NCBI GenBank assembly: GCA_016840095.1
Contig: JAEOSZ010000031.1
Coordinates: 64,001-128,000, forward strand
DNA length: 64,000 nucleotides
Origin: Candidatus Heimdallarchaeota archaeon
Lineage (GTDB): Archaea; Asgardarchaeota; Heimdallarchaeia; Heimdallarchaeales; Heimdallarchaeaceae
Reading direction: 5' to 3'
A program made the position numbers and the translations under genes. Positions 1-64,000 of the stretch are shown piece by piece; the stretch's first letter is position 1; each line of letters opens with the position of its first letter. The notes beneath the pieces are model-generated. The model did not search any database and was not told the origin of the DNA. It saw only the letters and a list, made by a program, of their open reading frames with translations.

Positions 1-390
1 CCTTGTGTTATTTGCAAAGACTGTAGGGAGATGGATTTGAAACAGTATCCATTAAAAAACGGTTTTATCGAAAAAACAAGAAACTCAAGCTTGATTTCAT
101 TGATTTTAGAACTTAGAGACCCTTTTGATGATATGTTACTCAGAAGGCTAAGTTTAGCACTCTATGAATCTACAGGAATAGTTCAAAAAGAACCAGAACC
201 AGGTTTTTCGATAACGTTCTACATATCTGAAGCATTGTTAGACAAAATAACAGAAATTGAGAAACTAATTGACTTTATTGCAGATTTTCAACACAAATTC
301 TTATCAGAAACAATAGCAGCAAGAAGTGCTTTGAATAAGTGGGAGCGGTCAACAACTAAGAGGTTATTGTGGGATATGAGTATTCAATAA
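1..390 (+). CDS. ARPC4 (Arp2/3 complex p20 subunit)-like protein, 5'-truncated
   Basis: Frame is open from base 1 (PCVICKDCRE precedes the ORF-track Met). Blocks IEKTRNSSLISL, IVQKEPEPGFSITFYIS and KLIDFIADF...ALNKWER match, in order, human ARPC4 blocks recalled from memory: IEGSINSVRVSI, ILRRKPVEGYDISFLIT and KLVDFVIHF...SVNARAR. Confidence 0.75.
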   Translation, partial: PCVICKDCREMDLKQYPLKNGFIEKTRNSSLISLILELRDPFDDMLLRRLSLALYESTGIVQKEPEPGFSITFYISEALLDKITEIEKLIDFIADFQHKFLSETIAARSALNKWERSTTKRLLWDMSIQ

Positions 391-394
391 TTTA

Positions 395-1540
395 CTAAGA
401 AACACTTTTCCAGTAAAGACCTAGTTTATCTGCATGATTTCTGACTTCATACATTTCTGTAGTAGAAACCCTTTTGTTAATTTCTGGAAATCCACTAGTT
501 TGAAGGACTTTATAATCTGGGTGATATTGAGCCATGATGTTTACTAAAGGTGTTTTCAGATTCTCACTCACCCAATTCAAGAGAGGTATTGAACAACAAT
601 TTGTGTGATTTGGCATAACTAAGTGTCGAATTATATACTCACCAGTTCCTCTCTCTTCAATCATTTTCATATTTCTTTGAAGAGCTTCCCAATAATGTGG
701 AGCTTTGGAATATTTAGATGCACACTCTTTGTTTGCATATTTCATATCTGGTAACCAAATATCAAAAAGATCTGCAATCAATCTCATGCTAGTGTCTGTT
801 AAGTACATATTACTATTCCATAACATAGGTACATCCACTTGAGAATGGTGAAAAGATTCAAGAATTACATGGAGATTCGGTGTAGGATCTCCCCCTACAA
901 AATTGATATTTCGAGCATTTTGTTTAACAAGTGTATAGTAATGCTGAGCGAGTTGAGTCGGTGAAGACCCTCTTCCTTTTACTCTATCTAATTCAAATTC
1001 ATGACTAATATCCCAATTTTGGCAGAATTGGCAATGCATAGTGCAACCAAGGAAGAAAATAGTTCCACTTGGAACGATTGGGCTTTCTTCTCCCATGTGG
1101 ATAAATGCAGAACTGACATAAGCACTTCCATCAACTCCACATTTGCCAATTTGTCCTTCCTCTCGATTAGCCTTACATTTGTTTTCACAAAATTCACAAG
1201 AAGAGAGCATATCTTTCAAAATAGCTAACTTTAATGACAAATAATTATTTTTTTCTAAATCTTTATCCTTGAACAGATTTTCAACCTCTTTCTCAACTTC
1301 CTCTAAAGAAAGATGTTGTTTTTCAGAAACCCAATTCTTGAATTTTGAATGATTGTGTTCATGAATATTCAATAGTTCATCTTTATCTTTGAACTCATTG
1401 AAGGGTACATAGAATAATCGAGCTAGTTTATACCTAGGAATTCTCTTACCTTGGAATATTTCTCTATAGTGAACTAATCGTTCTTTAAATTCAACCTGCT
1501 GCCATACTGTCATAGCATCTCTTCTTAAAACCGCCCACAT
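395..1540 (-). CDS. PflX-like radical SAM protein (pyruvate formate-lyase activating enzyme family)
   Basis: CxxxCxxC motif CTMHCQFCQNWDIS; N-terminal CEFCENKC...GKC; HMGEE, SGTIFF, INFVGGDPT, WNSNMY, PDMKY, IRHLVMP motifs. Confidence 0.9.
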   Translation of the reverse strand: MWAVLRRDAMTVWQQVEFKERLVHYREIFQGKRIPRYKLARLFYVPFNEFKDKDELLNIHEHNHSKFKNWVSEKQHLSLEEVEKEVENLFKDKDLEKNNYLSLKLAILKDMLSSCEFCENKCKANREEGQIGKCGVDGSAYVSSAFIHMGEESPIVPSGTIFFLGCTMHCQFCQNWDISHEFELDRVKGRGSSPTQLAQHYYTLVKQNARNINFVGGDPTPNLHVILESFHHSQVDVPMLWNSNMYLTDTSMRLIADLFDIWLPDMKYANKECASKYSKAPHYWEALQRNMKMIEERGTGEYIIRHLVMPNHTNCCSIPLLNWVSENLKTPLVNIMAQYHPDYKVLQTSGFPEINKRVSTTEMYEVRNHADKLGLYWKSVS

Positions 1541-1697
1541 TAACTTATAGTTTGATTAGTATCTGAAATACTTTGTGTTGAAAACTAGATTAGAAGAATC
1601 AAATCAGTAATTTATTTCTTCAAAAAAACAAATCAAATATTTCCCTCAAAATAGATGTTAGTTTAATAAAATTTAATAATGAAGTTCAAAGAGTGTC

Positions 1698-2738
1698 ATG
1701 AAGCCGATGTCACAGTCTACAATGCACGAAGCTGAATACTATGAAGTAATTGATGAAGGTAATAGAGTAATTCAATGTCAACTCTGTCCAATTAAATGTA
1801 CATTATTGATAGGGGAAAGAGGTAAGTGTTTTTCACGTGTAAACGTTGAAGGAAAACTGTACTCCTTGACTTATGGATATACAGACATGAAAATTGATAT
1901 GATTGAAAAGCAACATGTTTATCATTTTCATCCAAATTCAAGAGTTCAAACATTTTCTACTTTCAATTGCAATCTGGACTGTGATTACTGTATGATGCCT
2001 GAAAAAATCAGTGTTGATCCAGCAGATACTGGAGCCAAAAAATTAGCGCCAGATCAAGCTGCAATGTTTAGTATGGCTTCTGGATCTAAGGTTATTGCTT
2101 TTGGAGAAGCTGAACCTTTGATTTCTTTTGAATGGGTTCGAGATACAGCCAAGCTAGCTCAGCAAAGAAATCTCAAAGTGTTACTCAGAACAAATGCTTA
2201 TTTCTGTGAAGAGCCTGTAACTGAAATACTAGAATTCGTTGATGCAGTTACAATTGATGTTAAATCGATGTCTGATTCTGGATACCAAGATAAGTGTCAT
2301 GCAGGTACAATAAATGACATTAAGAAAATTATTAAGCTAATCTTCGACAAAGGAAAATTAGTAGAACTAAATCTAGTAATTCATGAAGCTCTTGGAAATA
2401 CAGAAAATCAAACAAGAGAACTAGCTTCGTGGATTATGGAAGAACTCTCGTCATCAGTTCCGCTCCACTTAGCAAGGCTAATACCTTCTCATAGACTAAA
2501 AGAGCTACAACCAACATCTGTAGAATTACTGGAAAAATGTTATGATGTAGCTAAGGAAGTAGGTTTAGAATTTGTTTACCTTGATAATGTACCAGATCAT
2601 GAAGCAACGCATACTTATTGTCCGAAGTGTAAAGAACTACTTATACACAGAGGAGCATCAAATACAGAAGTAAGGAGAGTTTCTCTACACGGTACTTGTA
2701 ATAAGTGTGAAGCTCAGTTAAATATAGTTTTCAAATAG
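1698..2738 (+). CDS. amrS: AmmeMemoRadiSam-type radical SAM enzyme (divergent paralog)
   Basis: CQLCPIKC...GKC..RVN; CNLDCDYC; C-terminal VYLDNVP and TYCPKC...CNKC. Confidence 0.8.
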   Translation: MKPMSQSTMHEAEYYEVIDEGNRVIQCQLCPIKCTLLIGERGKCFSRVNVEGKLYSLTYGYTDMKIDMIEKQHVYHFHPNSRVQTFSTFNCNLDCDYCMMPEKISVDPADTGAKKLAPDQAAMFSMASGSKVIAFGEAEPLISFEWVRDTAKLAQQRNLKVLLRTNAYFCEEPVTEILEFVDAVTIDVKSMSDSGYQDKCHAGTINDIKKIIKLIFDKGKLVELNLVIHEALGNTENQTRELASWIMEELSSSVPLHLARLIPSHRLKELQPTSVELLEKCYDVAKEVGLEFVYLDNVPDHEATHTYCPKCKELLIHRGASNTEVRRVSLHGTCNKCEAQLNIVFK

Positions 2739-2745
2739 ATTGACT

Positions 2746-3066
2746 TCAGACAATTGATTCAATATTGAAATCTACTATTGTTACATTTAGCTGACCTTGA
2801 ATTTCTTCAGTAACTAAATCTATGAATCTGTGGATATCCTCAGTTCCATCCCTATAAGACGCCCTGAACATTAACTGAATTTCTATCCAATCCTCTCGAA
2901 AAAAGGTAGTTTCTAGTCTAGGTTGTCTTTTTGGTTCTTTTTCTTCAAGCTCTTTTTGAGTCATGTGTAAATGAAGATCAAAATCTCCCAGGTCTTCATA
3001 CTGTTCTTCATCGTTTGGTTGAGCTGTAATCCCACAATAATAGTGGTAAAAACCTGAGGTAGTCAT
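2746..3066 (-). CDS. hypothetical protein
   Basis: 106-aa acidic ORF directly downstream of lonB on the same strand; fills the gap. Confidence 0.65.
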   Translation of the reverse strand: MTTSGFYHYYCGITAQPNDEEQYEDLGDFDLHLHMTQKELEEKEPKRQPRLETTFFREDWIEIQLMFRASYRDGTEDIHRFIDLVTEEIQGQLNVTIVDFNIESIV

Positions 3067-3072
3067 TTGGGA

Positions 3073-5019
3073 TCATTTCTTTTGATTATTGTTCTCTAAA
3101 ACTGTGTGTTCTAAAGCTAAATCTTCATACTTCTTAGCAACGTAGCTGTAATCTTTTGGAAGAGCATTGCGAAGAACCTCATGGAAGTTTGAGACTGGTA
3201 TAATTTCTACTTTGTTTTGGTATCTCTCTTCAAGTTTTACATCATCTATATTCTGAATTGGAACAATAACTCTTTGTATTCCTGCTTCAGCAGCTGCTTC
3301 GATTTTTGCAGTAACTCCACCAACAGGAATAACTACTCCTCTAACAGTCAAACTTCCTGTCATTGCAGTATCCTGTCTGATAGGTGCTTTTTCCAGTGCA
3401 GAAATAATTGAAACAGCGATTGATATAGAAGCTGAATCACCTTCAACTCCAGCATATGCTCCTACAAATTGAATATGATAATCGAAATCAGAGATGTCTT
3501 TTCCAACATATTTTTTCACTATTGCAGAAACGTTTTGAACTGCTTCTCGTGCAATAATTCTTAGTTGTCCAGTAGCTATGATTTTACCTTCTCTTCTACT
3601 AAAAGCAGGAACAACTTCTGCTTCAATTGGCATAACTATTCCTGATCTTTGATTAATAACAGCAAGACCATTAACTCTACCAACTTTGGCATCATCTGTT
3701 TCAAATATTTTGTAGAGTTTTCTTGAATCAGCGTAAGAATCACTCATCTGATTTTCTAAGGTTCTTGCAATCACTTTTGCATTTCTGAGTGTTTCTGCAG
3801 ATACTAAATTCTCACCTGTTTCCTTGGCTAAATCTCCTGCAGCTCTTATCAATCCACCTAATTCCCTTAATCGAAGAGTAAGATGACCTTTCTTGTCAGC
3901 TCTTCTTTGAGCTTCATAGATGATTTCTTCAACAGCTTCATGGGTGAAGTGAGGTATTTTTCTATCTTTCACAATTTCTTGAGCACAGAATCTAGCAAGT
4001 TTACGTCTGTTTTCTTGTGTATCTGGCATGGTGTCAGTCATATAAACTTCATATCCAGAACCTTGAATACGAGATCTAAGAGCAGGATGCATGTTTCGAG
4101 TAGTTTCAATATTACCAGCTGCAATTAAAACAAATTTACATGGAACCGGTTCACTTCTAACCATTGCACCACTACTGAGTTCTGATTGACCTGTAATTTG
4201 CAGCTTACCTTCTTGCATAGCAGTTAGTAATTTTTGTTGAGTTCTCATTTCAAGAGTACCGATTTCGTCACTATAAAGAACACCTAAATGTGATTTGTGG
4301 ATTAACCCACTTTCTACTCTTTCATGTGGGGGTGTTCCCAATCCTCCCGATTGGAATGGATCATGTCTTACGTCCCCTAAAAGAGCACCAGCATGTGAAC
4401 CTGTAGCATCATTAAATGGCGCTTTATCCCGTTTACTATTATCAACCAGTAATTTCGGCACCAAAGCTTCAGATTTTGATCTCGATTGATTTAGCATAAA
4501 GAATATGAAAAATCCTACAAACATAGCCATCAAAAGAGTTGTAGGCTGACTTGCTGGATTGCCAGCTGTAGCAATTAATGCATACCCAATTATAGCTAAT
4601 AAAATAGCGATTGAAATAATAAAACGTTTGTTTCCACTCTTTCGAGCAACCTCTGCGTCCATTTCTACTTTTCTAGCTCCATGTCCAGCTGGAAGAGTAG
4701 CAACTCGAGGTTGATTTGGATATTTTGGATTAGCAATACACAGAACATCAACAAGTTCCTCTTTTGGAAGCAGCTCAGCCATAGCTTGTCCGAGCATACT
4801 CTTTCCTGTTCCAGGCTCTCCAATTAGAAGAACATGTCTTCTTTGCAAAGCTGCTTTCTTAATAATTTCTGTAGCATTTTCTTGACCAATAACTTGATCA
4901 ATAAGTCTAGGGGGTACAGAGATTTCACTAGTATCATTGAAATCTATGTCTAGAAGAGTTTCTCTTTTAGCTCCCGATTTCGTCTTTTTCTTTCCCTTAG
5001 GTTGCGTTCCAGACCCCAT
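3073..5019 (-). CDS. lonB: archaeal membrane-anchored ATP-dependent protease LonB
   Basis: Walker A GEPGTGKS, two-TM insertion, LLGDVRHDPFQSGGLGTP, catalytic Ser in GVEGDSAS and Lys in GGVTAKI. Start moved to ATG at 5019 (MGSG). Confidence 0.97.
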   Translation of the reverse strand: MGSGTQPKGKKKTKSGAKRETLLDIDFNDTSEISVPPRLIDQVIGQENATEIIKKAALQRRHVLLIGEPGTGKSMLGQAMAELLPKEELVDVLCIANPKYPNQPRVATLPAGHGARKVEMDAEVARKSGNKRFIISIAILLAIIGYALIATAGNPASQPTTLLMAMFVGFFIFFMLNQSRSKSEALVPKLLVDNSKRDKAPFNDATGSHAGALLGDVRHDPFQSGGLGTPPHERVESGLIHKSHLGVLYSDEIGTLEMRTQQKLLTAMQEGKLQITGQSELSSGAMVRSEPVPCKFVLIAAGNIETTRNMHPALRSRIQGSGYEVYMTDTMPDTQENRRKLARFCAQEIVKDRKIPHFTHEAVEEIIYEAQRRADKKGHLTLRLRELGGLIRAAGDLAKETGENLVSAETLRNAKVIARTLENQMSDSYADSRKLYKIFETDDAKVGRVNGLAVINQRSGIVMPIEAEVVPAFSRREGKIIATGQLRIIAREAVQNVSAIVKKYVGKDISDFDYHIQFVGAYAGVEGDSASISIAVSIISALEKAPIRQDTAMTGSLTVRGVVIPVGGVTAKIEAAAEAGIQRVIVPIQNIDDVKLEERYQNKVEIIPVSNFHEVLRNALPKDYSYVAKKYEDLALEHTVLENNNQKK

Positions 5020-5182
5020 AAATATCACAAATTGATATAGAAGTATTTTCAATTGATAGGGATTACTAACGTTAATAAACATATGTTTTTGGTCAAAAAA
5101 TTAACTTCTTTTGATGTTTGAATATCTTTTACTAGAAATGAAAAGGCTTTAATTTCCATCTAATATTGTTTGCTTGAGATAG

Positions 5183-6073
5183 ATGAAAATTCTTGCAGGT
5201 CCTAATTCTGAGCAAATGACTCAAAAATTAGTAGAGCATTTGAATCTGAATCAATTAGGTTTATCTTACAAATATTTTACTGATGGAGAAACGTATCTTC
5301 AAGTTGAAGGAATACTGGATAAAGATGATGTAATTATTGTTCAAACAACCTTTCCTCATCAAGAAAAAAGTTTGCTTGAGCTAATCTTTCTTGCTAAAAC
5401 TGTAAAGGAAATGGGAGCTGACAAGGTTATTGCAGTAGTTCCATACCTAAGCTATGCGAGAGCTGATAGAAAAAGAGTAGAAGGAGAAGTTATTTCCCAT
5501 AGTGTAATTATGGATTTACTTTCAGCTGTTGAAATCGATACTATGGTTACAATCAATGTACATAATCCTGAAGCTTTTCATAAAACTGCAGAAAAAATGG
5601 AAAAATACAATCTAAGTGCTATACCTGCAATAATTGATTATTTCAAAGAAAAAACAGATAAAAATTGGATTGTAGTAGGTCCTGATAAAGGAAGCAAAGA
5701 GGATATAGATGTTCTTGCCCGAGAATTATCTCTTCCAAGTTATATTTTAGAGAAATATAGAGATCCAATTAGTCATGAAGTCAATTTTGAAGAAGTAAAA
5801 TTTGAGTGCAAATCAAAATCAATTATTCTTTTGGATGATATAATCACTTCAGGTGGAACAGCTCTAAAAGCAATTAAGATGTTACTTGAGAAGAATCCTT
5901 TGAGTATCCAATTTGTAGTTATACATCCACTTGCCGAAGGTAAGGTTTTCAATGAAATGAGAGAGATGGGAGTTAAGGATATTCTCACAGTTAATACAGT
6001 ACCAAGAGAAGATATGGAGCAAATTGACATTAGCTATATGATAAGTAAATTCATTGAGGAAAAATTTCTATGA
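5183..6073 (+). CDS. prs: ribose-phosphate pyrophosphokinase
   Basis: FTDGE, PYLSYARADR, GPDKG and PRPP-binding LLDDIITSGGT. Confidence 0.93.
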   Translation: MKILAGPNSEQMTQKLVEHLNLNQLGLSYKYFTDGETYLQVEGILDKDDVIIVQTTFPHQEKSLLELIFLAKTVKEMGADKVIAVVPYLSYARADRKRVEGEVISHSVIMDLLSAVEIDTMVTINVHNPEAFHKTAEKMEKYNLSAIPAIIDYFKEKTDKNWIVVGPDKGSKEDIDVLARELSLPSYILEKYRDPISHEVNFEEVKFECKSKSIILLDDIITSGGTALKAIKMLLEKNPLSIQFVVIHPLAEGKVFNEMREMGVKDILTVNTVPREDMEQIDISYMISKFIEEKFL

Positions 6074-7098
6074 AAAAATATCTTGCACATATCTGTGGTC
6101 ACTTTCAACCTCTAGGATATGAAGAATTATATGCAGTTCTGGAAGCAGAAAATATCTCCTATTCTATCTTAGAAGTTAATTCTCAAGTGGTTATATTTGA
6201 AACAGCAGATAACCCACTTTATGCGGTAAGTAGATGTGCATTTGTTCACTCATTAATTGAATTATTAGGTACTGGAGAAATTGAAGATGAAAAATTTACC
6301 TTTCTTCATTCCTATGATATTTCTGAATTGGATTCTGGATCAACTTTCTGTTCAAGAGTAACTAAAATTGGAGAGAAAGAAGTTAAAATTAGATTAATGG
6401 ATTTAGAAAGAGAATTAGGTAATCATATTTTCAATAAATTTTCTTCTAAAAAATTTACTGTAAATTTAAAATCTCCAGATTATATATTTAGAACCATTCT
6501 AATAAAGAATCGTTTCTTCTTAGGTTTAGAAATATGGGCAATTAATCGTAAGAAATTTTCTATTCGAGAACCAGGAAAAAGAGATTTCTTCAGACCTGGA
6601 GCAATGAGAACTGATTATGCTAGAGCTCTTGTAAATTTATCTAGAATAAAGAAAGATGAAATTTTCTTTGATCCCTTCTGTGGAGGAGGAGGTTTTCTTC
6701 TAGAAGCATCTTATCTGGGAGCTTATGCAATTGGTTCAGATTTAGATTATACTGCTGTTAAAGGTTCCACCAAAAATATGAAGCAGTTTAAACAATATAC
6801 TGCTGAATTACTTCATGGAGATTCTCGAAATATTCCTATAAGATCATTCCATGCAATTGCAACTGATCCTCCATATTCTCTACAATCATCTACACACGGC
6901 GAAAAGGTTTCTCAATTAACCTATGATTTTTTGATCGAATCAAGAGAACACTTGATGAAAAACAGATATCTTGTTTATTGTACTCCTTCTACAATTGAAC
7001 CTGAGCACATTGTTGAAAGAACTGAATATAAGATAGTAACACTAATAGATACTTTCATACATAAATCGTTAACTAGAAGAATTCTTGTCTTAAAGTGA
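6070..7098 (+). CDS. THUMP-domain tRNA (guanine-10-N2) methyltransferase (Trm11/TrmG10 family)
   Basis: THUMP-like N-terminus (VNLKSPD), DPFCGGGGFL SAM motif, TDPPY, HKSLTRRI. Confidence 0.9.
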   Translation: MKKYLAHICGHFQPLGYEELYAVLEAENISYSILEVNSQVVIFETADNPLYAVSRCAFVHSLIELLGTGEIEDEKFTFLHSYDISELDSGSTFCSRVTKIGEKEVKIRLMDLERELGNHIFNKFSSKKFTVNLKSPDYIFRTILIKNRFFLGLEIWAINRKKFSIREPGKRDFFRPGAMRTDYARALVNLSRIKKDEIFFDPFCGGGGFLLEASYLGAYAIGSDLDYTAVKGSTKNMKQFKQYTAELLHGDSRNIPIRSFHAIATDPPYSLQSSTHGEKVSQLTYDFLIESREHLMKNRYLVYCTPSTIEPEHIVERTEYKIVTLIDTFIHKSLTRRILVLK

Positions 7099-7102
7099 TA
7101 GA

Positions 7103-8023
7103 ATGGCAAATGAGATAACTGTAACTTTTCTTGGAACATCTTCAGCTCCTCCCCAATTATCTAGAAAACAAAGTGCAACAGTGGTGAAATACAAGAGTCA
7201 TACCCTATTATATGATGTTGGAGAAGCAACGCAATACCAAATGATAAAACACAAAATCAAGTTTACAAAATTGACAATTATTCTAACTCATCTTCATTCT
7301 GACCATACATTGGGCTTGATGGGACTACTTACGACAAGGAATTTTAGAAATATTAAAACTCCGATAACAATAATAGGTCCCGAATGGACTTCCAAGTTCA
7401 TTTCTCTCTTATTCTTTGCATATAGATTCAAACCTGATTTTGAGATTACCATCATTGAAACTTCTGGAGGAATAGTTCTAGAAAATAAGGATTTTACTTT
7501 GGAATCATTTCCATTAAGCCACTCAGATACTAGTTTTGGCTACAATCTTGTTACAAAACCCAAAATCGGCAGATTCAATATTAATAAAGCAGTTAAACTC
7601 GGTATACCAAAAGGAGAATTGTGGAAGAAACTTCAAAACGGAAATTCGATAGAAATTGATGAAAAAACAATCCACCCATCAGCTGTTCTAGATGAAGTTG
7701 AGGATGATAGTATGAAAATCACAATTACAGGAGATACACCATTCGATGAAACAACAATAGAGCATGCTCAAAATGCTAATCTGTTAATTCATGATGCGAC
7801 TTACCCTTCCTATGAAGAAGAAAGAGCAAAAAAATATCTCCATTCTACTTGTGTAGATGCAGCAGAAGTTGCTAAAAAAGCTAAGGTTAAACGATTAATT
7901 ATGACACATATTTCTGAACTTCACAAAGACTTAGATGAATCATTGAGAGATGCTCAAGAAATCTTTTCAAACTGTGAATTTGCTGAAGATGGACTAAAGA
8001 TTAAATTGAAATTTAAAGACTAA
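7103..8023 (+). CDS. rnz: ribonuclease Z
   Basis: FLGTSS, DVGE, THLHSDH, exosite GIPKGELWKKLQNG, GDT, HDAT, HST, THIS. Confidence 0.95.
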   Translation: MANEITVTFLGTSSAPPQLSRKQSATVVKYKSHTLLYDVGEATQYQMIKHKIKFTKLTIILTHLHSDHTLGLMGLLTTRNFRNIKTPITIIGPEWTSKFISLLFFAYRFKPDFEITIIETSGGIVLENKDFTLESFPLSHSDTSFGYNLVTKPKIGRFNINKAVKLGIPKGELWKKLQNGNSIEIDEKTIHPSAVLDEVEDDSMKITITGDTPFDETTIEHAQNANLLIHDATYPSYEEERAKKYLHSTCVDAAEVAKKAKVKRLIMTHISELHKDLDESLRDAQEIFSNCEFAEDGLKIKLKFKD

Positions 8024-8462
8024 AAATCTCTGAAAATTTCCTAGGTTGAATTTCTTTGCCATCCTCTGTTTTTGGTGCAAACCAATCCTTGAATTCATAA
8101 GAATTTTCTGCTTTTATTATCAATTGAACGTTTCCTAACGGGGATGAAGAATCTTCAGTAATGAAAGCAATTTTGTTTACAAAAAGTGCTTGTTTATGTA
8201 AGTTAATGACTAATGAATCTAAAGTAGTATCATAAGATATACATTTTCTAACAGAATCTAAAATTCCATTTCTTCGAATATAATTGAACAACCTTTCTAG
8301 AGTTTTCATTGGAATATTATCTGCAATAAGATAGGTTATATTGTCTTCCGCAATTTGCTTGATTTCAGGAAGTTCCTCAACTAAATTTTCAAAGCATACT
8401 AGTACTTTGTCTTCTTCTTCTGTAGGATAGAGAGGGACTCGCAAGCTTACTTTAAGTTGCAT
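8013..8462 (-). CDS. DUF54 / UPF0201 RNA-binding protein
   Basis: YPTEEEDKV, ILDSVR, LHKQAL, SPLGNV and WFAPKTEDG family motifs; usual neighbour of the UPF0200 kinase. Confidence 0.88.
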   Translation of the reverse strand: MQLKVSLRVPLYPTEEEDKVLVCFENLVEELPEIKQIAEDNITYLIADNIPMKTLERLFNYIRRNGILDSVRKCISYDTTLDSLVINLHKQALFVNKIAFITEDSSSPLGNVQLIIKAENSYEFKDWFAPKTEDGKEIQPRKFSEIFSL

Positions 8463-8466
8463 TACT

Positions 8467-9048
8467 TCACCTTGTTTCTAACTCTTCAAGAAGGCTTAAT
8501 GATTGTTTTCTAAAAGATTCTATGGTACTGTTATTTGGAATAACATAATTTGAGAAAGCAATAGTCTCACCAAGACCAAGTTTTAGTTCACTATCATCTC
8601 TTAATCGAAAATCTTCCTCTGTCTGAGGAGCATCTTTTCTACCTCTTATCTTAAGACGTTCATATCTTAGGATTGGATCTACATGAATTGCTACAATAAT
8701 AAAATCATTATTGAGATGTTCTTTGAAGTGAGATACTTCTGCTTGACTTCTAATTCCATCAATAATTATTTTGTAAAAACCTTGTTGCTTTAACTTCAAT
8801 ATAGCAGTACATGTTAAATGAGCTACAGCAGTTTCTCCGAGTTCTTCTCTTAATTTGAGCATATATTTTCTGCTCATTTCAGGAGTTGGTTCAAATCCTT
8901 CCTCTACTACTTTTGCTCTAACAACATCTCCCATAACAACAGTATGATAACCAAGTTCTTCTGCAAAATTTGCAAACTCACTTTTACCAGAACCTGGCAT
9001 TCCAGTTACACCAATAATAGTTGTTTTAGGTTTTGTCATTAAGTTCAT
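8467..9048 (-). CDS. UPF0200 P-loop kinase (archaeal dephospho-CoA kinase-like)
   Basis: GMPGSGKS, MGDVVR, DGIRS..EV, RGRKD, RD..ELKLG. Confidence 0.88.
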   Translation of the reverse strand: MNLMTKPKTTIIGVTGMPGSGKSEFANFAEELGYHTVVMGDVVRAKVVEEGFEPTPEMSRKYMLKLREELGETAVAHLTCTAILKLKQQGFYKIIIDGIRSQAEVSHFKEHLNNDFIIVAIHVDPILRYERLKIRGRKDAPQTEEDFRLRDDSELKLGLGETIAFSNYVIPNNSTIESFRKQSLSLLEELETR

Positions 9049-9121
9049 TGTGAGTAGATTTAATGTAATTAAAAATGTTGTTAAAGCAAATTAATTTGAT
9101 AAATGCAACAAAACATATAAA

Positions 9122-9712
9122 ATGATAGTAAACTACAACATGCAAATGGTTCGAGCTTTCATATCAATAGATTTCAAAGATGAGAAAATCTTGAAGGGAG
9201 TTCTAGAAATACAGCAGCAAATTAGGAATTCAAATGCAGCTATTAGGTTAGTAAATCCTGAGATATTACATATAACATTGGAATTCATTGGTGAAATTAC
9301 TGATGAACAAGTTTCAGTATTATCTGACATGCTATCAAAAATCGAATTTAAAAGCTTAAAACTTGAAGTAAACGAACCAGGAGTGCTTCCAAATGAGAAG
9401 TACGTTAGAGTTGTATATTGCGAAGTCAACGGAGATATAGAAAGATTGAAAGAAATACAAAAAGAAATCAGAAATAACCTCAGAAAGCTAGGATTTAGAG
9501 TAGATTCAAGGACTTTCAAACCTCATCTTACGATAGGGCGAGTTAAATCTCCAAAGAATAAAGAAGAATTGATTAAGGTTATAAAGAACCTATCTGAATA
9601 CAGATGTGGAGTGCAAGAAATTAGCTCAATTACTCTAAAAAAATCTGAACTAAAACCTGAAGGACCAGCGTATTCAGTTCTATATAAGGTAGATGCAATA
9701 GACAAAAGGTGA
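9122..9712 (+). CDS. thpR: RNA 2',3'-cyclic phosphodiesterase (2H family)
   Basis: RAFISID and two HxT motifs (HITLEFIG, PHLTIGR); SELKPEGPAY. True start may be 9140 or 9146. Confidence 0.93.
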   Translation: MIVNYNMQMVRAFISIDFKDEKILKGVLEIQQQIRNSNAAIRLVNPEILHITLEFIGEITDEQVSVLSDMLSKIEFKSLKLEVNEPGVLPNEKYVRVVYCEVNGDIERLKEIQKEIRNNLRKLGFRVDSRTFKPHLTIGRVKSPKNKEELIKVIKNLSEYRCGVQEISSITLKKSELKPEGPAYSVLYKVDAIDKR

Positions 9713-9716
9713 TTTC

Positions 9717-11204
9717 ATGAGCGAAGAAAATCCTAAGGATCTTTCGAAAGAAATTGAAACAAAAGTGCTAGAAGTAATTCAAGTTCAATGGGAACAACAT
9801 GAGAGAGTTAGAGAAATTATTTCGATTCTCAGAGAAAAGATACAAATGGATTTAGGCTCCTTAGGTTATGTTGGAAGAGTTGAAACTCAAGGTTCTTTTG
9901 TTAGGAAAACTTACCTTAGTGAGGATGATACCTTCGATTTACTACTTATCTTACAGAGATCAGATAAACCAAAAGTGCATCAAATTCTTGATGCCTTAGA
10001 AAAGAGGTTAAAGAAAGATAGAATCAATAAAGATCCAATCACAATTACAAAGCATACAGGAAAAATACCTTATCTTAGAATAGTTGCTGGTGATGAGTTG
10101 GTCAATCTCTTTGTAGGGTTTGAGATAACTCCTGGTGAAGATAATATTTCAATTTTTGATTATTTACCCATGCACTCTCAATATCTAATTACACACATGA
10201 AAGAAGAAGATAGGAATGAAGTCCTTCTTTTGAAGAAATTTCTGAAAACTATAGGCGTGTATAGACATGAAGTTGGATCTATAGGTTTTAATGGATATCT
10301 CTGTGAATTGCTCATTTTGTTCTATGGAACTTTTCAGAAAACAATTGATGCAATAGGAAAATGGAGAGCAAGAACAATTATCGATTTAAAAAAGAACTTG
10401 GAAAAATCTGAGGATGTAGATCTTTTAACAAGCGAAATGCTGTTGAAATATTACCCGCTTTATGTGCCAGATCCACTAAATCCAAAAGATAATGTTGCTG
10501 CTGATGTGTCTATTGATCAGTTTACTTCAGTAATAGCTGCAGCAAATACATACAAATTTGATCCTAAAATCAGTTTCTTTGAAGATCTATTATGCGAGAT
10601 TCCTACATATTCAGATCTTATGAGAAAAATTATTCATTCAGGGAGACAATTAGTAGTTTTAGCAACTAAACGAAACTTCCAAGAATCAGAAATATGCTGG
10701 CAAAAAGCAATGTCAATGAAGAATGCTTTCCAAGGTGAATTATTTAATAATAATTATATTTTGGAAAGGTCAAAAACATTTGTTTCTGATGAGTATTATG
10801 GTTTATTTCTATCATTAATGGATGTCAATCCGCAAATCTCAATAAGAAAAGAAGGTCCTTTAATCACCTCAGATGAATCAATAAAATTCTTACAACAATA
10901 TACCAAACATGTTGATGTAGTTTCTGGACCGTTTATAGATAATGATAGATGGGTAATTCATTTTACAAAGAAAGGACAAAATGTATTCGAATTCCTAGAA
11001 AACTTAGTGAAAAAGAATACTTTCATGTTGAATGTTGATTCATTTCTAAAAATTGAGATTAAAGAAAAATTGAAGATTTTTGGTGCAGATGAAAAATTAA
11101 GAGAAATATATGAAACAGATGGTTCTTTTGCAGAATACATGTTTTTATTCATAGAGCGAAAACCACTATGGATTTGCAACCTAAAAGAAAATGAAGAAAT
11201 ATGA
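9717..11204 (+). CDS. cca: class I (archaeal) CCA-adding enzyme homolog with degenerate catalytic residues
   Basis: GSFVRKTYL, PYL, LLKKFLKTIGVY, GFNGYLCELLILFYGTF, DPLNPKDNVAA, GP motifs; syntenic with thpR. DxD is T-F-D and the third Asp is Asn. Confidence 0.85.
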   Translation: MSEENPKDLSKEIETKVLEVIQVQWEQHERVREIISILREKIQMDLGSLGYVGRVETQGSFVRKTYLSEDDTFDLLLILQRSDKPKVHQILDALEKRLKKDRINKDPITITKHTGKIPYLRIVAGDELVNLFVGFEITPGEDNISIFDYLPMHSQYLITHMKEEDRNEVLLLKKFLKTIGVYRHEVGSIGFNGYLCELLILFYGTFQKTIDAIGKWRARTIIDLKKNLEKSEDVDLLTSEMLLKYYPLYVPDPLNPKDNVAADVSIDQFTSVIAAANTYKFDPKISFFEDLLCEIPTYSDLMRKIIHSGRQLVVLATKRNFQESEICWQKAMSMKNAFQGELFNNNYILERSKTFVSDEYYGLFLSLMDVNPQISIRKEGPLITSDESIKFLQQYTKHVDVVSGPFIDNDRWVIHFTKKGQNVFEFLENLVKKNTFMLNVDSFLKIEIKEKLKIFGADEKLREIYETDGSFAEYMFLFIERKPLWICNLKENEEI

Positions 11205-11220
11205 AAAAAAGTAAAAGAAA

Positions 11221-12714
11221 TTATTTTTTGAATTTCTTTCTATAAATTACTGCAACAATTGGTGCAACTGCTAGAGTTATGAACAATGCATCTGATAAGC
11301 CAAATCCTAGAGTAAAAGTATTACTACCACCAGGGTTTGTTGTAGGTTCTTCACCTTGTATTAAGAGTTTTATAGCATGAACGATGAAATGTGGTTTGCC
11401 ATCGATATCTTTTAGTTCAAAGTAGTTTGGACCATACATTGAATCATCAGAAGCTAAAGAAGTAATAAAGATTGTATCTCCAACACTGTAATCACTGTCT
11501 CGTCCAAGTGTGTCTCCCGAAGCTAAAGGTTTAGAAAATTCAACATGATGATAACCAGAAACATATGTGTAGTTTGCTTGACCATCATTAGTTCCACCTT
11601 CATCCACATCATTTGTAGGTTCTCCTTCATATAGGAAAGCATCAGTGTATCCATACTCGTTAATCATAATGAAGTCTGTACCATATGTGTCGTTAAGCAT
11701 ATCAAGTGATTTTCCTAAAACAAATCCTAAGAAATCTTCACTTGTAGCATAATCATCATACACTTTGAAATGTATGTAGAAATTCACTCCATCATGGAAG
11801 AGTTTTATTTGAGCATCTACAGTATTCATAGGATCGAAAGTTCCATCACTATAATTTTGGAATGAAAGTGTGATATCATATTGTGTAGCATCAGCCCATG
11901 CAGGTTCATCTGCAATTCCATCATAAACAATAGTTCCAGTCAAGAAAGGAGCTTGGTAAGTTTCACCTTCAACCCATAAGAATCCACGATCATCATCATT
12001 AGTACCAAAATCAAGTTCATCTCCACTGTCATGACCAATACTCAATCGAATATATCTGAAATCAACTTCAGTGATTGTTCCATAGTTTGCTGGATCAGAG
12101 GAAGGATACACATTTACCCATACAGTAAATTCTACAGCTATAGCTTCTCCATATTCTAAGTCAATGTCTTTCCCAGTTTCATCACCTGATTGAATATACT
12201 TTGCGAATTCAAAGTATGTGCCATTATCTCCTTGGTAATTCAAAGATGCAAATACATCATGTGTTCCAAAGATGTCTCCATCAACTTGAGGAGTAGTTAC
12301 CATATCGTCAGGTTCAGGAAAAGCCATATCATAATATGCTGGACCACTATATGCATCCATAAGCACACCATCATTTTGTCCTTCTTGTCCGAAGAAATGA
12401 ACTTGCATGGCTTTAACATGACCCACTTGATCTGGTATATATGCATAGAAGAACAGGTAAGAATTATTATATGCAAACTTGAAATTTACATTGACAAAAC
12501 TAGAAGGATTTCCAAACTCATAAGCATCAATCATACTAAGTGTTGGATTTGTCCAGTCTGCTATACTTCCATCTAAAACAATACCATCATCATAAGGAGC
12601 TATTACAGCTAAAGCTGCAGGTGGTGTGTCTCCAGAGCCTGCATTCAGCATATTAACACCCATAAAGGTTAAACCAATAATTAATAATAGACCTAACATA
12701 GTTGTTTTCTTCAA
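11221..12714 (-). CDS. secreted/surface protein with two DOMON/CBM9-like domains and C-terminal membrane anchor
   Basis: Signal peptide; duplicated units IVLDGSIADW...FEFAKYIQSGDETGKD and IVYDGIADEPAW...VEFSKPLASGDTLGRD; C-terminal TM followed by RKKFKK. Confidence 0.7.
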   Translation of the reverse strand: MKKTTMLGLLLIIGLTFMGVNMLNAGSGDTPPAALAVIAPYDDGIVLDGSIADWTNPTLSMIDAYEFGNPSSFVNVNFKFAYNNSYLFFYAYIPDQVGHVKAMQVHFFGQEGQNDGVLMDAYSGPAYYDMAFPEPDDMVTTPQVDGDIFGTHDVFASLNYQGDNGTYFEFAKYIQSGDETGKDIDLEYGEAIAVEFTVWVNVYPSSDPANYGTITEVDFRYIRLSIGHDSGDELDFGTNDDDRGFLWVEGETYQAPFLTGTIVYDGIADEPAWADATQYDITLSFQNYSDGTFDPMNTVDAQIKLFHDGVNFYIHFKVYDDYATSEDFLGFVLGKSLDMLNDTYGTDFIMINEYGYTDAFLYEGEPTNDVDEGGTNDGQANYTYVSGYHHVEFSKPLASGDTLGRDSDYSVGDTIFITSLASDDSMYGPNYFELKDIDGKPHFIVHAIKLLIQGEEPTTNPGGSNTFTLGFGLSDALFITLAVAPIVAVIYRKKFKK

Positions 12715-12892
12715 ATTTATGAACCCCCATAAATTTTCTTAGTATACTATAGTGATTCTTTCTTTAAATAGGATATGTTTGAGGAAACTAGAAAGAGAAG
12801 AGTTCGAAAAAACTAGAAGCATTAATTACATCCTCTGAAAATAGAGAATTCTTTTTTTGTGCTTATATATTAATTTCTGTTTCTTGAAATAG

Positions 12893-13870
12893 ATGAGAAT
12901 TGTTGCTACAGCTGATTCGCACTTTGGTTATGAATATGGAAGAAGTTCTGTAGCAAAAAAAGAATCAATTCAAAGAATGAATCAGGCTTTTGAGAATATC
13001 TTAAATGAAGCAATCTCTTTACAAGCAGATTTAGTGCTTCATGGGGGAGATGTATTCAATAGATCTTCCCCAAAAAAAGAAGTAATAGAACAAGCATATG
13101 ATATTATAGATAGATTTGCAGAAGAAGATATTCCACTAGTGATAATACCAGGTAATCATGATAAATCTGTTCTTCCTGAGTCTCTAGTAAATCATCTCAA
13201 TAAACATATACACTTTTTAAATAAATTTTCATTGCTTGACTTCTCTGAGATTTCAATCTTATCCTTTCCTTTTGTTTCAGGAGATCCTAAAATTATCTTT
13301 GAGAAAGCAATTAGGAAAGCTAAAGAAGAACCAAGTAAGAAGATAATTATTCTGTGTCATCAACTTTTTGATGGAGCTTCGTTTGGACCACATAATTATG
13401 TTTTCACAAATAGGTTAGATACCCTCAAAACAGATAAGCTACCAGACAATGTTCTATTTGTAGTTTCGGGACATATTCACAGATTCCAAAATATTCAAAA
13501 CGGGAGAGTATATTATACAGGATCAGTAGAAAGAACCAGCTTTATGGAGATAACAGAACCTAAAGGATACTTGTTAATTGAAATAGAAGGAGATTATCAT
13601 TGTGTTAGATTTTGCAAAACAGAGAGTGTTCCTATGGATGTAATTGAGTATGATATAGGTGAAATGGGATTGATATCTTCAGTAATTAATGAAGATGAAA
13701 TAAATAACAAATCAAGAACATTGCTTCGATTCACTGGGAGATCTTTAGATGCTAATGAGATTAAATTCTTATGGGCAAGATTTCCTGCAAAAGAGTATCC
13801 TCTTCTTAGATTTTCACCAAGAAATTCAGATATGGTTCTAAAAAAATTATATAATATTAAAAAAGAATGA
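12893..13870 (+). CDS. Mre11/SbcD-like metallophosphoesterase (DNA repair exonuclease)
   Basis: ADSHFG, GGDVF, PGNHD, CHQ, SGHIH, YTGSVER..F.E...KGY. Confidence 0.88.
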   Translation: MRIVATADSHFGYEYGRSSVAKKESIQRMNQAFENILNEAISLQADLVLHGGDVFNRSSPKKEVIEQAYDIIDRFAEEDIPLVIIPGNHDKSVLPESLVNHLNKHIHFLNKFSLLDFSEISILSFPFVSGDPKIIFEKAIRKAKEEPSKKIIILCHQLFDGASFGPHNYVFTNRLDTLKTDKLPDNVLFVVSGHIHRFQNIQNGRVYYTGSVERTSFMEITEPKGYLLIEIEGDYHCVRFCKTESVPMDVIEYDIGEMGLISSVINEDEINNKSRTLLRFTGRSLDANEIKFLWARFPAKEYPLLRFSPRNSDMVLKKLYNIKKE

Positions 13871-13872
13871 TA

Positions 13873-15243
13873 CTATTTCTTCATTCTTTTGCCAATAAAA
13901 ATTGGAATTACTAAAGCGATTAGTAGTATCCAGTAAGTTGGAAAACTTGTTTTAGTGAAGACAGCAGGATTCTTAAGAGGATAAGGGTCAACAGTATTAA
14001 ATGGACCATCTAGAGGATATTCAGACATTCTTCCTAAATTATCCCAATAGTTCCCCTCATTAGTATCTATATCATACCAAGTTGTGTTTAATCCTTCGTC
14101 AAATGCTTGACTCGTACCCTTTTTGTTATTTTTTATGAAATCATTATGATGGATAGTGTGATTGTAAGCCCGATATTCTTGTGTTTCAAAAAGAATGGTT
14201 AAGTTTAGAAAAATCGCATATAGTGTATTTTCATTAAAAATATTGTAACTATAACTTACAAAATATCCTATGGCTTTGATTCCATAGAAATTCTCGCTTA
14301 TCTCATTATAAGTGATGCTTATGTTACCTGTAGATTTATAGATCTCAATTCCATATATTGAATTATTAGTACAGGTGTTGTTTCTAAATGTAGAATTGTA
14401 ACAGGAAATTCCGATTCCTATTTCATTATTCGTACAATAATTATTTGAAATCTCACTATTATCAGACATTAGGAGCATTCCAATATCATTACCAATGCAG
14501 TTATTATCGAAAACCACCAAATCTGAACCATATAAAACTATACCACCCGCATTATATTTGATGATATTCTCTTTAATCACGCTCCCTGAAATACCAACAA
14601 GATCAATCGCTCGGTGACTATTGAATTCACATGTATTTTTCTCAACTAAATAGGCAGAGAAATTACTATAATAGATATTTGCAATTGCTATACCATAAGT
14701 GTTATTTGACACAATATTTGATGAGATGATTGCAGTGTACTTATCTTCAAGTAAAGGTTCTTCCCCTGTGATATTCTCAGGAGCTGGGACCTGTGGATAA
14801 TAATCTGTATAAACTATTCCAGTAGCGTTATTGTTTTTGACTATATTATTGACAATTTGTGCTGTACCCGGAACTATTCTGAGTATTCTAATACCTATCT
14901 TTTCAGCATCAACCTTGCAATTCCTTATTATGAAACTACTTGATGTAGAATTTATAGAAATTCCTACAGAAGATGATGTATTAATATCTAGATTTTCAAT
15001 CAAATATGGCTCTTCAGGGGTTCCTAAACCCGAAAATCCATAATCTGAAAAGTTATCATCTGAACTAATCAGAATAGGTCCACTAGAAACTAAAGAATCA
15101 AGGTTGAATGTTTCAGTCTGATGGATTTGCCTAGCTTCTAATCCAATTTGTTCTAAAGAAAGAGTATAAGGAATAAAAACTGAGCTTAGGCAAATTACTA
15201 ATACCAAAGAAATTGATTTGATTCTTGTATAGGTTCTAATCAT
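13873..15243 (-). CDS. NosD-like right-handed parallel beta-helix surface protein
   Basis: Signal peptide, GLGTPEEPYLIEN, repeated NNxxxNNxxGI units, GNYW and DPYPL, C-terminal TM with basic tail. Confidence 0.88.
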   Translation of the reverse strand: MIRTYTRIKSISLVLVICLSSVFIPYTLSLEQIGLEARQIHQTETFNLDSLVSSGPILISSDDNFSDYGFSGLGTPEEPYLIENLDINTSSSVGISINSTSSSFIIRNCKVDAEKIGIRILRIVPGTAQIVNNIVKNNNATGIVYTDYYPQVPAPENITGEEPLLEDKYTAIISSNIVSNNTYGIAIANIYYSNFSAYLVEKNTCEFNSHRAIDLVGISGSVIKENIIKYNAGGIVLYGSDLVVFDNNCIGNDIGMLLMSDNSEISNNYCTNNEIGIGISCYNSTFRNNTCTNNSIYGIEIYKSTGNISITYNEISENFYGIKAIGYFVSYSYNIFNENTLYAIFLNLTILFETQEYRAYNHTIHHNDFIKNNKKGTSQAFDEGLNTTWYDIDTNEGNYWDNLGRMSEYPLDGPFNTVDPYPLKNPAVFTKTSFPTYWILLIALVIPIFIGKRMKK

Positions 15244-15347
15244 CTCAAATAACTAATTGTGTATGAGAGTTAATAAGTATATCAGTTTAGAACTGCTGTC
15301 TATAGTTTCTTGAACACTTTTTTATAGTTTATTTCTTTTATGTTCTT

Positions 15348-16319
15348 GTGAGTTCAGATTCATTTCTTATTATAAATCCTAATTCTAAGTCTGGAAAGAC
15401 AGGTAAGAAGATAAAGAAATACCTCAAAATTATCAATGAATATTTGGGGGATATAGAGTATGAGCTTACAACAAAACCAAGAGAAGAAACGTTAATTGCA
15501 GAAAGAGTAGTAAAGGAAGGGTACAAAACGATACTTTCTCTGGGGGGAGATGGAACAGCAACTAATATTGGAGATGTTCTAGTAAAACACCCTGATACAA
15601 AGCTTGGCTATCTTTCATCTGGCTCAATGAATGATTGGGGGAGAACACATTCTATACCTACTAAATTTGAAGATTGTTTAGAAGTTATAATTGAAGGGTA
15701 TTCTGAAAGATTTCCTGGAATGAAATGCATAGGTGATAGAGAGCATTATGCTTTTGATCATGTAGATGGAGGTTTTGTAGCTGAAGCTGGGGCAGCAGCT
15801 TTAACAGAGGCAAAGTGGGTAAAAAATGGTTTTCTAAAATATGCTTATTTGGCTCTGAAATATGTAATTAAATTCAAGAACGTTCCTGTAGTTATGAAAA
15901 TAGATGATAAAGAACCTCTTGAAATAGATGATCTTTCAGCATCAGTTTTTGCTTTCAGTGAGTCAATGGCAGGATTCAAGATGCTTCCAGGAAATGATTA
16001 TTTGTCAAGAAAGAATAAAGACATAGGTATTGTCATAGCTCGAGGACTGAAAGGTTTGGGAAGAATAGGTTTGGTTCTTAAGACATCATCAGGAAAGCAC
16101 AGCAAAATGGAGGGTGTTTGGTTCAGTCGAGGAAGAAGAATCGAAGTAGAATCAGAGAGACCATTATCATGGGAAGCTGAAGGTGAAGTATTCAATGAAG
16201 ATGGTTTGAAAATAAGTGTTGAATATGTTGAAGACGCTCTGAATCTCATAGTTCCTAAGAACAGAAAATATAATGATACAGCTGAAGAGAAACTCTATAA
16301 GAGTAACTTTCCAAAATGA
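15348..16319 (+). CDS. diacylglycerol kinase family lipid kinase (YegS/BmrU-like)
   Basis: IINPNSKSG, GGDGT, SGSMNDW, EAEGE. Confidence 0.88.
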   Translation: MSSDSFLIINPNSKSGKTGKKIKKYLKIINEYLGDIEYELTTKPREETLIAERVVKEGYKTILSLGGDGTATNIGDVLVKHPDTKLGYLSSGSMNDWGRTHSIPTKFEDCLEVIIEGYSERFPGMKCIGDREHYAFDHVDGGFVAEAGAAALTEAKWVKNGFLKYAYLALKYVIKFKNVPVVMKIDDKEPLEIDDLSASVFAFSESMAGFKMLPGNDYLSRKNKDIGIVIARGLKGLGRIGLVLKTSSGKHSKMEGVWFSRGRRIEVESERPLSWEAEGEVFNEDGLKISVEYVEDALNLIVPKNRKYNDTAEEKLYKSNFPK

Positions 16320-16341
16320 ATTTTATGAAAAAAAATTCCTT

Positions 16342-16581
16342 TTAATTATTTTTGCCTAAAACTATATCACCAACAAACATGATTGATTTAGGAATAAAGA
16401 TAGTTACAACAAACTGTAGAAAAATTATCACAACTGCACTAATTAAAATCCATTCCAAAGCCCCCATGTTCCAGTCATTACCAAATACAAAAACAGTAAA
16501 GAATCTAAAGATTAAATAGATTGGCAAATAAACTATGAAGAAGCTTCCATATATAGAAAAAAATTTTCTTTTTTCTACCAT
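16342..16581 (-). CDS. small membrane protein (2 TM)
   Basis: Two hydrophobic stretches; co-oriented downstream of the GtrA gene. Confidence 0.55.
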   Translation of the reverse strand: MVEKRKFFSIYGSFFIVYLPIYLIFRFFTVFVFGNDWNMGALEWILISAVVIIFLQFVVTIFIPKSIMFVGDIVLGKNN

Positions 16582-16606
16582 ACAATATAAAAAACACTAA
16601 AAGCAT

Positions 16607-17158
16607 TTATTTGATTTTCTGATGATTATTATTTTCCAATTTACGTTGTTTTCTATTTTCACTCCTTTTCATTCTTTTGTCAAGAAATCTGGGACTGAAA
16701 GTCCACAAATCATTCCAGATGAAGTTATTAACTAAACCTACGAAAAATGCAATACTAGTAACAAGATATTTGTTCCCACCAAGTTTAGTATGAAAACCAA
16801 AAATTATAGCTGTATACATAGCAAAACTAGTAATTCCTATACCTGCAAATTGGAGAAATTGCACAAATGCTGTGGGTTTGTAACCTTTCTCTTGATCTTT
16901 GAATGTCCAAAATTTATGTGAAAGAAAGGTAATTACCATAACAATTGTAATCGACATCAAAGATGATACTAACACCTTGTCTATTTCTAATGACCAGATT
17001 ATGAAAAGTGGGTCATAACTGAAGAATCTATTGAACATCATTAGAAATAAGAAAATTAGAAGCTCATTTATTCCCCAACCAATAAGACCTATTATTACAA
17101 ATTTTGCAAATCTTTTTCCTCTGTTAGTTGAGAAAAAGTTTTGTTTCTCCTCTGTCAA
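16607..17158 (-). CDS. GtrA family protein
   Basis: KFVIIGLIG, FLSHKFWTF, FLQFAGIG, NFIWNDLWTF; four TM helices. Confidence 0.88.
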   Translation of the reverse strand: MTEEKQNFFSTNRGKRFAKFVIIGLIGWGINELLIFLFLMMFNRFFSYDPLFIIWSLEIDKVLVSSLMSITIVMVITFLSHKFWTFKDQEKGYKPTAFVQFLQFAGIGITSFAMYTAIIFGFHTKLGGNKYLVTSIAFFVGLVNNFIWNDLWTFSPRFLDKRMKRSENRKQRKLENNNHQKIK

Positions 17159-17199
17159 TATATCAACCAGCTATGAAATAGAAATAAAGAAAAGAAAAG

Positions 17200-18444
17200 T
17201 TAGAAGATTTTTAATTCTCTTCCTAAGTCTTCGAATTTCATTAGAGCAAAATCAAGATCTTCTTTTGTCAAACCAGCATTCATCATGACACGAATTCTAG
17301 CAGTTCCTCTAGGAACCATTGGGAAGACTATTGGTAATGCAAAAATTCCTTCTTCCATGAGTCTATCGCTTAAATTCTTAGCAACATCATTTTCTCCACA
17401 AATGATAGGAACAATTGCTGTTGGACATTTTGCAGAAGCAGCTGTTATCTCATGTCCATACCCCATATCAACTATTTTACTCTTGAAGTAATCACAGTTA
17501 TCTAGAAGTTTTTCTACAACTGGTTCGTGGAATGGTGATTTAGGATCTAATACTTCTAAGGAACCAAGTGCTGCACCAGCAACTGCTGGAGGTTGTGATC
17601 CACTCAAAAGATAGGATCTTCCAGTATTTCTAAGATAATTGACTAAATCTTGAGAACCTACTATTGCACCACCGACTACACCCATAGCTTTAGAGTAAGT
17701 ATTCATCTCAACTTGGACTTTACCTTGTAATCCGAAGTGATCAACGATACCTTTACCTTTCTTATTACGACCTAAAACACCGTCACCATGAGCATCGTCT
17801 ACAAAAATCATTGCACCGTATTCTTCAGCTAGCTTTTGTATGTCGTCTAGAGGAGACATATCTCCATCCATAGAGAAAACACCATCAGTAATAACTAAAA
17901 TTCTCTTTTCTCCATTTGGATCTGCAGCATCAGCTTCTTTCAATCTCTCTTCTAAACTACCCATATCACAGTGATCATAAATAGTTCGAACAGTTTTTGT
18001 CAAACGAACTCCATCAATAATTGAACCATGATTTAGTTGATCAGAAATAATGAAATCATCTCTTCTAACCAATGTTGGTATTGCTCCTTCATTTGCAATA
18101 AAACCTGACATCCATACAATTGATGCTTCTTGTTCTTTAAATTCTGCATGCTTTCTCTCCCATTCTTCATGAATGGCCATATTTCCAGCTATAGCTCTCA
18201 CTGAACCAGAACCTGCACCGAATTTTTCTGTAGCTTCTATTGCTTTCTTTTTGAGATGAGGATGATTGCTCAAATTCAGATAGTTGTTTGAACAAAGCAT
18301 TAGTAAATCTTTACCATCTACTTTTACTTTTGTCTCAGAAGGAGTTTCAAGTGACCTGTGCACCCATTCTCTACCTTCAGCTTGTATTTTTTGATATTCT
18401 TCTTTCAGAAATTTTGTTGGGTCTCTTTTTACCATATTCGACAC
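17200..18444 (-). CDS. kbl: glycine C-acetyltransferase / 8-amino-7-oxononanoate synthase family PLP enzyme
   Basis: CSNNYL, GAGSGSVR, SDQLNHGSIIDG, TDGVFSMDGD, DDAHG, PLP-Lys in TYSKA, ARIRVM. Confidence 0.85.
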   Translation of the reverse strand: MSNMVKRDPTKFLKEEYQKIQAEGREWVHRSLETPSETKVKVDGKDLLMLCSNNYLNLSNHPHLKKKAIEATEKFGAGSGSVRAIAGNMAIHEEWERKHAEFKEQEASIVWMSGFIANEGAIPTLVRRDDFIISDQLNHGSIIDGVRLTKTVRTIYDHCDMGSLEERLKEADAADPNGEKRILVITDGVFSMDGDMSPLDDIQKLAEEYGAMIFVDDAHGDGVLGRNKKGKGIVDHFGLQGKVQVEMNTYSKAMGVVGGAIVGSQDLVNYLRNTGRSYLLSGSQPPAVAGAALGSLEVLDPKSPFHEPVVEKLLDNCDYFKSKIVDMGYGHEITAASAKCPTAIVPIICGENDVAKNLSDRLMEEGIFALPIVFPMVPRGTARIRVMMNAGLTKEDLDFALMKFEDLGRELKIF

Positions 18445-18599
18445 CTATCATTCTCTAAAGTCTTATCAAACCATCCTTTTTTATATTTTATCCTTGATAG
18501 TTAAAACTAAATTATTATTTCTTCGGTTTTTTTAAGGGAAAAAGCTGTTTCGGAAAATCTTTTTATATTTATCTTATTAATTCATTCTCAAGTCATAAT

Positions 18600-20099
18600 G
18601 TGTTGAGAACTATGGTTTCTGTAAAGTATGATAAAGTGAGTATTGCTTATGATGATTTTATTGCTATAGATAATGTAACACTAAACATTCCTGATGGAGA
18701 AATAACCACATTGTTAGGACCATCAGGATGTGGAAAATCTACTCTTCTAAGAGCACTTGCAGGTTTTGTTGAACCTTTTGAAGGACAAATATTTCTAGGA
18801 GACAGAGAAGTAACTCATCTTCCTCCACAAAAAAGAAATACTGCAATGATTTTCCAGAATTACGCCCTCTGGCCTCATTTAACAATATTCAAAAATGTTG
18901 AATATGGACTCAAGTTAAGACTGAAACAGAAAATTGTCTATATCGCTGATATCTCGCAAAAGGAAGTTATTGAAGGACTTACCCATAACAAATACGGATC
19001 TTCAGATGAATTAGCTAAAAATGCAGAAGAATTTAAAGATTTCATGATCGGGAAAAACGTAAAGGATGTTTGGAGTTATACTCTAGAAGATGTACTTCCG
19101 GCTTTCAAAATTCCTAATAATAAGAATGCTAAATTTCTGCTAGGCGCACTGCAGAAAACTATCAGAGCTTACTATGAATTAGTCATTAAGGAACTTCCAG
19201 AATGGATTCCTCCAAGGAAAACCAGCTTTGAAAAAACAAAGATAAGAAAGAATCCTGTTCTCTATTTCTTCTGGTTAACAAAACCTTACTACTGGGTAAA
19301 TAGAAAAGTAAAATATATAGATGCTAAGGCAAGGATTGATCCTGCATTTAGTTTTAGAAAACAAAAAGTAGAAGAAGTTCTCGATATAGTTCATCTTGCT
19401 GATCAAGCAGAAAAGCATCCTACAGAACTCTCTGGAGGTCAACAACAACGTATTGCTTTGGCAAGAAGTATAGTAGTTGAACCTGATATCCTTCTGTGTG
19501 ATGAACCATTGAGTAATCTAGATGCTAAGCTTAGAAAAGAGTTGAGAACTGAAATTCGCTCTATCATTAAGAAGATTGGAATTACCTCAGTTTATGTAAC
19601 ACACGATCAAGCAGAAGCTCTTGCCATAAGTGATAGAATAGCAGTGATGAACATTGGATTTATTGAACAATATGGTACTCCCTTAGAGGTTTTCACAGAC
19701 CCGAGAACATTGTTTGTTGCACAGTTTATTGGAAGTTCAAGTACTATTTCAGGAAAAGTAGTCAAACCAAATGCTGTTGAACTTCCAGGAGGAGAGATAG
19801 TTAGTATAGCAACAAAGGAGAATCTTGCAGTAGATACTGAAGTTGATCTTGTTATCAGACCAGAAAATATTCTAGTCGCTGATAAGTCAGATTCTAGTGT
19901 TGAGATTGAGATAAATACAATAGAATATCTTGGAACCGAATTAAATATGACCGGTTTATTGAAAGATGGTTCAATACTTTTAGTAGATCTAGTTGAAGAA
20001 GCTGAGAAGTATGCTAAGATGGAAGTAGGAGAAAAAATCAACGTTAATTTAGTTCCTACAGAAATCTTCGTTTTTGTTGATAAAAAGAGAGTATACTAA
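18600..20099 (+). CDS. PotA/MalK-type ABC transporter ATP-binding protein with about 138-aa insertion
   Basis: GPSGCGKS, FQNYALWPH, LSGGQQQR, DEPLSNLD, YVTHDQ and a C-terminal TOBE region; long insert in the helical subdomain. Confidence 0.9.
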   Translation: MLRTMVSVKYDKVSIAYDDFIAIDNVTLNIPDGEITTLLGPSGCGKSTLLRALAGFVEPFEGQIFLGDREVTHLPPQKRNTAMIFQNYALWPHLTIFKNVEYGLKLRLKQKIVYIADISQKEVIEGLTHNKYGSSDELAKNAEEFKDFMIGKNVKDVWSYTLEDVLPAFKIPNNKNAKFLLGALQKTIRAYYELVIKELPEWIPPRKTSFEKTKIRKNPVLYFFWLTKPYYWVNRKVKYIDAKARIDPAFSFRKQKVEEVLDIVHLADQAEKHPTELSGGQQQRIALARSIVVEPDILLCDEPLSNLDAKLRKELRTEIRSIIKKIGITSVYVTHDQAEALAISDRIAVMNIGFIEQYGTPLEVFTDPRTLFVAQFIGSSSTISGKVVKPNAVELPGGEIVSIATKENLAVDTEVDLVIRPENILVADKSDSSVEIEINTIEYLGTELNMTGLLKDGSILLVDLVEEAEKYAKMEVGEKINVNLVPTEIFVFVDKKRVY

Positions 20100-20129
20100 T
20101 ACTCATTTTTCTTTTATTTTTGTAAAATC

Positions 20130-20137
20130 TTTATATA
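20130..20137 (+). promoter_or_regulatory. putative archaeal TATA box
   Basis: TTTATATA preceded by A-rich BRE-like GTAAAATC, about 29 nt before the ATG at 20166. Confidence 0.45.
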
Positions 20138-20165
20138 TGTCTAATTTACGTTTTAATCGATTACT

Positions 20166-20846
20166 ATGTTTGAATATGAAGGAATCAAAATTCATTGGTT
20201 AGGACACGATGCTTTTTTGATAGTAGCTAAAGGAAAACACATCTACCTTGATCCATATAAGTTAGGTAAATCTGGGTTGCCAAAAGCTGATATTATTATA
20301 AGTAGTCATGAACACTTTGACCATTGTAATCCTGAGGCAATCAATCTAGTTTCTTCAAATGATACTATGTTGATTGGACCATCGGTTGTTCAGGATATAT
20401 TTGAAGAGAAAATCGATTCAAAGAAAGGAATGAAAGTATTAAATCCAGGAGATTCTATAGACTTAGAAGGATTTAAAATCTCTGCAATTGCTGCTTATAA
20501 TATTCATAGATTCAGAGATCCTGAAACAAAAACACCATTCCATCCTAAAGAATCAGGACATATAGGTCCAATAGTAGATATTGATGGTGTCACAATATAT
20601 CATGCTGGTGATGCAGATAAAATTCCAGAGATGGATGGTCTGAATCCAACTATAGCTCTAATACCTATTTCTGGAACCTATGTGATGGATGTTGATGAAG
20701 CTGTTGAAGCTGCAAAAGCAATAAACGCTAAAATTACCATTCCAATGCATGTAGGTAGAGGAATAGGAAAATTAGAATTCATTGAAGAATTTAAAAACAA
20801 ACTTCCAGATTATGAAATAGTAACTATGGAATTAGAAGAAGATTAG
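20166..20846 (+). CDS. MBL-fold metallo-hydrolase (UlaG/UPF0173-like)
   Basis: WLGHDAF, DPY, SHEHFDH, YHAGD, IPMH. Confidence 0.9.
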   Translation: MFEYEGIKIHWLGHDAFLIVAKGKHIYLDPYKLGKSGLPKADIIISSHEHFDHCNPEAINLVSSNDTMLIGPSVVQDIFEEKIDSKKGMKVLNPGDSIDLEGFKISAIAAYNIHRFRDPETKTPFHPKESGHIGPIVDIDGVTIYHAGDADKIPEMDGLNPTIALIPISGTYVMDVDEAVEAAKAINAKITIPMHVGRGIGKLEFIEEFKNKLPDYEIVTMELEED

Positions 20847-20853
20847 AATATAT

Positions 20854-21984
20854 CTAATTCTTTTTCTCCTCTTTTTTCTCATATTCCCAAGGCAAAACTA
20901 GTGGAATAGTATTATCTACTATGAAAACTCCAATTTCTTGATTAGGATAACATCTAATATCATCCCACATCCCCAAAATTGTTCCATATCCTGGAGCGAG
21001 TATTGTTTCTTTAACTTTACCAAAAATATCTCTAACTTCAAAAATAGGTGTATCTTTTTCAACAACTTTACCTGCTTTGATAAGAGGAACAAAGAAACCA
21101 GAATGGGTGGTTCTTATTGTAACTTCTCTCCACATTTTCTCATCTAATACTGGGAAGCTAGTAACTTTTTCTATTTCTCCTTCAAGATTTCCAGCATGTT
21201 TTAATGCATTGAAAACTCCGATTTTTGCACTACTCACAATATCAGTCTCAACATATCCAGAAGCTCCTAACTCAACAGTGAAACCTGGTTTTCTATATTT
21301 ATTCACAAAGCTTCCTGTTGTTGATCTCTGAAGATTATTCTTAAAATAGTACTTTGGAGGTCCTTCTAAAACAAGCGTGAAACCAAAAGCTTCTACAAAT
21401 TCTTTTGTTTTATCAAAGAGCTTTTGCGATTCTTCTTTCTGACCTTCAATTTTTTCATCATAATATACTCTATCTAAGTAAGAGAAAGGCAAAGAACGTA
21501 TCGCATGACAATGCAGATCTATATAGAAATCTACTTTATCAAAAATTTCTGCAAATTTAGTGTAAAAGATTTCTTGAACATTTGGATAATTCTCAGAATC
21601 AAGATTTGCATCAAATGGATCTTCATATTTGAGTTCTGGTTTCTTCTTAGGTTTTGGATCTGGCCAAAGTCTATTTGGGTCTTTGCTAATATAGAGTGGT
21701 GTTCTGGTCATCACTAAAAGACCAGCTGGATTCAAAGAAGGGATTATTATAATAGTGCCTTTAACTTTGGATGGATTAATTTCTTGAATTAGTTCTTGAA
21801 GAGTAACTAAACCATGAAGCTCATCTCCATGGATATTTCCTGATAATAGGAATGTTGGACCTTCTTCAATACCCTCAATCAAGCAAATTGGTAATCTCTC
21901 TTTGGTTCCATGTGGGTATTCTAACATGTCAATATAACCAAATATTTTCTCGCCTTTTTTGCTCTGTATATCAAAAACTTGCAT
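20854..21984 (-). CDS. succinylglutamate desuccinylase/aspartoacylase family (M14-like) protein
   Basis: HGDE, NRLWP, IDLH, TVELG; C-terminal biotinyl/lipoyl-like domain. Confidence 0.9.
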   Translation of the reverse strand: MQVFDIQSKKGEKIFGYIDMLEYPHGTKERLPICLIEGIEEGPTFLLSGNIHGDELHGLVTLQELIQEINPSKVKGTIIIIPSLNPAGLLVMTRTPLYISKDPNRLWPDPKPKKKPELKYEDPFDANLDSENYPNVQEIFYTKFAEIFDKVDFYIDLHCHAIRSLPFSYLDRVYYDEKIEGQKEESQKLFDKTKEFVEAFGFTLVLEGPPKYYFKNNLQRSTTGSFVNKYRKPGFTVELGASGYVETDIVSSAKIGVFNALKHAGNLEGEIEKVTSFPVLDEKMWREVTIRTTHSGFFVPLIKAGKVVEKDTPIFEVRDIFGKVKETILAPGYGTILGMWDDIRCYPNQEIGVFIVDNTIPLVLPWEYEKKEEKKN

Positions 21985-22036
21985 AATAACTCAATTTCAA
22001 AGAAACGAATAACTATATAGATTTTTCTAAAAAAAT

Positions 22037-23335
22037 CTATTCAAATTCTTTCATTATTTGAAAAGTAATTACATCTTCAATCCAGGGGAGTTTTGCAATA
22101 GATTTCTCCACTAAGCTGAATGCTTTTCCAATACTTCTCATTTTAACATTGATTAGAAGGTCATAGGTTCCTGTGATGAAAGATACACTTTCAATTCCTT
22201 TCATCTTGGACAATTCTTCTACATCTATTGCAAATCCTTGCTTAGCTTTTGCTAAGAATATACTTTTGGTTTCAGATACTGCTAAAGCAATAACTCCAAT
22301 CAATATAAGAACTGATCCTGAAAGTTTTAGAACTATATCAAGAATTACATTTTCTCCTCCGAAACCAAAGATATCTGATAACCATATACTTGCTATTCCT
22401 ATTATCGGAAATGTTGTAACTACACTTACACTGTTCAAAGCTTTAACTATTGACATCTTACCCATTGTTAAAGCTCTGGAATAGAAGACTATAGATAAGA
22501 ATGCTAACAGCATAGATACAATAACTGGAAAGAGAGCTGCTTGCCAGGAATTACTGACTTCTATAAAACCACCTTTGGTGAGAGCTGGTATTGCTGCAAT
22601 TGTTTGACCAAAAGTAATAATCAACATTGTCCATATTCTAAGATTTATTGAATCATACAATTTACCATGTTTATCTTTTGTTGTTAGTGCTTTCTTTTGA
22701 AAGAAAATATAGAAAGCAGTAAAAATGGAAAAAGGTCCCATGATTAATAGCACATCAATAAGGAAATCTGTAAAAGAACCATCTCCCCCTACTCCTGAAA
22801 TTGAAGCAATTATCACTCCAAAGGCTATCATTGCAATTGATTGAATTTCTACAATCACTGGTTTTTCTCTTTCAGAGATTGCATCTCCGATTAGCAGATA
22901 AATAAGTACGAATTGACTAAAAGGCATTATAACAGATGAACCTTTTCTATTCATTAAATAAAAGTACAAAATTGTTGATCCTGTAGCAAACAAACCTGCA
23001 AAGAGTGTGTATATTGCTATTTTTCCTGTAGGAAGTCTTAGTTTTTGGAAATTTCCATCCAATTTATAACCTAAATTGAACTTCTTACCTAGTTTCGTCT
23101 CTCCTTTTCCTGGGATATGAAGTAACAGAACAAGTAGAAAAGTAACAATGAAACCAACAATCATCTCAAAAGCTCCGAAAATGAATGGGTCTGTAATTAG
23201 TTTGAAATTTACGTAATCATCTAATACAACATAGATACTAGTGATTATTCCACTTGCTAATGCTAGCATATAGAACGTACTTTTCCTTCGAAACCTACTT
23301 ACAGGTCTGTTTTCTGGAGTTGGCATATAATTCAC
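22037..23335 (-). CDS. EamA/DMT-family transporter fused to a C-terminal Lrp/AsnC (RAM) ligand-binding domain
   Basis: About 10 TM helices in two EamA-like halves; C-terminal KGIESVSFITGTYDLLINV...AKLPWIEDVIT. Confidence 0.8.
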   Translation of the reverse strand: MNYMPTPENRPVSRFRRKSTFYMLALASGIITSIYVVLDDYVNFKLITDPFIFGAFEMIVGFIVTFLLVLLLHIPGKGETKLGKKFNLGYKLDGNFQKLRLPTGKIAIYTLFAGLFATGSTILYFYLMNRKGSSVIMPFSQFVLIYLLIGDAISEREKPVIVEIQSIAMIAFGVIIASISGVGGDGSFTDFLIDVLLIMGPFSIFTAFYIFFQKKALTTKDKHGKLYDSINLRIWTMLIITFGQTIAAIPALTKGGFIEVSNSWQAALFPVIVSMLLAFLSIVFYSRALTMGKMSIVKALNSVSVVTTFPIIGIASIWLSDIFGFGGENVILDIVLKLSGSVLILIGVIALAVSETKSIFLAKAKQGFAIDVEELSKMKGIESVSFITGTYDLLINVKMRSIGKAFSLVEKSIAKLPWIEDVITFQIMKEFE

Positions 23336-23580
23336 TCTTTTAGTACTTCTTTTTCAATTACAGCTGTTTGAGTTTCTGTGATTCCCTCAATCATATGAAC
23401 TTGTTCTGTGGTTACAGTGAAAAGTTCTTCTAAATCCTCAACAATAATTTTTGTTACAATATCATATTCTCCTGTTACAACTGCAACATTTACGATATTA
23501 GGAATTTTTCTTAAAGCATTGATTACATCTTGTGTTTTTCCTAAATCTACTGTAAAGAAAATGTATGCTGATATGGTCAT
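23332..23580 (-). CDS. stand-alone Lrp/AsnC ligand-binding (RAM) domain protein
   Basis: AYIFFTV..G, VTGEYDIV, IEGITETQT; no HTH; 4-bp overlap with the transporter gene. Confidence 0.92.
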   Translation of the reverse strand: MTISAYIFFTVDLGKTQDVINALRKIPNIVNVAVVTGEYDIVTKIIVEDLEELFTVTTEQVHMIEGITETQTAVIEKEVLKE

Positions 23581-23712
23581 AAGCTTTCAAATTCTAAGGG
23601 GGAAATAAAATTTTCCACATAAGTGAAATCTACTCAGAAGAAATAGTTATCAATAAGCAAATTTTTTTTAAGGATAAGGACAGATACAACTTAACATCGT
23701 TGTGAATCAAAA

Positions 23713-24639
23713 ATGCGTTTTACTGGTCTAAATCCCGAAGATAAACTCATGGAAAAAATCCAACAATCTTACGATGAGGAAGATGAGGATATCGATGAGA
23801 TACTAGGTCAGAAGAGTTTCACAGAGTCTGATGTTAAAGAACTTCAGGAAAGAAATAGAATTCTTCTTGAAGCACTGAGGAAAGTTAAGCTTCTTGTTGA
23901 GCGACTCTTAGTTCAAAATAGAGATCTTAAGAAAAGAGTTGAAGGTTTAGAGATCGAATTCAAAGAACAGAACAAAAAAGGAGTAAAACTGGTTTCTGCA
24001 GCAAGATATAATGAGATGCAGAATAATGCAACAGAACTTGCAAGAAGTTTGCCCAAATTGATTAAACTAATTAAGCTTCTAAATCAAGAAAACAAACTTG
24101 TAAAAGACAAGTATGCTGCTCTTGAGAATGAATTCGAAGATTTAATTGATGAGAGAGATGATTTGAAAGATAAAATCATTCTGCTTAACGAAGCCAATCA
24201 AGAACAGGTTTTAACTGAATTAACCGAACTTTTCCCAACAGAAGCGCTTGCTGCGAAAGCTGCCAAAGCAATGACTGCGTCACAAAAACGGAAAGCAGTC
24301 ATTGAAAATGGAACTATTGGTCCAGAATCAAAAACTATAGCTGAAGCAACTAGTGAATCAGTTGTGAGTTTTGAAGACCAAGCTAAGACTGATCTTGAAT
24401 CAGTATCTGGTTTCAGTAATGAACAGATTTCCAAATTAGTAAACCTTGTAATGGAGATTAATGATAAGATTGAGAATCTAAGCGGAACCATGGTGGTTTC
24501 TGCTCCAGTAAGAAGGAGAGGAAAAGTTGATCTTGATTTGAGTGATGCTATAACAGAAGGGGAGATTGAAAAACCTGATGAACCTCCAGATAGACCTGAT
24601 TTGGAAGAAGTTCTTGATGATATCTTAATTTCAGGCTAA
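23713..24639 (+). CDS. coiled-coil protein of unknown function
   Basis: Heptad-rich residues about 40-170, low-complexity linker, acidic Pro-rich C-terminus. Confidence 0.75.
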   Translation: MRFTGLNPEDKLMEKIQQSYDEEDEDIDEILGQKSFTESDVKELQERNRILLEALRKVKLLVERLLVQNRDLKKRVEGLEIEFKEQNKKGVKLVSAARYNEMQNNATELARSLPKLIKLIKLLNQENKLVKDKYAALENEFEDLIDERDDLKDKIILLNEANQEQVLTELTELFPTEALAAKAAKAMTASQKRKAVIENGTIGPESKTIAEATSESVVSFEDQAKTDLESVSGFSNEQISKLVNLVMEINDKIENLSGTMVVSAPVRRRGKVDLDLSDAITEGEIEKPDEPPDRPDLEEVLDDILISG

Positions 24640-24665
24640 TTTATCAAGTATGTTTTGGTGTTTAA

Positions 24666-25112
24666 ATGTCTAACGAAGAGAGCTTTGAATATGAAATTTC
24701 TATGATTAGAAAGGACAAGTATAAATTTGAAATTGATTTTGGAAATGAAACAATTCCAAATCTTCTTACAGATGAATCAAAAGCAGTTCCTGGTGGAGAA
24801 GGTCTTGGACCAACACCTTCAATGCTTCTTGCAACTGCAGTAGGAAATTGCTTATCAGCATCCCTAACTTTCTGCATTACAAAAATGAAGCTAGAAGTAG
24901 TAAATTTGAAGACACTAGTTAAATTTACCCGAAAAAGAAATGAAGAAGGCTTCTGGAGAATCTCTCAAATTAGTGTTAATTTAGAACCTGAAGTTGAAGA
25001 TAAAGATTCTTCCCAATATCTCAAATGCATCGATATTTTCAAGAAATACTGCATAGTTAGTGGAAGTGTAGAAGAAGGTATACCGGTTAATGTAACTATT
25101 GACGGAAACTAG
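24666..25112 (+). CDS. OsmC/Ohr family protein (copy 1)
   Basis: DE...GGEGLGPTP..LL..AVGNC62 and KYC129IVSGSV. Confidence 0.92.
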   Translation: MSNEESFEYEISMIRKDKYKFEIDFGNETIPNLLTDESKAVPGGEGLGPTPSMLLATAVGNCLSASLTFCITKMKLEVVNLKTLVKFTRKRNEEGFWRISQISVNLEPEVEDKDSSQYLKCIDIFKKYCIVSGSVEEGIPVNVTIDGN

Positions 25113-25178
25113 AGCGAGTTTTTGCAATAAGACGATATACTTATATCAAGATCAAACATCCTTTTAGGAGAGATTAGA

Positions 25179-25625
25179 ATGAGTAAGAATGATATTTTTG
25201 AATATGAAATTAGTATGAGCAGAAAAGACAATTACAAGTTTGAAGTTGATTTTGGAAAAGATTCAATTCATCCTCTCATAGTAGATGAGCCAGAACAAAT
25301 TCCTGGTGGTGAAAATGCAGGACCTATGCCTTCAATGTTAGTTGCTACAGCTGTAGGACACTGTTTATCTGGTTCACTAATTTTATGTTTATCTAAAATG
25401 AAAACAGAAATTGCTAACATAAAGACAAAAGTTAAGGTTACTAGAACGTGTAATGATGAAGGAGTCTGGAGAATCTCGCAACTAACAATTAATATTGAAC
25501 CTGAAATTGAAAATAAGAACTCTATAGAATATCTAAAATGCTTAGACGCTTTCAAAAGCTATGCTGATACTGCTAATAGTGTAGAAGCTGGAATCCCATT
25601 AAAAATAACAGTTGATGGAAAATAG
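25179..25625 (+). CDS. OsmC/Ohr family protein (copy 2, second conserved Cys replaced by Ala)
   Basis: Same length and collinear with copy 1; GHC62 retained; SYA129DTANSV. Confidence 0.9.
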   Translation: MSKNDIFEYEISMSRKDNYKFEVDFGKDSIHPLIVDEPEQIPGGENAGPMPSMLVATAVGHCLSGSLILCLSKMKTEIANIKTKVKVTRTCNDEGVWRISQLTINIEPEIENKNSIEYLKCLDAFKSYADTANSVEAGIPLKITVDGK

Positions 25626-25822
25626 AGAGAGTTTCAGCTCCCCGTTTTTCTTGCATTACTCTCGTTCAATGTAGTGCATGAACATCATTAACTCTCAAAT
25701 GTATATTTTGGTAGCATCTAATATTATTTTTGTTCAATCAGTCGATTTTTCATATCTATAAATTTCTTGTTTAGGCAAAAACTTTATATTGAATCTTATA
25801 ATACGCAAATAATACGGGTAAG

Positions 25823-26848
25823 GTGAGAATAATTCCACCAAAAACAAGCGGTAATAGAGCTTCTAATGTTTATACTATAAATGTTCCTGCAAATTTCAAG
25901 GATGCGGTTCTAGAACAATCTAGACAATTTGGAGGAGCAAGTCAAATAATTACTTTGTCTCTTGATGATTTAGCATTAAGAGTAAGAAAGATGAAAAGCC
26001 GAATTAACATAATTGAAGAACTTAATGATTATATTAAATTGGAAATTCTTTTGATGAAAAGATACGAAGAAGAATCGAAAAAGAAACAAGATACTAAACT
26101 ATCATTTCGATTGAAGGATCAAGTAAGTGCTGAGAGCCTTATGTCTCTTAAGAAGAAGACAGGTTGGTCAACATCTAAGACAGTAAGAATCTCTCTACTT
26201 TGGTATCTTTACGCGAATTTTGATGAATTTGTTGCTTCAGAGAATTTTGTACCACTACTGAGATGTTCATTCTGTGGATTTGTGACGCATGATCAAAGAG
26301 CACTAGGAGTTCATGTTCAAACCCTACATGAAACAATATGTCCATACTGTGGAAAACATCATCCAATAACAGAAGAACATCACTGTAAACAGAAAGAGAC
26401 AGCAGCACTACAATTCGATGAGACTCCAGTTCGTCCTGATCAGACTACAATAGATCAATTTACTACAGGTCCTATAGGTGAAATGGATTTAGATGAATCA
26501 AAATTATTGCAGGAACTTGGTTTAAATGATTTAGGTTCATTGCAGCCTTCAGCTGACGAGTCTCGAGTGTCTGAGTTAACTTCTAAAGTTTCAGAACTAT
26601 CTGCTTTGCTTCCGGATAAAGAAGTCTTTGATGAATCAGAAGAACAATTAGAAACTATAAGTGACGAAATTTCAAGAGTTGGAGGAACACTTGTTGACCT
26701 CCCAGATGGAAGTACTTTGAGAGATCTAATTGATGAAAGAAGGAAGACACAGAAATCTAAGAAAGACAAAGATGAGAAAATTGACCAATTACAAGATGAA
26801 ATCTCCGAAATCCTTGAATCTTTGAAAGAAGACGGACTTTTAGAGTAA
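25823..26848 (+). CDS. putative DNA-binding protein: two RHH-like segments, C2H2 zinc finger, second Zn knuckle, acidic tail
   Basis: YTINVP...ASQIITLSL and LSFRL...STSKTVRISL; C148-x2-C-x12-H-x4-H; CPYC-x9-HxC; D/E-rich C-terminal half. Confidence 0.7.
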   Translation: MRIIPPKTSGNRASNVYTINVPANFKDAVLEQSRQFGGASQIITLSLDDLALRVRKMKSRINIIEELNDYIKLEILLMKRYEEESKKKQDTKLSFRLKDQVSAESLMSLKKKTGWSTSKTVRISLLWYLYANFDEFVASENFVPLLRCSFCGFVTHDQRALGVHVQTLHETICPYCGKHHPITEEHHCKQKETAALQFDETPVRPDQTTIDQFTTGPIGEMDLDESKLLQELGLNDLGSLQPSADESRVSELTSKVSELSALLPDKEVFDESEEQLETISDEISRVGGTLVDLPDGSTLRDLIDERRKTQKSKKDKDEKIDQLQDEISEILESLKEDGLLE

Positions 26849-26906
26849 TTGATACAATGACAAATATAAAATAAAAGTAACTCTATGTAAGTATGGAAGT
26901 GTCTCA

Positions 26907-27758
26907 TTGACAGGTAATCTAAAAATACTTCTTTGTGAGGATGATGATGATATTGCTTTTCTAATTAAAGTTAACATTTTGAAAGCATATCCTGATGCAG
27001 AAGTTGAGATTACTAAAACAAAAGAAGACACATTGAACCTTTTATCTGAGAAGAAATACGATATTGATGTTATTTTACTTGATTATTTATTGGTAAATAC
27101 AACAGGTTTAGAGATACTTGAAGAAATACGACAAGTAACAGAGATTCCTGTCGTTGTAATAACAGGACAAGGTTCAGAAGAAGTTGCTGTTAGTGCTATG
27201 AAACTTGGTGCTTCTGATTATATTGTAAAACGAGGGAGATTCTTTAATCAAATTCCAAATGTAATTGACAAAGTGACTAAAGTTGAATCAAAATATGATT
27301 TAGATAAAATCTTTGTTTCCTTCTTTAGATTTGGTGATTCTGGAACCGATCCAATTTATATAGAGAAAATTCCAAGCGAGTATGAAAATGTAAGAGAAAC
27401 AGTTATTCTAGCTTTAGGAGTTCTTTTATTTACAATTTTTGGAATGGGAGAACTAGATATGCTTGAAACTGGAACTATTTCTGGGCCAGTAAAAATACCA
27501 AAAATGAAACAGTATAATGCTACAAGTTTCCTCTATGTTGTGAGTGATAAGAACCAAAAAGATCCAAGATTCAGAGGTGTTGATTACTGCATTGTTGCCT
27601 TAGGTTATCCTGCTGAGTACTCTGATTTAGTTTATGGTATTGATAAGATTAAGAATATTCTTAACAAATTCTTTGAAGGAGTTAAAGACATTTCTGAAGT
27701 AGAAGAAAGCGCAAAAATAGTAGAAGAACAAATTTACAATGTTGTTCGCAGATTCTAA
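26907..27758 (+). CDS. response regulator receiver domain fused to a longin/uDENN-like C-terminal domain
   Basis: EDD, phosphoacceptor Asp in LLDYLL, TGQGSEEVAVSAMKLGASDYIVK; C-terminal FRFGDSGTDP...GPVKIP...DPRFRG. Confidence 0.8.
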   Translation: MTGNLKILLCEDDDDIAFLIKVNILKAYPDAEVEITKTKEDTLNLLSEKKYDIDVILLDYLLVNTTGLEILEEIRQVTEIPVVVITGQGSEEVAVSAMKLGASDYIVKRGRFFNQIPNVIDKVTKVESKYDLDKIFVSFFRFGDSGTDPIYIEKIPSEYENVRETVILALGVLLFTIFGMGELDMLETGTISGPVKIPKMKQYNATSFLYVVSDKNQKDPRFRGVDYCIVALGYPAEYSDLVYGIDKIKNILNKFFEGVKDISEVEESAKIVEEQIYNVVRRF

Positions 27759-27760
27759 TT

Positions 27761-28924
27761 TTATTCAAATTTCTGCAAGGTTTCTTTATACAACTTTTCT
27801 ATTTTGATAATCTCTGATTCCCAATTGAAAGTACTTTTGTATAAATCAGCTGCCTTTTTCTTCATATTCTCTAATCTTTCTTTATCTTGTAGAAGTGTTT
27901 CAATTGCTTCAGCTATTTCTTCTGGTGAAGTTGGGTCAATGAGTATTCCTATGTCTTCAGTACCTAAAGTAGCTCTTCTCAGACCTTCAAAATTCGAACC
28001 TATGAAAGGTACTCCAGCAGAACAATATTCGTACAATCGATTAGGAATTCTTAGAAAATTATTCTTTCCAGGTTGGAATAAAATCATACCTACATCACAG
28101 CTTCTCATAATGGACAATGCATCAATGTAATACATCCATCCTGTGATTTTGAAGTAATCAGAAAGATTATACTCTTCAATTAGTTGCTTCATAGGTTCTA
28201 ATGATGCTCCTTTTCCCATAATGAGGAATTCAAGTTCTGATGACTTGAATTTATTACTTAATATTTTAGCCGCTTCTACAGTCTTATCGTATCCGAGGTT
28301 ATGGTACATAACACCAAAATGCACAACCCTAAATTTTTTATCTGAGACATATTCCTTTGGAATATCTTTTTTGTGTGCAGCTTCAACATCTGTTCTAGAT
28401 GGGTAATTAGCTATCCATGAGCTTTCTGCTTTGTATTTTCTTTTTAGATTTTCAGAGTAGGTTATACCTGCTGTTACAATCCCACTGACTCTTTTGATAT
28501 AATATCTTTCAACCCAAGTATATCCCCACAGACCTAAAAAACCGAATGTTTCAGACATCTGTTCAGGAAAATTTTCATGGCTATCATAGATGGTTATCTT
28601 TGTGTTTTTTCTCAGTCTTGTTGTAAGAGGAAGAACATTAAGATCATGAAGATGGATAATATCATACTGTTTTTTTCCTACTAATTTCTTCACATTTTTC
28701 CAGAATTCAAAATACTTGAAGAATAATCTCTTAGTACTTGGTACTCTAAGAATAGTGTATCCATCTCTTTCTTCTTCATTGTCTAATTCACTTGTAGGAT
28801 TAGTTCCAATAACAGTAACTTTGTGACCTTTACTTGCTAAATATCTTGCTTCTTTTTCAACTCTCACATCAGGAGCAACTGTGCTTAGAACAACCATTAA
28901 AATATTCCAGTTATCTTGAGACAT
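27761..28924 (-). CDS. glycosyltransferase family 4
   Basis: DVRVEKEA, HLHD, YDSHE, PNRLYEY..AGVP, FNWE. Confidence 0.93.
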   Translation of the reverse strand: MSQDNWNILMVVLSTVAPDVRVEKEARYLASKGHKVTVIGTNPTSELDNEEERDGYTILRVPSTKRLFFKYFEFWKNVKKLVGKKQYDIIHLHDLNVLPLTTRLRKNTKITIYDSHENFPEQMSETFGFLGLWGYTWVERYYIKRVSGIVTAGITYSENLKRKYKAESSWIANYPSRTDVEAAHKKDIPKEYVSDKKFRVVHFGVMYHNLGYDKTVEAAKILSNKFKSSELEFLIMGKGASLEPMKQLIEEYNLSDYFKITGWMYYIDALSIMRSCDVGMILFQPGKNNFLRIPNRLYEYCSAGVPFIGSNFEGLRRATLGTEDIGILIDPTSPEEIAEAIETLLQDKERLENMKKKAADLYKSTFNWESEIIKIEKLYKETLQKFE

Positions 28925-29004
28925 TGAATTTAGAAGAGTAATTCAATTTTTTAAAGTTTAGTTCTGCTACACATTTAAATACATTTTAGAATAATATCAG
29001 TTTC

Positions 29005-30336
29005 ATGAGTGAAAGATTCAGGTTTCCAGATGAGTTTCTGTGGGGTTCAGCTCAATCAGCATATCAAGTTGAAGGAAATAACTATAACAATGATTGGTAC
29101 GAATTTGAACAGATTCCTGGCGTTATCAAAAATGGAGATAGATGTGGTGAATCTTCTGACCATTACAACTTATTCGAATCTGATTTTAAGCTTCTAAGAG
29201 AACTAAATCAGAATGCTCTTAGAACTGGAATTGAATGGAGTAGAATAGTTCCAGAGGAGAACGTAGTAAATGAAGATGAGTTAGAACATTATCACAAAGT
29301 TATAGAATCATTGAGAAAAAATAATCTGACTGGATTCATTAATATCTTTCATTTTACAATTCCAATTTGGTTAGAAAGAAAAGGAGGATTTCTGAAAACT
29401 AAGAATCTGGAATACTTTCAACATTATTGTGAGGTTTTGGCAAAGAATTTTCCAGAAGTAGATTTTTGGAATACAATTAATGAACCTGGAGTAGTTCCTT
29501 TACTTGGTTATTTGTATGGAGATTTTCCTCCAAGAAAGAAATCCATCACTGCTTTTGCAAAAGTATATAGGAATATGATAAGAGCTCATGCTATTGCATA
29601 TAGGAAAATCAAGGAATACAATCCAAGAAGTCAAGTTGGTATAGTCAAAACCATGCCTTATTTTTATCAAAAATACCATAGTCGGTTATGGAAAAAATGG
29701 ATTGTTTCAGCTATGGATTTTGCATACAATCAAGTTATGTTTAATGCATTAAATAAAGGTAAGCTTCCTTTTGTTCCATTTTCGCACCACAAAATGATTA
29801 AGGATTCTTCTGACTTCTTTGGCTTGAATTATTATGATCCTGTATTTTTCAAGTTTAAATTTGGTATTCCTCTTGAAACTGATTTTAAATTACCAGAGCA
29901 ATCAGAAACTACTCAAATGGGTTGGGGGATATACCCAAAGGGTCTTTATGAGGATATTATGAGAGTAAAAAAAGAATTCAAAGGACCTATATACATTACT
30001 GAGAATGGAATAGCTACACTTCAAGATGAACAGAGACAAAAATTCATCGTAGCTCATTTGGTAGAAGTCCACAAAGCAATCTCAGAAGGTGCAAACGTCA
30101 AAGGATTCTTTTATTGGTCTTCACTTGATAACTGGGAATGGGCAGAGGGATTTGAACCTAGATTCGGTTTGATTGGAATTGATTATAAAACTAAAAAACG
30201 AGAAGTAAGAGAATCAGCAAAGATGTATGGAAGTATTGCAAAAGAAAATGGGATATCAGAGGATTTGCTGAGCAAATATGAGATTGAAAATCCTTACAAA
30301 ACTAATATAACAACTAAGAAAGATTTGGTTATTTAA
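29005..30336 (+). CDS. glycoside hydrolase family 1 (beta-glucosidase/galactosidase)
   Basis: FPDEFLWG, AYQVEG, acid/base TINEP, nucleophile ITENG, DNWEWAEG. Confidence 0.96.
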   Translation: MSERFRFPDEFLWGSAQSAYQVEGNNYNNDWYEFEQIPGVIKNGDRCGESSDHYNLFESDFKLLRELNQNALRTGIEWSRIVPEENVVNEDELEHYHKVIESLRKNNLTGFINIFHFTIPIWLERKGGFLKTKNLEYFQHYCEVLAKNFPEVDFWNTINEPGVVPLLGYLYGDFPPRKKSITAFAKVYRNMIRAHAIAYRKIKEYNPRSQVGIVKTMPYFYQKYHSRLWKKWIVSAMDFAYNQVMFNALNKGKLPFVPFSHHKMIKDSSDFFGLNYYDPVFFKFKFGIPLETDFKLPEQSETTQMGWGIYPKGLYEDIMRVKKEFKGPIYITENGIATLQDEQRQKFIVAHLVEVHKAISEGANVKGFFYWSSLDNWEWAEGFEPRFGLIGIDYKTKKREVRESAKMYGSIAKENGISEDLLSKYEIENPYKTNITTKKDLVI

Positions 30337-30337
30337 T

Positions 30338-30847
30338 ATGTCATTCAGTCTTACTATCTTCTATGATCCAACAATTCAATATGATATTGTTGATCAAATA
30401 ATAAAAGCTCTGAAAGATGTGTTTAACATAAATTTCGTGAGTATTATTTCAAAACCTCTTCTGAAGAACACATTTGATAAAGGACGAAATCAATATGATG
30501 GTCAAAAATTATTGAACTCATTAATTGACAAAGAGAAATTAACATACTTCCTTTGGTTAGTTGATAAAGATCTATATGTACCTGGTCGAAATTTTGTATT
30601 TGGATTAGCCTCTCAATATTTCGGAGCTATAGTCTCTTTTCATAGATTAGAAACAATGAAGATGAAAATCAAAGAGAGCATCCATGAATGTGGTCATATT
30701 CTTGGTTTAGGACACTGCAAAGAGAATTGTGTTATGCAATATTCAAAGAACATAGAAGAAGCAAATTACAAACCAAATACACTCTGTTTGGATTGTAAAA
30801 AATTGTTACTTGAAAACGAAAAAAAAATTGATGAAAACAAAGATTAA
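30338..30847 (+). CDS. archaemetzincin family Zn metalloprotease
   Basis: RNQY, NFVFG, HECGHILGLGHC...CVM...S, LCLDC. Confidence 0.92.
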   Translation: MSFSLTIFYDPTIQYDIVDQIIKALKDVFNINFVSIISKPLLKNTFDKGRNQYDGQKLLNSLIDKEKLTYFLWLVDKDLYVPGRNFVFGLASQYFGAIVSFHRLETMKMKIKESIHECGHILGLGHCKENCVMQYSKNIEEANYKPNTLCLDCKKLLLENEKKIDENKD

Positions 30848-30892
30848 ATAAGTGCGATACTTTTTTTAGAATTGTAGCAAGGTGCTATTTAG

Positions 30893-31147
30893 TTGTATCA
30901 GAAATATGTAGATTCAATAGTTGAGAGTTGCAAAAAGGACAATAGTTACGTTGTAATGCTAAAATGGGATGCAATTGATGAAGTCCATGAGAAACTTTCA
31001 AAGAATGGAAAACTGATACAAAAAATTGGTAACATGGTTGAGAAGTTTCAATTTGAGAATAACAGAGTATCATTCTACAGAACAGGAAAACTAATGCTTG
31101 TTGGAGTAGAAAACATTGAGCAATTTCTCGCGCAAATACTGGAGTAA
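30893..31147 (+). CDS. hypothetical protein (resembles the C-terminal domain of ThiF/MoeB-family proteins)
   Basis: 84 aa, TTG start, ends 5 nt before iscS; single Cys and VSFYRTGKLMLVGV motif. Confidence 0.55.
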   Translation: MYQKYVDSIVESCKKDNSYVVMLKWDAIDEVHEKLSKNGKLIQKIGNMVEKFQFENNRVSFYRTGKLMLVGVENIEQFLAQILE

Positions 31148-31152
31148 AACTA

Positions 31153-32364
31153 ATGTCAAACATAGAAGGATTGTTGAAACAACATGGAACCCCTGAGAAG
31201 GAAGTCTATCTTGATTGGGAAAATGGTTCTGTTGTTGATAAAGAAGTCTACAAGGAGATGAAACCTTTTTATCTAGAAAGGACTTTCGGGAATCCTGCAA
31301 TAACACATCATATGGGATGGGAAACTCTAGACTTTTACATGAAAGCAAAAACCAAGATTGCAAAACCACTAAACGTTGATCCTCAAGCTTTAGCTCTAAC
31401 ACACAGTTTCTCAGAATCAAATAATCTTGCAGTTAGAGGACTTGCAAAAATGAATAAGAAAAGAAAAAAGATTATTGTTTCAGAAGTAGAACATCTTAGT
31501 GTTATTCACACAGCAAAAGCAATGTTTAATGACCAATATCAAGTTGAAATAATCCCAGTTTCTAATGATGGTACTGTTAACCTTGATATTCTCCAAGAAA
31601 AGATAGATAGTGATACTCTGCTAGTAAGTTTACAGACAATAAATCATGAAATCGGAACTATTCAACCTGTAAGAGAAGCTTTAGAGATTGTCAAAGATAA
31701 AGATGAAAGTATATTCTTCCATACAGATGCAACCTCAGCTTTTGGTAGAATACCATTAGATTATAATAAGGTTGAAGTTGATTTAGCCACATTCAATAGT
31801 AACAGAATTCTAGGTCCAAAAGGTATTGCAGGACTCTATATCAAAAAAGGAACTAAACTTAAAGCAATATATGAAGGACAACTAAGCGTTGAAGTTCTTG
31901 CTCCAGATGTAGAAAATCCAGCACTTCTAGCAGGTTTTGCAAAAGCAGTTGAGATACAGTTTGAAAAATTTGATGAGATTAACAATCAGACAAAGAAACT
32001 TAGAGACAAATTATTATATGGTCTCCAAACAAGTATCGAAAGAACTGAAATTAATGGACCTTCAGGAGATAGAAGAGCACCAGACAATGTTAATATAAGC
32101 TATATGGGTTGTGAAGGAGAAGCATTAACTGTTGAATGTAGTATGAACGGAATCTACGTTTCTAGCGGCTCTGCTTGCACTTCGAGAGTATTAATGCCAA
32201 GTCATATACTTACAGCTATCGGGAGAAAGCCTGAAGAAGCACACGGCAGTTTGCTCATGAAGTTGAATCGACTGAATACTGAAGAGCAAGTTGATTATGT
32301 TCTTGAAAGAATGCCAAAAGTCATTAAAAGAATTAGATCTATAACTGGAGGAATTGAACTTTAG
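31153..32364 (+). CDS. iscS: IscS/NifS-like protein lacking the PLP Schiff-base lysine
   Basis: YLD, GNP, ESNN, EH, NHEIGTIQP, FHTDA, GPKG, SSGSAC342TS; canonical SxHK appears as NSNR218. Confidence 0.9.
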   Translation: MSNIEGLLKQHGTPEKEVYLDWENGSVVDKEVYKEMKPFYLERTFGNPAITHHMGWETLDFYMKAKTKIAKPLNVDPQALALTHSFSESNNLAVRGLAKMNKKRKKIIVSEVEHLSVIHTAKAMFNDQYQVEIIPVSNDGTVNLDILQEKIDSDTLLVSLQTINHEIGTIQPVREALEIVKDKDESIFFHTDATSAFGRIPLDYNKVEVDLATFNSNRILGPKGIAGLYIKKGTKLKAIYEGQLSVEVLAPDVENPALLAGFAKAVEIQFEKFDEINNQTKKLRDKLLYGLQTSIERTEINGPSGDRRAPDNVNISYMGCEGEALTVECSMNGIYVSSGSACTSRVLMPSHILTAIGRKPEEAHGSLLMKLNRLNTEEQVDYVLERMPKVIKRIRSITGGIEL

Positions 32365-32376
32365 AGGAGATTAAAA

Positions 32377-32889
32377 ATGTCGAGTAGAATACCTTTACCT
32401 TACGCACCACGTGTTCTTGAATTATTTCAAAATCCACAAAATCTAGGACGAATGGAAGATGCAACAGTTTATGCATCAGCAGGTAGTCCTGCATGTGGAG
32501 ATATGATTGCTTTTTATCTAAAATTAGATGAACCCAAAGGCCTCATTACTAAGTCTAGTTTTGAAAGCTATGGTTGTGCTTCAAATATTGCAGCTGCAAG
32601 TCAACTTACAATTATGATAGAAAATAAATCTCTTGAAGAAGCCTGGAATATTAGTTGGGCTGAGATTTCTGAAGCTCTAGGAGGATTACCTTCTGTGAAA
32701 ACACATTGTGGTTCTTTAGCAGTAGGGGCTTTGAGAAGAGCAGTTAGGGTTTATTATGAACAAAAGGAAATTCCGTTACCTTCTTGGTTACCAGAAGAAC
32801 TTACTAAGGATGAAAAACATGCTTTAGAAGAAGAAGCTTTAGCAGAAAAGCTAGCAAAGAAGTATAAGATTCTTGAAAAAAGTGATTAA
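32377..32889 (+). CDS. iscU: IscU/NifU Fe-S scaffold protein
   Basis: ACGD, YGC and LPSVKTHC retain all three Cys; acidic C-terminal extension. Confidence 0.94.
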   Translation: MSSRIPLPYAPRVLELFQNPQNLGRMEDATVYASAGSPACGDMIAFYLKLDEPKGLITKSSFESYGCASNIAAASQLTIMIENKSLEEAWNISWAEISEALGGLPSVKTHCGSLAVGALRRAVRVYYEQKEIPLPSWLPEELTKDEKHALEEEALAEKLAKKYKILEKSD

Positions 32890-32973
32890 GTACATAGATT
32901 ATCTGAAAGTCCTCTAAGCTTGTTTCTAAAAAATAAACAAAGGTTTTTATATTTTATTTAACCAATTCTAAAC

Positions 32974-33189
32974 ATGGCTGGGTATCGAATAATCTCATTG
33001 TTTCAAGCAGTGTTTGGTTTATTTCTAGCTCTATCGGTTTTTGATTTTGCTGATGCTATAGGTTTAAACGTTGCATTGAATTTTGGTATTTCTCCCTATT
33101 GGTCTGTTTATGCTTTTTGGGGATACATAATAGCAGTAATTGCAATTTTACAAGTAGTTAAAGCTTTTATTGTTAGAGAAAGAGAATAG
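32974..33189 (+). CDS. small membrane protein (2 TM)
   Basis: Two hydrophobic helices; TATA-like TTTATAT at 32946-32952. Confidence 0.6.
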   Translation: MAGYRIISLFQAVFGLFLALSVFDFADAIGLNVALNFGISPYWSVYAFWGYIIAVIAILQVVKAFIVRERE

Positions 33190-33233
33190 AATTCACAAAC
33201 CTTTAATTCTCTTTATTTCTATTATTTTAACAC

Positions 33234-34211
33234 TCACGAAAGCATTTCCGGTATTGCTAAAACAATTGATCCTGCAATAATTATTAAAACTCCGAGAATC
33301 TGAGGTATCGATATTTTTTCCTTCAGAAAAATTCCACCTAAAATCATAACGAACAAAGGTGAAATTGAAGATATTGGCGTTGTTATTCCTGCAGATTGAA
33401 GTAGTTGAACAGCTGTGAAGAATACAGCCCCACCTCCAATCCAAGATACAGCTCCTCCAGCCATCAATATCAAAGCTTCTTTTCTTGGAGCAAATGTTTT
33501 ATCTCTGAATTTCTCTTTATTAACTAAGAATCTTGTTAATGCAAAAATAGCAACAAGCACTACCATCAATCCATTCCTAAGAGCCATTAATGGAATAACT
33601 TCTATTGTTAAATCCTCAAGTATTATTCTGTTGAAAACTATAGCTGTTCCCCAAAAAATAGCTGCAACAATTGATAATGAGATACCAACAGGAAGAACTT
33701 TCTTTTTCTGTTCATATTCTTTCACATCCATGGTATTCTCAATAGATCTCAAACTATTTCTGCTATCGCGTCTTGAGAAATAGGATATCATAATTACACC
33801 AGATGAGATGAGAAGAGTTCCCCCAATAATGAACCAAGTTATATTTTCGATTCTAGCTATTAAAAGTGTTAAAGTGGTGAAAATGGGATAGATTGAAGTT
33901 ATAGGTTGAGCTATTGAGACATCAATTTTCTTCAAAGCACTCAGTGAAAGAAAATCACCTAAGGTTAGAGTTAAAACTCCTAAAAATAACCAGAGAAGAT
34001 TTAATCCTGATGTAATTTTAGTATATGAATTTGTTCCATCAATTGCGAATCCAATGATAAGCAGAACAGGAATTGCAAATAATCCTTTGATATATGTTGC
34101 TGCTAATGGGCTAGTGTTTTTTACACCTACTTTGAAAATGACCATAGATGATCCCCAAGAAAAAGCAGCTGCAATCGACATTACAACTCCTACTGCAAAG
34201 CTAACCATCAT
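33234..34211 (-). CDS. EamA/DMT family transporter
   Basis: Ten TM helices; AAFSWG, PITSIYP, AAIFWG, PISSISP, FLKEKI. Confidence 0.92.
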   Translation of the reverse strand: MMVSFAVGVVMSIAAAFSWGSSMVIFKVGVKNTSPLAATYIKGLFAIPVLLIIGFAIDGTNSYTKITSGLNLLWLFLGVLTLTLGDFLSLSALKKIDVSIAQPITSIYPIFTTLTLLIARIENITWFIIGGTLLISSGVIMISYFSRRDSRNSLRSIENTMDVKEYEQKKKVLPVGISLSIVAAIFWGTAIVFNRIILEDLTIEVIPLMALRNGLMVVLVAIFALTRFLVNKEKFRDKTFAPRKEALILMAGGAVSWIGGGAVFFTAVQLLQSAGITTPISSISPLFVMILGGIFLKEKISIPQILGVLIIIAGSIVLAIPEMLS

Positions 34212-34313
34212 CTTTGGATGAGAATCTTAATTCATAAACTTTTGTTTGAGGTGTTGAAATCTTTCATGAACAATATGTTTTTATTTTATTTCACTCGTTT
34301 TAGATTGATAATA

Positions 34314-34652
34314 ATGAGTAGAAATATACCTATCAAAGTAGAGAGAAGAGAAGATGTTCCAAACTTCTATGCTGAAAGCATTCAAATGGTGCATTCCATA
34401 TCGGGTTTTAAAATGATAATTTTCAAAGATCAAGCAGAATATGCAACAGAACCTAGTATAGGTCCAAATGCTCTAATTCCACGTACAATAATTAAAGAAA
34501 TAGTTTCTGAGGTGAGTTTCTCTCCACAACAACTTAAGATTCTTCAAAAAGTTGTTGAAGAACAAATCAATGCTTATGAATCACGTTTTGGAGAAATAAC
34601 TCTTCCTGAACAAACTAAGAAACAAGATAACACTACTGCAACTTTCATCTGA
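34314..34652 (+). CDS. DUF3467-like protein
   Basis: FYAESI, SFSPQQLK, YESRFGEI. Start moved to ATG at 34314. Confidence 0.75.
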   Translation: MSRNIPIKVERREDVPNFYAESIQMVHSISGFKMIIFKDQAEYATEPSIGPNALIPRTIIKEIVSEVSFSPQQLKILQKVVEEQINAYESRFGEITLPEQTKKQDNTTATFI

Positions 34653-34667
34653 ATTGAGAAAGTTACA

Positions 34668-35051
34668 CTACTCTTTCTCATTTTCAATTGTATCAATAGT
34701 TGCTAGTAAATCATCCAAACTGAAAGGTTTTCTTAGAAAATATGGGATTCCTAAATCTGCAACTTGATCTCTAGAAATTGTATCATCTGCTGTAGCTATA
34801 ATAATTTGTTTTTTGAGGGTTGGTGAAATCTCTATTAGTCTTTTCGCAACTTCTAATCCAGTTTTTTCAGGTATTCGGTTATCAATTAGAAAAACAATAT
34901 CCTCAATTTTTTCTTTTAATTGTTCAATTTTCTCTAATGCAACTCGACCACTAGAGACAATATCTTCAATTTCTATACCCTCTCTCTCAAAAAGTAATCT
35001 ATACAAATTGCTTATATCTTTCTCATCTTCTATGATATAGATTTTCTTCAT
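34668..35051 (-). CDS. stand-alone response regulator receiver protein
   Basis: IIEDE, phosphoacceptor Asp in LIDNRIP, TG, ATA, RKPF. Confidence 0.92.
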   Translation of the reverse strand: MKKIYIIEDEKDISNLYRLLFEREGIEIEDIVSSGRVALEKIEQLKEKIEDIVFLIDNRIPEKTGLEVAKRLIEISPTLKKQIIIATADDTISRDQVADLGIPYFLRKPFSLDDLLATIDTIENEKE

Positions 35052-35164
35052 AGGACCTCACTATTCGATAACGGATTTGAAGAGGACTATTAAATATTTC
35101 GAAATTTTGACTAACGTTGAAAAATTAACAAAAATCTTTTAAGACAAGTAAAGAACTATTTATC

Positions 35165-35788
35165 ATGAAAAAGAACTCTTCTCTGGTTGCACTAGTTCTT
35201 ATTGTAATAGTACTAGCATCTGTTACATCAGTTAAAGCTGAGAAATTCGAATGGGACTATAATGTTAATACAGGTGCATCAAGTAGCAGAGAATTCTTTG
35301 TAACAAAAGATAATCAATTTATCCAACTAACAGTTGAGGTTCATCAAGGAGGACCAATCAATATATTCGTATTTAATAATCAAACTTTTCTCGATTGGAA
35401 TGATGGTTTCCCTGCAACTCCTGATGGTTTTGTTATTGCTTTATTTGGGGAAGCAAATATCACAGAGGGAACAAAAATTACTATAGATGGGTATCTTGGA
35501 CCTGCATTTAATTATACTGTTGAATCAATTTCTATAGGTGAAGAAACCAATACATATAATGGAACTGAAACTCTAACTACCACACTATATAACGTACGTA
35601 CTACATCAAATTATCAAGAAGCATATTATGTTATAGTGGATAACAGATCTGGAGATAGACCAGCTATAGTATCTGTAACAGCTGTTTCGACAGTTGATGC
35701 AGCAAATATTGTATCTGCTCTTGGGGGGATAATACTAGTAGCATTAGTATTCTCAAAGAGGAAGAAATGGAAAAAGTCCCCTTTTTAG
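35165..35788 (+). CDS. type I membrane/surface protein with a GOLD (p24)-like beta-sandwich
   Basis: Signal peptide; VEVHQGGPINIFVF...FLDW and YYVIVDN; C-terminal TM followed by KRKKWKKSPF. Confidence 0.55.
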   Translation: MKKNSSLVALVLIVIVLASVTSVKAEKFEWDYNVNTGASSSREFFVTKDNQFIQLTVEVHQGGPINIFVFNNQTFLDWNDGFPATPDGFVIALFGEANITEGTKITIDGYLGPAFNYTVESISIGEETNTYNGTETLTTTLYNVRTTSNYQEAYYVIVDNRSGDRPAIVSVTAVSTVDAANIVSALGGIILVALVFSKRKKWKKSPF

Positions 35789-35855
35789 TGTTGGAATAAG
35801 TAAGATTATTATACATCCTTTCTATTTGAAATTATCAAATACATTTGGTGTTATT

Positions 35856-36170
35856 ATGGTTAATGTTCCACATGATGAAGCTGTTAACTTTAGATACGAT
35901 ATTGTAACTGTTATTCAGAACAAAGAAATAACTAAAGAAAATCTGAAGGAATTCTCAGCGAAAGTAAAAGAGAATATTGTTAGTAATTGCACAGGTGATA
36001 GTTTAGCAATAACAGGAATGAGAGGGATGCTCAAAGTTCATTGGCATGCTGACGATCCTGCAGAAGTATTAAAGGTTCTAGAACAATTTGGAACTGTCCT
36101 ATCTCATGATGTTGAAGATATGAAGGAACAATACGAAATTTACAAAGCAAAACAACAACAAAATGAGTGA
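35856..36170 (+). CDS. stand-alone FakA/DAK2-protein middle-domain-like protein
   Basis: GDSLAI...LKVHWHADDP...FG......EDMKEQ pattern. Start moved to ATG at 35856. Confidence 0.65.
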   Translation: MVNVPHDEAVNFRYDIVTVIQNKEITKENLKEFSAKVKENIVSNCTGDSLAITGMRGMLKVHWHADDPAEVLKVLEQFGTVLSHDVEDMKEQYEIYKAKQQQNE

Positions 36171-36556
36171 AAATGTCACAAATTTCCCAAATACATCTCT
36201 ATTTTTCTTTATGTAAAGATTGTGGAGAATGTTGTTTCGAGTGTGGTTTTTTAGACAAATATACAGGATGTTCTAATGAAGACTTCAGAGTGAGATCTAG
36301 ATGTTCCTCTTTTCCAATAGTTTATGGTAATCCAGAAAGTATGGGACATAAGGATTTGTGGGGAAATATCTCTTCTACAAGAACAGATTGTAATAATAAA
36401 TGGTTCTTGATAGAATTCGAAAAATGCCTTCTTCTCCAAGATGAAGTTTTCTTTCACCACCTTAGATGGATTATTGAAGAAATAAATAATGGAAAAGATA
36501 TTTCTGGTTTTGTTGTTAGTTCAAAAGATGCTATTTTGACAGTAAATCCAAAGTGA
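36167..36556 (+). CDS. YkgJ-like (CxxCxxCC) Cys-cluster protein
   Basis: CKDCGECC..CGFL....GC......R.RCSSFP; 4-bp overlap with the upstream gene. Confidence 0.65.
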   Translation: MKMSQISQIHLYFSLCKDCGECCFECGFLDKYTGCSNEDFRVRSRCSSFPIVYGNPESMGHKDLWGNISSTRTDCNNKWFLIEFEKCLLLQDEVFFHHLRWIIEEINNGKDISGFVVSSKDAILTVNPK

Positions 36557-36609
36557 AGTATTTAAAATGTTAGCAAAAATTCAAAATACATCACAGAAAG
36601 AGTCAATTA

Positions 36610-45625: not shown

Positions 45626-46357
45626 ATGATTCGTTGTATTATTTATGTAAGAACTTCAACAGCTGATCAAGAATCAGGTCTGGAAACACAAATAGATGAT
45701 GTCACTGCGAAAATCTATCAAGCTGGAGACAGGGAGATAGTCAGAATCATTAGAGATGAAGATGTTCCAGGAGACAGCGATCCAGAATATAGAGATGGAT
45801 TCAAAGAAATTTTGCAAATGGTTGAAGATGATGAATTTGATGAGCTATGGAGTCAGTCAAGAGATAGACTATCAAGGGATGTTGATATTCTAGGTTATAT
45901 CAGAGTCATGCTCAAAAAGAAAGACATTTCCATCATTTGTTTGGATGATGAAGATAACAAAGCTTTTGCTAGAATAAAAGATCTATTTGGTGAAATGGAA
46001 CTTGAGAAATATAGGGAAAAGCGTTACAAAGGAATGTTGAGAAGGATAGAGAGTAAGAAGGTTATGTCACGCCCTCCTTTTGGTTATACAGTTAACGAAG
46101 AAGGAAGCTTAATTATTGATGAAAGTAAAATGGGTCTTATTAGACGTCTTTTTGGTGAGTTTGACAATCCATTTGCATCACTCAAAACACTGAGTATCAA
46201 ATACAATATTCCTGTATCAACATTGAGGAATATTAGGTCAAACCCAATATACCGAACCGGTGAAGTACGTTGGGCAGGGAAAATTGCTTACTATGTTGAC
46301 CCTATTGTTCCTGAAGATAAAGATCAAATGTTAAAAACTGAATGGGAAGCAAACTAA
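45626..46357 (+). CDS. serine recombinase (catalytic domain plus short recombinase DNA-binding domain)
   Basis: YVRTS11T..Q, LETQ, R.GF, DRLSRD, PPFGY, STLRNIRSNPIY.G; no zinc-ribbon. Confidence 0.92.
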   Translation: MIRCIIYVRTSTADQESGLETQIDDVTAKIYQAGDREIVRIIRDEDVPGDSDPEYRDGFKEILQMVEDDEFDELWSQSRDRLSRDVDILGYIRVMLKKKDISIICLDDEDNKAFARIKDLFGEMELEKYREKRYKGMLRRIESKKVMSRPPFGYTVNEEGSLIIDESKMGLIRRLFGEFDNPFASLKTLSIKYNIPVSTLRNIRSNPIYRTGEVRWAGKIAYYVDPIVPEDKDQMLKTEWEAN

Positions 46358-46362
46358 TCTTC

Positions 46363-47268
46363 TCATTCATACATTTCTCTAATATACTCTTTTTCTAGTA
46401 CTAATTTTACATCAGGTATGTTGGTACTGAAACCATGTTCTGTTACAAAACCTGCAATTAAGCTAGCTGGAATTATCTCAAAATAAGGATTATAGACTTT
46501 TACTTCTGCTGGTCTATCTTTAGCCCAAACCTCGCTAGATGGATAGCTTTGTATTGTAAATGGTATCGTTTTCAGAAGTAATTTGAGTGTTGTACTTACA
46601 ACATAGAATGGTACCTTGCATTGAAAAGCAAAAATAGCCAAAGCATGACAACCAATTTTGTTTACAACATTACCATTTGGAAATATAGTATCTGCACCAA
46701 TTAACACTAAATCAGGATTAAGAGCTTTTATCGCTCTACCAACAGCTGCATCAACAAGGTAGTTTACTTTGAAACCTAGGTTTACTACTTCTAAAGCTAA
46801 TTTCTTTCCTTCTAAAGCTGGTCTTGATTCAAATATTGTAAGTTCTGGAAGGTTTTCTTTATCCTGTATTTCGCTAAGTTTTCTAAGAGCACTGAAAATT
46901 GTGCTAGACCTTGACATGGTTACAATGTTTTTACACTTTGAAATTATAGGTAATAGTTTTTCAATCAAATGATCCCTTTGATCATCCATCTTTTGAATCA
47001 CTCTATCAGCTAAATCTTCAACTGCAACTCCATGTTGAAAGAAATCGATAAAATAAATCAGAACATTTCGAAGTGCAGACATTTCTTTCTTTATTTCTAT
47101 TACCTCACGAAGCATCTCAGATAAATCCATTATCTTTCCATACTTAGAAGGATCTTTCTGTATCTCATTTTTTATGAGTAGAATTGCTTTTCTAACAATT
47201 TCTTCAGACCCACTAGTTTTGTCTGCTTTTAAATCGGAAATTCGCTCATGAAATTCTTCTGAATACAC
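46363..47268 (-). CDS. eIF2B alpha/beta/delta-family protein
   Basis: D.TSGS, TMSRSSTI, ESRPALEG, DAA, GAD, NKIG, NPYFE.IP, VTEHG. Confidence 0.88.
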   Translation of the reverse strand: MYSEEFHERISDLKADKTSGSEEIVRKAILLIKNEIQKDPSKYGKIMDLSEMLREVIEIKKEMSALRNVLIYFIDFFQHGVAVEDLADRVIQKMDDQRDHLIEKLLPIISKCKNIVTMSRSSTIFSALRKLSEIQDKENLPELTIFESRPALEGKKLALEVVNLGFKVNYLVDAAVGRAIKALNPDLVLIGADTIFPNGNVVNKIGCHALAIFAFQCKVPFYVVSTTLKLLLKTIPFTIQSYPSSEVWAKDRPAEVKVYNPYFEIIPASLIAGFVTEHGFSTNIPDVKLVLEKEYIREMYE

Positions 47269-47324
47269 AAAGCTTCAATTGGAAATGCCTTTAAAAAGTT
47301 GTTTTTTAAACATATAAAGGAAAA

Positions 47325-48059
47325 TCATATGCCAAAGAAGTCTTTTCTGCTATCTATAATCTCAATGTAAAGTCTATCTAACTTATGGGTTAGATGAATT
47401 ATATGTTCAGGTAGAATTTCTTCATCCCATTTGTTAAAGAAGGATTTGACTGTAGCTAGATCTTCTTCATCAACCATCATATCTTTTTGAAGTCGAATTA
47501 CAAGGAGTGGAATGTTTTTGTTTTCTTCAAGAATATTTTCAACATTTCTTCCAACTAATCTAACGCATTGATTGTACTCTTTTTTCATTTTGCTAGCACC
47601 ATTTTCAATTAACCTCTCTAATCCCTCAAAGGATGCAGGGATAGCCTTCTTTAGGTTGAAACCAGTAACAATAAGGTTGAATGGAAAGAGAAGAGCAATA
47701 ATACTAGCTAGGAAGTAAATTAATGGTACAGGAAGTTTGAATAGGAAATTGAGAAACCAGTGTGGTGTTAATATTCTTGCTGCTCCAACCAAAATAACTC
47801 CTTTACAATTAGGAAGAGCTTTACGACTTAGAAGTTCTATTAAATTGCATCCACCCATGCTATATCCAACAATCATATAGGATCGATTTTCAGGAATAAC
47901 AGATTCCATTTCATCTAAATGATCTTCAATTGAATATCTTTTGTAATTGGTTGTATGTGCAAAATTCTCCTCCCCATACCTTTCTTCATAAGCTGGGTAT
48001 TTCCTGTAATAATTACTGAAACCAGGAGCTAATACCATGAAAGGTTCTTTCTCAGACAT
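47325..48059 (-). CDS. alpha/beta hydrolase
   Basis: PGF oxyanion strand, nucleophile GYSMG, D in KDMMV and C-terminal His. Confidence 0.8.
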   Translation of the reverse strand: MSEKEPFMVLAPGFSNYYRKYPAYEERYGEENFAHTTNYKRYSIEDHLDEMESVIPENRSYMIVGYSMGGCNLIELLSRKALPNCKGVILVGAARILTPHWFLNFLFKLPVPLIYFLASIIALLFPFNLIVTGFNLKKAIPASFEGLERLIENGASKMKKEYNQCVRLVGRNVENILEENKNIPLLVIRLQKDMMVDEEDLATVKSFFNKWDEEILPEHIIHLTHKLDRLYIEIIDSRKDFFGI

Positions 48060-48133
48060 AGTATTTGTGATAGTTAACTTGGTTTTAAGTTTTTTTCAAA
48101 TAATGAGGTTTCAAAGCAAAATCTAAAAAGGAG

Positions 48134-49060
48134 TTGAAATATCAATCCAGTATGGTTAATTTCCTCTTCATCATTTCAGTGTTTTCTGGTTTAGCTTCTT
48201 TTGCTCTTTATAACATTGGTTTTGTTCTGGAGAAGAAAGCAATAAACAAAATGTCAGAGGAAATGAAAAAGACTACAAAAGCCATGTTGAAATCGATTTT
48301 AAAGAATAAACTTTGGTTATTTGGATTACTCCTAACTATACTAAGTATAGGTTTTTACTATGTAGCATTGTTATGGGCTCCACTAAGTGCTATTGCACCT
48401 TTAGCTGGTTTTGGAATCATAGTTTTGGTTATTTTTGCTCATGTAGATCTCAAAGAAACAGTTAGAAGAATTGAACTCATTGGTTTCCTTCTAATCCTTG
48501 GAGGAATAACAGCTTCTTCATATCTAACAAGCTTAGGTGAGTCTTCTCTTTCTTGGAGTCAATGGAAAACAGTTTCTCATTCATGGCAAAGTGTAATTAT
48601 GATAGTTGGAAGTCTTATTATTGCAATATCATTTACCTTTGTACCTGTGATTTTTAAAAGAAAAATAAGACCTTTTGATATAGCAATTTTTGCTGGAATT
48701 ATTGCTGGTCTTCAGGCAATAGTAATTAAAGGAGTCACAATATGGACTTCAGAAGGAAATTGGAATACAGACATAGTTATTGCTGTAGTGTATGTTTTTG
48801 GATTCTTATTAACTGCTCTTCTGTCTACAGGAAGTCTTCAATTCGCATTTAGAGAAGGGAAGGTTTCTAGTATCATGTCAATTTACAATGGAGTCATGAC
48901 TATATTTCCAATATTCTTTGGAGGAATTCTTCTTGGAGAATGGAATTTGCTATCGGTTCTAGAGCAAACATTTCTAGGAATTTCAATTTTCGTAACTTTA
49001 GCTGGAGTAGTGATCATAAGTTTTCATCACACTCATTCTTTCACAGAAACTAGTCGATGA
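48134..49060 (+). CDS. DMT-superfamily transporter (NIPA-like)
   Basis: About 9 TM helices; NIGFVLEKKA, WLFG, ALLWAPLSAIAPL, LQFAF, ILLGE. Start may be ATG 48152. Confidence 0.8.
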   Translation: MKYQSSMVNFLFIISVFSGLASFALYNIGFVLEKKAINKMSEEMKKTTKAMLKSILKNKLWLFGLLLTILSIGFYYVALLWAPLSAIAPLAGFGIIVLVIFAHVDLKETVRRIELIGFLLILGGITASSYLTSLGESSLSWSQWKTVSHSWQSVIMIVGSLIIAISFTFVPVIFKRKIRPFDIAIFAGIIAGLQAIVIKGVTIWTSEGNWNTDIVIAVVYVFGFLLTALLSTGSLQFAFREGKVSSIMSIYNGVMTIFPIFFGGILLGEWNLLSVLEQTFLGISIFVTLAGVVIISFHHTHSFTETSR

Positions 49061-50388
49061 GTAATTTTTTCAATTTCATCTAATGACATATCAATATCTT
49101 GGTTCAATAAAATGGAATTTTCCACAATCAATTTTCCATTACTTATTACATTTGTAACATCATTTCCCTTCATTGAGTAGGCGAAGTGATTAAGAATATA
49201 ATTTTCATCAAAGTTAGGTGTTAAATGTGGTTTCCTGAGGTTGATTGTTACAATATCTGCAAATGAACCTTTCTCTAAAGTTCCAATCCCTTCCCATCCA
49301 AGAGCTTTAGCTCCACCAATAGTAGCTAATTTCAATACTTCCTCTGCTTTTATTACAACAGGATTATGTTGAAGTCCCTTGTAGTATAATGCTAGAAATC
49401 TAATTGTATCAAAAAGATCCAATGTATTGTTACTAGAGGGGCCATCAGTACCTAAGCCTATCCTGTCTATTGATTGAATCATTTTGGGAATAGGTGGCAT
49501 GTAATTTCCAAGTTTAGCATTTGAAAGTGGATTAATTGAGATTCTTGTTCCTCTTTCTTTTAATGTTTCAATGTCTTTATCGTTTACATGAATACAGTGA
49601 GCTGCAATTAGATTCTCATCTAAAACTCCAATTTTATCAAGAAATTCTACTGGTGTTTTCACATCTGGATAGGGAACATCAAATTTGTTGTTGAAACTCT
49701 TGCTATCTTCAATTTCAGTTTCAGATTCAGCTAAGTGAGTATGAATGTACACCTGAGGAATATCTGTGTTCTCAGAGTTATATTCATCTATGAATTGATG
49801 AGCAGCTTTGAAATCAGCAATATTAACAGTATAAGGAGAATGTAAAGCCAAGGAAACACGTATAGTTTCATCCATAGTATTATGATGTTCCTTAACAATT
49901 TCAATAGCCTCTTCTAAGGTAGTTATACCGGTGAGTAAAGGTGCAGCGACCATCCCTTTCAAACCTATATCAGTGATTGCTTTTGCTTCGAATTTTGGAT
50001 ACCAATACATTGAATTAACTGTTGTGACACCACTAAGTATTGATTCCATACTCCCAAGTAGAGCACCTTGATAAACGTCTTCACCAGTTAATTTAGCTTC
50101 TAAGGGCCAAATGTGATCCTCTAACCAAGTTTTTAGAGGAAGATTATCTGCAATTCCTCGAAAAATTGTCATAGCTATATGTGTGTGGCAATTTATTAAA
50201 CCTGGAATAATAAGCTGATTTTTATCTCCAATCACATCATGGCCAGACAAGTACTGTTTCATCCTAACATAAGGACCAATTTCTACTATTCTATCTTCTT
50301 CAATAATCAGTAGGGGATGCTTAACAAATTTAAGATTTAAATCTTTATCAAAGTAAATTGCCACTCTACCTTCAACAGCAAGTTCCAT
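49033..50388 (-). CDS. MtaD/DadD-like amidohydrolase (MTA/SAH/5'-deoxyadenosine deaminase family)
   Basis: PGLINCHTH, WLEDHIWPLE, HSPY, HTHLAE, AAHC, SNAKL, GTDG..SNN. Start moved to ATG at 50388. Confidence 0.85.
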   Translation of the reverse strand: MELAVEGRVAIYFDKDLNLKFVKHPLLIIEEDRIVEIGPYVRMKQYLSGHDVIGDKNQLIIPGLINCHTHIAMTIFRGIADNLPLKTWLEDHIWPLEAKLTGEDVYQGALLGSMESILSGVTTVNSMYWYPKFEAKAITDIGLKGMVAAPLLTGITTLEEAIEIVKEHHNTMDETIRVSLALHSPYTVNIADFKAAHQFIDEYNSENTDIPQVYIHTHLAESETEIEDSKSFNNKFDVPYPDVKTPVEFLDKIGVLDENLIAAHCIHVNDKDIETLKERGTRISINPLSNAKLGNYMPPIPKMIQSIDRIGLGTDGPSSNNTLDLFDTIRFLALYYKGLQHNPVVIKAEEVLKLATIGGAKALGWEGIGTLEKGSFADIVTINLRKPHLTPNFDENYILNHFAYSMKGNDVTNVISNGKLIVENSILLNQDIDMSLDEIEKITHRLVSVKE

Positions 50389-50450
50389 AAGAGAGAAAAA
50401 GAAGAAAATTATTTGAGTGTTGTCTAAGTGATACAATTATATTTAGAAAA

Positions 50451-51512
50451 CTAAGTCAAATAAACAGGCTTGTAAGGATAAATTGGAATAACTTGATTAC
50501 ACTTAGGGCATCTACCTTTTTCTGTTAGAGAATTGAAGATAACTGAAAAAATATTCCTCTTTATCAGTAATTCAGAGCAATTGGGGCAATATGTACTTTG
50601 GAAGGGATGACCAGGGATGTTCCCCAAGTAGACGAAATTTAACCCTTCATCTTTTGCAATGGTGTGAGCTTTTTGAAGTTGTGAGATTGAAGTTTTTTCT
50701 ATCCTTGTTAAGTAGGATGGAAAGTATCTTATGAAATGAACAGGTGTGTTGACAGAAAGATTCTTTATAACATCTTGAGCGAAATCCCTAATAAACTCCT
50801 CATCATCATTGATTGTTGGAATTAATAAGTAAACGAGTTCGATATGGATGCTTCTTTGATAAGCCATCTGTAGATTTTCCCAAACATATTTGAGCTTCAT
50901 ATCTAGCAAACAATCCACAACATTTTCTGTTCCTTTAAAACTAACAGTCATCCCAGTCATTCCAGCTGAGATGAGATAATCTAAAGCTTCACCAGTCATG
51001 TAACCATTGGTAACAATCATTTTGTAATAATCATTTGTGACTAGTTGGAATACATCAACAGCAAATTCTAGAGAAAGAGTAGGCTCATTGAATGAGAAAC
51101 AAACACCATTAATTGATGGATTAAAAGAAGCATTCTCTGCAACTTTTTCTGGTGTCATTAGACTTGCATCTGTATATTTTTCTGGAGGAGGATTTTTAGT
51201 TATATCCCAATTCAAGCACCAATCGCATTCAAAGTTACATCCCCATGAACCTAAAGTCAAAGCTGTTGAACCAGGAAAATAATGATATGCAGGTTTTTTC
51301 TCAATTGGGTTTAAACTGTAACTAGAAACATCCCCATATTGAAGAGTATACAACTTTCCTTCAAAATTCCTTCTTGTTTTACATTTGCCTATTTCTCCCT
51401 CTTGAATAACACACATTCTTCTGCATGTTAAACATTGAACACTGTCACCACTCATCTTTTTGAAGAGATATGATTGTTTAATTCGTGGATCATCTGTGTT
51501 CAATGTATTCAT
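50451..51512 (-). CDS. amrS: AmmeMemoRadiSam radical SAM enzyme
   Basis: CLTCRRMC...GKC, PIEKKP.YHYFPG, CNFECDWCLNWDI, FNEP, TNGY, VYLGN, TYCPNC, CPKC. Confidence 0.92.
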   Translation of the reverse strand: MNTLNTDDPRIKQSYLFKKMSGDSVQCLTCRRMCVIQEGEIGKCKTRRNFEGKLYTLQYGDVSSYSLNPIEKKPAYHYFPGSTALTLGSWGCNFECDWCLNWDITKNPPPEKYTDASLMTPEKVAENASFNPSINGVCFSFNEPTLSLEFAVDVFQLVTNDYYKMIVTNGYMTGEALDYLISAGMTGMTVSFKGTENVVDCLLDMKLKYVWENLQMAYQRSIHIELVYLLIPTINDDEEFIRDFAQDVIKNLSVNTPVHFIRYFPSYLTRIEKTSISQLQKAHTIAKDEGLNFVYLGNIPGHPFQSTYCPNCSELLIKRNIFSVIFNSLTEKGRCPKCNQVIPIYPYKPVYLT

Positions 51513-51623
51513 TTCTTATGTAGGATATTTCCTATAAAAGATTGTTGTAGTCTTTAACTCAATTCTATGATGTAATTAGAAACATTTTTTATTTTAGTGA
51601 CAAATACATATTAGGTTTCGATC

Positions 51624-52283
51624 TTGAGTTATGTTCTAATGAAAGTTCTTGAATCTGCTCCCCATAGGTACGATAAAGGTATAAAGATTCTAACTTTAGG
51701 GAAAATTGACAAAGCATACGATAGGGTAATTGAAAACATAAAGAAACATGATAATGTTCTAGATATTGGTTGTGGAACTGGAATGTTATCTTTTAGAGCT
51801 GTTATTAAAGGTGCAACAGTAATAGGAATTGACATCAATCCAGAAATGCTAGAAATTGCAGAAAAAAGAACGGAAGAGCTCAAAGTAGAAGAGAAGATAA
51901 AATTTCTAGAAATGGGAGTTGCTGAATTAGATCGATTTGAAAATGAATCATTTGAAGTAGTTGTTAGTGGATTATGTTTTTCAGAGCTAAGTGATGATGA
52001 AATTTCTTATACATTACATCAAATTAAACGGATTTTGCATACTGAAGGTAAATTTCTCTTAGTTGATGAAACTAGGAGTAAATCAATTGTAAAGAGAATT
52101 GTAAACTTGTTTTTACGGGTACCTCTTATTATTCTAACGTACATTCTAACCCAAACCACTTCCAGAGCTTTAAAAAATATTGAGAAAGAAATAGAAGAAA
52201 CTGGCTTAAAAATCCAATCTAGAAAATCGAATTTTCTAGATAATTTTGTTGAATTAGTAATTGTTAGGAAGGATATGAAATGA
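51624..52283 (+). CDS. cpaM: corrinoid protein-associated SAM-dependent methyltransferase
   Basis: YVLMKVLESAPHRYDKGI N-terminus, LDIGCGTG, SGLCFSEL, YILTQTTS; 4-bp overlap with the HgcAB-like gene. Confidence 0.8.
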   Translation: MSYVLMKVLESAPHRYDKGIKILTLGKIDKAYDRVIENIKKHDNVLDIGCGTGMLSFRAVIKGATVIGIDINPEMLEIAEKRTEELKVEEKIKFLEMGVAELDRFENESFEVVVSGLCFSELSDDEISYTLHQIKRILHTEGKFLLVDETRSKSIVKRIVNLFLRVPLIILTYILTQTTSRALKNIEKEIEETGLKIQSRKSNFLDNFVELVIVRKDMK

Positions 52284-53425
52284 GATTATTCTACTACATT
52301 TATTATGGCTTTATTACCATTCTGGAGACATTGATGAGAATGTTTCCCTTTCCTGCTAAAACAGGATATCAGAAAGTTGGGAAGCCTGATGAAGATTCTC
52401 CGGTCCTTTTAACATGTAATTTTCATTTAACTATCTTGCGATTGAAAAAAGCTACAAGAGGACTGAATTATCATCTTCTGGTTGCTAATAGCAAAGGTAT
52501 TAATGTCTGGTGTGCTGCGACAGGAGGTCATTTTAACGATCATTCTGTAATTTCAGTCATAAAGTTGAGTGGAATTGAAAATAAAGTAAATCACAAGAAA
52601 ATTATTCTTCCACAACTAGCTGCACCAGGTGTAGAAGCAAAAGAAATTCAAAAAAGGATCGGTTGGAAGGTTCTATGGGGTCCAGTTGATTTAAAAGATA
52701 TACCTGAGTTTTTTGAAACAAATTTTGAAAAAACAGATCCGATGAAAGAAGTGAAGTTTAAACTAATCCAAAGAATTGAGATGGCAATTATGTGGTCATT
52801 TCTTGCAAGTATAGTAGTAATGCCAATATGGGGACCATTGTTTAAACTTGAAGCAGCATTCATGTTAGCACAGATATTCTTCATTTACTTGCTATCACTA
52901 ATTTCGTTTCCAATATTTGAAAAAATCTTTCAAAAAGAAGTTGAAAAGAAGAAGGCTTTTTTCACAGTTGGTAATCTTATAGTTGTTCTTATCAATCTCA
53001 TTTATGCAACAATTGGCGTAGTATTGTATGTGATTGTTTATCAAAAAGATTATTCTTGGATTTTACTTAGGTGGTGTATTGTCTCGTTCCTATTGGTTCT
53101 ATTAGCAAATATGGAACTTAAAGGATCAACTCCAACATACAAGAGTGATTCTCATGCTGACAAACTGTTTGATGTAGGGATAGATTTTGAGAGATGCAGG
53201 GGAACAGGAATCTGTATTGATGTTTGTCCAAGAAACTGTTATAAGATGGATACGGAGAAGAATAAAATTACCATGCCTAGGCAAAAATATTGTGTTCAGT
53301 GTGGGGCTTGTATTGTTCAATGTCCATTTGACGCTCTTTATTTCATTAATAGAAAAGGAGATACAATCAACCCTAGTACAGTAAGAAAATTCAAGCTAAA
53401 TCTAATGGGTAAGAGAGTTGACTAA
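52280..53425 (+). CDS. fused HgcAB-like protein (corrinoid-binding domain, TM helices, ferredoxin)
   Basis: SPVLLTCN, GINVWCAATGG, ILPQLAAPG, WGPV, 4-5 TM helices, CRGTGICIDVCP and CVQCGACIVQCP. Confidence 0.9.
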   Translation: MRLFYYIYYGFITILETLMRMFPFPAKTGYQKVGKPDEDSPVLLTCNFHLTILRLKKATRGLNYHLLVANSKGINVWCAATGGHFNDHSVISVIKLSGIENKVNHKKIILPQLAAPGVEAKEIQKRIGWKVLWGPVDLKDIPEFFETNFEKTDPMKEVKFKLIQRIEMAIMWSFLASIVVMPIWGPLFKLEAAFMLAQIFFIYLLSLISFPIFEKIFQKEVEKKKAFFTVGNLIVVLINLIYATIGVVLYVIVYQKDYSWILLRWCIVSFLLVLLANMELKGSTPTYKSDSHADKLFDVGIDFERCRGTGICIDVCPRNCYKMDTEKNKITMPRQKYCVQCGACIVQCPFDALYFINRKGDTINPSTVRKFKLNLMGKRVD

Positions 53426-55302
53426 TACACAATTACCTGTTTCTTCTGACTACCTGCTACCATAACTATTGGTAACCATTCAATGAAAGGAACCATTTTT
53501 TGTTCTTCCAGAACATAGTCTCTAAATTTAAGTGATAGTGGATTTGCTAGATTGAATGAAAATGGTGTCAAAGAATTGTAATCAACAATAGGAAGTGTAA
53601 TCTTGGAACTGTTTGTAAATACAGTATTATTAGCTACGTAAGTTGTTGTATTTGCCCACAAAGGATCTCCAGTGTTAGGGTTTGGTTCAAATCTTGGGTA
53701 ATTTGAACTAGATACATCTATTCTAAGCTTGTGACCTTCATTGAAGAGATATGCAGTACTATCTAATTCTAAGTTTATCTCATAAATTGAATCAGGAGTA
53801 AGAAATTCCCAATCAGTTAAACTATTTCTATTTCTTGCTCTGATAATTGTATCTGTTATAATCATAGATCTGTTATCTGGATAAACATCAATTAACTTGA
53901 CTGTAAAATCAGTATCTGTACAATTAGAGCTTATGAAGAGAGAGACTTCAACTTGACCTGCAATAGTCAAAGGTTGTGCAAGAACAGGAGTGGAAAAGCG
54001 AAGAATATCATCTCGGTAATCTAAAGGTTGTTGATCATATATTCCAGCGTCAATCGCTAGATTACCTCCACCAATAGTGAGAACAGGATTATTTGGATCA
54101 TAATGAAAAGTTATACTTTCTGTCAAGGAATTACTTATTGAGGGAGTACTAGCAATAGGTGAGTATACTGATGGAAGCAAACTTAGATTTGAATACAAAT
54201 ATAGATCATCAGGAACAGATGCAATTGGCCAGGAAGAAGCTTGGTACCAATTATTACCCAACAGACCTGGATTATGTTCTAGTGAACTCATAAGATAGTA
54301 CATAACTGGGGGTAACATATCCCATGAACTAGAGTTACCCAATAACCATTTATCAAAAATGGCATCAGTTGCTTGGATTATAATCCCAGGATTTTGATAA
54401 GGAAAAGAAATGACACCTGTTGGAGCTCCAAACATCCCCCCATGTACCCAAGGACCCATGATTAGTTTTGCATTGCCTGCTGCTCCTAAACCTCCTTGAG
54501 TCTGGTATCCATTGAACCCATCAATTGAACCTTGAGCAAAAATATCATACCATCCTCCCAGATGAATAGATGCAGCATGAATATCTGAAAAATTATTTCT
54601 TATATCTCCTTGTGCCCAAAATTCACTGTATTTCTCATAAGTTTGCATCATATCAAAAGTACTTTCTGGAAAACCATTTGCTAGTGACCAAGGGATTATT
54701 AGCTCACTCCTTAATTGTCCTCCTCTAAAAACTGCCTCATAGACATTGGGAGTTGCAACTGTAGGAAATTGACATACTAAAGAATCTGGCGCTTTAGGCG
54801 CCATAAGATATTGAGCTATACCCAGCGCCGATAAACCCCATGTTCCAATTTTTCCGTTACACCAGGGTTGATCTGTTATCCACCATAAGGAATCTTGGCC
54901 ATCATTTTGTTCTGAAAAAAATGGTAGTGTTAATTCACCTTCTGAACCAAAAAATCCTCTGAAGTCTTGTAAAACTACTATCATACCTTCTTCAGCATAG
55001 CCTGCAAGTGCAGTTAAAGCATCTTTATTATATGGTGTTCTCACAAAAATCACAGGTTTGGATTCATTGATGTAAAGAGGTAGATAAACATCAGTTGCCA
55101 GTCCTATGTCATCTCTCATAGGCACTAAATATGATACTTTAGCATAATGAGTATAGTAAGTTGTATTAGTTGGATAATCCCAGTCGAATAACTCATTAGG
55201 AGGAGTATTTTTTGGTACAAATATAACTAGTAAAGTAGTTGAAGCGGCTACGATAATAATAGAAACTATGATTAGAGTAATTAGTTTGGTCTTCACAATC
55301 AC
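53422..55302 (-). CDS. CocE/NonD family hydrolase with N-terminal membrane anchor
   Basis: VPMRDD..LATDVYLP, RTPY, QDFRG...SEG, QPWCNGKIG, GLSA, GGWYD, GPWVH, SSSNYPRF. Confidence 0.93.
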   Translation of the reverse strand: MIVKTKLITLIIVSIIIVAASTTLLVIFVPKNTPPNELFDWDYPTNTTYYTHYAKVSYLVPMRDDIGLATDVYLPLYINESKPVIFVRTPYNKDALTALAGYAEEGMIVVLQDFRGFFGSEGELTLPFFSEQNDGQDSLWWITDQPWCNGKIGTWGLSALGIAQYLMAPKAPDSLVCQFPTVATPNVYEAVFRGGQLRSELIIPWSLANGFPESTFDMMQTYEKYSEFWAQGDIRNNFSDIHAASIHLGGWYDIFAQGSIDGFNGYQTQGGLGAAGNAKLIMGPWVHGGMFGAPTGVISFPYQNPGIIIQATDAIFDKWLLGNSSSWDMLPPVMYYLMSSLEHNPGLLGNNWYQASSWPIASVPDDLYLYSNLSLLPSVYSPIASTPSISNSLTESITFHYDPNNPVLTIGGGNLAIDAGIYDQQPLDYRDDILRFSTPVLAQPLTIAGQVEVSLFISSNCTDTDFTVKLIDVYPDNRSMIITDTIIRARNRNSLTDWEFLTPDSIYEINLELDSTAYLFNEGHKLRIDVSSSNYPRFEPNPNTGDPLWANTTTYVANNTVFTNSSKITLPIVDYNSLTPFSFNLANPLSLKFRDYVLEEQKMVPFIEWLPIVMVAGSQKKQVIVY

Positions 55303-55418
55303 ACTTTAAGCTAGTTGAATATATTTCTTTGGTTTTACTAGTTACTTGAGTTTCCAAATAAGTTGAAGAAAGGATACGTTTCAAAAGTATTATAAACGCA
55401 TTCAGTTCATTCAAGATA

Positions 55419-58400
55419 ATGCTGAAGAATAAGAAATTAGTATTTTACATTTTCCTAGTTTTAGTTCTGCTGCCATCTTCTTTATCTACAGCACAAACAA
55501 CTGAAACAGAAGAACTAATCTATCTTACCAATATCATAGATAATGGTGGGATACTAGAATCTGTTCCTTTGATAGACAATGAAGGTAATCTACATGCATT
55601 TGTACATGTAAGAAATTCTGAAAAAGATAGCTTAATCCATTTATCATTCCTTGATGGTGAGATTGAGATGGAAACTATTGAAGAACAAGCTTCAGGTCTT
55701 ACTATACATTATGCTTACACTTCTGATATTAATCTAGGTTTAGTTTACTCAATAGAAGATAATCTAGGTTCATTAACTTTTTATCATTTTATTGCTGGAA
55801 AATTTCTACATAACACATATGAATTCTTTTGGATATCAGGGAGTGATTATACTGGTGAATATGTAACATATTTTGAATTCCAATTCATAGATGGAATCCT
55901 TCATGGTTTTCATAACATGTGGGATCATATTGATAAGGTTAACATGACTATGTACCACTACTACGGCTTTTTGTCTTTTGACTCTGAAAGCTTCGAGTTA
56001 GATTATCCAGTACCATTTGTAACTGATACAATGGATATTACCTTAGATGAAACAGGTCAAATCTGGTATATTCATAGATTAGATCAATCTGCTTTTGGCA
56101 TCGGTACATATATTTTAGATAACAATACCATGTACATTCAACAAGATAGAACCTTCAGTAATGTTTTATCACCTGTTGAAAAAATAGATGTAAGAGCAAA
56201 TGCCAATGGTCTTTCTTATGTCTTTACGAATCCACTTTCCTTATACTGGGGTTCAATTAATAGTACAACAATTGAAGAAAATAAAATTACTACATTTTTT
56301 GATGATCCTATTGACTCATTTTATTTCAATAATGGTTTGGCACAATCAGTAATTATTGCTGATCAAGTTGATGATGATTACGTAAATCTTTACTTCTATC
56401 AATATGTAAGTGGGAATTGGAAATTCTCTTCAATAAACTCTCTGTATCAAATTACAGAAGAATCTTTTTCTATTTTTCTAACAGCAATAGACTATATTGT
56501 TCTTTATAACTTTGAAATCTCTACAGAGGATTTTAAACCTGGCCCCTCTCAAAAATATCGAGAAGAAGAAGCTTCTGGACTTTTCATACTTACATCTCTT
56601 TCATTTGATCTTGAAACGTATGCTGATGGATTAACTGCATATAATGTCATAAAAGAATTTTTCACTAAAAAATGGTATTTTCTATTAATTGCTATTATTG
56701 GTGTTGTACTGTTAGGTGTTATTATCTGGCTTTATTTAAGACGTAGAGGAGGAGATATTAAGGAGTTTTTAACCGATGAGCAGGTAGGACAACATCCAAA
56801 GATTATACTTGTTTTACTAAATATCTGGAGAAGAATTTCAAATGGTTTTAGTACAGTAACTACAATTTGGTTTTCAAACAAGAAGAGATCAATTCTTACT
56901 TTAGCAGGATTTGTTATAACCGGATATTTACTCTGTTCTGCAATAATTATAGCACAATCAGAAGAATCTGCAATGATTAAAGCTTATGATCGCGCATTTC
57001 CTCTTTTCTCAGATAAGCTTCCATCAGCTCAGCTAGAAACATCTTTTCAGTCAAGTTTTGTTGGAGGATTAAATGTATCTTCTTCTTATGGAACTGACGC
57101 AGAACAAGCAATACTGAATCTCTACGATGGATTAGTCATTGAGAAATATCTCTCCGGTGTTCAAACTAGTTATTGGACAAATACGAAAATTTATTCACCC
57201 TCATATCCCGTTTACCTATCATACCATTTTGTATCTCTACCAGATTCATGTGATGATTTTATTGATTCTATGTTAGTTGAAGGGAGAACACCAATAAATG
57301 ATTCAGAAGTTATATTGGAACAGAGGCTTGCAGATTTAACTCATACAAGTGTCAATGATACATTGAGCATAGTTGCTTCTACTGATAGTCCAGGAGATGT
57401 ACATAATTACCTCCTAAACACAACTGTTGTTGGAATTTATGCTCAAATAAATACAGCACAAGCAAAACGTACTGCAGCTTATTTTGGCGTCCCTTATGAT
57501 ATCTATACTCTTGCTTCAGATAATTCATACATTATTACTAAACAAAGTATCTTTTTTGATATCATTTCTAAAGGTGGAAAGATGAATCTTCTCCTAAGGG
57601 GATATTATCAACTGGAGATGAACTTCGATGAATTCAATGTTGCTGAAAGGAATGAAATATTAGCCGAGCAAGATATTTTAGCAGGAAGAGTGTTTTCATT
57701 TGCATTTGATGATTCATCAATTGTTAGAGTAAAAGATGAAATCGCGGATTTCTTTGAAGAGTTCAATACTTATTATCTTAATAATATGGCTCGATTATTG
57801 ATTTTTGCAATACCTGCAGTGCTACTATCAATTTTCATGGTATTTGAATCTTCAGAACTATTTTCTACTAGTTATGAGCAAGAAATGGAAATTATGAGAA
57901 GCAGGGGTATAAAAACGAGGAAGATTTTTTCTACTTACCTCGCAATAAGAGTTATCGAAATTATAATCGCAAGTTTATTTAGTTTTGCAATTGCAGTAGC
58001 AACGGCAGTTCCCCTAATTAGAATTAATGGTTTTATAAGATTCACAAATACTGATACTAACTTAACTATAGGAAATGTTCCAGGAATACTAGGAATAGTG
58101 ATTGCATTCTTATTCATAATTTCTATTCCAAGAATTATTATTCTAGTTAGGAGAAAGAAAAAGATCGAAAAAGCACCACCTGTGAAGAAGAAATCTCACA
58201 AGAGATTAGACAATAGAGGATTGGTAAAAGCTGCAGCAAAGACTACTAGCAAAGATATTGCAAAATCTTCTATTACAGGTGTAACAGAAATATCTGAAGA
58301 AACCGCACTAAATTCAGTTATTGCATTCTTCTCTATCATTATTAAGTACAAATTAATTTCTTGGAGAGATGTATTCTTCCTCATTTTGGGATCTGGAACA

Positions 58401-59765
58401 GTAGTCTTATTCTATAACCGTTCAGTTACTTCGTATTATGATGCAACTCAGGGGAGTTTTACTCTTAATCTCTTCTTAACAATAACTGGAGCAATAATTA
58501 TCTTGATGGGGGCATTGCCTTTCATAATCAAAGTTCTTGGACTAATATTGAGAGCAGTGAGTAATGTAGTTTGGAGAGCTAAGAAAAGTAAATTCAATTT
58601 CTCAATAGCTGAAATTGGAAAAGATATCAGGTACTTCGAAAATATCACTCTGATTTTCCTATTAGTTGTTCTAATTATAATACCTGTACTCATCGTACCT
58701 TATTCAAAAGAATCAACTCTGACAGAACAAGCTTATTTCATCAATGGTTCAGATGTTAAAATTGAAAATTGGGCAGATTTAGATGGAATTACAGAGGAAG
58801 ACATCAACGATTTGCCACAAGTGAAAGAGTATACTCACATTGAAGTTCATACTGTATACAATACGATGTTTAGGTATACGCGTTTAATTGTAGTAAATAC
58901 GACGTCATTCTTGGATACAGTAGAGATTCCTCCAGAATATATGTCAAATGTAAGGTGGAACCAAATTAAACAGCTTAATGCAAATACAACAATGGTATCA
59001 GAAGCAATGTATACAGATTATTATTTAGGATTAGGAGATAGATACGAATTCGCTCATCCGGATATACTAGGGTTAAGGCACTCTTTAACTGTTATTGCTC
59101 AATTTGATATGTTTCCGATGCATTATTTCGAAGAAGATTCTGATGATAGGGAATATACAATGATTATGTCGACAGAAGCTTTTGAAATCTTAGAAGACAT
59201 CATAGTCAGAAGATTAAAAACTAGTGATGAAATAATAATAAAAACCCAAAACAGCATAGCTGCACAAACAGTTAAAAATAAACTATTTGAAGAAGACCCA
59301 GATATCAAGGCTAAAACAATTGAAGATGTAAAAGATAGTCTGAAAACACCTTTGTATAACATCTTCATTATAGAAATGATTCTATCACTTTTTGTAGCCT
59401 TAGTTGTATTAATGTTTTCAACATTTACAACAGCAATAAAGATTCTTGAGAAACGTGTAATAAAACACGATATTATGAAAAAGATGGGAATAAACACAAC
59501 GAAAATAATTAACATGACGACGATTCAAACGACAATAGCAGCAATCGTTCCTGCATTAATATTAGGAGCAGCAGGAGGAATAGTAGCTGTAAATCCAACA
59601 TTGAAACAATTAGAATATGGAGCACAACAGTTCTCGATGCATGTGAATTATCCTGTAGTGATGTTAGTAGTTTTATTCGTAGGAATACCCTCACTGATAT
59701 ACATAAGTCTAAGGTTTATCCTGAAACGGGAATTTGCAAAATATGCACCAACTATGATGGAGTAG
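55419..59765 (+). CDS. large FtsX/MacB-type ABC permease with an extra N-terminal extracellular beta-rich domain
   Basis: Signal peptide, about 390 aa beta-rich domain, TM, then two FtsX halves (EGRTP....EVIL, EMEIMRSRG, GSDV, IMKKMG). Confidence 0.85.
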   Translation: MLKNKKLVFYIFLVLVLLPSSLSTAQTTETEELIYLTNIIDNGGILESVPLIDNEGNLHAFVHVRNSEKDSLIHLSFLDGEIEMETIEEQASGLTIHYAYTSDINLGLVYSIEDNLGSLTFYHFIAGKFLHNTYEFFWISGSDYTGEYVTYFEFQFIDGILHGFHNMWDHIDKVNMTMYHYYGFLSFDSESFELDYPVPFVTDTMDITLDETGQIWYIHRLDQSAFGIGTYILDNNTMYIQQDRTFSNVLSPVEKIDVRANANGLSYVFTNPLSLYWGSINSTTIEENKITTFFDDPIDSFYFNNGLAQSVIIADQVDDDYVNLYFYQYVSGNWKFSSINSLYQITEESFSIFLTAIDYIVLYNFEISTEDFKPGPSQKYREEEASGLFILTSLSFDLETYADGLTAYNVIKEFFTKKWYFLLIAIIGVVLLGVIIWLYLRRRGGDIKEFLTDEQVGQHPKIILVLLNIWRRISNGFSTVTTIWFSNKKRSILTLAGFVITGYLLCSAIIIAQSEESAMIKAYDRAFPLFSDKLPSAQLETSFQSSFVGGLNVSSSYGTDAEQAILNLYDGLVIEKYLSGVQTSYWTNTKIYSPSYPVYLSYHFVSLPDSCDDFIDSMLVEGRTPINDSEVILEQRLADLTHTSVNDTLSIVASTDSPGDVHNYLLNTTVVGIYAQINTAQAKRTAAYFGVPYDIYTLASDNSYIITKQSIFFDIISKGGKMNLLLRGYYQLEMNFDEFNVAERNEILAEQDILAGRVFSFAFDDSSIVRVKDEIADFFEEFNTYYLNNMARLLIFAIPAVLLSIFMVFESSELFSTSYEQEMEIMRSRGIKTRKIFSTYLAIRVIEIIIASLFSFAIAVATAVPLIRINGFIRFTNTDTNLTIGNVPGILGIVIAFLFIISIPRIIILVRRKKKIEKAPPVKKKSHKRLDNRGLVKAAAKTTSKDIAKSSITGVTEISEETALNSVIAFFSIIIKYKLISWRDVFFLILGSGTVVLFYNRSVTSYYDATQGSFTLNLFLTITGAIIILMGALPFIIKVLGLILRAVSNVVWRAKKSKFNFSIAEIGKDIRYFENITLIFLLVVLIIIPVLIVPYSKESTLTEQAYFINGSDVKIENWADLDGITEEDINDLPQVKEYTHIEVHTVYNTMFRYTRLIVVNTTSFLDTVEIPPEYMSNVRWNQIKQLNANTTMVSEAMYTDYYLGLGDRYEFAHPDILGLRHSLTVIAQFDMFPMHYFEEDSDDREYTMIMSTEAFEILEDIIVRRLKTSDEIIIKTQNSIAAQTVKNKLFEEDPDIKAKTIEDVKDSLKTPLYNIFIIEMILSLFVALVVLMFSTFTTAIKILEKRVIKHDIMKKMGINTTKIINMTTIQTTIAAIVPALILGAAGGIVAVNPTLKQLEYGAQQFSMHVNYPVVMLVVLFVGIPSLIYISLRFILKREFAKYAPTMME

Positions 59766-59769
59766 AAAA

Positions 59770-61530
59770 ATGATAATAACAAAAGACCTGATAAAAGTGT
59801 ACTATGACCCTTTAACAGAAGTAAAGGTTTCTGCTTTAAGGGGATTAGATCTTTATGTGAAGGAAGGCGAAGTAGCTAGTATCATTGGGCCATCAGGTGC
59901 AGGTAAAAGTACTCTAGTTAAGATTCTTTCAGGATTGGATAAACCTAGTGGAGGGACTATCTATGTCGATGATATCAATATAGCTGAACTGGGAGAAAAA
60001 CAAATGAGGGAATTCAGGTACTATAGAATGGGGATAATAAACCAATTTGTAGGACAAAATCTACTTTCATCATTGACTTTAGAGAAAAATATTCTTCTCC
60101 CTATGAAAATGCGATATACAGCTAGAGAAAAAGCAAAGAGAGAGACTGATGAGCTCATAAAAATGCTTAATCTAGAAAAAATTAGAATGAACCCTATAAC
60201 AAAAGTCTCAGGGGGAGAAGCTGTAAGAGCAAGCATAGGTGTAGCAATTGCTAAAAAACCAAGAATTTTACTGGCTGATGAACCCACAGGACAATTAGAT
60301 ACAGCTAACACAAATGACATCATCGAAACATTCCGTGATTTGAATGAAAATTATGGTACTACAATACTAGTTGTTACTCATGACCTTAGATTCAGAAACG
60401 CTTTCAAGAAAAGTTACATAATTCGAGATGGACGTCTTGTAGGAGTGAATACTGATCTAGACAGAAGTGAACTAGAGTTTATTGTTCGTCCCCAGGAATC
60501 ATCACTTCAATCCATTATTGATAGTTCTCAATTTATACGTGTTCCTGATGAAGTATACATTACTGGAAATTACAAACATATCGCAGAATTTGACATTCAT
60601 CCCTCGAAGAAATTTTCAATTATTTACAATCCTGATGAAATTAATGCTACTGAAATTTATGATATAATGAAGCAAACTGATGACGATAAAGTTAATGATC
60701 ACATTCATGAAAATAACAATAGAACAAACATTCCTTTCAGTGAAGTCCAACCAATTTTAGAGCAACAATTCGAATATCCTAAAGCTTCTGAGGAGATTAT
60801 CGAAGTAAAACATCTCAACAAGTCATTTCCTGCTGGAAGGATAAAGAACGATGTTCTGAAGGATTTATCATTCACTATTAATCAAGGGGATTTTGTAGTT
60901 TTTTCAGGAAAATCTGGAGCAGGTAAAACTACTCTAATGAATGTAGTTTCTGGTGTTGAAGACCCAGATGAAGGAAGTATTAAGATTAAGGATTTTGATA
61001 TTGTGAATAACAATCAAAAAGAGATTGATGATTTCCGATTTCATGAAATCGCTATGATTAGTCAGGTTAATAATTTATTCACTCAATATACCGTTGAGGA
61101 AAATATGTTTATTCCTAGGTTGTTCAATGATAGGTCAAATGATCTTACTAGGGATATTTATGATATTGCTAAGAATGTTGAGATAGATCACAGAATTTCT
61201 GCTTATGCTGCAGAGTTATCTGCTGGAGAAAAGCAAAGGGCTGCATTATCTGTTGCCTTAGCTAGAAAAGCTCCAATTATCTTTGCTGATGAACCTAGTG
61301 CAAATCTTGACTCAAGGCTAGCTCGAAATATAGTTACTCTTCTTATGGAAACAGCTGTAAAATTTGGAACAACAGTAATAATGAGTACTCATGATTTATC
61401 TTTAATCCGACCTGGTTTTAGATTAATCCGTCTTGAGAATGGAAGAATAATCGAAGATATGAGAGTTACACCAGATAAACTAAGAGGGATAATAGAAGAC
61501 TACTTGGGAGTTGAAATTGCAGATGACTAA
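59770..61530 (+). CDS. ABC transporter ATP-binding protein with two LolD/MacB-type ATPase domains
   Basis: GPSGAGKS / VSGGE / ADEPTG / VTHD and GKSGAGKT / LSAGE / ADEPSA / STHD. Confidence 0.92.
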   Translation: MIITKDLIKVYYDPLTEVKVSALRGLDLYVKEGEVASIIGPSGAGKSTLVKILSGLDKPSGGTIYVDDINIAELGEKQMREFRYYRMGIINQFVGQNLLSSLTLEKNILLPMKMRYTAREKAKRETDELIKMLNLEKIRMNPITKVSGGEAVRASIGVAIAKKPRILLADEPTGQLDTANTNDIIETFRDLNENYGTTILVVTHDLRFRNAFKKSYIIRDGRLVGVNTDLDRSELEFIVRPQESSLQSIIDSSQFIRVPDEVYITGNYKHIAEFDIHPSKKFSIIYNPDEINATEIYDIMKQTDDDKVNDHIHENNNRTNIPFSEVQPILEQQFEYPKASEEIIEVKHLNKSFPAGRIKNDVLKDLSFTINQGDFVVFSGKSGAGKTTLMNVVSGVEDPDEGSIKIKDFDIVNNNQKEIDDFRFHEIAMISQVNNLFTQYTVEENMFIPRLFNDRSNDLTRDIYDIAKNVEIDHRISAYAAELSAGEKQRAALSVALARKAPIIFADEPSANLDSRLARNIVTLLMETAVKFGTTVIMSTHDLSLIRPGFRLIRLENGRIIEDMRVTPDKLRGIIEDYLGVEIADD

Positions 61531-61550
61531 AATCTTCTGCACTATTCTTT

Positions 61551-62297
61551 TCATTTAATTTTTATATCTGCAATAGAGTCAACTATGACATCAGCATGCT
61601 GGAAATCTTTTTCTTCAGCTTTTCCTGAAAGAACTCCAATACAAGCTAAAGCTCCGGCATTTCTCCCCATAAGTAAGTCACGATCATCATCTCCAACAAC
61701 AATGGATTTTGTTATATCTACTTCAAGAATTTTGCATCCATATTGGAGCATATCTGGTGCAGGTTTAGCTTGATAAGGAGAGTCAATGTCTAATCCATAT
61801 ATTAAATTGAAATAGTCAAACAATCCTGCACTTGCTAGTTGTTTGGATGCCGGCTCAGTGCTATCATGTGTAGAAACCATCAACTTGACTCCTTTATCCC
61901 GTAGATTGTCCAGAAGAGAGCCAACACCTTCGAAAGCTTCAACATATTCAGTGAAATCTACTAGATGATCTACTTCATCAAAAAGTTCTGCTACTTCCTC
62001 AACAGAAGAATTAATGGAAAATGTGCGGAGATATTCTCGAGTTCTTTTGATTATTTCAACTCGTTCGATGTGAATAGGACCTTTTTGAATTATCTCTTTT
62101 GTTTCAGGATTTAGTCCCATTAGAGAAAGCAAATCATTATAATTCTCTTGTTTAAGCCTATATTTTTCCAACAACAACTCTGCTCTTTTCTTCATAACTG
62201 GCTTATACATATTGAGTGTTAGTAATGTGCCGTCTTTATCAAAACAGATAATTTCTACATCTTCAAACTTCTTATCTCCACAGATTATGGTGACCAT
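61551..62297 (-). CDS. HAD family hydrolase (phosphoglycolate phosphatase-like)
   Basis: FDKDGTL, STHD, KPAP, VGDDDRD. Confidence 0.92.
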   Translation of the reverse strand: MVTIICGDKKFEDVEIICFDKDGTLLTLNMYKPVMKKRAELLLEKYRLKQENYNDLLSLMGLNPETKEIIQKGPIHIERVEIIKRTREYLRTFSINSSVEEVAELFDEVDHLVDFTEYVEAFEGVGSLLDNLRDKGVKLMVSTHDSTEPASKQLASAGLFDYFNLIYGLDIDSPYQAKPAPDMLQYGCKILEVDITKSIVVGDDDRDLLMGRNAGALACIGVLSGKAEEKDFQHADVIVDSIADIKIK

Positions 62298-62358
62298 ATA
62301 AGTGAAGAAAACAATATGTGTTTAATAACTTTACGTAATCATGGTAAATGGAGAGATA

Positions 62359-64000
62359 TTAGGATTCTTCTATTCTTTCTTTAAGCTCTTCAAGCTCTTT
62401 TGTTCTGTCACTTATTTCTTCTTTAAGAGATTTAATAGCAGCATCCAAATTCTCTATCTCTAAATTGATTTTACTTGCTTTCTTGTACTCTTCTTCTTGA
62501 TCAATGCTTGATATTAGAGTTTTCTGTATATCAAGTTCAACATCTAGTTCTTTGTAAAGAATTTCCAACTGCTGATTCTTCAAATCAGATTCTTTTTGAG
62601 ATCTTGTAAGAGCTCGTTTTTCGTTTTCCAAATCTTCAAGAAGTTCAGTTAATTCCAGTTTTGTTTTCTCAAGTTTCTCAAGATCTTTCTTCATACATTC
62701 TTGACAGTAATCAACATCTTTTTCGAGTTTCTCGATTTCTTTTTCAGTCTTCTTTCTTTTTTTCTCATCAGTTTCAGAAGTAAGTAGTTTCTTTAGCTCT
62801 GAAATCTTCTCTGTATCTTCAGCTACTTGTTTTTCAAGTTCAGAAATATCATTTTGAAGTTCTTGGATGTCTTTTTCGATCTTGCTAATTTGCTTATTTG
62901 TTTTTTCAATTCTATCCTTAAGATCATCCATTTCTTTATTCTTTTCCTCAGTTTTATCTTTGAGTTGATCAATTTGTTCTTTTAGATTATCAATTTCCTG
63001 TCTTATTTCTGCTAGTCTATTTGCATCCTTTTGGACATCAACTGTATCCTTGAGATTCTTTTCTTTCTCTAATTTTGCTTCTAGATCTTTGTATAAACCT
63101 TGGATAAATTGCTCCTTCCTATCCTTTTCTTCAATAATTTCTTTATGTCTAAGTTTATCATCTTCGATTTTCAATTTTAGATTCTTGAGCTCATCTTGTT
63201 TTTCAATAAGCTTGAGTTGTGATGTCTCTTTCTGAACTTCCAATTCATCTATTTCCTTAGTTAGTTCAGTTATTTTATCTTCATCCTTCTCATCCTCTCC
63301 CTCTAAAAGAGTCTTTTTCACATCTTTATCTCTGATACGTTTATCGAGTTCTTTGACATTTTCACGTTTGAGTCTGAGTTCTTTTTTAACTAAATCTATC
63401 ATCGTTTCTTCTGAATTAATTTTTTCATCGATTTTATCTTTTTCTTCAGCTCTCAAATCCCTTTCTATTTCGTTCTTCTTGATATCAGTTGTTAATTCCT
63501 CAATTTCTTTCTGAATTTTCTCAACTTCTTTAATCTCATCAGAAGAAGCACCTAATAAAATACTTAGCTCTCTTTGTTTCAGAAGTTTTTCTTCCATCTC
63601 ATCAATGAGTTTCTTTAGTTCCCTTTCGTTAAGTCGAATATCTCTCTCAACCAAATCGATTCTTCCGATATCAATAAGTTTACCAATTTTAGTTATGTAT
63701 TTCCTAATTGAATCAATCTGGAGCTCTCCTTTCTCAAGTGCTTTCTTAAAGAAAAGAGCTAGATTAGTATTTTCACCAATTTTGATTATTAGAACATCAG
63801 TATCTTCTGTGTCAAATAGAATCTGGTTGTATTCTTTGATTTTGTAATTAGATAAATCATACAATTTTTTGAAAGTTGAAAGAATATTAGCTAACCCTTC
63901 CCCAACTTTAGGAATATTAACTGATTCCTCAAATTGCTCAAAAGTTGTTTGATAGACTGTACCATCATTATAAAACATAACAACATGTTCAACTTCTGGA
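62359..64000 (-). CDS. roadblock/longin-like N-terminal domain plus long repetitive coiled coil, 5'-truncated
   Basis: Frame is open to the window end (PEVEHVVMFYNDG...); about 430 aa of E/K-rich heptads in about 85-aa repeats. Confidence 0.75.
   Translation of the reverse strand, partial: PEVEHVVMFYNDGTVYQTTFEQFEESVNIPKVGEGLANILSTFKKLYDLSNYKIKEYNQILFDTEDTDVLIIKIGENTNLALFFKKALEKGELQIDSIRKYITKIGKLIDIGRIDLVERDIRLNERELKKLIDEMEEKLLKQRELSILLGASSDEIKEVEKIQKEIEELTTDIKKNEIERDLRAEEKDKIDEKINSEETMIDLVKKELRLKRENVKELDKRIRDKDVKKTLLEGEDEKDEDKITELTKEIDELEVQKETSQLKLIEKQDELKNLKLKIEDDKLRHKEIIEEKDRKEQFIQGLYKDLEAKLEKEKNLKDTVDVQKDANRLAEIRQEIDNLKEQIDQLKDKTEEKNKEMDDLKDRIEKTNKQISKIEKDIQELQNDISELEKQVAEDTEKISELKKLLTSETDEKKRKKTEKEIEKLEKDVDYCQECMKKDLEKLEKTKLELTELLEDLENEKRALTRSQKESDLKNQQLEILYKELDVELDIQKTLISSIDQEEEYKKASKINLEIENLDAAIKSLKEEISDRTKELEELKERIEES

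What the first reader, a model, noticed from the sequence alone, without database searches (positions are those of the whole stretch)
9717..11204. CCA-adding enzyme in its usual locus but with the catalytic triad degenerate
Seen and compared with Archaeoglobus fulgidus CCA as recalled: GSYARNTWLKGSLEIDVF corresponds to GSFVRKTYLSEDDTFDLL, so the first metal carboxylate is Thr72. EVDVVP corresponds to LVNLFV, so the third carboxylate is Asn130. AVDRTPFH corresponds to IFDYLPMH. The base-recognition Arg of DPVDEKRNVA is Asp (DPLNPKDNVA). The ORF is full length, intact and still next to thpR, rnz and DUF54. Inference: a maintained pseudo-nucleotidyltransferase, such as a tRNA-binding scaffold or the inactive partner of a heterodimer, implying CCA addition is supplied by another gene or by genomically encoded CCA ends.
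Basis: partly seen in the sequence, partly recalled or inferred. Interest (0 to 1): 0.7.

Follow-up and report, generated by a model that had tools for sequence, protein, structure and literature searches.

The report
Dead archaeal CCA enzyme, still conserved
This Heimdallarchaeal gene is an intact copy of the archaeal tRNA CCA-adding enzyme that has lost its catalytic residues because a bacterial-type enzyme in the same genome took over the job. A 2026 preprint already reports this, but not why the dead copy is so strongly conserved.

Summary
ORF 9717-11204 (+, 495 aa) is a full-length class I CCA-adding enzyme homologue with the whole head-neck-body-tail fold. It has lost the first metal carboxylate (T72), the base-selecting Arg (D258), the DRTP motif and four other positions that are conserved in at least 68 of 70 canonical relatives.

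The genome has one class I gene and an intact class II enzyme on another contig, and 33 of 34 tRNA genes detected encode CCA. The same substitutions occur in all five genera of the family. Sister families without class II keep the canonical residues, and two families with class II have lost class I entirely.

This is already known. Cassidy et al. (bioRxiv 10.64898/2026.05.29.728689) showed the Heimdallarchaeum aukensis orthologue is inactive in vitro and that its class II enzyme adds CCA.

New here:
- dN/dS is 0.06-0.11, below its neighbours in nearly all gene-by-pair comparisons.
- The dead copy is more conserved than the active class II enzyme.
- It sits on a long stem branch with a shallow crown.
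- The thpR-cca operon is preserved.
- Asn at the third carboxylate is not diagnostic.

It is a maintained pseudoenzyme, not a relic. Its role is unknown; my best guess is non-catalytic RNA-end or nucleotide binding.

The parts
9717..11204 (+). Catalytically degenerate class I CCA-adding enzyme homologue (495 aa, P0001)
   Evidence: ORF. PF09249 and PF21133 match. AfCCA E 2e-26. AF2 pLDDT 90.1 and Foldseek TM 0.72/0.80 to AfCCA 3ovs.
9891..9938 (+). Remnant of the G-S...[DE]xD motif. G59-S60 are kept, D70-D71 sit in the loop, T72 replaces the first metal carboxylate, and D74 is kept
   Evidence: Position 72 is D/E in 70 of 70 canonical relatives and T/S/V in 16 of 16 family members. Position 71 is D/E in 16 of 16 family members.
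10104..10106 (+). N130 at the third-carboxylate position (N or H across the family)
   Evidence: Asn is also found in 7 of 70 otherwise canonical relatives, so it is not diagnostic on its own.
10158..10175 (+). DYLPMH in place of the conserved DRTPxH motif (R149 and T150 lost)
10410..10421 (+). Family-specific invariant EDVD motif (residues 232-235) in the neck hairpin turn, in a flexible region (235-237 below pLDDT 50)
10488..10490 (+). D258 in place of the base-selecting Arg (AfCCA R224)
   Evidence: R in 70 of 70 canonical relatives; D/E/N in the family. The same loss is reported in the preprint.
9122..9712 (+). thpR (RNA 2',3'-cyclic phosphodiesterase) with both HxT motifs intact. Its stop is 4 nt before the cca1 ATG, and AGGTGA overlaps the stop
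   Evidence: The thpR-cca1 tandem is conserved in all five genera of the family.
8467..9048 (-). P-loop kinase-like gene (AAA_17/18/33), divergent from thpR
8013..8462 (-). DUF54 / PF01877 'RNA_binding' protein
7103..8023 (+). RNase Z
   Evidence: NF000801 at 294 bits against a 252 cut-off.
6070..7098 (+). THUMP-domain tRNA methyltransferase (TIGR01177 family; scores below its curated cut-off)

Best explanation
[quoted passage not shown] A bacterial-type class II enzyme took over CCA addition and repair. In the family's common ancestor the class I protein then lost its catalytic machinery: the first metal carboxylate, the base-selecting Arg, DRTP, the His equivalent to AfCCA H97 (query position 117), and others. 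It did not decay afterwards. It kept the complete four-domain fold, its place directly downstream of thpR, and about half of the old nucleotide pocket (GS, R63, T65, D74, D148, H153, Y194, D252-P253, N259). It has since evolved under strong purifying selection.

The most likely present role is therefore non-catalytic: a pseudoenzyme that still binds an RNA 3' end and/or a nucleotide within tRNA-end metabolism. New CCA synthesis is barely needed because all tRNA genes encode CCA, and repair is done by the class II enzyme.

Shown here or in the preprint: loss of catalytic residues, inactivity of an orthologue, presence and activity of class II, purifying selection, operon conservation. Inferred: that a function exists. 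Speculative: what it binds.
For: Residue losses are seen against AfCCA and 70 canonical relatives. They are shared by all five genera of the family.

Sister families f2 and f4, in which no class II enzyme was found, keep DxD, D130, DRTP and R258.

In 301 Asgard genomes:
- Class II is concentrated in f1 (26/30), f3 (8/9) and f5 (19/22), against 4/240 elsewhere.
- Class I is missing exactly from f3 (0/9) and f5 (2/22).

Class I and class II lie on the same contig in G001 and G005, and in two single-contig genomes, so class II is not contamination.

The preprint reports that H. aukensis CCA1 is 'completely inactive' with 1 mM NTPs and that its CCA2 adds full CCA.

Selection and conservation:
- dN/dS is 0.06-0.11 at dS 0.12-0.33, against 0.07-0.36 for six neighbouring genes in the same genome pairs. 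It is the lowest value in nearly every pair.
- Identity to other genera is 55-89% for the dead enzyme, against 39-62% for the active class II enzyme in the same genomes.
- The family clade sits on the longest internal branch of the tree (1.48, median 0.13) with a crown depth of 0.58.
- 116 of 495 residues are invariant, and the head and neck are the most conserved domains.

The fold is intact, with pLDDT 90 and TM 0.72/0.80 to AfCCA. The thpR-cca1 tandem is kept in every genus. tRNA genes encode CCA in 33 of 34 cases.
Against: No direct evidence of expression or of any binding activity for this protein.

Net charge has dropped from about +6 in canonical enzymes to about -7. The neck and tail have turned acidic, and 5 of 12 conserved basic positions are lost. 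This argues against unchanged tRNA binding.

ThpR is retained in the families that lost class I entirely, so ThpR does not need this partner.

The in vitro inactivity was measured on an orthologue only 55-56% identical, with one substrate, Mg2+ and 37 C.
Confidence: 0.8

Rival explanations
1. The protein is still an enzyme with a rebuilt active site. It would be a nucleotidyltransferase, or a related activity, with a different substrate, nucleotide or metal. It would use D70, D/E71, D74, N/H130 and perhaps the EDVD loop.
For: The pocket is the most conserved part of the protein. GS, R63, T65, D74, D148, H153, Y194, D252 and N259 are all retained. Position 71 is invariantly acidic only in this family, position 130 alternates between N and H (both polar, His can bind metal), and EDVD is invariant. 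An acidic residue replacing the base-reading Arg would reverse the hydrogen-bond pattern (inference). The preprint assay used a single substrate and condition.
Against: Eight positions conserved in at least 68 of 70 canonical relatives are lost together, including the first metal carboxylate. The orthologue added nothing to tRNA with all four NTPs. D70 and D71 precede the strand that starts at T72 in the model. I could not measure the geometry because model coordinates are not exposed.
Confidence: 0.12
2. It is a silenced relic with no function, on its way to being lost as in the two families that now have class II only.
For: Families f3 and f5 have lost class I entirely. The preprint calls it 'intact but silenced'.
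Against: dN/dS is 0.06-0.11, below its neighbours in nearly all comparisons. The full-length frame is intact in 27 of 30 genomes across five genera. It is more conserved than the active class II enzyme and than thpR. The tree shows a long stem but a shallow crown.
Confidence: 0.04
3. It is the inactive subunit of a heterodimer with an active class I enzyme.
For: Class I CCA enzymes form homodimers (stated in PMC3794860).
Against: Only one class I gene is present in this 89%-complete genome. The next PF09249 match has E 0.34. One copy per genome is also the rule in relatives, including single-contig genomes.
Confidence: 0.02

Closest known systems
Heimdallarchaeum aukensis CCA1 ('Heim12' class 1 enzyme), Cassidy et al. 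2026, bioRxiv 10.64898/2026.05.29.728689
   Same: It belongs to the same orthologous group. The g13 orthologues are 55-56% identical and carry the R-to-N change the preprint describes. The class II partner and the family-wide loss of the Arg are also shared.
   Different: This gene is from a different genus and has Asp, not Asn, at the Arg position. The preprint cites only the Arg loss and indels. It does not report the lost carboxylate, DRTP or His, the selection analysis, the thpR operon or the encoded CCA.
[quoted passage not shown]
   Same: Same four-domain fold (TM 0.72/0.80) at about 23% identity. It also shares GS, the second carboxylate, the stacking Tyr, and DP...N of the neck.
   Different: AfCCA's E59, D110, H97, R-T of DRTP and R224 are replaced here, and the protein is net acidic.
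Utp22/NOL6 of eukaryotes (4m5d), a ribosome-biogenesis factor built from two dead class I CCA-enzyme modules (PMC3794860)
   Same: It has a class I CCA-enzyme fold with degenerate catalytic carboxylates and is kept for a non-catalytic RNA-processing role. It appears among the fold matches (rank 15, E 1e-12). In both cases the organism uses class II for CCA addition.
   Different: Utp22 is a tandem duplication of about 1,200 aa with no detectable sequence similarity. Nothing here shows specific kinship, because any class I enzyme would match it at fold level.
Class II CCA-adding enzymes (the partner gene, G000 contig C25, P0002)
   Same: This enzyme supplies the function that the dead enzyme lost. 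It has motif A GGFVRD...DVDF, motif B RRDFTVNA and motif D EDYLRMFRAIRF. PF01743 and PF12627 match.
   Different: It is an unrelated neck, body and tail architecture of bacterial type. The best solved relative is the Aquifex A-adding enzyme (E 1e-29).

Membership tests
Class I (archaeal) CCA-adding enzyme | Head-neck-body-tail fold and homology to the family | tested here: met
   PF09249 E 3e-29 and PF21133 match. AfCCA E 2e-26 over residues 12-419. Foldseek TM 0.72/0.80.
Class I (archaeal) CCA-adding enzyme | G-S ... [DE]-x-D metal-binding motif in the head domain | tested here: not met
   GS and D74 are present, but the first carboxylate is T72. It is D/E in 70 of 70 canonical relatives.
Class I (archaeal) CCA-adding enzyme | Third catalytic carboxylate (AfCCA D110) | tested here: inconclusive
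   N130 here. However, 7 of 70 otherwise canonical relatives also have Asn.
Class I (archaeal) CCA-adding enzyme | Base-selecting Arg of the neck (AfCCA R224) | tested here: not met
   D258 here. It is R in 70 of 70 canonical relatives.
Class I (archaeal) CCA-adding enzyme | DRTPxH motif and the His at query position 117 (aligned to AfCCA H97) | tested here: not met
   DYLPMH, and I117.
Class I (archaeal) CCA-adding enzyme | Curated equivalog score (TIGR03671) | tested here: not met
   219 bits against a cut-off of 281.3.
Class I (archaeal) CCA-adding enzyme | CCA-adding activity on tRNA | not testable with these tools
   An orthologue from another genus is inactive in vitro (preprint).
Inactive 'Heim12' CCA1 clade (Cassidy et al. 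2026) | Loss of the NTP-selecting Arg in a genome that also has class II, in Heimdallarchaeaceae | tested here: met
   D258. Class II is present in the genome. The gene forms a monophyletic clade, support 1.0, with the g13 orthologues that carry the R-to-N change. Relatives are titled Ca. Heimdallarchaeota. The family name itself is my inference.

The most novel reading that the evidence does not exclude
The dead class I enzyme has been recruited to a new, non-catalytic RNA-processing job, in the way eukaryotic Utp22 was. On this reading Heimdallarchaeaceae preserve an intermediate stage on the road to the eukaryote-like state, in which class II does CCA addition, tRNA genes no longer encode CCA, and a dead class I module serves elsewhere. 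The family would then be the place to learn how and why a displaced translation enzyme is exapted.
Probability: 0.1. Interest if true: 0.85.

Novelty: already known. Interest (0 to 1): 0.4.

Why it matters
The core fact is in a 2026 preprint: an inactive class I CCA enzyme sits beside an active bacterial-type enzyme in Heimdallarchaeaceae, close archaeal relatives of eukaryotes. The finding is therefore not new.

What remains open is why the dead copy is kept under stronger constraint than the live enzyme. That makes it a clean natural case of a core translation enzyme turning into a pseudoenzyme after displacement. The parallel to eukaryotic Utp22 gives it some evolutionary interest.

Across the three states, encoded CCA in the tRNA genes behaves as follows:
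- Class I only: present in four of the five families sampled.
- Dead class I plus class II: retained.
- Class II only: all or nearly all lost.

I did not see this pattern described, and it could be tested on all available genomes.

Tried and rejected
- Complex prediction of ThpR with the dead enzyme. No verdict (score 0.00), so it counts neither for nor against binding.
- Search for sequencing runs to test expression and read support. Read errors are excluded instead by the independent assemblies that share the substitutions.
- A second class I gene as heterodimer partner. None found.
- Contamination as the source of the class II gene. Rejected, because GC is 0.332 like the rest of the genome. 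Class I and II are also on the same contig in G001 and G005, and both are present in two single-contig genomes.
- A simple rule that 'encoded CCA goes with presence of class I'. Rejected as a general rule, because one class-I-only family (f14) shows no encoded CCA in 5 genes.
- My first count of genes 'ending in cca'. It over-counted, because an acceptor strand ending in CC followed by A73 looks like CCA. I replaced it with a test of acceptor-stem register.
- Bacterial promoter and terminator scan. Uninformative for an archaeon.
- Geometry of D70 and D71 relative to D74. Not measurable, because model coordinates are not exposed.

Full report
**What is there.** Window 9717-11204 (+) is an uninterrupted 495-aa ORF. 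Pfam finds the second and C-terminal domains of class I CCA-adding enzymes (PF09249, E 3e-29; PF21133), but nothing from the catalytic head was reported. NCBIfam's archaeal CCA model scores 219 bits, below its 281.3 cut-off.
- E59 becomes T72.
- D61 is kept as D74.
- D110 becomes N130.
- DRTPFH becomes DYLPMH.
- R224 becomes D258.

An AlphaFold2 model built on an 86-sequence alignment is confident (pLDDT 90.1, pTM 0.85). It superposes on AfCCA over all four domains (TM 0.72/0.80). The protein is therefore a structurally complete class I enzyme.

**How unusual the substitutions are.** I compared it with 70 canonical relatives drawn from a search of 1.84 billion cluster representatives. The following positions are conserved in the canonical set and are all replaced here and in every family member:

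| Position | Canonical relatives (of 70) |
|---|---|
| 72 | D/E in 70 |
| 117 | H in 69 |
| 133 | P in 70 |
| 149 | R/K in 70 |
| 150 | T/S in 70 |
| 192 | S in 68 |
| 258 | R in 70 |

Among the best 150 representatives, only members of this clade lack these residues. One correction to the finding is needed. Asn at the third-carboxylate position also occurs in 7 of 70 otherwise fully canonical relatives, so N130 alone proves nothing.

**Who carries it.** Close relatives are deposited as Candidatus Heimdallarchaeota MAGs.
- The orthologue is found in 22 of 24 genomes of the genus, at 67-89% identity, and in all four other genera of the family.
- All of them carry T/S/V72, D74, N/H130, D/E/N258 and the altered DRTP.
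- Two sister families of the same order keep DxD, D130, DRTP and R258.

**What replaced it.** The genome has no second class I gene. It does have a 471-aa class II enzyme on contig C25, with intact motifs GGFVRD...DVDF, RRDFTVNA and EDYLRMFRAIRF. Its closest solved relative is the Aquifex A-adding enzyme. In 301 Asgard genomes:

| Family | Class II present | Class I present |
|---|---|---|
| f1 (this family) | 26/30 | 27/30 |
| f3 | 8/9 | 0/9 |
| f5 | 19/22 | 2/22 |
| all other families | 4/240 | nearly universal |

The two sister families with a canonical class I enzyme showed no class II in the genomes searched. Both genes lie on one contig in two MAGs and in two single-contig genomes, so class II is not contamination.

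**Prior art.** A preprint (Cassidy, Doktor, Betat, Morl, Prohaska; bioRxiv 10.64898/2026.05.29.728689) reports the same distribution:
- Heimdallarchaeaceae have both classes.
- Hodarchaeales have class II only.
- Gerdarchaeales have class I only.

It shows that recombinant H. aukensis class I enzyme is completely inactive on tRNA with all NTPs, while its class II enzyme adds full CCA. It attributes the inactivity to loss of the NTP-selecting Arg, conserved across the family. The R-to-N change it describes matches my g13 orthologues. The finding is therefore already known. The preprint calls the gene 'intact but silenced'. In the text and supplement I read, it does not address metal ligands, selection, gene context or encoded CCA.

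**What I can add.**
- *Selection.* In close genome pairs (dS 0.12-0.33) dN/dS of this gene is 0.06-0.11. Six neighbouring genes give 0.07-0.36 in the same pairs, and the dead enzyme is the lowest in nearly every pair.
- *Conservation relative to the live enzyme.* Between the same genomes the dead enzyme is more conserved than the live class II enzyme:
  - 89% against 62%;
  - 78% against 51%;
  - 55% against 39%.
- *Tree shape.* The family is monophyletic on the longest internal branch (1.48 substitutions per site; median 0.13) with a shallow crown (0.58). This pattern indicates a burst of change followed by renewed constraint.
- *Where the conservation lies.* 116 residues are invariant across 27 sequences, and the head (25%) and neck (32%) are more conserved than the body and tail. 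About half of the old pocket is kept (GS, R63, T65, D74, D148, H153, Y194, D252, N259). New family-specific invariants appear: an acidic residue at 71, N192, and EDVD at 232-235.
- *Operon.* thpR, with both HxT motifs, ends 4 nt before the ATG, with AGGTGA overlapping the stop. This tandem is kept in all five genera, as in canonical Asgard lineages.
- *Charge.* The protein has turned net acidic (about -7 against +6). It has lost 5 of 12 conserved basic positions, mainly in the neck and tail. tRNA binding cannot simply be assumed.
- *ThpR independence.* ThpR persists in the families that lost class I.

**Encoded CCA.** A test of acceptor-stem register gives the following.
- This genome: 33 of 34 tRNA genes found by ARAGORN encode CCA. 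The remaining one is an artefact at a contig end.
- Two other family genomes: 6/6 and 3/3.
- Class-I-only families: 6/6, 5/5, 7/7 and 2/3, but 0/5 in one Loki-like family.
- Class-II-only families f3 and f5: 0/18, 0/11, 0/8, 0/13 and 2/7.

These samples are small and the genomes are related. Still, within the class the family with the dead enzyme keeps encoded CCA, while the families that dropped class I have lost all or nearly all of it.

**Mechanism.** The best reading (0.8) is a pseudoenzyme. It is dead for CCA addition, replaced by class II, and buffered by encoded CCA. It is kept by selection for a non-catalytic role, most likely binding an RNA 3' end and/or a nucleotide within the tRNA-end processing island (THUMP methyltransferase, RNase Z, DUF54, P-loop kinase, ThpR). 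The loss of residues, the replacement and the constraint are shown. The ligand is a guess. A rebuilt active site with a new activity is the main rival (0.12). A neutral relic (0.04) and a heterodimer partner (0.02) are disfavoured.

Eukaryotic Utp22, a dead tandem class I module used in ribosome biogenesis (PMC3794860), is the closest functional analogue and appears among the fold matches. Nothing here shows specific kinship to it.

Noticed in passing
G000 contig C25:4958-8323 (L003, ORF 634-2049 on the minus strand), outside the window: An intact class II (bacterial/eukaryotic-type) CCA-adding enzyme of 471 aa. It diverges faster between genera (39-62% identity) than the dead class I enzyme (55-89%) in the same genome pairs.
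   Followed up: yes
tRNA loci of G000, G045, G041, G029, G244, G112, G080, G218, G030, G034, G036, G259, G167 (L162-L270): Genome-encoded CCA is present in all tRNA genes sampled in the family with the dead class I enzyme, and in four of five class-I-only families sampled. It is absent or nearly so (0/18, 0/11, 0/8, 0/13, 2/7) in the two Heimdallarchaeial families that have class II only. One class-I-only family (f14) also lacks it. I did not find this described in the two preprints checked.
   Followed up: partly
Genomes of family f5 (e.g. G259:C1:3492343-3492720 and G259:C1:987252-987623): Most f5 genomes carry two class II genes, one in an open frame of about 650-700 aa and one of about 385-415 aa. 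The preprint mentions CCA2 paralogues in Hodarchaeales. Whether they split CC- and A-addition was not examined.
   Followed up: no
Proteins P0017, P0019, P0020, P0021, P0046, P0051, P0058: Otherwise canonical class I CCA enzymes (DxD, His, DRTP and Arg all present) have Asn instead of the third catalytic Asp (V-N-[ILV]-V-P). This suggests the position is not strictly required, or that another residue compensates.
   Followed up: partly
window 6070-9712: A conserved tRNA/RNA-end processing island lies upstream of the dead enzyme: THUMP methyltransferase, RNase Z, DUF54, a P-loop kinase-like gene and thpR. The order is kept across the genus. DUF54 also lies upstream of thpR in another family of the class.
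   Followed up: partly
G000 contig C28:21961-22035, outside the window: ARAGORN reports a tRNA-like gene with an undetermined anticodon ('tc'). It encodes CCA and lies between the two tRNA-Gln genes.
   Followed up: no
window 11221-12714 (-) and 13873-15243 (-): Two large predicted surface or secreted proteins with an N-terminal signal-like segment and a C-terminal hydrophobic anchor. The second has beta-helix-like repeats similar to the gene next to the class II enzyme on C25. The first is conserved downstream of the dead enzyme in part of the genus.
   Followed up: no
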